Position numbers and translations under genes: made by a program
The notes under the pieces: model-generated
What the model was told of the DNA's origin: nothing
Seen by the model: only the letters and a program-made list of their open reading frames with translations
The model's database searches: none
Assembly: GCA_963663405.2 (NCBI GenBank)
Contig: CAXXSM010000139.1
Coordinates: 1 to 28,224 of the forward strand
Direction of reading: 5' to 3'
Length of the DNA: 28,224 bases
Origin: a bacterium
GTDB lineage: Bacteria > Hinthialibacterota > Hinthialibacteria > Hinthialibacterales > Hinthialibacteraceae
Shown here: one piece after another, positions 1 to 28,224 of the stretch
How positions within the stretch are numbered: position 1 is the stretch's first letter
How the letters are laid out: each line of letters begins with the position of its first letter

Positions 1-646
1 GATCCACATCCTTCCAAACCCCCATGTACGCCGCGGCGGCTCTCGGTGAAAAATCCATTGAAATCATGCAGAAATTAATAGATCGGGGAGCTCTTGCGAA
101 GGATGTATTTATAATGCGGCGGAACACCGTAACCTGGAGGGGATGAAATTCCTTCTCCAACACGGCGCGGATATCAATGAAACTAATTATAACGGTGAAA
201 GCGGTTTAATCCTCGCCGCTAAGAAGGGTCATTTCGATGTAGTGAAATTTCTCGTAGAAAAAGGGGCGAATCTATCAAAAGGTAAGAGTCAATATAACGC
301 CTTGTACCATGCAGTGGAAAATGGCCATACTGAAATCGTCAAATTTCTTCTCGAACAAGAAATCGATCCAAGCGGCGCCTTGGTCATCGCGGCGGAGAAA
401 GGATATGAGGAAATCCTGAAAACACTCTTGGATCATGGCGGGGATATCAACGAAACCAACAACAAATACACCCCATTAACCTGCGCGGTCGTTCGCGGAG
501 GATTGAATATAGTCCAAATCCTGATCGATCGCGGCGCCGATGTCAATCGACCGGATGGAAATGGAAAGAAAGCCCTTCAATACGCCCGTGAGTATGAAGA
601 CAAAGAAATCGCGGACATTCTAATCAAAGCGGGAGCAGAGAATTAA
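1..646 (+). CDS. Ankyrin-repeat protein, array copy 1 (5' truncated by window edge; 1-nt frameshift near 99-101)
   Basis: Frame 3 from base 3 reads STSFQTPMYAAAALGEKSIEIMQKLIDRGALA, matching paralog 3 (SVSWQPIMYTAAGIKKNTVEIMTKLLDRGASV). Adding one A in gcgaagga restores KGCIYNAAEHRNLEG-MKFLLQHG into ORF 143..646. Ankyrin motifs G-x-T/S-x-L-x-x-A...LL-x-x-GAD-x-N. Confidence 0.9.
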
Positions 647-668
647 GCCTGAAAGAGGAGCGCACAAA

Positions 669-1814
669 ATGACTGATTCCAAGAGACATTCCATTTCTCT
701 TTATTGCGCGTGGAAGAAAATTTTCCTAATTCCCCTCGTTTTCCTTCTCGCCTCCTGCATGGACGCAACGCCGCCAATCATCAAAGCAGTCAAAAGCGGC
801 TCGCTCGAAGAAGTGCAGAAAGCGATTCGATACAAAGCGGATTTGAACGCGGTTGACGAAAGGGGATTAACGGCGCTGCTGATTGCGATGGGAGCAAAAC
901 AAACACAGCAAGACAAAAGTTATCAAAACTACGATATCGCAATCGCATTAATCGAAGCCGGAGCGGATTTGAACGCCGAGAATCAAAACGGCATTACCGT
1001 TTTGGACTACGCTATATGGTGGAGTAAAACTGATCTCTTCAAATTGCTGGTCGAAAAAGGCGCCAAAATAAACGATATAGGCAATTCCACCCTCGTTCGC
1101 GCGATACACTGCAGAAACATAGAGATTTTCGATTTCATTTTAGAGAAAACAGAATATGAGTATCCAGAAACAGCATATGGATCCGCCGTGAAGGCAGCGG
1201 TTTCGAGCGATAAACACACCGTTGAATTCTTGACAAAACTCCTCAATCGAGGGGCCAATATACATGGATATTTTCGAGAAGCGGCGCAATATGGAAATGT
1301 GGAAGCGATGAAATTCCTACTCCAACATGGCGCCGACATCAACGAAACATCTATTGATGGTGGGAGCGGATTAATTTCCGCTTCGTATAACGGTCATGTC
1401 GAAGCAGTACGATTTCTACTCGAAAAGGGCGCCGATACATCCATGATGCAAGACCAGCGCAACGCTTTGTATTGGGCGGTAGATAAACAACACTCAGAAA
1501 TCGTCGATCTTCTTCTCGAAAAAGAAATCGACACAAGCGGCGCCTTAGTTCTCGCGGTGGAAAAAGGGGATGTGAAGATCATAAAAAAACTCCTAAAATA
1601 TAGCGTGGATTTAAACGAAACAAATCTTAAGGGTTATACTCCATTAACCATCGCTGTGATTCAAAGCGATAAAAAAGCGGTTCAAATCCTAATTGAACAC
1701 GGCGCCGATGTATACCATCCAGACAAAAACGGGATGACCGCCCTGCAATACGCCCAAGAGTTTGAAGATGAAGAAATGATAAAACTCCTAAAAAACGCGG
1801 GCGCGAAAGAGTAA
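669..1814 (+). CDS. Ankyrin-repeat lipoprotein, array copy 2
   Basis: Repeated ankyrin motifs (GLTALLIA, GITVLDYA, GYTPLTIA, GMTALQYA); signal peptide with lipobox LAS-C; SD gaggag upstream. Confidence 0.93.
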   Translation: MTDSKRHSISLYCAWKKIFLIPLVFLLASCMDATPPIIKAVKSGSLEEVQKAIRYKADLNAVDERGLTALLIAMGAKQTQQDKSYQNYDIAIALIEAGADLNAENQNGITVLDYAIWWSKTDLFKLLVEKGAKINDIGNSTLVRAIHCRNIEIFDFILEKTEYEYPETAYGSAVKAAVSSDKHTVEFLTKLLNRGANIHGYFREAAQYGNVEAMKFLLQHGADINETSIDGGSGLISASYNGHVEAVRFLLEKGADTSMMQDQRNALYWAVDKQHSEIVDLLLEKEIDTSGALVLAVEKGDVKIIKKLLKYSVDLNETNLKGYTPLTIAVIQSDKKAVQILIEHGADVYHPDKNGMTALQYAQEFEDEEMIKLLKNAGAKE

Positions 1815-1882
1815 GCGCCGAAAGGAGCGTACACAATGACCTGCGCCAGGAGACATTCTATTTCTCATTATTGTACGTGGAA
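1737..1882 (+). repeat. Near-identical gene-junction direct repeat (copy A; partner at 2916-3061)
   Basis: Manual alignment with 2916-3061: 4 mismatches in 146 nt, covering the 3' end of one gene, the spacer and the 5' end of the next. Confidence 0.9.
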
Positions 1883-2993
1883 GAGAATCTTCCTTATCCC
1901 TCTCATTTTCCTTCTCTCTTCCTGTATGGATGCGACGCCGCCGATCATCAAAGCGGTCGAGAGCGGCTCGCTCGAAGAAGTACAGAAAGCGATTCGATAC
2001 AACGCGGACCTGAACGCGCTTGATGAGGAGGGGATGACCGCGCTAATGATTGCGGTCCGGGGAGTGCGGACACGTCTCCCCAATGGACAAATCCATTTAA
2101 CGTCCTTAGACACCAGGATCGCCAAAGCCTTGATTGAAGCCGGGGCGGATTTAGATACCTCTAAAAAAAATACTACGGTGTTAGACTTAGCGATCTTGCG
2201 AAATGAACCGGATCTCGTTGAACTGCTTCTTGAAAAGGGCGCCCCGCTAACTACTTTCGATAATTCTTCCCTTAAACACTCCATCTATTGTGGCAACCTG
2301 GATATTTTCGATCTCATATTCAAAAAAACAATAAAGACGAATCCATCCGTATCTTGGCAGCCCATCATGTACACAGCAGCGGGGATCAAAAAAAACACCG
2401 TGGAAATCATGACGAAATTATTGGATCGAGGCGCCAGCGTTAAAGGATGTTTTTATATTGCGGCGGAACACGGAAATATGGAAGGGGTAAAATTCCTGCT
2501 ACAACACGGAGCAGATCTCAACGAAACAAATTTCAATGGAGTAACTGGTTTGTTTCTCGCCGCGAAAAGAGGACATCTTGAAACAGTTAAATACCTTCTT
2601 GAACAAGGCGCTGATTTGTCAAAAGGCAAATATCAATTTGACGCCCTGCTGCTGGCGGAGGAACGCGGTTATCATGAAATCGTGGATATCCTTTTTGATT
2701 ATGGCATCAATACAAGCGGCGCTTTATTCATTGTAGAAAAAACCGGACATGCGCATGTCATGAGAAAACTCCTGAAGCGCGGCGCGGATACAAACGAAAC
2801 CAACCCCGATGGATACACTCCTTTAACTTTCGCCGCTGTTCATGGAGGATTATACGAAGTCCAAATCCTGATTGAACATGGCGCCGACGTCAACCACCCA
2901 GACAAAAACGGAAAAACCGCCCTGCAATACGCCCAAGAGTGTGAAGATGAAGAAATGATAAAACTCCTCAAAAACGCGGGCGCGAAAGAGTAA
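1836..2993 (+). CDS. Ankyrin-repeat lipoprotein, array copy 3
   Basis: Same architecture as copy 2; lipobox LSS-C; SD aaggag. Confidence 0.93.
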   Translation: MTCARRHSISHYCTWKRIFLIPLIFLLSSCMDATPPIIKAVESGSLEEVQKAIRYNADLNALDEEGMTALMIAVRGVRTRLPNGQIHLTSLDTRIAKALIEAGADLDTSKKNTTVLDLAILRNEPDLVELLLEKGAPLTTFDNSSLKHSIYCGNLDIFDLIFKKTIKTNPSVSWQPIMYTAAGIKKNTVEIMTKLLDRGASVKGCFYIAAEHGNMEGVKFLLQHGADLNETNFNGVTGLFLAAKRGHLETVKYLLEQGADLSKGKYQFDALLLAEERGYHEIVDILFDYGINTSGALFIVEKTGHAHVMRKLLKRGADTNETNPDGYTPLTFAAVHGGLYEVQILIEHGADVNHPDKNGKTALQYAQECEDEEMIKLLKNAGAKE

Positions 2994-3061
2994 GCGCCGA
3001 AAGGAGCGAACACAATGACCTGCGCCAGGAGACATTCCATTTCTCATTATTGTACGTGGAA
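2916..3061 (+). repeat. Near-identical gene-junction direct repeat (copy B)
   Basis: Offset 1179 nt from 1737-1882; more diverged versions at the junctions near 600-720 and 4080-4200. Confidence 0.9.
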
Positions 3062-4175
3062 ACGAACCATCCTTGTCCCTCTTGTTATCCTTCTCGCCTC
3101 CTGCATGGATGCGACGCCGCCGATAATCAAGGCGGTCGAGAGCGGCTCGCTTGAAAAAGTGCGGAAAGCGATTCGATACAAAGCGGATCTGGAAGCGGTT
3201 GACCAATACGGCAATACAGGGCTGATGATTGCGATCCAAGGAAAACGGCATGATTATGGGAACAGAATCTACAGTTACGGATCTCCGAACTTCGATATCG
3301 CCAAGGCTCTGATCAAAGCCGGGGCAAATGTGAACGCCGATAATCGAAGTGGCGTAACAGTATTAGACTGCGCCATCGGGAAAGCTCAACTCGATCTTAT
3401 AAAACAGTTGATTGAGAAGGGAGCGAAAATAAACGCTCTCGATGATTCCACTCTGACAAAAGCCATCGAATGTAGAAATTTTGAGATCTTCAATTATCTA
3501 TTTGAGAAGACAAAAGACGTGAAACAAACTTCAGCTTACGTGTCCGCCATGCGCGCGGCGGCGGAATGGGAAGCCAAAGCGATTCCGATCATGACGAAAC
3601 TTCTCGAGCGGGGAGCCAGTGTAAAAGGGAGTTTTTACGCAGCGGCGGAGTGCGGAAATTTGAAGGCGATGGAATTTCTTCTCCAACATGGCGCTGATGT
3701 AAATGAAACTGGTTCTAGTGGTATAAGTGGATTGGCCTGCGCCTCTCTTAAAGGCGATCTCAAAACAGTACGATTTCTTCTTGACCGCGGCGCCGATCTT
3801 TCAAAAGAAAATACTCAATACAACGCCCTATACTACGCACTATTTAATGGTCACACAGAAATCGCTGACCTGCTCATTGAAAAGGGAATCGACACAAGCG
3901 GCGCCTTGGTCCTCGCGGCGGAGAAAGGTCAAGTGAGCATCATGAAAAAACTGTTTACGCGGGAGGTGAACACCAATGAAACCAATACGGATGGCTACAC
4001 GCCTTTAACCGTTGCGGTGATTCGCGGGGGATATGACGCGGTTCAATTTCTTATAGAAAACGGAGTGGACGTCAACCATCCAGACAAGAACGGGATGACC
4101 GCCCTCCAATACGCCCAAGAGTTTGAAGATCAAAAAATGATAAAACTCCTGAAAAATGCAGGCGCGAAGGAATAA
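3015..4175 (+). CDS. Ankyrin-repeat lipoprotein, array copy 4
   Basis: Same architecture; lipobox LAS-C; SD aaggag. Confidence 0.93.
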   Translation: MTCARRHSISHYCTWKRTILVPLVILLASCMDATPPIIKAVESGSLEKVRKAIRYKADLEAVDQYGNTGLMIAIQGKRHDYGNRIYSYGSPNFDIAKALIKAGANVNADNRSGVTVLDCAIGKAQLDLIKQLIEKGAKINALDDSTLTKAIECRNFEIFNYLFEKTKDVKQTSAYVSAMRAAAEWEAKAIPIMTKLLERGASVKGSFYAAAECGNLKAMEFLLQHGADVNETGSSGISGLACASLKGDLKTVRFLLDRGADLSKENTQYNALYYALFNGHTEIADLLIEKGIDTSGALVLAAEKGQVSIMKKLFTREVNTNETNTDGYTPLTVAVIRGGYDAVQFLIENGVDVNHPDKNGMTALQYAQEFEDQKMIKLLKNAGAKE

Positions 4176-4196
4176 GCGCGAATCGGAGCCCACTCA

Positions 4197-5354
4197 ATGA
4201 CCGGCGCGGGTAAATATTTCCAATCGGTTTGGATACGCAAGGAAAGAATTCTGTTCTCCCTGCTTCTTCTCCTCACATCATGCGCCGATACTACCCCTCC
4301 CATCATCAAAGCCGTGAATAGTGGATCGCTGGAAGAAGTGAAAAAAGCGATCCAATACGGGGCGGACCTGAACGCGACAGACGAGAAAGGGTATAGCGGT
4401 CTCCTTATCGCGATCCGGGGACGGTGGACACGTCTCGACAGTGGACACACATTTCTCGAAAAACCGGACGTCAATATCGCCAAAGCTTTGATCGAAGCTG
4501 GAGCGGATATCAGTATTCCAAATCGAATGGGTTACACGGCGTTACGATACGCGATTTGGGAAAAACAAACGGATCTCATCAATTTATTATTGGAAAAGGG
4601 AGCAAGTATAAGCATACTAGAAGACTATTTCTTCTATGACATCTGCTACCGGTGTAACCTGGAAATCATCGATCTTGTATTAGACAAGATTGAAAAAGAA
4701 AAACGAACCACAATTTATCAAACCGCCATGCAAGCCGCGTCGCGCCGAGAGAAAGATTCCATTGAATTGATGACGAAACTACTCGATCGAGGCGCTAATG
4801 TGAAAGGAAGTTTTTATTTCGCGGCATTAAATGGAAATATAGAAGCAATGGAATTTCTTCTCCAACACGGCGCTGATCTCGATGAAACGAATTCAATTAA
4901 CAAAAGTGGCTTGTATTACGCGATTGAAAACGGTCATCTCGATGCGGTACGATTTCTTCTTGAAAAAGGAGCCAGTATTACAGCCGGTAAAGGCATATTA
5001 GAGGCCCTAAAAACGGCAGTTGAGAAAGGTCATGCCGAAATCGTCGATCTCCTTCTAGAAAACGGTGTCAACAAACACGGACTTTTGACAATTGCAGCGG
5101 AAAACGGACAAATCGAGGTGATGAAAGTATTATTAATGCGGGGCGCAAATCCTAACGAAACCAACCAAGAAGGTCACACGCCATTAACTTCCGCTGTGAT
5201 TCATGGTGGATTAAAGCCACTCCAATTCCTAATCGAAAAGGGTGCGGACGTCAATCACCCAGATAAAAAAGGAGTCACCCCCATTCAATACGCCCAAGAT
5301 TACAAAGACGAAGAAATGATTGTGATACTGAAAAAGGCAGGCGCGAAGGAGTAA
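4197..5354 (+). CDS. Ankyrin-repeat lipoprotein, array copy 5 (most divergent N-terminus)
   Basis: Same architecture; lipobox LTS-C; SD ggag. Confidence 0.93.
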   Translation: MTGAGKYFQSVWIRKERILFSLLLLLTSCADTTPPIIKAVNSGSLEEVKKAIQYGADLNATDEKGYSGLLIAIRGRWTRLDSGHTFLEKPDVNIAKALIEAGADISIPNRMGYTALRYAIWEKQTDLINLLLEKGASISILEDYFFYDICYRCNLEIIDLVLDKIEKEKRTTIYQTAMQAASRREKDSIELMTKLLDRGANVKGSFYFAALNGNIEAMEFLLQHGADLDETNSINKSGLYYAIENGHLDAVRFLLEKGASITAGKGILEALKTAVEKGHAEIVDLLLENGVNKHGLLTIAAENGQIEVMKVLLMRGANPNETNQEGHTPLTSAVIHGGLKPLQFLIEKGADVNHPDKKGVTPIQYAQDYKDEEMIVILKKAGAKE

Positions 5355-5387
5355 GTCTCAACAAGGTAAAACACCCGCTCAACAAGT

Positions 5388-5424
5388 AAAATTAAAAGGC
5401 CGAAGGAACAACACCTTCAGCCTT
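5388..5424 (-). terminator. Intrinsic terminator of metK-ahcY (possibly bidirectional)
   Basis: Minus strand AAGGCTGAAGG-TGTTGTT-CCTTCGGCCTT followed by TTAATTTT, between convergent genes. Confidence 0.75.
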
Positions 5425-5451
5425 CAGTCTTCAACCTAATCCCCTAATGAA

Positions 5452-6912
5452 TCAATACCGGTAATGCTCCGGTTTATAAGGGCCTTCAATCGGCACGCCG
5501 ATATAATCCGCCTGTTTCTGTGTGAGTTTGGTGAGTTTGGCCCCCAGTTTACCTAAGTGTAAACGGGCGACCTCTTCATCCAATTCTTTGGACAGACGGT
5601 ACACGCCGGTCGCTTTTCGTTCTTTCCAAAGATCAATCTGCGCCAAGACTTGATTGGTAAATGAGTTCGACATCACGAATGAAGGATGTCCCGTAGCGCA
5701 GCCCAGATTGACCAAACGCCCCTCAGCCAACATAAAGATCGAATGGCCATCCGCGAAAGTGAACTGATCCACCTGCGGTTTAATATTCATTTTCTTGATC
5801 CCAGGGATCTTTTCGAGCGCGTTGACCTGGATCTCGTTATCGAAATGACCGATGTTACAAACGATGGATTGATCCTTCATCTTTTCCATGTGCTCTGCCC
5901 GAATGACATCACAATTGCCGGTTGTTGTGACGAAGATATTCGCTTCCTCCAGGGCGTCTTCAAGCGTCGTCACTTCAAAACCTTCCATGCAGGCCTGCAG
6001 CGCGCAGATTGGATCAATCTCGGTCACCAGCACACGGGCGCCAAAGCCACGCATCGACTGCGCGCAGCCCTTGCCGACATCGCCATATCCACACACACAG
6101 ACGACCTTGCCCGCGACCATCACATCCGTGGCCCGTTTGATACCGTCCGCCAACGATTCGCGGCAGCCGTAAAGGTTATCGAATTTCGATTTCGTTACAG
6201 AGTCGTTGACATTGATTGCCGGGAACAGAAGCGTTCCCTTCTCCATCATTTCGTATAGCCGATGAACGCCCGTCGTTGTCTCTTCGGAAACTCCTTGAAT
6301 CTCCTTGACTATCTCGTGCCATTTCGTGGGATTCTTCTGGAGTTCTCTTTTCAGCAACGCGTTAATGATCGCCAGTTCCTTGATTTCCGTCGGTTCATCA
6401 AGAAGTGTGGGATCGTCTTCCGCCTGATAGCCGCGATGGACCAACAACGTCGCGTCGCCTCCATCATCCACAATCAGATTCGGCCCTTTGCCGCCGGGGA
6501 ACGAAAGCGCCTGAAGCGTGCATTCCCAATACTCTTCGAGCGATTCGCCTTTCCACGCGAAGACCGGCGCGCCGGTTTCCGCGATAGCGGCGGCGGCGTG
6601 ATCCTGCGTGGAGAAAATATTGCAGGAAGCCCAGCGCACATCCGCGCCCAGCGCCTTGAGCGATTCAATCAACACCGCCGTTTGAATGGTCATATGAAGC
6701 GAACCGGTGATCCGCGCTCCTTGCAACGGTTTTTCGGCCCCGTACTTTGCACGGACCGCCATCAGGCCCGGCATTTCCTCTTCCGCAATCGTGATTTCTT
6801 TGCGTCCGAAATCAGCCAAGGCTTTATCGGCGACTTTATTGGGCAGGCCGGAATAATCCGGCAACACGATGCCCGCGAGATCGATTCCAGACCGTTCAAG
6901 TACTTGAGTCAT
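5452..6912 (-). CDS. ahcY: Adenosylhomocysteinase (SAH hydrolase)
   Basis: Motifs [91 protein letters not shown]. Confidence 0.98.
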
Positions 6913-6939
6913 AGGATTTGTCCCCCTTTTGGGTTTATT

Positions 6940-8079
6940 TTATTTTTTCAACGCGTCCACGTAATCCAACTGTTCCCACGGAAATTCGATGCGTCCAAAA
7001 TGTCCATACGAGGCGGATGGCCGGTAAATCGGACGCCGCAGGTTTAAACGGGATATAATCGCCGCCGGACGCAAGTCGAAGTGTTCTTTGACCAGAGCGG
7101 CGATTTTCTCTTCTTCGATCTTTCCGGTCCCAAATGTTTCCACATTAATCGAAACCGGTTCGGCCACGCCGATCGCATACGCCACGGCCACTTCACAACG
7201 ATCGGCCAATCCCGCCGCGACGACGTTCTTCGCGACGTGACGCGCCGCATAAGCGCCGCTGCGGTCCACCTTCGATGGATCTTTACCGGAGAACGCGCCA
7301 CCTCCGTGACGACCAACGCCTCCGTATGTGTCAACGATAATCTTCCGGCCGGTCAATCCGCAATCACCCATTGGACCTCCGACCACAAATTTGCCCGTTG
7401 GATTGATGTGATACTTAGTTTCCTGCAGAAGATTCGCGGGGATCACTTTCTTAATTACTTCTTCTGTAATCGCTTCGGAAATCTCCGCTTGGCTGATTTC
7501 CGGCGCGTGTTGCGTAGAGATCACTACTGCCTTAACTTGTATAACCTTATCGCCATCATACTCCACGCTTACCTGAGATTTCCCATCCGCCCGCGCCCAT
7601 GAAAGCGTTCCATCTTTTCGCGCTTCCGACAACCGGCGTGTTAACCGGTGCGCCAGCACGATCGGCATGGGCATGTATTCCTCGGTTTCATTCGTGGCGT
7701 ATCCATACATCATGCCTTGGTCACCGGCCCCCTGTTCATGATCATCGGTTTGATCCACCCCCTGCGCAATATCGGGGGATTGGCGATCCAACGACACCAA
7801 CACTCCGCAGGTATTGCAATCGAAACCATAACTTGCATCGTTATAGCCAATCTCATCCACTACCTGACGAGCGACTTTTTGATAATCAATTTTCGCGCTC
7901 GTTGTGATTTCACCGGCCAGCACAATCAAGCCCGTTGTAATCAGGGTTTCACACGCGACACGGCCATAGGGATCGACTTCATAGATGGCGTCCAGGACGC
8001 CGTCGGATATTTGATCGGCGATCTTATCGGGATGACCTTCAGTAACAGACTCAGAAGTAATAATTCTTTTTTTGGCCAT
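6940..8079 (-). CDS. metK: S-adenosylmethionine synthetase
   Basis: Motifs [60 protein letters not shown]. Confidence 0.98.
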
Positions 8080-8186
8080 TATGATCTGATTTCCTCTCTT
8101 TTCTGTATAAATTGATCGGAGCGCGTTAGTTCAATCCTGACTTGAAGGAAAGATGGCTCCCTTTTTTTCCAGAATTTTGGAATCTC

Positions 8187-8250
8187 TTGACCTTCCACAA
8201 TTTCAATCGTTAAATAGTATATGCATACAAACGAATATATGCAATTATAC
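8187..8250 (+). promoter_or_regulatory. Putative sigma70 promoter (TTGACC-17-TTAAAT) with a palindromic candidate SahR/SamR operator at 8218-8243
   Basis: TTGACC 8187-8192, TTAAAT 8210-8215; TATATGC-N8-GAATATA (8218-8239) and TGCATA-N10-TATGCA (8222-8243) in the divergent intergenic region. Confidence 0.55.
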
Positions 8251-8276
8251 TCGGACCAGGATAAGAAACAAGTATC

Positions 8277-9242
8277 ATGTCCAGCCGAAAAGATCCCGTT
8301 AAAATCTTTAAATCCCTCTCGGATGAAACCCGTCTCCGTATCCTTTGGCTGCTGGATGGAAATGAATTGAGCGTCAACGACATGGCGGAAATCCTTGGCT
8401 CGACACAATCTCGAGTTTCACGCCATCTTACGGTCCTCCGGGAATCGAATTTTCTCGAAAGCCGCCGTGAAGGAACCTGGGTTTATTACCGTAAACCGGA
8501 CGATTCAATCCTTGAATGGGAAATCGCCCAAGCCTGGCAATTCGTCCGTGAATGGGCCGGACGTCATGAAGAGGCGAAAAACGATCACAAACGATTAAAA
8601 ATAATTTTACACAATAAACGGATGCGCAGCCGGCGTTTTTTCGGCAAACACGCCTCGCATTGGGATGAGATCCGCATGAAACAATGCGGCGAACTCGTCA
8701 CCTTGCAAGCGATGGAATCCTTGATCCCACCCCAATTGACTGTTCTGGATGTCGGGACGGGAACCGGGCATCTTCTGATTCCTTTGGCGCGCATCGCTCG
8801 CAAAGTGATCGGTGTCGATCACTCCCCCCAAATGCTCAATCATGCAAAAGAAAACGCCCGTAACGCCGGTGTCGAGAATATCGAACTCCGTCAGGGAGAA
8901 ATCGATGAACTCCCTTTGCAGGATGAAGAAGTAGACGCGGTTTTCGCCAGCCTCGTCCTCCATCACGCCCCGGATCCACGGAAGGCGATCCAGGAAATGG
9001 TCCGTGTCGTGAAACCGGGAGGACCGGTCACGATCATCGATTTACAGCAACATGCCGAGGAATGGATGCGGGATGAATTGGCCGACACATGGCTCGGATT
9101 CGAAGAAGAAGACATGCGGAAATGGTTCCACCAATCAGGATTGACGAATCCACAGTGGATCGAAGGTGAACCACCGGCCAATGGAAACGCGAAAACCGCA
9201 AAGGTGCGTAGTTTTATTTTCTATGGGCGGAAAGAAATGTAA
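8277..9242 (+). CDS. sahR: ArsR-family HTH fused to a class I SAM-binding methyltransferase domain; SahR/SamR-like regulator of the SAM cycle
   Basis: N-terminal FKSLSDETRLRIL...QSRVSRHL...RREGTWVYY; C-terminal VLDVGTGTG, LVLHHAPDP, RVVKPGG; divergent from metK-ahcY. Confidence 0.85.
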   Translation: MSSRKDPVKIFKSLSDETRLRILWLLDGNELSVNDMAEILGSTQSRVSRHLTVLRESNFLESRREGTWVYYRKPDDSILEWEIAQAWQFVREWAGRHEEAKNDHKRLKIILHNKRMRSRRFFGKHASHWDEIRMKQCGELVTLQAMESLIPPQLTVLDVGTGTGHLLIPLARIARKVIGVDHSPQMLNHAKENARNAGVENIELRQGEIDELPLQDEEVDAVFASLVLHHAPDPRKAIQEMVRVVKPGGPVTIIDLQQHAEEWMRDELADTWLGFEEEDMRKWFHQSGLTNPQWIEGEPPANGNAKTAKVRSFIFYGRKEM

Positions 9243-9250
9243 GACGCCAT

Positions 9251-10030
9251 TCAACCGTTCTTCTTCAGCCGCATCAACCACAACTTCGCATACTTCGTAA
9301 ATGTAGCGAAAGCGGAAAGCATCGCCAAGATCAATCCCAGCGCGCCATCAAGAAATCCCAACCGAAGGATATATCGCTTCATAAATCCAAAAGCCGGGCG
9401 GAAAAACAGGTTAATCAAACTGACTTTTTTACCGTTTTTGTACAAGTCATTAGCCGCCCATGTTGTGTACCGGCCGAATTTTTCGAAATATTGATCGAAA
9501 TTATGATAGGTGTAATGCAGAAGTTTTCCTTTTAGATAGCCCGGCTCTCCATTAATTTTAAAATCAGCGTGCACTTCCCGGTTCTCTTTGCGGCACCGGT
9601 CACGGTGAAAGAAGCGCGTGGTTTTATCACGATCCCACCCTCCGTGTTTGATTTCTTTTCCGAATACGAAGTTCCGGCGATAGATGAAATACCCGTCCCG
9701 CTCCGGTCCTTTTACGAGAAGATGTTGGACTTCCTCGCGCAGTTCATCCGTCACACGCTCGTCGGCGTCAACGAACAGAATCCATTCATGCGCAGCCTGA
9801 GGAATGGCCCAATTGCTCTGCGCCGCATGGTTTTTATATGGATTTTGTAGTATTCGCGCCCCATAGGAGCGGACAATCTCCAACGTTCCATCCGTCGAGA
9901 AAGAATCCGCGACTAAGATTTCATCGGCCCATTTGACGCTTTCCATACAGTCACGGATGTTCTCTTCTTCATTGTAGGTAAGAACAATTGCAGTGACTTT
10001 CCGGGGAGAGCCATTTTCTGGTGTTTGCAT
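9251..10030 (-). CDS. Glycosyltransferase family 2 (WaaE/KdtX-like LPS beta-1,4-glucosyltransferase)
   Basis: IVLTYNEEENIRDC, DSFSTDGT, WILFVDADER, VH, LHYTY, GFLDG; likely start MQTPENG at 10030 with GGAG upstream. Confidence 0.88.
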   Translation of the reverse strand: MQTPENGSPRKVTAIVLTYNEEENIRDCMESVKWADEILVADSFSTDGTLEIVRSYGARILQNPYKNHAAQSNWAIPQAAHEWILFVDADERVTDELREEVQHLLVKGPERDGYFIYRRNFVFGKEIKHGGWDRDKTTRFFHRDRCRKENREVHADFKINGEPGYLKGKLLHYTYHNFDQYFEKFGRYTTWAANDLYKNGKKVSLINLFFRPAFGFMKRYILRLGFLDGALGLILAMLSAFATFTKYAKLWLMRLKKNG

Positions 10031-10249
10031 ACTCCATCCTTTGTAAGATCGGTTCAAAACGGCTTTATTTGCGGGAGACTTTGACCGGCGTTCTCTAAAA
10101 TATAATAGATCGAGAAGAAGGAAACAAGGATATACAATTCGCAAATCAATATCTATAAATCTATGGATGGAGAATGAGAAAAAAAAAGCGCCAGACCAGC
10201 GCCAAGATAATCATGCGTAATTTAATTCAGAACGATTATTCAAACTCGA

Positions 10250-11234
10250 TTAATACAAACACCATTCCGCGACAGCGGTAAATTCACCAAAGATGATCTC
10301 TCCCGCGCCGGCGGGGGAAAGACGGCCATTCGCGTTGACGCCGATGTCCCAAAATGCGGCTTCCGATTCCGGATCGAGGTAAGCTTTGCTTTCCAATTCT
10401 TCATCAGTCAATAGGTCATACCATTCGTTTTCAGGGGTAAAACTAATCGCATGGACGCGGTTGGCCCACCAATATTGCAGCGCGAGATCGGCGCCGTCGT
10501 CATCGTCCATACCGATATTGAATCCCCAAACCTGACCAGGCGCCATGGAGAGGCCTAATTCTTCATCTTCAAAGTTCATTTTGTGAAGCCGGGTTTCCAA
10601 AATCCAGCCGCCATCAACTTCCTGTCCATAACCGTACACTTGCTGATCTTCTCCATAATACCAATCCACAAGCAGGGACCAGCGAATGGGATCTTGTGGA
10701 GCGTCGAGCGCATCATCCCAGTTGGAGAAACGGCCTTCGTAGTTGAAATAGACGTGGCCGCCATATTCGGGGGGGGGTAGAGTCCCAATTGTAATCGAAA
10801 TCAGTATTGGTTGGATCGACGAGTAATTCAATCGCGTCATCAGACCAGAAGCGGGGATTTTCATCGTTCGAGCGGACGACATCATCTTTTGCGTCTACGG
10901 CGATATAAAGATAGTTGTCGTCATAGGCGAGATAGAATGTGAAACTGGTATCTTCCGGGCTGTCCCATTCTTTCACAGTCGGGTAATTCAAAATCCACGC
11001 GTTTTCTCCGGGAATCACAGAAATAGGTTCAAAATCGCCGTATTCTCCGGGAGAAATGATACCATCCAACTGCACGGAATCATTCACTACTTTGGGAACG
11101 GTCAACGTCGTCGCGTCGATATCCGACCAAGGGCCTTCGGATGTTTCATCAAAATCAAGCACTTGGGATGAGACCGGTAAACCGGTTGCAAGAATTAAAG
11201 ATACGAACAATATAGGCACAAATCTTCTTCTCAT
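10250..11234 (-). CDS. Secreted CBM9/DOMON-like sugar-binding domain protein (1-nt frameshift in G9 tract 10769-10777)
   Basis: Signal peptide MRRRFVPILFVSLILA; VQLDG, LAYDDNYLYIAVDAKDD, WSDDAIELLVDP, GWILE, WGFNIGMDDDDG. ORFs 10713..11234 and 10250..10885 join if C9 becomes C8. Confidence 0.75.
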
Positions 11235-11557
11235 TTTATATTCTCCTCTAAGATGTATTAGATTTTAAATCAATCAAGCAGTTTTCTAATGGATTACGCT
11301 GCCTCCTTTCTGTCTTGATAAATAAGACGATCGCTTCAGTGAATTAATCCGCACGTTACTTTTATCAAATATTCATCTAGCAATCAAGACTCTATTGGAA
11401 GATAAGATGACAAAAAAGTTTTATTGGAGGAGTACGAAAAAGGCAGAGAATGCAATTTGTTAATTTGTTAGTGATTGTGGAGGTGATTAAGAAAATTCAA
11501 ATCGAATTCTTTCAGATCTATACGTAAGGGATCAGAATGTTTTTCAACTGGTGAAGA

Positions 11558-12139
11558 TTAAAGACTGTTTTTGGAATCAAGGAATTTCTTGAACCGTTGC
11601 GCGATGGGATGAATGGGTTTTCCTTTTTTCCGGACCGCCTCCAAGCGCAAGCCGGTCACCAAGCGAAGACCGGTCAGTGGATCGGCGCAGGCTTGTTCCA
11701 GGAATTCTTCCCGCTGTTCGAAGTATACTCTTCCCGGTTCAAGAAAATCGCTGATATAAACCATCCAGCCGATGGGAGTGAAATCGGGATGCCCCGTTGG
11801 ATGATACGACACCGCCATGAGAGCGCTTGGATCAACAATTCCATACTCGTATTGAAGCGTCCATGCGCTCATGGGGGCATGAAACAATTTGGGAATATCC
11901 AGCAACTCGTTTCCATACAAGACCGGTTTTTCACCGGTCCATCGCTCCTTGCGGGATTCCTTTGCGCAGTCATGAAACAACGAAGCCCAAGCGAGCAGGG
12001 TTGAATCCACGGGATAGTTCTTCCATGAATCGGCGAGAAGAAACGCGGTTTCCGCGACTCCAACGCTATGTTGGAACCGTTTTTTCGAGAGTGTGTTCTG
12101 GAGGCGTTCGACGGCGGATGATGGAAGATGATCGATCAC
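11558..12139 (-). CDS. yqeK: YqeK-family HD hydrolase (putative symmetrical Ap4A hydrolase)
   Basis: RFQHSVGV, LFHDCAKE, LFHAP, YHPTG, YISDFLEPGR; 4-nt overlap with the upstream TPR gene. Confidence 0.85.
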   Translation of the reverse strand: MIDHLPSSAVERLQNTLSKKRFQHSVGVAETAFLLADSWKNYPVDSTLLAWASLFHDCAKESRKERWTGEKPVLYGNELLDIPKLFHAPMSAWTLQYEYGIVDPSALMAVSYHPTGHPDFTPIGWMVYISDFLEPGRVYFEQREEFLEQACADPLTGLRLVTGLRLEAVRKKGKPIHPIAQRFKKFLDSKNSL

Positions 12140-14281
12140 GGTTGAAGTTGAGTCTCCAATTTGTGGATTTTTTCATGAATTTTGGATTCAAATTCGGGTG
12201 TAAATTCGAAGGGATGCTTCGGCCCGGTCTCCAGCGCTTTTTTCCATTGCTGGACCGCCAGATCGAATTGCCCTTCACGTTCGTACGCGTTGGCGAGATG
12301 ATCGAGGATCACAGGATGATCGTTTTCCAGTTCCAACGCTTTGCGAAGTTGTTCGATGGCTTCCTGATTGCGGCTCATCCGGTAATACGCCCATCCCAGA
12401 CTGTCGATGATATTTCCATCATCAGGCCGGAGTTTCAGCGCCTTTTCAATCAGCGCAAGCGCTTCATCAAGACGCACATTGTGATCGGCGTATGTATATC
12501 CAAGAAAGTTATACGCTTCGGCGTCGTCTGGATAGCGCTCCATCGCTACGCGCATTAGACGCTCGATATCCGCCAACCGGTCCATCTTCTCATACAGATA
12601 CGCCAATTGAAACAGCGCGTCTTTGTATAGGGGGGACTCTTCATCAATGGCTTTTTGGCATTCTAAATAGACTGTTTCGGCGTCCGTCCAGTTGTGTATC
12701 GTGATGTAAAAGAGGCCGAGGGCGTATAACAGATGCGGATTTTGAGGAAACGCGCGGCGGGCTTCGTTCAGCGTTTGGATGACGTCCGCAGTGAGTCCGC
12801 AGTTTTTAAATTCATAACGCAGCAAGAACCAGAAGCGGGATTCAAAGCAGGCGTCTTCCAGAATCTCTTTATCTCGATCGATTTCCGCCTGCTTCATCAC
12901 GGAGACAATCGATTCCAACCGGCTTTTTAAAGATGATTCGTCACCGTCGAAAAAAGCGAGTTGGGCCTGCGCGAACAGGGCGCGAGGGATAACCGGTTCA
13001 ATTCCAGCCGCCTGTGTAAGACAATCCACCAATTCGATTCGGAATTTATATTCCGTTGATTTTTCCAAGAAAGTTTCTTGTACGACATCCCAGAGATACA
13101 TTAATATTTCTTCCCGGTTCCGGTTCTTCAGGGCGTGCTGAAACGCGGCCAGGAATCCCTTGTACGCTTCTTGTTCACGGTCCAACATTTTCAGGATATC
13201 AAAACGAAGCCGTTGTATGCGGTAATTATCAGGTGTCTTTTCCGCGATCGCATTGACTTCATCATAAGCGTCTTGATAGTTCTTCTGTTCGATATACAGA
13301 GACGCAAGGATCTTTCTAGATTCCAAATCGTCCGGGAACAATTCTTTGATACGTTTGTATTGGTAGCAAGCCTCTGGGTAGGATTTTCTCGTCCGATAGA
13401 GCGTTCCGAGCCGCTTGCGCAAGGCCAATTCATCCTGGGGATCGCGCACATTATTTAACGCGGTCAAGTAGGCTTCGATCGCGCGATCCTCTCTCTGCAG
13501 GATTTCGCAGATGGCGCCGATTCGAGAGTGTACTTCATAAACATTCGGCGCTTGATTGGAAAGATCTGTATACTCTTTTAACGCCTCCTCATACCGCCTG
13601 TTCTGGTACAAGATCGCCGCGATTTGGAGTTGGTAAATCACCGAATGGGATGGATTGACGCGACACATTTCCCGGAACGCGCCAATCGCGTCATCATACT
13701 GTTTCGCCAATAAATACAGATTGGCCAGATTCAAAAGCGTGTCCAGCGAATCGGGTTCCAATCCCCTGAGGTGTTCGTAATGCTGAATCGCTTCGTTCCA
13801 TTTTTTTTGCGCTGTGAACGCCCGGCCAAGAATCCGGTAGGCCTCTTTCTCCATGGACGCGTTGCGCACCGTTTCACCTGCGATTTGGATGGCCTCGTCC
13901 AGTTTACCAGCTCTAAGAAAAGCGTTGCTCGTAATCACTCCAAGGTAGCTGGATTGGGGCAGGATTTCGAGCGCTTTATAATATTCAGCGCCGGCCGCTT
14001 CGTATTTACCGCTTTCCTCTAGAATCGCCCCTTTCATGACTTGGCTGAACAGACGTTCGCGTTCTTTCGCGGGAAGGCTCTTCGCCTGAGGTATATCGAC
14101 CGTAGCGGTTTCCTGACTGGTTGGCTCCTGTGGAATTGGTTCGGTTAGCCCATTATCCTTAGTTTCTTCAACCGTTGGAGTCTTTTCAGCGATTGTGACC
14201 GGCGCGCGGGGGAGTTGTGGCGCAGCCGGTGATGACGCATACGAGCAACAATGACAGGAATGGAAAAGGCCTGTTGTTCAT
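12136..14281 (-). CDS. Tetratricopeptide-repeat lipoprotein (1-nt frameshift near 14208-14212)
   Basis: Start MNNRPFPFLSLLLVCVITG-C (lipobox); removing one C gives TPRAPVTIAEKTPTVEE in frame with ORF 12136..14037; C-terminal AYNFLGY..AD...IIDSLGWAYYR...ILDHLA typical of envelope TPR proteins. Confidence 0.85.
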
Positions 14282-14419
14282 TTTGGGAATCCACCGTTCA
14301 GCGCCACACGCTCGAACGAATCCAGATTGCGCTCTAAGAGAGAACCGGAGCTGAATGAAGATATTTGTATCCATTCAATATCATATCGCTTCTCCGCAGG
14401 AAAGGCAGGTCTTTAGGGA

Positions 14420-14779
14420 TCAACCGGGAGGCCATTTCATGAACCGGCCACCGAGTAGATGGATGTGAAGATGATAGACCGTCTGGCCTCCATTATCGCC
14501 GGAATTAATCACCAGCCGGTACCCATCTTGATCGACACCGTTCTTTTTCGCCAGTTCATTGGCGGCGGTGAAGAGACGCGCCAGCAGCGCTTGCTTATCC
14601 TCTGTCATATCACCGATCTTTGGGATATGTTCTTTAGGAATCACGAGAAGGTGAAGCGGCGCTTGTGGATTCAGGTCTTTAAAGGCGCAGACCAGCTCGT
14701 CATCATAGACCAATTCTGTGGGGATCTCTCCTTTGGCGATCTTGCAGAATATACAATCCGATTGAGAGGAATCATTCAC
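14420..14779 (-). CDS. hinT: Histidine triad nucleotide-binding protein
   Basis: DCIFCKIAKGEIP, AFKDLNPQAPLHLLVIPK, GQTVYHLHIHLLGGR, WPPG; GTG start at 14779 with GGAG SD. Confidence 0.93.
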   Translation of the reverse strand: MNDSSQSDCIFCKIAKGEIPTELVYDDELVCAFKDLNPQAPLHLLVIPKEHIPKIGDMTEDKQALLARLFTAANELAKKNGVDQDGYRLVINSGDNGGQTVYHLHIHLLGGRFMKWPPG

Positions 14780-14832
14780 GATAGAATCTCCATTTTCGAA
14801 TCTCCATAACGGCGGTTGATCCAATTTCCGCT

Positions 14833-14856
14833 GGAAAAAAGTAATTCCTTTTTTCC
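14833..14856. promoter_or_regulatory. Perfect 9-bp inverted repeat in the hinT/pilD divergent region (possible operator)
   Basis: GGAAAAAAG-TAATTC-CTTTTTTCC. Confidence 0.35.
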
Positions 14857-15007
14857 TGGAGTGAACCTTTTTAACTTGTATTTGTCTTATTTTAAAGGGC
14901 GGTAGATTGTCTAGGGGATCGGTTCTTGGAAGAAATCGAGTAGAATCCAATAATCAAACAGCCTATTCTAAAACCGCTCCTAGCGTGCAAACAGGAACAA
15001 CGAATGA

Positions 15008-15829
15008 TTGATTTCTCCGTATTACCGGATGTTTTTTTTTGTCTTCTGCGCGGGTGTTTTCGGTCTGGCGCTGGGCAGTTTTTTTCATGTCTGCGTGTGG
15101 CGCATGCCGCGAGAAGAATCTGTGATTGTACCCCGCTCGCATTGTCCCTGCTGTGAGAAACTAATCCCCTGGTATGATAACATTCCCGTTCTATCGTATC
15201 TCATTCTTCGAGGACGGTGTCGTTTTTGTCAGACGGGAATCCCCCTTCGGTATCCGTTTTACGAATTGATGACGGCGCTGTTGTTTATGGGAATCGTTTA
15301 TCGTTTCGGACCGGTTCCAACGTCGCTTCTTTATCTTCTTCTCACGTCCGTCCTGATCGTCGCTTCGGGGATTGATTGGGATCATCAATATATCCCTGAC
15401 AGGCTTTCTCTACCGATGATCCCGGTGTCGATCGTCTTCGGCGCGCTGGCGCAGTACACGTCCCTGTTTCCCGAGGCTTTTGTAGGGAATATTCAGAACG
15501 CTCTATTTGGTGTCGCAGTGGGGGGCGGCTTGATTTGGACGATCCGAATTGTGGGATCCTGGGCTTTTCGCCAGGAAGCGATGGGTTTCGGCGATGTCAA
15601 GTTGATGGCCTATATCGGTGGATTTCTTGGATGGGAGCAAGCGCTGTTGTGTATTTTTCTAGGCTCTTTTTTGGGTTCGATCGTCGGTATAAGTCTAAAA
15701 GTGTCAAGAAAGATCGAGAAATACGGTCATCTCCCTTTTGGCCCCTATCTCGCGATGGGAGCGTATCTTTGCCTGCTTTTTGGACCAAGAATACTAGAAT
15801 GGTATATGGCTCCATTGCGCGCAGGATAA
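15008..15829 (+). CDS. pilD: Prepilin peptidase / N-methyltransferase (A24)
   Basis: GSFFHVCVWRMP, PRSHCPCC, WYDNIPVLSY, RGRCRFC, IDWDHQYIPD, MGFGDVKL, PFGPYL. Confidence 0.93.
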   Translation: MISPYYRMFFFVFCAGVFGLALGSFFHVCVWRMPREESVIVPRSHCPCCEKLIPWYDNIPVLSYLILRGRCRFCQTGIPLRYPFYELMTALLFMGIVYRFGPVPTSLLYLLLTSVLIVASGIDWDHQYIPDRLSLPMIPVSIVFGALAQYTSLFPEAFVGNIQNALFGVAVGGGLIWTIRIVGSWAFRQEAMGFGDVKLMAYIGGFLGWEQALLCIFLGSFLGSIVGISLKVSRKIEKYGHLPFGPYLAMGAYLCLLFGPRILEWYMAPLRAG

Positions 15830-16388
15830 TAGATTCTTATCAGGATCCAATCTAACGATTCATCGCTCAAACCACTTGCAGGTTTTGTGAGAACTTTTTC
15901 AAAAGAGTTCTGTCGATATTTCCAAAGTATAGCGATATACTTATTAATACCACTTTCCAATCCAGTCCGTTCGCGGTAAGATAACGAGTTTAGTAATTGC
16001 AGTTTATTATAAAATTTAGAAAGAATAAAAGTAAGAGCATTAAAATCAGTTTGTTACGAACAGAATAAAGAACTGACGGTCAGCAACTTGCCACACATGG
16101 GAATGGAAAAATCATTCAATTTGAAATGGTGAAACATCCCATTGAGGTAGATGATTTTGTAGTAATTATTCTGTTGATTTTTATTAAATTATGTGTTAGC
16201 ATATTATTAATACGAATATATTTAAAATTATAGTATTTGGAATAGAAAAACGAATTCGTATATCTGGGAAAGAAGAGGAAAGTTAAAAAGAACAACTTGC
16301 GGCGGTAAAGGATTTCAATAAAAACGTAGCGCGGTCGTATATCAGAATGAGACAAATGATTTTCAATCGATTCGCCTTTCATTTTGTT

Positions 16389-16478
16389 TAAACCACCATG
16401 ATTGAGATCATAACGCGCGAATGAAAATGAGTCGTGGAAGTGTTTACGAATGAGATAGTTATAGGGACTCATTTTCAT
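16389..16478 (+). repeat. Dispersed repeat (partner 19235-19285) overlapping a 13-bp perfect inverted repeat
   Basis: 40/51 ungapped identity with 19235-19285; ATGAAAATGAGTC (16421-16433) / GACTCATTTTCAT (16466-16478). Confidence 0.75.
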
Positions 16479-16842
16479 ATAAAAAAGGGAAAAACAAAAT
16501 TTAAAAACCTGCCGATAAAGATATTTATGGGTTAATCTACAAGAGAGACCATAATTTTTCTGCAGGAATGAATCACCGCCGCATCTTATATGAATTGTAT
16601 CACTCATTAGGAATGATTTTTTTTGTGGTGTATGATACTGTTTTAGAGTGTAATTCTATCGATTTGAAGACTCGAACTTCTTGCTTTGCTCGAAGGAGAC
16701 GGATAAAGTAGATATTTCTTGCGGCTTTACAAAAGATTGCTTTGAATATCCGCCTTTTTGCGATGTAAAGAGAGCAATGAATGAGTTTTTTCAAAAGAAA
16801 CTCCCGATCCGTCAAGATGAGAGAGTCAGGAGACAATCACCC

Positions 16843-17640
16843 ATGAAACGTGTGGCCTCGAGCACGAATTTAGCGACATCTTATCCTCATGCATGCGAGC
16901 AGGAAGAACGAGTTTTCATTCACCCTTCCGCCGTCGTGGATCCAAGTGTGCGCCTGGGACAAGGCGCGCAAATCCATGCCAACGCCGTTATCGAACGTGG
17001 CGTTCAAATCGGAGAAAAAGCAGTCATTTTATCTGGATGTTATATCGGTGAAGAGTGTTCCATTGGAGCTCAGACGGTTTTGTATCCTCAAGTGGTACTT
17101 CGGGAAAAAACGGTTGTAGGAAACAAAGTCATCATTGAATCCGGTGTGGTGATCGGCAGTGATGGATTCGGTTATGCGAAAGAGAAAAACGGGGTGAATT
17201 GCAAAGTGCCTCAAGTTGGCCGTGTGACGATCGAAGATGAAGTATTGATTGGCGCCAATTCCACAATTGATCGAGCCACTCTCGGCCGAACGGTCATCGG
17301 TAAAGGAAGCCGGATCGGAAATCTGGTGCAAGTCGGACATAATGCTGTTGTAGGAGAAGAGACTCAGATCGGTGACAGTGTTGGAGTCTGTGGAAGCTGT
17401 AAAATTGGAAATTCCGTCGCGGTTGGACATGGAGCGGGATTGGTCGGTCACATTCGCATTGGAGATGGATCCAACATTGAGAACGGCGCCGGTGTCAGCA
17501 AAGATGTCCGGGACGGCGCGCGGATGATCGGCTCTCCCGCAATGGAAGAGGACGGTTATAAAACGTTTCAACAATACTTGGAACGTTTGCCTGAACTCCT
17601 CGCCCGCATTTCCGCCCTTGAGAAGAAATGCGCTCCCTAA
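16843..17640 (+). CDS. lpxD: LpxD-like hexapeptide-repeat acyltransferase lacking the N-terminal domain
   Basis: [55 protein letters not shown]; start chosen from the AGGAG SD at 16828 (alternative ATG at 16777). Confidence 0.75.
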
Positions 17641-17991
17641 CTTAGAATAACGCTCATTTGATCGAGGGTAACAACAGAGATCCTTAGAATATCCACTTTC
17701 GGATTTTTTCCCATCGCGTTTAGAGTTTTTAATTCTTCCATAAGAATTCCCATTTTTCGATCCCCAAAAAAACCATTCTCAAGGAGACGTGCGCGTTCGT
17801 ATCAAATAGCAGGTTATCGCCTATATAGCATGTGAAATTCATAAAGAATACTCCCCGGTCATTCCAGATACCAACAATCCATCTCCACAAACCATCTACG
17901 GATTTCCTTGCCGCATTTTCAAACTATACTCTATGCAATCATCGATAGAGATACTTATCGGAAAATGTGTAAGATAATGATGGAGTACTAG

Positions 17992-18729
17992 ATGTCTCAA
18001 GAATACATCGAAAAAAACCTGCTGCAGGCGATTGATGAGACACCACTGGATCGTGGGGCGAAGATCGTTGATGTCAGTTGCGGGCGGGGCGTTATCTTAA
18101 AAGCCCTTCGTGAGCGGGGATTCACCAACCTGCAAGGAACCAACCATCGCGTATACAACGATACACCAGAAGAGATACCCATAACACCCAGCGTTGATCT
18201 GATCGAAGGACTGCCCTTCGATGACGCCTCATTCGACGCCGTCATCAGCTGCGAAGTTATCGAACACGTCCGCGATCCCGTCATGGCAATTCAGGAATTG
18301 ACACGCATCCTCCGGCCGGGAGGCTGGCTTTTTCTCTCTACGCCGAATCTGATGCGGTTGCGTTCGCGCAGCGCGTTTTTTCTAACCGGTTTTCATAAAC
18401 GTAAACGACCATTTCCCCGTCACGATCTGCCCTTGGAGGAATTGTATCACACCCACAATTTTGCTCTCGAATTCCCGTTACTCTATTACTACTTTCACGC
18501 ATGCGGCATGCGTATCGACCGGCTGTTTCCCAACCAGATCAAATGGCTATCCTATCTCCCCCTTGCCGTATGGTACCCATTTGTCTCAATCGCAACGGTT
18601 ACTAACCTGCTCTTCCGCGTATCAAATCCATCTCAAAGACAATTCTACCGGGGAATGATCCCTTTCCTCCTGCACCCATACACACTCGCATCAGAAACCA
18701 TTATTCTCAGGGCGGAGAAGGTAAGATGA
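17992..18729 (+). CDS. Class I SAM-dependent methyltransferase (Methyltransf_11/23-like)
   Basis: IVDVSCGRG, LPFDDASFDAVISCEVIEHV, RILRPGGWLFLSTPN; GGAG SD. Confidence 0.88.
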   Translation: MSQEYIEKNLLQAIDETPLDRGAKIVDVSCGRGVILKALRERGFTNLQGTNHRVYNDTPEEIPITPSVDLIEGLPFDDASFDAVISCEVIEHVRDPVMAIQELTRILRPGGWLFLSTPNLMRLRSRSAFFLTGFHKRKRPFPRHDLPLEELYHTHNFALEFPLLYYYFHACGMRIDRLFPNQIKWLSYLPLAVWYPFVSIATVTNLLFRVSNPSQRQFYRGMIPFLLHPYTLASETIILRAEKVR

Positions 18730-18878
18730 AAGAGCGGAAAGAAATAATGACTCCCGAAGAAATAGAAAAAATCAGAGAAATTGTAAAACCACGTTTTGAA
18801 GCCGTACAAAATGGAACCGCCAAATTATACGACGTTGATGAAGTGTTTGATGAAATCGAATCAGAACTATTTACTTAA
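18726..18878 (+). CDS. Putative antitoxin / addiction-module component (50 aa; not in ORF track)
   Basis: MKERKEIMTPEEIEKIREIVKPRFEAVQNGTAKLYDVDEVFDEIESELFT; acidic C-terminus; ends 4 nt before a ParE/RelE-like gene; alternative ATG at 18747. Confidence 0.7.
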   Translation: MKERKEIMTPEEIEKIREIVKPRFEAVQNGTAKLYDVDEVFDEIESELFT

Positions 18879-18882
18879 TCAC

Positions 18883-19205
18883 ATGTATAAATTAGAATTT
18901 ACTGAAGAAGCAAGGCAAGAAATAAGACAAAAAATCAAATATTCTGCACAGAAATGGAGTAAATTACATTTACAAAAATACTCAAATGAATTGAAACGAC
19001 AAATAATAGAGAATAAAAAAAGCATCCAAAACATTGTCAAACACGGGACGATGTTTTACTTGGTATCCGTATTAAAATATATAAAGGCAACAAGATTATC
19101 TATATAATAAATGAAGATAACAAAACGGTGACTGTGCTGGCAGTCTTGAGTATTTATCAAAACCTAGATCAAAACATACTGAAACAACGAAAAAAACAAT
19201 CCTGA
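18883..19205 (+). CDS. ParE/RelE-superfamily toxin (1-nt frameshift near the A7 run 19015-19021)
   Basis: MYKLEFTEEARQEIRQKIKYSAQKWS..., then in shifted frame HPKHCQTRDDVLLGIRIKIYKGNKIIYIINEDNKTVTVLAVL; basic protein of about 107 aa. Confidence 0.78.
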
Positions 19206-19234
19206 ATTTTCCTCCATTAATAAATCAAATACTA

Positions 19235-19325
19235 TAAACTACCATGATTGAGATTACAACGTGCAGACGAAAATGAGTTGCGAGAATCGTAGTAGGGTGG
19301 ATCATGCTTTATAGATCCATCCTGC
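19235..19325 (+). repeat. Dispersed repeat followed by a GTAG-type REP-like hairpin
   Basis: 19235-19285 matches 16389-16439; GTAGGGTGGATC-N10-GATCCATCCTGC (19292-19325), 12-bp stem with two G-T pairs. Confidence 0.7.
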
Positions 19326-19477
19326 ATGCTGAGGACGGAGAAAGTAAAAGGATAACGTAAAAGTACAAATTATCAAAAAATCAAGAAACATCTATTAAAC
19401 TTATATTAAGGGATATATAATATAAGTCATCATTATCCACTCTTTCTTATTTATGACTGGATAACATAGGTAATAAG

Positions 19478-19520
19478 AATCATGAATATCCTTTAATCCT
19501 GGCCATCCAGATTCAGACAA
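19478..19520. repeat. AATCCT-type short-period repeat half ending in GATTCAGACAA
   Basis: AATCATGAATATCCTTTAATCCTGGCCATCCAGATTCAGACAA with ATCC/ATCA recurring every 9 nt; its end is 12/13 complementary to 19657-19669 inside xerC. Confidence 0.5.
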
Positions 19521-19538
19521 TTAACGAGTAGCAATTCC

Positions 19539-20516
19539 ATGACCACTCTCTCAGAATCAGCCAATCAATTCCTTCAATACTTGATCACGGAAGAATGGCG
19601 GTCTCCTCATACGATTGAAAATTACCGGCGGGATATTAAATTTCTGAAAACATACCTGTCTGAATCAGGCTATCCATCCGTTTCAGACTCTGAATCTGAG
19701 CCGGATTTTGATCTTCTCATTATCGACACTCTCTGCATACGCGGTTTTATGACCTATCTCGTTGATCGTGGAAACGTTCCACGGACCATCAACCGGCGGT
19801 TGGCGGCTTTGCGCTCGTTATTCACATTTCTTGAACGAAGGGGCTTGGTTTCGAAGAATCCCATCACCCCCATCCCCTTCATGCGGGAAGAGAAACGCCT
19901 GCCTGTGTTTCTCGACCAAGAACGGGCCGTACAACTCGTCGAACATCCAACGCAGGATGTATCTTCCCCAACAGAGAATGACACAACATCCGCATTGGCG
20001 CTCCGTGATCGGGCCATGTTGGAGGTATTATACGCGTCAGGCATGCGGATATCCTCTCTGACACGTCTGAATCTTGTCGATTTGGATCTTCGTCAGGCCA
20101 CCGTTCACATCTTGGCGAAAGGCAGGAAAGATCAGATTCTTCCCTTAACGGATGTGGCCGTCACATCATTGAAGTCGTATCTTGCCGCGCGTAAAATTCT
20201 ATTATCAAAACCGGAAACTAAACGGAATAAGAAAGCCCCCGAAGCCTTGTTTATCGGACGATTCGGTGAACGTCTCACCCCACGAGGCGCGCAGTTGCGG
20301 CTAAAAAAATTCGCGCGATCCCTTGGTCTGGGCAAAACCACGCCCCACACGCTCCGGCATTCCTGCGCCACCCACTTGCTGGAAAACGGAGCCGATCTCC
20401 GATTCGTGCAGGAACTCCTCGGTCACAGCAGCCTCTCTACCACACAGCGGTACACCCACGTCACGCTCTCACGCATCCAAGACGTCTATCAAAAAACTCA
20501 TCCCCGATCGAAATAA
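19539..20516 (+). CDS. xerC: Tyrosine recombinase XerC/XerD family
   Basis: SPHTIENYRRD, TINRRLAALRSLF, RDRAMLEVLYASGMRIS, KGRK, TPHTLRHSCATHLLENGADLRFVQELLGHSSLSTTQRYTHV (R-K-H-R-H-Y intact). Confidence 0.9.
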   Translation: MTTLSESANQFLQYLITEEWRSPHTIENYRRDIKFLKTYLSESGYPSVSDSESEPDFDLLIIDTLCIRGFMTYLVDRGNVPRTINRRLAALRSLFTFLERRGLVSKNPITPIPFMREEKRLPVFLDQERAVQLVEHPTQDVSSPTENDTTSALALRDRAMLEVLYASGMRISSLTRLNLVDLDLRQATVHILAKGRKDQILPLTDVAVTSLKSYLAARKILLSKPETKRNKKAPEALFIGRFGERLTPRGAQLRLKKFARSLGLGKTTPHTLRHSCATHLLENGADLRFVQELLGHSSLSTTQRYTHVTLSRIQDVYQKTHPRSK

Positions 20517-20647
20517 TCTTACCAAATATATTCACCTTTATTTACTGAGTTACTTACTCCTGTTCCCCCCGTTTCAAACTCAGTATAGAATAAACATTCA
20601 CACTATTAGAAAAGATACGCCGTTTCAAACGGATTCAATATAGATTC

Positions 20648-21310
20648 ATGGAAAATGTAGTGGATTCTTCTTTCACGCCGGTTCGGTCGTGGTTATCGAG
20701 CCTTGTGTTCAAACATTTGGTTGAGATTCTCGTGTTCAGCGGCCTTCTCTTGCTGCTGGCTGTCACATTTATTCCTGGATATGAGAAAGGACGGGAGAAA
20801 TCGCAGATCGCTGTTTCGTATCAAACGATTCAATCCCTTGTCAACGCGTTGCAGATCTATCAATTCGACAATCCAGAAAGCCGGATCTTTCCACCCGATT
20901 TTGAAACGCTCTATCCTGGAATCGGCCTTTGTCCCATTCAAGACACCGAGCCGGAACGCCTCGTTTTCCTGACCAAACCGGACGCTCTCTTGAAGGAGCC
21001 GCCGATTGATCCATTCATGACACAAGTAGTCGAACCGAAACGCTCTCAGGCGCCAGTCACCTTGCACTGGGTAAAACCAACACGCTTCACATCGGAATTG
21101 GCGGAAGACTACGAGCATGTAGCCTGGGGCGCCCTCAGTGTAGGCCCATCGCTGCAACTCCCCCCGCAATACGATATTACGGTCCTGCGCAAAGTCCCTT
21201 ACGAAACAAAACCCCTGCGCTCCAACCTCTTCGATCCAACCAATGGAGCCAAAAGCATGGGTCTGATCTATTACGACAGCCTGGGAAACACAACGAAAAT
21301 TAAGGAATGA
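20648..21310 (+). CDS. Pilin/pseudopilin-like (GspG-like) membrane-anchored protein with a degenerate prepilin motif
   Basis: LVEILVFSGLLLLLAVTFIP, then amphipathic helix ..ALQIYQFDN..FP, PPIDPF, LSVGP, FDPTNG. Confidence 0.6.
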   Translation: MENVVDSSFTPVRSWLSSLVFKHLVEILVFSGLLLLLAVTFIPGYEKGREKSQIAVSYQTIQSLVNALQIYQFDNPESRIFPPDFETLYPGIGLCPIQDTEPERLVFLTKPDALLKEPPIDPFMTQVVEPKRSQAPVTLHWVKPTRFTSELAEDYEHVAWGALSVGPSLQLPPQYDITVLRKVPYETKPLRSNLFDPTNGAKSMGLIYYDSLGNTTKIKE

Positions 21311-21411
21311 ACGTCAGTTCGTTTCGTTCAAGAGGCTTGCCTATCCACCGGAAGATCACGTAATATGTAATCGTTGATATTGAACAAAACAAATAGCATC
21401 AATTCATTGGA

Positions 21412-22731
21412 ATGTCAGATCACATAACTCAATCAAAACATTACAGGGACACGCTCTATCAATTTCTCTTCGACGATGAGGATGCGCGCGTATGCAAAGA
21501 TATCCCCGAACAATCGTGTTCGGATGTCCCTGCGAACTTTTTCCGGCTTGGCGCCGCGCAGACATTAACCAAACTGGCGGATGAACTCGCCAACGCCAAA
21601 ACCGTCCTCCCCTGGCTATTGGAATCGGTTGGAGCCTCTTCCTTCTGGACCGGTTTTCTGGTTCCGATCCGCGAATCGATTTCCATGCTCCCCCAGCTCG
21701 TCATTGCGAACTATGTACGCAGTTTTACTTTACGGAAAAACGCTCTGGCTTTAAGCGCCATACTTCAAAGTTTGGCGCTGCTGGCTCTCGCGGCGATTGC
21801 GTTCTTCATGCGTGGTCCTTGGACCGGACCGGCGGTGATAATCATCCTGCTGTTGTTCAGTCTGGCCCGTGGATTATGTTCGGTCGCTTCCAAAGACGTA
21901 ACCGGGAAAACAATTCCCAAAAAACGGCGGGGACGGCTCACGGGATATGCGGCGGCGGTGTCCGGCGTTCTGACATTGATCCTAGGGCTTGGGCTTGTGA
22001 CGTGGGTGGGCAAGGACGCGTCTCCCCCGCTATTCACTTTCCTCCTCGGTTTCGGAGCGGCGCTCTGGTTCCTCTCCGCAGGATTTTTTTCCCGCATCGA
22101 AGAAGCGCCGGGAGCCACGGAGGGAGGTGGCAACGCTCTAGGTGAAGCGCTCAAACGGTTGGAAATTCTGCGCGCCGACGCTCCATTCCGCCGATTCGTT
22201 CTCGTGCGCGCATTGCTCATATCCACTGGACTCGCCGGGCCATACTATATCATGCTGGCGTACCAATCCGGCGCGGGTGGAGAACTGTTCGGATTCTTCG
22301 TACTGGCCAGTGGATTCGCCTCCGCGGTCAGCAGCGCTTTTTGGGGCCGGTATGCGGACCAATCCAGCCGAACGGTGATCTTGACCGCCTCTTCCATCGC
22401 TTCCATGCTGGGAGTTATTCTTTTTATTCTCGATCATACCGGCGTGCTGCAAGCGGGCTTCGCGTGGGTGATCCCCCTCGCGTTCTTTGGGGTATCCATC
22501 GCGCACAGCGGTGTGCGTATCGGCCGGAAGACGTACATCCTCGATCTAGCGGGAGGAACAAAACGCACGGACTATGTGGCGGTCAGCAACACAGTGATCG
22601 GCGCGATCCTGTTGCTCAGCAGTTCCCTCGGCGCTCTCACCCCCTGGTTCGGCGCCTCCGGCATGTTGCTCCTCTTTTCACTCCTCAGCCTCACCGGAGT
22701 CATCCTCGGCGCCCAGCTTCCTGAGGCATAA
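21412..22731 (+). CDS. MFS transporter
   Basis: About 12 hydrophobic segments; LVPIRESISMLPQL, KDVTGKTIPKKRRGRL, WGRYADQSSR, GVRIGRKTYILDLA, YVAVSNT. Confidence 0.88.
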   Translation: MSDHITQSKHYRDTLYQFLFDDEDARVCKDIPEQSCSDVPANFFRLGAAQTLTKLADELANAKTVLPWLLESVGASSFWTGFLVPIRESISMLPQLVIANYVRSFTLRKNALALSAILQSLALLALAAIAFFMRGPWTGPAVIIILLLFSLARGLCSVASKDVTGKTIPKKRRGRLTGYAAAVSGVLTLILGLGLVTWVGKDASPPLFTFLLGFGAALWFLSAGFFSRIEEAPGATEGGGNALGEALKRLEILRADAPFRRFVLVRALLISTGLAGPYYIMLAYQSGAGGELFGFFVLASGFASAVSSAFWGRYADQSSRTVILTASSIASMLGVILFILDHTGVLQAGFAWVIPLAFFGVSIAHSGVRIGRKTYILDLAGGTKRTDYVAVSNTVIGAILLLSSSLGALTPWFGASGMLLLFSLLSLTGVILGAQLPEA

Positions 22732-22785
22732 ATGGAGCGCGGGCAATCCATGCGTTATCTATATCTTGATTCACAGAAATATATC

Positions 22786-22815
22786 TGGACAACAAGCGCT
22801 ATTTCAAGTTATACT
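22786..22815 (+). promoter_or_regulatory. Putative sigma70 promoter of the peptide-peptidase module
   Basis: TGGACA-18 nt-TATACT, upstream of SD AAGAGGAG (22841-22848). Confidence 0.5.
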
Positions 22816-22857
22816 GAGCTATCATCACCCATTAATTAAAAAGAGGAGAAATAAGTC

Positions 22858-23037
22858 ATGGCTCTGGATACTCGTGAGAAAGAGCAGTTATATAAAAAAG
22901 CTAAAGAATTTGCATCTTCTGAAAAAGGAAAAAAGAGCGCTGAAAAGGCTTTTAAGATCGCCAAAGAATTCAACGAAAAATTAGATAAATCTACAAAGAT
23001 TGATCCCAAAAAATTACATGAACCCATTACATTGTGA
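22858..23037 (+). CDS. Small basic helical protein, 59 aa (not in ORF track)
   Basis: Strong SD AAGAGGAG 9 nt before ATG; MALDTREKEQLYKKAKEFASSEKGKKSAEKAFKIAKEFNEKLDKSTKIDPKKLHEPITL; stop 3 nt before the next ATG. Confidence 0.8.
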   Translation: MALDTREKEQLYKKAKEFASSEKGKKSAEKAFKIAKEFNEKLDKSTKIDPKKLHEPITL

Positions 23038-23040
23038 TCC

Positions 23041-24603
23041 ATGGCATCTGATTATGAAGTAATCCCTTATTCGATCGATAAACTAAAGCAACTTCTATCC
23101 GAACTTGCAGAAGTTCCATTATCCGTCATTGAATCAAAATATCACAGCACATATTTCGATCATTATTTTAATGAACTTAAACCTCAAATCATAGTTGTGG
23201 AAAAAGAATATATAGACCACGATTATTTAGAAGATTATGCAGGCTACTACGCTCGTTGCTTTAAACCCTACAAGCGCACTTGTACGCGTCTCCACTTTTT
23301 TACACAGGACTTTTCAGAAGAAGATTTTAAATCACTGCTCCAAGGCTTTGAAAGCAGTGGTGTTGATGATGAAAAAAGCAAATCAATCACGATTGTTGAT
23401 TTGCATAATAGTTATCTTGGTTTTATTGTTGTTAAACCTCTTCCTCAGACTATCTTTGGCCGGACTTGTCTTCAGACATATTCCGAAGATGGAAAAGATG
23501 GGATTCGATATTTTCCTAGTTTAAGAAAATATGAGGCCAATCTGTTTGGCATCCCCCTTGATGTTGATACACTTGCTTTTCAAGAACAAGATAGGGTAGT
23601 ATCCGCCTGCGCAACCAGCGCTCTCTGGACGGTCTTTCAAGGAACAGGGAAACTTTTTCAGCATTCTATTCCATCGCCTGTTGAAATTACAAAAATGGCA
23701 GTCAAATCTCAAGATGAGTATTCCTATTTACTCTATGATAGAGAGTTTCCAAACGAAGGTTTGACAATCCCACAAATGACTCAAGCAATCAAATATCTAG
23801 GACTTGATCCATGTACAATTGCTGTTGAACATAATATCAATTATCTAAAAAATGCATTGTATGCTTATCTGCGAGGAAAAATACCTATCCTATTTACTTT
23901 TAGCCTCTATGCCCCAATCAACAATAGAAATAACTCATCAATTATACGTTCTGATCGTGTAGGCAATCATGCAGTTGCGATAACAGGTTATCAATTATCA
24001 AATACAGATCCAACACCATTTTGGGATATCAAATTACTCCTTACTGCTTCCCGTATTAATAAAATCTACGTACATGATGACCAGTTAGGCCCATTTGCAA
24101 GAATGAATTTTCATGATACAAAAGTGACTGATAACGAAACAAATGAAGAATATGACACATTGAGTACAACGTGGAAAAATACTAGATATAATAGTGATAA
24201 TATGCTAGCGGCACCTCGTTTTATGTTGATACCTGTATACCCCAAGATTCGTATTCCGTTTAAACTCATTCTTCAAATAATAATTCAATTCGATCAATTT
24301 TTTGAGAGCAGACGATCACATGCAATTATTCCACTCGATCATCGGATCTATTGGGATATTTTCCTTACAACAATCAATGATTTAAAAACTGATATCTTAT
24401 CATCTTCTTATTATCATGGCGAAGATAAACGTCAGTTTTTAACTAAAAGTATGCCTCGTTTTTTATGGAGAACTACCGCGTATTCAGAAAAAACGCCTAT
24501 CTTTGACCTTCTTTTTGACGCGACCGATATTCCCCAAGGTGATTTTTTGTCTTTTGTAATAAAATATGATGAGGGGATAGCCGTATCTTTAAAAGGTATT
24601 TAA
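23041..24603 (+). CDS. Uncharacterised protein with a central papain-like (C39-like) Cys-His-Asp domain
   Basis: Q183 in FQEQD, C190 in SACATSALW, GLTIPQM, IPILF, H310 in NHAVAITGY, D346 in IYVHDDQLGP; order matches the clan CA fold; AT-rich. Confidence 0.7.
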   Translation: MASDYEVIPYSIDKLKQLLSELAEVPLSVIESKYHSTYFDHYFNELKPQIIVVEKEYIDHDYLEDYAGYYARCFKPYKRTCTRLHFFTQDFSEEDFKSLLQGFESSGVDDEKSKSITIVDLHNSYLGFIVVKPLPQTIFGRTCLQTYSEDGKDGIRYFPSLRKYEANLFGIPLDVDTLAFQEQDRVVSACATSALWTVFQGTGKLFQHSIPSPVEITKMAVKSQDEYSYLLYDREFPNEGLTIPQMTQAIKYLGLDPCTIAVEHNINYLKNALYAYLRGKIPILFTFSLYAPINNRNNSSIIRSDRVGNHAVAITGYQLSNTDPTPFWDIKLLLTASRINKIYVHDDQLGPFARMNFHDTKVTDNETNEEYDTLSTTWKNTRYNSDNMLAAPRFMLIPVYPKIRIPFKLILQIIIQFDQFFESRRSHAIIPLDHRIYWDIFLTTINDLKTDILSSSYYHGEDKRQFLTKSMPRFLWRTTAYSEKTPIFDLLFDATDIPQGDFLSFVIKYDEGIAVSLKGI

Positions 24604-24759
24604 AGTGGTTCTGATAGTGAGTCTTTTCCTATTGGCGTTAGAAGAATTATGAAAAAGTTCGCATGAAAACATGAAATTTCCAAGCAATTAATTTGTGTTT
24701 ATCGATACTATCTTTTATTCGTTCACAAGGGGATATCGTAGAGTCTAATAACGGATACA

Positions 24760-26132
24760 TCAATTCCGCAAACTATTCACCGGCGCCGGAATATGCCCCC
24801 CATGTTCAACAAACGCTTCCGCTCCTTGGGGGCTTTGGGGCGCGCAGATTGTGCCGGCGCCGAAGAGGCCTCCGAAATCGACGTAGTCTCCTACGCTCTT
24901 CCCTGGGACGGGGATTACGCGCACGGCGGTGGTTTTTCCATTGAAGACTCCAATCGCAGCTTCATCCATGATCATACCGGCGATCGCCGCCGCTTGGATA
25001 TCGCCCGGCAGGAGGATCATATCCAAGCCGACGGAACAGACCGCCGTCATAGCTTCGAGTTTTTCGAGGCTGAGCGTTCCTTCTTTCACCGCTTCCGCTA
25101 AGGCGTGATCCTCCATCACAGGCAGAAACGCGCCGGACAGCCCACCGACAGAGGAAGACGCGAAGATCCCCCCTTTCTTTACTGCGTCGTTCAGCATCGC
25201 GACCGCCGCTGTGGAGCCGGGAGCGCCGATCTTCTCAATGCCCATCGCTTGATAGATCTCACCCACGCTGTCACCCACTTTCGGTGTCGGCGCGAGCGAT
25301 AGATCCAGCACACCGAATTCCACGCCCAGTTTCGCCGCGACTTCCCGTCCGATCAGTTCCCCCGTGCGCGTGACCCGGAAAGCGATATGCTTGATCTCTT
25401 CCGCGATTTCATCGAGAGTGGCGCTTGGATTTTGTTTGATCAGCCGTTCAACGGCGCGCTTGACAACACCCGGCCCGCTAACGCCTACATTAATCACACA
25501 CGAGGCTTCCCCCGCGCCAAGAAACGCGCCCGCCATGAAAGGATTATTCTCCGGGATATTCGCAAACACGACTAACTTTGCGCAGCCGAATCCATATTTA
25601 TCTTTGGTGGCTTCAGCGGTTTGAAGGATAATCTCACTCACCGACCGGATCGCGTCCACATTCATCCCGGCTTTCGTTGTCCCCACGTTGATCGAAGAAC
25701 AAAGGCGCTGCGTTTTGCTTAACACATCCGGCAGCGATTGAATCAAAGTGGCTTCACCGTCCGTCATGCCTTTCTGAACCAATGCGGTGTACCCGCCTAT
25801 TAAATCGACATTCACATCCGCGGCGGCGCGGTCCAACGCGTTCGCGATATGCAACGCGTCTTCAAGCCCCCGGCCTTCAAGAAGGCGGCTCGCGGGAGAA
25901 ATCGCAAGCCGTTTGTTAATGATCGGTAAGCCATACTTAGTCGTCAGCCCATCGCACACGGACACAAGATCGCGCGCATACGATTGGATTCTTTTATACA
26001 CTTGAACGGATGTCTCCGCGATGCTCTGCCGTTCGCAGCCGTCCAAGTTAATCCCATCGTGACCGTCCGCACATCAAGGTTTTCCTCTTCCAGCATCCGG
26101 ACGGTATTGAGAATATCGTCTACTCTTCGCAT
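24760..26132 (-). CDS. DUF711 / UPF0210 (PFL-like) family protein (1-nt frameshift near 26053)
   Basis: ENLDVRTVTMG, PIINKRLAISP, FGCAKLVVFANIPENNPFMAGAF, INVGVSGPGVV, DLSLAPTP, LEAMTAVCSVGLDM, IPAPVNSLRN. Confidence 0.92.
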
Positions 26133-26715
26133 GTTTCCGCCTTAATCAACTGTTGAATTGAAAAAATGTCATTCGCCGCCCGGAACAGGTTCTCATGTTG
26201 CAATGTAGCGACAAGTCGCATCGAAGCGACTAGCGTCTGTAGTTCACCCTGAATCTGCTTAATATCGAGTTCATCTGGTATTGTGATCTCGCCAATATGG
26301 GTGACGTACTCGCCTTGGATAGTGAAATAGTAGTCTTCGATATTGATGCGGCTCTCCGCCAGATAGGCCGTTACCGTTTTCAGAATCCCCGGCCGGTCTT
26401 TTCAGTGAGTGTAAAGATATACCGGCCACTCGATTTCCGTGAAACCTGCGCAGTGGGCTCTTTCCAAGGCTGCGTCACAACGGACGCGGTTCCCGGTTCG
26501 AAGCGGTTGTGGATCGCTTCACGGATCTCGTCCTGGCTGTAGTTTTTCTGAAAACTCGCAGTAAGGATTACGGTAAAATAACCATGAATAACGGTCTGGC
26601 TCATTCCGTCGATGTTCCCGCCCATATCGGCTACCGCCGCCGTAATCTCTTGAAGGATCCCCACACGGTCCGGCGCGAGCAGTGAAATCACGAAACGGAA
26701 AGATTCCTCGTTCAC
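26120..26715 (-). CDS. Double ACT-domain (GcvR-like) protein (1-nt frameshift near 26403)
   Basis: APDRVGIL...GGNIDGMSQTV; after one added base (G)KDRPGILKTVTAYLAESRINIED...LQHENLFRAAN; overlaps the DUF711 start, the usual ACT-DUF711 pairing. Confidence 0.85.
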
Positions 26716-26829
26716 ATTCTTTCTCCTCTTGGTTGCACTGGTATAAAGACAGCCGCAAGATAAAATACGCGGAAAAATCGCAGAGTAACAATGCGGGGGA
26801 AGATAGGCTCGGCTTAACGCCGTTTCCTC

Positions 26830-27525
26830 CTATTGCCCCTCACCCGGTAGAATTTCGCGAATATAGATATTCTTGAAATACAACGTGTTTCCATGATTCT
26901 GCAATTCAATTTGACCGGTGGGGTAAATCGGAATATCCCGTTCCCAATAATTTTCCATGACTACACGATCCACAACCCGCTGTCCATTCAGATCGACGGT
27001 CACTTCTTCTCCAATCATAATGATGTGAAACGTATTCCATTCACCGATGGGATTATCCGCTTTCCGCAACGGTTTGGATGGATTCTTTTTGTTATTATAG
27101 AGTCCCCCCGATCCAATTCCGTTATTAGCCGGATCCCAGATCTGAACTTGCGGAGTACCACGCAGGTAGATACCGCTGTCTCCTTTTTCCTTGATCTTCC
27201 AATCCACATACAATTCAAAATCCCCATAATCTTTCGCCGTACAAAGACTGTCTCCTTTGCCATCAAAAACGATAACGCCATCGACCACTTTCCAGTGCGC
27301 GCGCATACGTTCATCGGCCTTTTCCTGGGCTTTGGCGAGTTCCTCAGACGTCATTTTCGCGCGTTCTTTCGGATTGGCCACAAGCCCCTTCCAATTCGTC
27401 AGGTCTTTTCCATTGAATAATGCGGTAAAGCCTTCGGGTGGCGTGTTGTCACGCCTTTGTCCATGACTGCAATTCAACACCAACAACGGAGTAAGCAGTA
27501 AAGATACAATTATCCATTTTTTCAT
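26830..27525 (-). CDS. DUF1080 (3-keto-disaccharide hydrolase-like) protein, probable lipoprotein
   Basis: GFTALFNGKDLTNW, YGDFELYVDWK, DSGIYLRG, SGGLYNN, GEWNTFHI, GQIELQNHG, FKNIYIRE; signal peptide ending LVLN-C. Confidence 0.9.
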   Translation of the reverse strand: MKKWIIVSLLLTPLLVLNCSHGQRRDNTPPEGFTALFNGKDLTNWKGLVANPKERAKMTSEELAKAQEKADERMRAHWKVVDGVIVFDGKGDSLCTAKDYGDFELYVDWKIKEKGDSGIYLRGTPQVQIWDPANNGIGSGGLYNNKKNPSKPLRKADNPIGEWNTFHIIMIGEEVTVDLNGQRVVDRVVMENYWERDIPIYPTGQIELQNHGNTLYFKNIYIREILPGEGQ

Positions 27526-27637
27526 AATAGATTCCTCCTATTTCTATAATGAAATTCATTCTATAACGATTGAAAGGGATTGGCTATCCACATCGTTACA
27601 CTTAATTTAGAGAGGGGGTGGCTTAGGCTAAACATGT

Positions 27638-28101
27638 TTATTTTTTATATTCAACAATCAGAACGTGGGCATCAGAATCAATCTCTGCGAACGTGTCAAT
27701 CATGATTTGTTTCGCTTGGCTTTGCTTAAAAGAACCGGAACCAGAGCCGATAATAGGAAAAGCCACCGAAGAGAAATGACGCTCATTTACGATCTTCATC
27801 GCATTTGAACGGAATCACGAATCGACCGCTCCGACGCGCGCCACAACATATTGATTCCCGCCACATGGATAATGCCCTTAAACGGCAGATTTCCAGCCCC
27901 CGTCAACACGGCGCCCCCCAATGGAATCGGCCCATGCTTAGAGAGTTCCCGAAAAGGTTGAGTCCCTCCCGCCTTCTTTATTGCGCCCGAAACTCCCTGC
28001 GGAAGCAGAAGACGCCAGGGAATGATATTCCGGTTCCACGCGTTGACGATTGCCTCAACATCTTGATTGAGTATATTACCGAGTACACATTCAGGCCGCA
28101 T
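27638..28101 (-). CDS. Macro-domain (Appr-1-p processing) protein (1-nt frameshift near 27804-27806)
   Basis: GNILNQDVEAIVNAWN, GVSGAIKKAGG, GGAVLTGAGNL, IIHVAG; continues in shifted frame NAMKIVNERHFSSVAFPIIGSGSGSF...VEYKK*. Confidence 0.88.
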
Positions 28102-28224
28102 AGTTTTGATTGAATGTTGTTCCCTTTACAAGAATACGTTCCATGCACAATAGCCCATTCATCAATAGAGGGTCAAGACTGATCCATCCAATCTGGCTCA
28201 ACACATTCCTGTTAAAACGGTATC

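Follow-up and report, generated by a model that had tools for sequence, protein, structure and literature searches.

The window analysed here is the entire contig G000:C139 (28,224 nt). It opens with a tandem array of four intact head-to-tail genes (381-386 aa; 669-5354, plus strand), preceded by a fifth copy, c0, which is cut at the contig start and whose longest ORF beginning with ATG spans 143-646 (167 aa) (Table 1). The start-to-start periods are 1167, 1179 and 1182 nt, the inter-gene spacers measure 22, 21, 21 and 21 nt, and a GGAG motif stands 8-9 nt before the ATG of each gene, which confirms the head-to-tail paralogs with 21-22 nt spacers described in an earlier note on this DNA, as four complete ORFs plus the truncated c0. 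The constant termini that it reported are likewise present, namely C-M-D-A-TPPIIKAV (C-A-D-T in c4) at the mature N-terminus and LKNAGAKE or ILKKAGAKE at the C-terminus; c4 is the most diverged copy and differs from the others in the n-region of its signal peptide. No promoter-like or terminator-like site above chance was found inside the array. A hairpin between the converging c4 and ahcY genes is terminator-like on the ahcY strand, and the array transcript may end there too. The GC content of the array (0.461 versus 0.469 for the genome) corresponds to native base composition, and no mobile-element frame was found around it.

Table 1. Features of the ankyrin gene array and its borders (positions in the window)
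Feature	Position	Strand	Remarks
c0, 3' part of first copy	1..646	+	in frame from nt 80 to stop 644-646
Spacer, 22 nt	647..668	+	GAGGAG ahead of c1 start (sequence)
c1, 381 aa	669..1814	+	signal peptide, lipobox LASC (Cys30), 11 ankyrin repeats (residues 33-381)
c1-c2 junction (c1 3' end, spacer, c2 5' end)	1725..1875, approximate	+	~97% DNA identity to c2-c3 junction
c2, 385 aa	1836..2993	+	lipobox SSC (Cys30)
c2-c3 junction, partner of c1-c2 tract	2904..3054, approximate	+	~97% DNA identity
c3, 386 aa	3015..4175	+	lipobox ASC (Cys30)
c4, 385 aa	4197..5354	+	lipobox TSC (Cys29)
Hairpin, 12 pairs, then T-run	5395..5425	-	pattern match only; between converging c4 and ahcY

The array had been described as running off the left edge of the stretch. 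Indeed, the contig starts within c0, and the 5' part of this copy is encoded on the minus strand of another contig, G000:C160, just downstream of trkH/trkA. The end of G000:C160 overlaps positions 1-238 of the window (238/242 columns, four one-base indels), and in Logan contigs from both run X1 and run X3 the same 10 letters precede window base 1, which supports the join. The "at least five" copies of the earlier note become exactly five, because trkA and trkH precede c0 on G000:C160. A PHP-domain gene and an APS kinase are also encoded upstream of the array, and ahcY, metK, methyltransferases and other housekeeping genes downstream.

No toxin, effector, Rhs, VgrG or lipase gene was detected in the 13 ORFs scanned over 14 kb upstream, where an effector had been anticipated and trkA/trkH are found instead, nor in the 19 ORFs scanned over 23 kb downstream, and no other immunity family or toxin domain adjoins the array in this scanned neighbourhood. 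In the organism's own genome (82% complete), Lipase_3 and AHH gave 0 matches each, the AHH result being a weak blank since the control genomes also gave 0. A full-looking T6SS cluster (ClpV, TssA, B, C, Hcp, E, F, G, VgrG, PAAR) is encoded on another contig (C57), which suggests that the organism takes part in contact-dependent conflict; no ankyrin gene is present at this T6SS locus. A few RHS repeats lie on other contigs.

Each copy is predicted to form an 11-repeat ankyrin solenoid beginning about six residues past the lipid-bearing Cys. In brief, Ank_2 (Pfam) matches all five pieces (E 3e-37 to 4e-61), the AF2 model of c1 contains 11 helix pairs over residues 36-376 (mean pLDDT 85.3), and the best structural matches are DARPins and ankyrin-R/B (6mol_A, E 2e-15, TM 0.63; 7v0x, TM 0.70). 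A candidate assignment to the Dot/Icm-type ankyrin effectors (NCBIfam equivalog) was rejected, with a best score of 103.6 bits for a cut-off of 600. The lipobox claimed earlier is present in 4/4 complete copies according to the lipobox rule of PROSITE PS51257 (six uncharged positions before L-[AST]-S-C, Cys at 29/30, K/R within the first seven residues), and the part of c0 on the neighbouring contig carries LLLSSC-MDTTPPILKAV. By this signal-peptide and lipobox criterion the array products are putative lipoproteins, and Lgt (LGT, E 6e-57) and LspA (Peptidase_A8, E 2.5e-35) are both encoded in the genome. The residue after the lipobox Cys is Met or Ala, not Asp; in Escherichia coli, a lipoprotein with a residue other than Asp at this position leaves the inner membrane.

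Protein identity between copies is 52-61% (E 1e-118 to 2e-135), far beyond chance, with pairwise dS of 1.1-1.8 and omega of 0.22-0.34; the duplicates are old and each is under purifying selection overall. The strongly divergent internal repeats of the earlier note hold up, the divergence being concentrated in repeats 2-9: among c1-c4, mean pairwise identity is 0.79 in R1, 0.37-0.63 in R2-R9, 0.69 in R10 and 0.77 in R11. Within R3-R9, pN is 0.409 in the inner (concave-side) helices versus 0.242 in the outer ones at equal pS (0.61/0.63), and this order is reversed in the cap repeats (inner 0.110, outer 0.175). Repeat 2 contains a variable loop of 12-17 aa, which is missing from c0 and from a sixth, unlinked paralog. 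These sequence comparisons support a concentration of the differences between copies where ankyrin proteins bind ligands. The excess of changes on the concave face that had been expected from a per-site test was recovered in part: pN is higher in the inner helices, but no window of the genes has pN > pS, synonymous sites being near saturation, so that positive selection is neither demonstrable nor excludable. Both purifying selection and two short conversion tracts, at the c1-c2 and c2-c3 junctions, keep the end repeats conserved; pS over the last 30 codons is 0.15 for c1 versus c2 (0.42-0.62 for the other five pairs), and over the first 20 codons 0.24 for c2 versus c3 (0.51-0.72 for the other five).

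Outside the source genome, the array family was found only as fragments from near-identical strains, and neither 40 related genomes nor the nearest MetK relative yielded a counterpart of the array. The nearest named relative of the lineage is a MAG labelled Candidatus Omnitrophota. In a near strain, c0 has a counterpart at 93% nt identity, c1 one at 94% aa and c3 one at 96.5% nt. The c1 counterpart, P0003, encoded on another public contig, shows 23 residue differences, all between residues 80 and 276, and zero changes in R1 and R9-R11; 12 differences fall in helices, nine inner and three outer (binomial p 0.049, for an interval chosen post hoc). The search for further copies suggested by the earlier note gave none beyond c0 upstream and one elsewhere, the sixth paralog, on contig C118, which has a membrane anchor in place of the lipobox and directly follows an ECF-type sigma factor and a zinc-finger anti-sigma-like gene. 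Only eight ankyrin genes are encoded in the whole genome, which is 8.4 Mb with free-living-type content.

Among known systems, the immunity lipoprotein Tli of Enterobacter cloacae is described as a periplasmic protein of six ankyrin repeats that protects against a T6SS lipase and cups it with the inner layer of its helices and a long loop that connects repeats (PMC11470151). The lipases of its partner group (Tle, proposed group Tle6) are said there always to be linked to ankyrin immunity genes (PMC11470151; bioRxiv 10.1101/2023.03.28.534661). Zhang et al. 2012 list ankyrin repeats as an immunity class, Imm-ank, and tandem runs of paralogous immunity genes, so that the earlier statement that ankyrin proteins form an immunity class agrees with the literature, both for Tli, a proven T6SS immunity protein (PMC11470151; bioRxiv 10.1101/2023.03.28.534661), and for Imm-ank and polyimmunity loci (PMC3482391). 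In that account, Imm-ank goes with Tox-AHH nucleases, against which immunity would operate in the cytoplasm; the tandem paralogs of the array, if they are immunity genes, would fit the "homogeneous" arrangement of polyimmunity loci (PMC3482391).

The array copies resemble Tli in having a lipobox and an ankyrin solenoid, and in diverging most in the inner helices of the central repeats and the repeat-2 loop. The differences are that Tli contains six repeats and its gene directly follows that of the lipase, while the array has 11 repeats, five copies and no lipase nearby. A Tli-type (Tle6 group) adjacency to an alpha/beta-hydrolase T6SS lipase was looked for in the 13 upstream and 19 downstream ORFs and is absent from them. 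In a PDB profile search, the best 60 of 574 matches are all generic ankyrins or DARPins. Unlike Imm-ank proteins, the array products are predicted to be exported lipoproteins, and no AHH, other toxin domain or immunity family adjoins them. A link to a polymorphic toxin, a toxin cassette or other immunity families, as in polyimmunity loci, was likewise sought at the array locus and not found. PldB/Tle5b of Pseudomonas aeruginosa is flanked by three tandem Sel1-repeat immunity genes; these encode periplasmic proteins and are tandem alpha-solenoid paralogs like the array genes, but of another repeat type and adjacent to their effector. DARPins and the membrane-binding domains of ankyrin-R/B share the fold and the concave binding face, but they are synthetic or eukaryotic, and the variation in the array is old paralog divergence (dS > 1), not that of a randomised library. 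Finally, periplasmic AnkB of P. aeruginosa and TPR lipoprotein adaptors such as NlpI are envelope solenoids holding endogenous partners; each is encoded by a single gene whose partners or neighbours are known, whereas the array has no visible link of this kind.

Taken together, the array is best read as a candidate envelope binder set. The five genes would be transcribed together as a single operon, a reading favoured by their operon-like packing, with 21-22 nt spacers and a GGAG of their own. The products would be exported, with Lgt/LspA lipidating Cys29/30, a tether of about five residues would keep them near an envelope membrane, and the concave groove of repeats 3-9, together with the variable repeat-2 loop, would clamp a protein ligand. 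Because the groove differs while R1 and R10-R11 stay nearly constant, each of the five proteins would have a ligand of its own, bound in the same place and way as those of the others. This mechanism, from operon to groove binding, is considered probable. The "bank of envelope-anchored binders" of the earlier note thus survives as regards the solenoids, the lipoprotein signal and the groove divergence, but its immunity side lacks an effector link. The "natural DARPin library" is overstated: a hypervariable binder library was rejected in view of the dS and omega values and of the 94% identity of c1 with its near-strain counterpart, and no reverse-transcriptase domain, as a sign of diversifying machinery, was detected in the 19 window ORFs scanned.

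It is possible, though less likely than not, that the whole explanation includes a polyimmunity role, in which the ligands would be foreign envelope-acting protein toxins and the array a homogeneous, chromosomal polyimmunity shield without a cognate effector gene, working like Tli. Several observations count against immunity: the scanned neighbourhood free of toxin genes, the blank searches for Lipase_3 and AHH (the latter weak) in the 82%-complete genome, the lack of an ankyrin gene at the T6SS locus, the native composition without a mobile-element frame, the 11 repeats compared with six in Tli, and the absence of any window with pN > pS. Immunity families usually spread patchily by transfer, and the finding of this family nowhere else is unlike such a distribution. 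That the end repeats are so strongly conserved points to a common docking role, for which an immunity protein would have no need. Much of what the earlier note had named as evidence against its own proposal is indeed what was found, that is, no effector, old copies under purifying selection and counterparts in near strains.

The best-surviving alternative, although rather unlikely, is that the proteins are adaptors or regulators of the cell's own envelope proteins, the constant ends docking on a shared membrane partner and the groove holding an endogenous client such as a hydrolase, a secretin or an oxidative-stress enzyme. The housekeeping neighbours, the native composition and the stable old duplicates under purifying selection agree with this, as do the end repeats, which are the most conserved part, the lack of any change in R1 and R9-R11 between c1 and P0003, and the membrane-anchored sixth paralog beside sigma and anti-sigma-like genes; but no client is named by the neighbourhood, relatives should share a core envelope function and a counterpart was found in none of those searched, and five diverged grooves would require five clients. 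A further reading, judged unlikely, is a chromosomal shield or adaptor set independent of any effector, with five membrane-tethered 11-repeat solenoids co-expressed from one operon and with constant docking ends, in which each groove would capture a different foreign envelope-acting protein; it would amount to a standing, innate-type polyimmunity on an ankyrin scaffold in a little-known lineage. It is equally improbable that the proteins are displayed on the surface and target eukaryotes, whether grazers or hosts, or else prey cells, the variants covering different targets. Secreted ankyrin proteins of sponge and amoeba symbionts are proposed to act on eukaryotes, and the eukaryote-type interaction module, the tandem diversification typical of exposed proteins at host or predator interfaces, the lineage-specific family and the Met/Ala after the Cys, which would let the proteins leave the inner membrane under the E. 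coli rule, all fit display. Against it stand the eight ankyrin genes, compared with large expansions in symbionts, the free-living-type genome, the lack of any sign of surface export, and the age of the copies, which are conserved between near strains and not fast-evolving.

Very unlikely is a drift of redundant duplicates without distinct specificities, with c0 already decaying and the central repeats under relaxed constraint. Weak constraint could explain the central divergence, pN/pS is never above 1, and c0 is interrupted by a frame shift near window nt 100 and by two or more others on G000:C160; these represent sequence error or real decay, which are not separable, as split genes occur elsewhere in the assembly too (TrkH, TssG, an alcohol dehydrogenase, a CBM9-like gene) and read depth in the best run is only 2-4. 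Four copies have nevertheless kept frames of about 1.15 kb intact despite dS of 1.1-1.8 and assembly indel noise, omega is low (0.22-0.34), and the still conserved outer helices of the central repeats argue against uniform relaxation. Scarcely credible is an assembly artefact in which misassembled repeats inflated one or two genes into an array: the contig begins inside a gene copy, the overlapping contig ends disagree by four indels, depth is low and Logan contigs break at gene junctions, but the copies, 61-69% identical in DNA, are too unlike for collapse or inflation, separate Logan contigs from run X1 match every copy with 0 differences (although X1 is probably the source sample and so not independent), X5 contains segments of c2 and c3 at 100% identity, c0 (93%) and c3 (96.5%) have variants in X3 and X2 of a second study, another public assembly has a c1 counterpart (94%), the assembler alone fixes only the order around the two near-identical junctions, and the reads give no sign of the artefact that the earlier note wished to see checked.

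In summary, the array at present amounts to a paralog family specific to its lineage, built on a very common repeat fold and flanked by uninformative neighbours, and its value is mainly that of a candidate for expression and pull-down work. If the five targets differ, the envelope binder set would illustrate, in a compact natural case, how a single scaffold is retuned through changes in its groove, and its constant ends may show how such binders dock in the envelope. Should the targets be foreign toxins, ankyrin-lipoprotein immunity, so far represented by Tli next to its lipase, would extend to arrays without an effector in an uncultured lineage.

The window is one entire contig of the source genome (C139). 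Five ankyrin-repeat lipoprotein genes are arranged in tandem on it, the first of them (c0) cut by the start of the contig and the others (c1 to c4) intact. The start-to-start distances of c1-c4 are 1167, 1179 and 1182 nt, and the spacers of the array are 22, 21, 21 and 21 nt long, each with a GGAG 8-9 nt 5' of the ATG. Ankyrin models match five of the five pieces (Ank_2 of Pfam, E 3e-37 to 4e-61), and the identity from copy to copy is 52-61% in protein and 61-69% in DNA. The description of the array in the earlier note, made from the sequence alone, was thus correct, and its claim that the array runs off the left edge is borne out. Indeed, the rest of c0 was found on another contig of the source genome (C160). 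The start of C160, as reverse complement, coincides with window 1-238 in 238 of 242 columns, the exceptions being four one-base indels, and C160 encodes the 5' part of c0 that the window lacks, with its lipobox (LLLSSC-MDTTPPILKAV). This join is supported by Logan contigs of two sequencing runs (X1 and X3), in which the same 10 letters are present 5' of window base 1. On the same strand, 5' of c0, trkA and trkH are encoded, then a PHP-domain gene and an APS kinase. Since trkA and trkH lie directly upstream of c0, the array has exactly five members, where at least five had been announced.

Location of the array genes and of other features mentioned in the text (C, contigs of the source genome G000; L, stretches of such contigs)
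Feature	Location	Strand	Remarks
c0, 3' part	window 1-646	+	fifth copy, Pfam ankyrin match
c1	window 669-1814	+	381 aa, intact ORF
c2	window 1836-2993	+	385 aa, intact ORF
c3	window 3015-4175	+	386 aa, intact ORF
c4	window 4197-5354	+	385 aa, intact ORF
ahcY	window 5452-6912		downstream of array
ArsR-methyltransferase fusion	window 8277-9242	+	ArsR-type HTH, SAM-dependent methyltransferase
CBM9-like gene	window 10250-11234	-	split into overlapping ORFs
Tyrosine recombinase	window 19539-20516	+	Phage_integrase, SAM-like N-domain
TrkH gene	G000:C160:1520-3290		split into overlapping ORFs
Sixth paralog	C118, L007:1474-2649		391 aa
Ser/Thr-kinase fused to ankyrin repeats	C147, L111:3640-7062		1140 aa
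Acyl_transf_3 membrane protein	C16, L112:4796-6424		ankyrin-repeat insert
Alcohol dehydrogenase gene	C57, L028:1452-2551		split into overlapping ORFs
TssG gene	C57, L028:16720-17734		split into overlapping ORFs
T6SS cluster	C57, L028:4304-19000 and L110:80-4491

The reading frame of c0 appears to shift close to window nt 100 and again at two or more points on C160; in the overlapping bases as assembled on C160, the first of these shifts is not found. Elsewhere in the assembly, overlapping ORF pairs likewise split four single genes (see table). One-base indel errors seem to be numerous in this assembly, which bears on the reading of the frame shifts in c0. The depth of the best run is only 2-4. 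In a search of 5.8 billion proteins, the c0 ORF matched nothing except itself.

Downstream of the array, ahcY and metK converge on c4, and a 12-pair hairpin is located between c4 and ahcY. Neither inside the array nor between trkA and c0 are promoter- and terminator-like sites more frequent than in shuffled sequences; an operon is the simplest reading of the array. Its GC content (0.461) matches that of the genome (0.469). Past metK are encoded the ArsR-methyltransferase fusion, glycosyltransferases, a TPR protein, a prepilin peptidase and others. The fusion adjoins metK/ahcY and is possibly a methyl-cycle regulator or enzyme. At 14 kb from the array, the tyrosine recombinase precedes two genes that match no family and an MFS transporter, and the GC content falls to 0.37-0.40 at window 23-25 kb; this region could represent a small island that has nothing to do with the array.

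A lipoprotein signal rule after PROSITE, applied to c1-c4, recognizes all four complete copies, with the Cys at position 29 or 30, and both Lgt and LspA are encoded in the genome. When c1 was modelled with AlphaFold2 from six aligned rows (mean pLDDT 85.3, pTM 0.77), the model contained 11 helix pairs over residues 36-376, so that the solenoid is predicted to begin about six residues past the putatively lipidated Cys. The second of the 11 repeats (R1-R11) carries between its helices an insertion of 12-17 residues, which differs from copy to copy and is missing in c0 and in a sixth paralog encoded on contig C118. The best fold matches of the model are DARPins and ankyrin-R/B; a fold search and the best 60 of 574 matches of a PDB sequence search gave nothing beyond generic ankyrins and DARPins, and in the NCBIfam profile search all matches were far under their cut-offs and reflected generic ankyrin similarity only. 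An ATG codon directly follows the lipobox Cys (C-M-D) in c1, c2 and c3 (window 756-761, 1923-1928 and 3102-3107) and also in c0 on C160, while c4 has Ala there. No Shine-Dalgarno-like motif precedes this ATG in c1-c3 or c0. For the Tli protein of Enterobacter cloacae, a cytoplasmic form is reportedly produced as well, by initiation at internal start codons.

The mean pairwise identity per repeat is 0.79 in R1, 0.37-0.63 in R2-R9, 0.69 in R10 and 0.77 in R11. In R3-R9, pN is 0.409 in the first (inner, concave-side) helices versus 0.242 in the second (outer) ones, with pS of 0.61 and 0.63; the end repeats show the opposite, with pN of 0.110 in the inner and 0.175 in the outer helices. A counterpart of c1 with 94% identity (P0003), from a near or sister strain, is present on another public contig (10,998 nt) and is the only close relative among the 120 matches listed from 5.8 billion proteins. 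Its 23 residue differences from c1 all fall within positions 80-276, with a chance probability of about 3e-7 for a stretch picked after seeing the data; of the 12 located in helices, nine are inner and three outer (binomial p 0.049). At the gene ends, pS is 0.42-0.72 in most pairs, which indicates that the constant ends are mainly kept by selection on the protein; recent gene conversion as their sole cause was rejected on these values. Exceptions of low pS are the last 30 codons of c1/c2 (0.15) and the first 20 codons of c2/c3 (0.24), and the c1|c2 junction shares about 97% identity with the c2|c3 junction across about 150 nt. These tracts and junctions point to local gene conversion or unequal exchange.

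Judging from the sequence, the products of the array are probably envelope-tethered protein binders, of which the five copies would hold five different ligands, with an anchoring or docking mode that would be conserved and common to all. The inner-helix divergence in R3-R9, the lipobox and the ankyrin fold are consistent with the envelope binders of different specificities proposed earlier.

It can be suggested tentatively that the ligands are foreign envelope-acting toxins, i.e. that the array is an effector-less polyimmunity array. In E. cloacae, the lipoprotein Tli, composed of six ankyrin repeats, counters the T6SS lipase Tle in the periplasm and contacts it with its inner layer of helices together with a long loop that separates repeat 2 from repeat 3; lipases of this group (proposed Tle6) are reportedly always linked to ankyrin-repeat immunity genes (PMC11470151; bioRxiv 10.1101/2023.03.28.534661). 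Furthermore, ankyrin repeats are entered as 'Imm-ank', an immunity to Tox-AHH, in another report, which also describes polyimmunity loci of both the homogeneous and the heterogeneous kind (PMC3482391). Like Tli, the array proteins are plausibly a tethered ankyrin cup with a variable inner face; unlike Tli, they have 11 repeats and occur in five copies and, unlike Tli-type immunity genes, they lack linkage to a toxin, the defining feature of the latter. Indeed, no toxin, Rhs, VgrG, lipase, other immunity family or reverse transcriptase was found among the 19 window and 13 upstream ORFs scanned, so that the search for a nearby effector, advised in the earlier note, was negative and its poly-immunity reading, though possible, is left without the toxin link. 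A T6SS cluster is encoded on contig C57 (ClpV, TssA, TssE, F, G and VgrG, with two tandem sets of TssB-TssC-Hcp), and no ankyrin gene was found there. Its VgrG is followed by a 480-aa PAAR protein and a 353-aa gene without family match, which could be an effector/immunity pair. Neither Lipase_3 nor AHH was found in the genome (8.44 Mb, 170 contigs, 82% complete), the AHH blank being weak because control genomes also gave no match, and a few RHS repeats are present on contigs other than that of the array. In Pseudomonas aeruginosa, three Sel1-type immunity genes adjoin PldB.

Only eight Ank_2 genes are present in the genome, namely the five array copies and one each on C118, C147 and C16. The one on C118, the sixth paralog, shares 36-41% identity and the N- and C-terminal repeats with the array copies, has one extra repeat and a hydrophobic N-terminal anchor without lipobox Cys, and lies directly 3' of an ECF-type sigma factor and a zinc-finger anti-sigma-like gene. 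This sigma/anti-sigma setting, the housekeeping genes around the array and the conserved end repeats speak for array proteins that serve as adaptors of endogenous envelope proteins, a reading to which we give only slightly less weight than to foreign toxins. NuoE/NuoF-like genes follow the sixth paralog. The kinase-ankyrin fusion on C147 adjoins a DDE transposase, a LysM protein and an FHA-ABC transporter fusion, and the Acyl_transf_3 protein on C16 is encoded beside two alpha-L-fucosidase genes. Further comparisons are offered by AnkB of P. aeruginosa, NlpI-type adaptors and the ankyrin proteins of sponge symbionts. That the array encodes surface proteins aimed at eukaryotes or prey is an unlikely reading.

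Pairwise comparison of c1-c4 (Nei-Gojobori) gave dS of 1.10-1.81, dN of 0.29-0.41 and omega of 0.22-0.34. The copies are old duplicates under purifying selection and no fast-changing library, and the idea of a natural DARPin library is not supported by these values. Redundant copies simply drifting apart are very improbable.

An assembly artefact is hardly credible, and repeat collapse or inflation as the origin of the copies is ruled out by their DNA divergence. Indeed, separate Logan contigs of X1 reproduce each copy exactly, which is no independent support since X1 is probably the source sample. In addition, 151-nt contigs identical to the c2 end and the c3 start are present in X5 (second sample of the same study), and variants of c0 (686 nt, 45 differences, 1 gap) and c3 (226 nt, 8 differences) in X3 and X2, respectively, both of a second study. 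X2, X3 and X5 cover the array partly, and uncovered parts, such as most of c4, are uninformative at such depths. Only the gene order across the two near-identical junctions (c1|c2 and c2|c3) is assembler-dependent.

Matches to c2 at E<=1e-10 were found in 11 of 41 related genomes, the source genome included; the non-self ones have 28-42% identity over part of the query and are mostly ORFs of other sizes. The sixth paralog has matches in 2 of the 41, the source genome again included. The nearest MetK relative (80% identity) is encoded in a MAG labelled Candidatus Omnitrophota SURF_12, in which a search for the array family gave one generic ankyrin match only. Among the 120 matches of c2 listed from 5.8 billion proteins, identities above 33% were seen for none but P0003 and the proteins of the array itself. 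The best 150 of 337,779 matches among 1.84 billion representatives are giant multi-ankyrin proteins, except c2 itself and c4, and the nine loci on JGI metagenome contigs all have at most 33% identity. From these searches, the family is seen only in the source genome and near-identical strains. A narrow search of titles and abstracts found no description of a tandem ankyrin-lipoprotein array, which does not prove its absence from the literature. In summary, the array is a lineage-specific set among the exported bacterial ankyrin-repeat proteins, a known kind of protein.

Follow-up and report, generated by a model that had tools for sequence, protein, structure and literature searches.

We identified a widespread, undescribed cassette of two genes that is most likely a toxin-antitoxin-like or anti-phage module. 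The cassette pairs a short, helical protein with a much larger cysteine protease-like protein (Table 1), and a literature search found no published description of this gene pair. The protease family is large and reaches many bacterial phyla, yet it is unnamed, is absent from Pfam and lacks a relative of solved structure, and its well-modelled 180-residue N-terminal domain matches no known fold. In the predicted complex of the two proteins, the C-terminus of the trans-encoded peptide fills the active site, which would make the cassette a compact case of protease control. If the defence or toxin-antitoxin reading is true, a protease-based two-gene system joins the catalogue of such modules, and the tail motif EP(F/I)T(L/V/I) becomes a direct guess at the cleavage motif and hence at the targets.

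The locus and the gene pair

The window, that is, the whole 28,224-nucleotide stretch of DNA analysed here, had been the subject of a preliminary description that singled out an AT-rich insert between two convergent genes. Base composition bore this out: G+C is 0.32-0.41 over positions 22750-24700 versus 0.55-0.62 in the flanking genes (35.3% for the cassette versus 47.7% for the remainder of the window), and the MFS transporter and DUF711 genes on either side are convergent and point at the cassette. A 59-aa open reading frame (ORF) had been reported to end 3 nt before a 520-aa ORF, and the coordinates confirm this spacing between the TGA of the first and the start of the second. Stop-codon read-through joining the two ORFs, which share a frame in the window, was considered and rejected because the gaps between small and large genes at other loci are not multiples of three. 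The insert had also been credited with its own promoter and Shine-Dalgarno sequence. A GAGGAG element is present; the sigma-70-like site is a consensus match only, because the AT-rich region gave 12 such sites versus 7.4 expected.

Table 1. Features of the cassette and its flanks, with positions counted from the first nucleotide of the window
Feature	Positions	Strand	Remarks
MFS transporter gene	21412-22731	+	Left flank of cassette
Sigma-70-like promoter match TGGACA-18-TATACT	22786-22815	+	10/12 consensus positions; upstream of small gene
Shine-Dalgarno-like GAGGAG	22843-22848	+	9 nt 5' of small gene ATG; read from sequence
Small partner gene, 59 aa	22858-23037	+	Helical, Lys/Glu-rich; homologue at 72/80 related loci
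Codons of tail residues 52-59 (KLHEPITL)	23011-23034	+	Predicted to extend to the catalytic cleft
Large gene, 520 aa as it stands	23041-24603	+	Three-domain cytoplasmic cysteine protease-like protein
N-terminal domain, aa 1-182	23041-23586	+	No solved fold matched; E54, R83, H85, Y125, G127, G140 invariant
Central papain-like (clan CA) domain, aa 184-404	23590-24252	+	Assigned from structural matches of the model
C190 codon, predicted catalytic nucleophile	23608-23610	+	Motif QEQD-x5-CATSALW; invariant in 271/271
H310 codon, predicted catalytic histidine	23968-23970	+	Invariant; residues 307-311 in predicted interface
H345-D346-D347 codons	24073-24081	+	Invariant HDD motif with predicted third catalytic residue
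C-terminal domain, aa 405-520	24253-24600	+	Helices 407-426 and 511-520 form predicted docking surface
In-frame TAA (24601-24603), then 20 codons and TGA	24601-24666	+	Early end of large gene
DUF711 gene	24760-26046	-	Right flank of cassette

The small protein has a conserved W..S.EG-like motif near its N-terminus and a C-terminal tail ending ..IDPKKLHEPITL, after which the stop codon follows. Across 73 tails, the consensus VDP..L.EP(F/I)T(L/V/I) lies directly before the stop, with Leu at position -7 in 55, Pro at -4 in 56, Thr at -2 in 56 and Leu, Val or Ile as the last residue in 62. A conserved P-x-T-(L/I) tail had been suggested for homologues, and 42 of the 73 do end in P.T[LVI]. Because T[LVI] stands directly before the stop in 53 of the 73, the free C-terminus itself seems to matter. 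The ending departs from the consensus in 14 tails, and one of the 73 ends in GG. Pfam scans recognised no DNA-binding domain in the small protein and, over 35 of its sequences, returned scattered chance matches with no family in more than two members; PDB sequence profiles gave weak helical matches only and no staphostatin.

Pairing of the two genes is close to universal among related loci. Homologues had been expected to carry the upstream peptide, and a profile search recovered the small gene at 72 of 80 loci: directly upstream of the large gene at 68, directly downstream at three (L012, L018 and L058) and fused to it at one. Recurrence of the small ORF is far beyond chance. The profile was trained on upstream ORFs from 42 of these 72 loci, and the further 30 are independent detections. 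The two genes are adjacent in 71 of the 80 loci, with intergenic gaps of 3-124 nt. At the fused locus (L063), the small protein is appended to the C-terminus of the protease, and its sequence still runs to ..FTI followed by the stop. Beyond the profile matches, a similar small ORF was recognised by eye at L044, L049, L069, L072 and L077; two of the 80 loci have no upstream sequence, and in the one locus without a small ORF (L066) the large gene is 5'-truncated. No third gene is conserved, the next most common family among 741 flanking ORFs occurring in 7 loci.

A large family with a papain-like core

Searches with the large protein returned 1853 relatives at E<=0.001, all unnamed and drawn from many phyla, and the family counts 1853 clusters when grouped at 90% identity and 3539 when grouped at 50%. 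Neither protein of the cassette has a usable match in Pfam, NCBIfam, PADLOC or PHROGs (at E<=1, none for the large protein in Pfam and none for either in PADLOC-DB 2.0.0), and PDB sequence profiles offered nothing usable for the large family (best E 0.3). Together with the literature search, these results uphold the earlier impression that the pair matches no characterised system. The ESM Atlas contributed unnamed clusters only, plus one with Peptidase_C39_2 in 11% of members. Some relatives are longer, namely three proteins of 942-1072 aa and two plasmid-borne forms (719 and 726 aa), and their extra parts match no Pfam family.

The residues put forward earlier as the active site (Q183, C190, H310 and D346) are present and do not vary across an alignment of 271 family members, among them relatives of 26-34% identity, and Q181, Q183, D184, C190, H310, H345, D346 and D347 are each identical in at least 97% of these sequences. 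Motifs that had been listed for the N-terminal and C-terminal regions are likewise conserved in the family. No hydrophobic signal sequence was seen at the N-terminus of the large protein.

Structural modelling also agreed with the proposed clan CA fold, the central domain being predicted as papain-like with Cys, His, Asp and an oxyanion-hole Gln. The model aligned best with staphopain C (Z 10.4, rmsd 3.7, 155 aligned), followed by PeiR (Z 10.3), the C39 domain of PCAT1 (9.9), a LahT-type protease (9.6), SpeB (8.8-9.3), UfSP2 (8.6), ZUFSP (8.0), cathepsin B (8.0) and Josephin (6.4), and almost all of the best 50 structural matches are clan CA enzymes. With Foldseek, the central domain had three matches at E<=0.001, all of them staphopain (staphopain range E 2e-4 to 1e-2). 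The N-terminal domain was modelled with a pLDDT of 87.5 and a pTM of 0.85 and matches no solved fold (best VIA-align Z 4.0, best Foldseek E 0.18); a named-cluster search of the ESM Atlas with this domain gave nothing usable, and neither Pfam, fold searches nor the ESM Atlas revealed a nucleotide-binding family or fold in it. Because it combines many invariant charges with no known fold, a second activity may reside there.

Distribution and genomic neighbours

Approximately 231 genomes among 185,579 species encode a relative of the large protein, and these span many phyla. Only 1-2 of 30 genomes related to the source carry sequence matching the cassette DNA; in these 30 genomes, the counterparts of the two flanking genes (MFS and DUF711) are on separate contigs and no empty insertion site was demonstrable. 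The G+C content of the cassette is below that of its flanks in 59 of 69 loci. Four copies are carried on plasmids, where they adjoin TrlF-like ATPase, ThiF/multiubiquitin, caspase-family and transposase genes (the ThiF/multiubiquitin operon beside one plasmid copy is a separate system). A search of 50,697 phage records gave no match to the cassette.

Enrichment in defence islands had been suggested as a check on the proposed role, and we observed a moderate effect. PADLOC models match 34 of 115 submitted neighbour ORFs. Known defence genes are approximately threefold commoner near the cassette than in control regions (32 of 139 neighbour ORFs of at least 186 aa, with unsubmitted ORFs counted as misses, versus 9 of 106 control-region ORFs; odds ratio 3.2, Fisher p 0.003), a comparison made against a small control set from other taxa and with submitted neighbours chosen partly by length and by having no housekeeping Pfam match. 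Using strong PADLOC matches only, the figures are 19 of 139 versus 5 of 106 (p 0.03). This moderate neighbourhood enrichment is what suggests a defence role. Many of the 146 immediate neighbours scanned with Pfam are housekeeping genes (for example, GyrB, MutS and ArgG), and no transporter, modification enzyme, ATP-using, E1-like or secretion gene is conserved nearby (741 flanking ORFs; 146 neighbours). A patchy, low-G+C spread across phyla, together with plasmid copies and defence neighbours, is more what would be expected of an accessory element than of a housekeeping enzyme.

Predicted complex and competing readings

Complex predictions for the small and large proteins, with purpose-built alignments as input, gave an ipSAE of 0.84 in three of three runs versus 0.57 for the best of three controls; the ipSAE mark, which the pair passes, is reached by 58 of 80 solved complexes versus 2 of 110 mismatched pairs. 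Contact agreement between runs was at least 97% and the pLDDT of the partner at least 84. In the predicted complex, the helix of the small protein rests on the C-terminal helices of the protease: the least-error contacts join protease residues 408-423 to small-protein residues 28-42, and all of the 25 best-defined contacts involve helical residues 28-46 of the small protein, 23 of them with protease helix 408-423. The predicted interface also includes small-protein residues 52-59 and protease residues C190-A191, 307-311 (including H310) and 348. Putative docking of the tail at C190, which had been anticipated, agrees with the prediction.

Our main reading, to which we assign a probability of roughly 0.45, is that a product-like tail plug keeps the protease inactive, the pair serving in toxin-antitoxin or abortive-infection fashion. 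The cassette would be a self-contained, horizontally mobile two-gene module whose large protein would act as a cytoplasmic cysteine protease built from three parts: an N-terminal domain of a new kind, a papain-like catalytic core and a helical C-terminal docking domain. The small protein, of ~60 residues and helical, would clamp the docking helices, and its tail (..DP..L.EP(F/I)T(L/V/I)-COOH) would thread along the substrate side of the cleft and place the free C-terminus at the catalytic Cys. A bound cleavage product has this same geometry, and the protease would stay shut. If the small protein were lost, displaced or degraded, as might happen when a phage infects, the protease would be free to cut cellular or phage proteins with a tail-like motif, and the N-terminal domain might sense the trigger. 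A more ambitious form of this model is possible, but we hold it only tentatively: the free C-terminus of what amounts to a leader without cargo would hold the protease non-covalently, the new N-terminal domain would be an infection sensor that lets the plug go, and the whole would be an anti-phage or conflict system spanning phyla, not recognised before and working on a new principle. In a bolder variant of such a free-C-terminus plug, the N-terminal domain may activate the C-terminus of the peptide, giving one-enzyme peptide tagging.

Several known systems share parts of this arrangement. Type II toxin-antitoxin and abortive-infection modules also consist of two adjacent, co-directional genes, usually with the small one first, and the small protein here is predicted to bind the large one, as in a type II pair. 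Order swaps, the fusion, patchy mobile spread and enrichment of defence genes nearby are further toxin-antitoxin-like traits. Unlike known toxin-antitoxin and defence systems, the cassette matches no family of either kind, and its small protein is without the DNA-binding domain that many type II antitoxins carry. The staphopain/staphostatin pairs of S. aureus (ScpA/ScpB and SspB/SspC) and SpeB with its inhibitor resemble the cassette in that a papain-like protease is co-encoded with a dedicated cytoplasmic partner of small size; among fold matches of the catalytic domain, staphopains rank best, and staphostatin, like the predicted tail, fills the cleft of the active site in the direction of a substrate. 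A staphostatin is a beta-barrel (about 105-110 aa) whose gene lies downstream of that for the secreted protease, and staphopain is secreted as a zymogen. By contrast, the partner here is 59 aa long, helical and usually upstream, the plug would be its free C-terminus, the protease has two extra domains and no signal peptide, and there is no sequence relationship; neither a beta-barrel inhibitor nor a secreted zymogen was found in the cassette. For Cpe1-type CDI/T6SS effectors (PMC12136450), a papain-fold, growth-arresting toxin is reported to be neutralised by an adjacent small protein. Cpe1-type toxins and CdiA-CT/CdiI (PDB 8ssm) are among the fold matches of the catalytic domain (Z 8.0-8.1). 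Whereas these toxins are C-terminal domains of secreted polymorphic toxins, the protein described here stands alone, is apparently cytoplasmic and has a conserved N-terminal domain, and no secretion genes were found near the cassette among 741 flanking ORFs and 146 neighbours.

The preliminary description had interpreted the peptide as a dedicated substrate, tag or inhibitor; this interpretation is supported, and each of the three roles may apply. A tail predicted to lie against the catalytic Cys is just as compatible with the role of substrate, acyl donor or cofactor as with that of inhibitor. As a dedicated substrate, acyl donor or tag, the small protein would belong to a minimal tagging/untagging system in the mode of Pup or ubiquitin-like modifiers, with its C-terminal carboxylate loaded or processed at C190 and the N-terminal domain as the activating part. 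The extreme C-terminus is the most conserved part of the protein and has a fixed end position, the predicted interface includes both the tail and the nucleophile C190, and in ubiquitin-like and Pup-like systems (UfSP, ZUFSP) the conserved extreme C-terminus of a small protein also meets a papain-fold Cys. Consistent with this reading are the deconjugases among the fold neighbours (UfSP2, ZUFSP and Josephin) and the invariant charges of the N-terminal domain (E54, D59, D65, R83 and H85). However, a free carboxylate needs activation to acylate a thiol, and there is no conserved ATP-using or E1-like gene nearby, the cassette itself carries nothing that encodes an E1, E2 or ligase, and there is no detected nucleotide-binding family or fold in the N-terminal domain. 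The small protein is also helical rather than beta-grasp and ends in Leu, Val or Ile rather than Gly, and we consider a substrate, acyl-donor or tagging role unlikely. The small protein might instead be an obligatory activating cofactor or folding helper for an ordinary, regulated cytoplasmic protease with no conflict role, as with the pVIc peptide of adenovirus protease or a propeptide supplied in trans. Such a role would be in keeping with the strict pairing, the natural fusion, the large helix-on-helix interface predicted with the C-terminal domain and the many loci among housekeeping genes. We judge it quite improbable, given that the patchy, cross-phylum, low-G+C distribution with plasmid copies and defence neighbours favours an accessory element and that a tail in the cleft, as predicted, would obstruct rather than aid substrate access.

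The fold matches also raise the question of whether the pair belongs to a bacteriocin or RiPP pathway, as leader peptide and C39-type processing protease. C39 peptidases (PCAT1, ComA and LahT) have the same fold and the same Gln-x6-Cys ... His arrangement as the protease here, and C39 domains of these types are among its best fold matches (Z 9.4-9.9); in both cases, the peptide that docks on the enzyme is an amphipathic helix whose end lies at the Cys, here by prediction. One distant homologue (34% identity, on a P. aeruginosa plasmid) just passes Peptidase_C39_2 at 24.7 bits versus a cut-off of 24. The window protein and all 30 of the 30 family members tested nonetheless fall below this cut-off (PF13529), with 2 of the 30 giving weak matches (best E 0.076). 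Moreover, the cassette has no core peptide behind the tail, because the stop comes at once, and neither an ABC transporter nor a double-glycine leader with cargo was found in it; genes for ABC transporters and modification enzymes are not conserved in the surroundings, and no family member was found fused to an ABC transporter or beside a core-peptide gene. A C39-type pathway is thus highly improbable.

Returning to the copy in the window, position 24666, which the preliminary description gave as the end of the module, is the stop of a 20-codon continuation behind the in-frame TAA, which falls 21 codons early. This continuation aligns with the C-terminal tail of homologues, so the large gene has been cut short. 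The depth of contigs from sequencing runs is 2-4 at this locus, and contigs of depth 2 stop at 24602 and resume at 24604; because the break coincides exactly with the TAA at 2x coverage, an error or a variant may account for it. Candidate origins of the TAA are a true nonsense codon, variation between strains and an error due to low coverage. It is conceivable, though we doubt it, that the window copy is a decaying pseudogene and the locus inactive whatever the function of the family. The TAA removes 20 conserved C-terminal codons, and 4 of the 80 related loci (L020, L039, L052 and L054) also have truncated or frameshifted large genes. On the other side, independent contigs break at this very base, only the last 20 residues are gone, and neither the small gene nor any catalytic motif is damaged.

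The two-gene module and its conserved small partner

Our analysis shows an obligate, self-contained gene pair, the small protein of which is predicted to offer its free C-terminus to a conserved cysteine-protease centre. The preliminary description had placed two ORFs in an AT-rich insert between convergent genes, and this layout was confirmed in its ORFs, 3-base gap and low G+C, which runs at 0.32–0.41 along the module stretch against 0.55–0.62 in the flanking genes (35.3% in the module versus 47.7% in the remainder of the window). Flanking it are a + strand MFS transporter gene and a − strand DUF711 gene, which therefore converge on the module. A consensus scan found 12 promoter-like sites in the AT-rich region compared to 7.4 expected.

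Features of the module and other stretches of the window
Feature	Position	Strand	Remark
Four head-to-tail ORFs	669-5354	+	381/385/386/385 aa, ~20 nt apart; look like a tandem paralogue array
Low-G+C kilobase	16001-17000		0.365 versus window average of ~0.47
AT-rich stretch before recombinase-like ORF	19000-19600		G+C 0.31-0.34
Recombinase-like ORF, 325 aa	19539-20516	+	translation resembles XerC/XerD-type tyrosine recombinase (judged by eye); a possible sign of a mobile region, 2.3 kb upstream of the module
Contig of run X3 (another study)	22701-23045		333 bases over small gene and upstream region; differs by 16 substitutions and by loss of 12 bases at 22762
Promoter-like match TGGACA-18-TATACT	22786-22815		upstream of small ORF; consensus scan only
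GAGGAG	9 nt before small ORF start		read from sequence
Small gene, 59-aa ORF	22858-23037	+	TGA ends 3 bases before ATG of large ORF
Large gene, 520-aa ORF	23041-24603	+	ends at TAA
In-frame TAA	24601-24603		stops large ORF
TGA closing the frame continuation	24664-24666		20 codons behind TAA

The preliminary description had also predicted a small upstream ORF with a P-x-T-(L/I) tail beside homologues, and this was borne out across 80 loci carrying relatives of the large protein. Nearly all have a same-strand ORF of 53–96 aa just before the large gene. A profile trained on 42 ORFs ending P.T[LVI] recovered 72 of the 80 loci, with 73 matched segments in all, and 30 of these loci had no part in the training. 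The match is directly upstream of the large gene in 68 loci (gaps of 3–124 nt) and directly downstream in three (L012, L018 and L058); one locus, L063 (5962–7731), is a natural fusion: there the large protein's frame runs on into the small-protein homologue, which supplies its final ~45 residues and retains the ..FTI ending before the stop. Among the eight loci lacking a profile match, visual inspection shows a similar small ORF in five; two have no upstream sequence and the last (L066) has a 5'-truncated large gene. Distant plasmid relatives have a 52- to 57-aa hypothetical gene at the equivalent position (RefSeq annotation) with diverged tails.

Conservation extends to the very end of the small protein. 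Counting back from the stop, the 73 tails have L/V/I at −1 (62), T at −2 (56), F/I/V at −3 (47), P at −4 (56), E at −5 (33), L at −7 (55), P at −10 (35), D at −11 (42) and V/I/L at −12 (67); T[LVI] directly precedes the stop in 53 and 14 depart from [TSN][LVIF]. An N-terminal W..S.EG motif is also common. Clustering of 741 flanking ORFs revealed no conserved third gene, with the large gene common to 77 loci and the next family to 7. Two side observations concern individual loci: a DDE transposase gene adjoins the L063 fusion, and locus L019 has two tandem small-protein genes (5186–5383 and 5776–5973) upstream of one large gene, in a module 26 G+C points under its flanks (0.46 versus 0.73).

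The window's copy of the large gene may be shortened. Behind the TAA, the 20-codon continuation, whose closing TGA gave the preliminary description its end coordinate of 24666, aligns with the C-terminal tail of homologues, and conserved codons are cut off. The single sequencing run containing the locus has a depth of 2, and contigs built from it independently break off at 24602 and resume at 24604, so the stop may be a genuine nonsense mutation of recent origin, a strain variant or else an error. The differences in the X3 contig indicate that a related strain exists elsewhere.

Fold of the large protein and its predicted complex

The full-length AlphaFold model of the large protein (pLDDT 79, pTM 0.79) has a papain-like central domain, in keeping with the papain/C39-like enzyme proposed beforehand. 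Residues 184–404 align structurally to staphopain C (Z 10.4), the pseudomurein endoisopeptidase PeiR (10.3), the C39 domains of PCAT1, a LahT-type protease and ComA (9.4–9.9), SpeB (8.8–9.3), UfSP2 (8.6), ZUFSP (8.0) and cathepsin B (8.0), with staphopains the only Foldseek matches at E ≤ 0.001. The predicted catalytic residues Q183, C190, H310 and D346 are at least 97% identical in a 271-sequence alignment, as are Q181, E182, D184, A191, W196, G316, H345 and D347, and these central-domain invariants are retained in forms of 719–1072 aa with only 26–34% identity. The family is outside curated Pfam models: the window protein and 30 of 30 members tested fall below the Peptidase_C39_2 cut-off, and one distant plasmid homologue barely passes (24.7 bits versus 24). 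The N-terminal domain (1–182), modelled alone with pLDDT 87.5 and pTM 0.85, reached a best Foldseek E of 0.18 and a best Z of only 4.0, a low value given that, according to the structure-search tool, a best Z of 7–8 is typical of models that have no clear match. Its invariants are E54, Y57, D59, D65, R83, H85, Y125, G127, G140 and C143.

Complex prediction for the small and large proteins gave an ipSAE, a measure of model confidence, of 0.84 in three of three runs, compared to 0.00, 0.57 and 0.01 for three controls; the mark set for ipSAE is one that 58 of 80 solved complexes attain, as do 2 of 110 mismatched pairs, counts that are only rough here because our own alignments of both families were used. 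Contacts agreed by at least 97% between runs, and partner pLDDT was at least 84. The best-defined contacts join small-protein residues 28–46 to the large protein's residues 261 and 268 and to helix 408–423, which belongs to its C-terminal domain (405–520). The predicted interface also lists small-protein tail residues 52–59 and, on the large protein, 190–191 (the nucleophile), 239–246, 307–311 (H310), 328–332, 348, 393–394 and 511–520, which is compatible with the earlier suggestion that the tail docks at C190. The model agrees with the L063 fusion and the fixed tail end. Because residues 511–520 are placed in the predicted interface, the tail lost in the window's copy may matter for partner binding.

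Proposed function and rival readings

We tentatively favor, at a probability of roughly 45%, a product-like plug, with the module behaving like a toxin–antitoxin or abortive-infection system. The small protein would resemble a leader peptide that carries no cargo; by remaining bound, it would hold inactive a cytoplasmic protease that may be dangerous. Comparable cases are staphopain with staphostatin, SpeB with its inhibitor, and proteases retaining their own cleaved C-terminus within the active site. Papain-fold interbacterial toxins with immunity proteins are a further analogy (PMC12136450).

A small protein serving as substrate, acyl donor or tag is a distinctly less probable reading, and its acting as an activating cofactor or folding helper is less probable again. 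A bacteriocin-leader system is very improbable because cargo, a Gly-Gly site and a transporter are all absent.

Our searches turned up this pair in no family model, solved structure or paper; it may be listed in supplementary tables of defence-discovery preprints. Neither the catalytic fold nor the principle of encoding a protease together with its inhibitor is new; the novelty lies in this family, in the N-terminal domain it carries and in the predicted plugging by the C-terminal tail of a helical partner. That the pair represents a new defence or tagging principle is rather doubtful.

Distribution, mobility and gene neighbourhoods

The large protein has no match in Pfam, NCBIfam, PADLOC or PHROGs, and has 1,853 relatives at E ≤ 0.001 among 90%-identity clusters; the best 120 of these align over their full length at 44–53% identity, and those with names are all called hypothetical. 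An exhaustive HMMER search related it to 3,539 representatives of 50%-identity clusters. Scanning one genome per species, we found a relative in 231 genomes among 185,579 species, including Nitrospirota, Planctomycetota, Bacteroidota, Cyanobacteria, Desulfobacterota, Gamma- and Betaproteobacteria, Zixibacteria and Armatimonadota. The genome from which the window comes (8.4 Mb, 82% complete) has a single copy of the gene, and the module DNA was matched in one of 30 relatives of that genome, with a weak match in a second. Module G+C is below its surroundings in 59 of the 69 loci with enough flank (mean difference, 5.5 points), and distant relatives (29–34% identity) occur on 4 of 72,556 plasmids and in none of the phage records searched. 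Taken together, the patchy species spread, low G+C and plasmid copies mark the gene as accessory and horizontally mobile.

Among the genes directly beside the module are type I, IIG/ISP and III restriction-modification genes, YgjP, Mrr, SNF2-PLD helicases, a DUF1156 methylase, short pAgo with SIR2-APAZ, GajA, HmaA/HmaB, the candidates PDC-S06, PDC-S09 and PDC-S19, ImmA/IrrE-type peptidases with HTH partners and several transposases; housekeeping genes (GyrB, MutS, RpiB, ArgG and others) also adjoin. From the 276 ORFs lying one or two positions away we submitted 115 to PADLOC, choosing mainly those of ~186 aa or more and leaving out near neighbours with clear housekeeping Pfam matches, and 34 matched at E ≤ 1e-5, spread over 26 of 77 loci. 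In control stretches (19 arbitrary ones, contig 1, 20001–30000, from the window genome and its relatives), 9 of 106 ORFs matched, compared to 32 of 139 neighbour ORFs of at least 186 aa with each unsubmitted one scored as a miss (odds ratio 3.2, Fisher P = 0.003); below 1e-30 the counts were 5 of 106 and 19 of 139 (P = 0.03). The defence-island association that the preliminary description proposed checking is real but moderate; the control comprises few ORFs and comes from different taxa.

A distant subfamily (L081:4869–7028, L082:4896–7076 and members P0269–P0271; 719–1072 aa, 26–34% identity) keeps every catalytic and N-terminal-domain invariant and adds extensions without a Pfam family. Two members are on Shewanella and P. 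aeruginosa plasmids, where their neighbours are a TrlF-like ATPase and a multiubiquitin/ThiF/DUF6527 operon.
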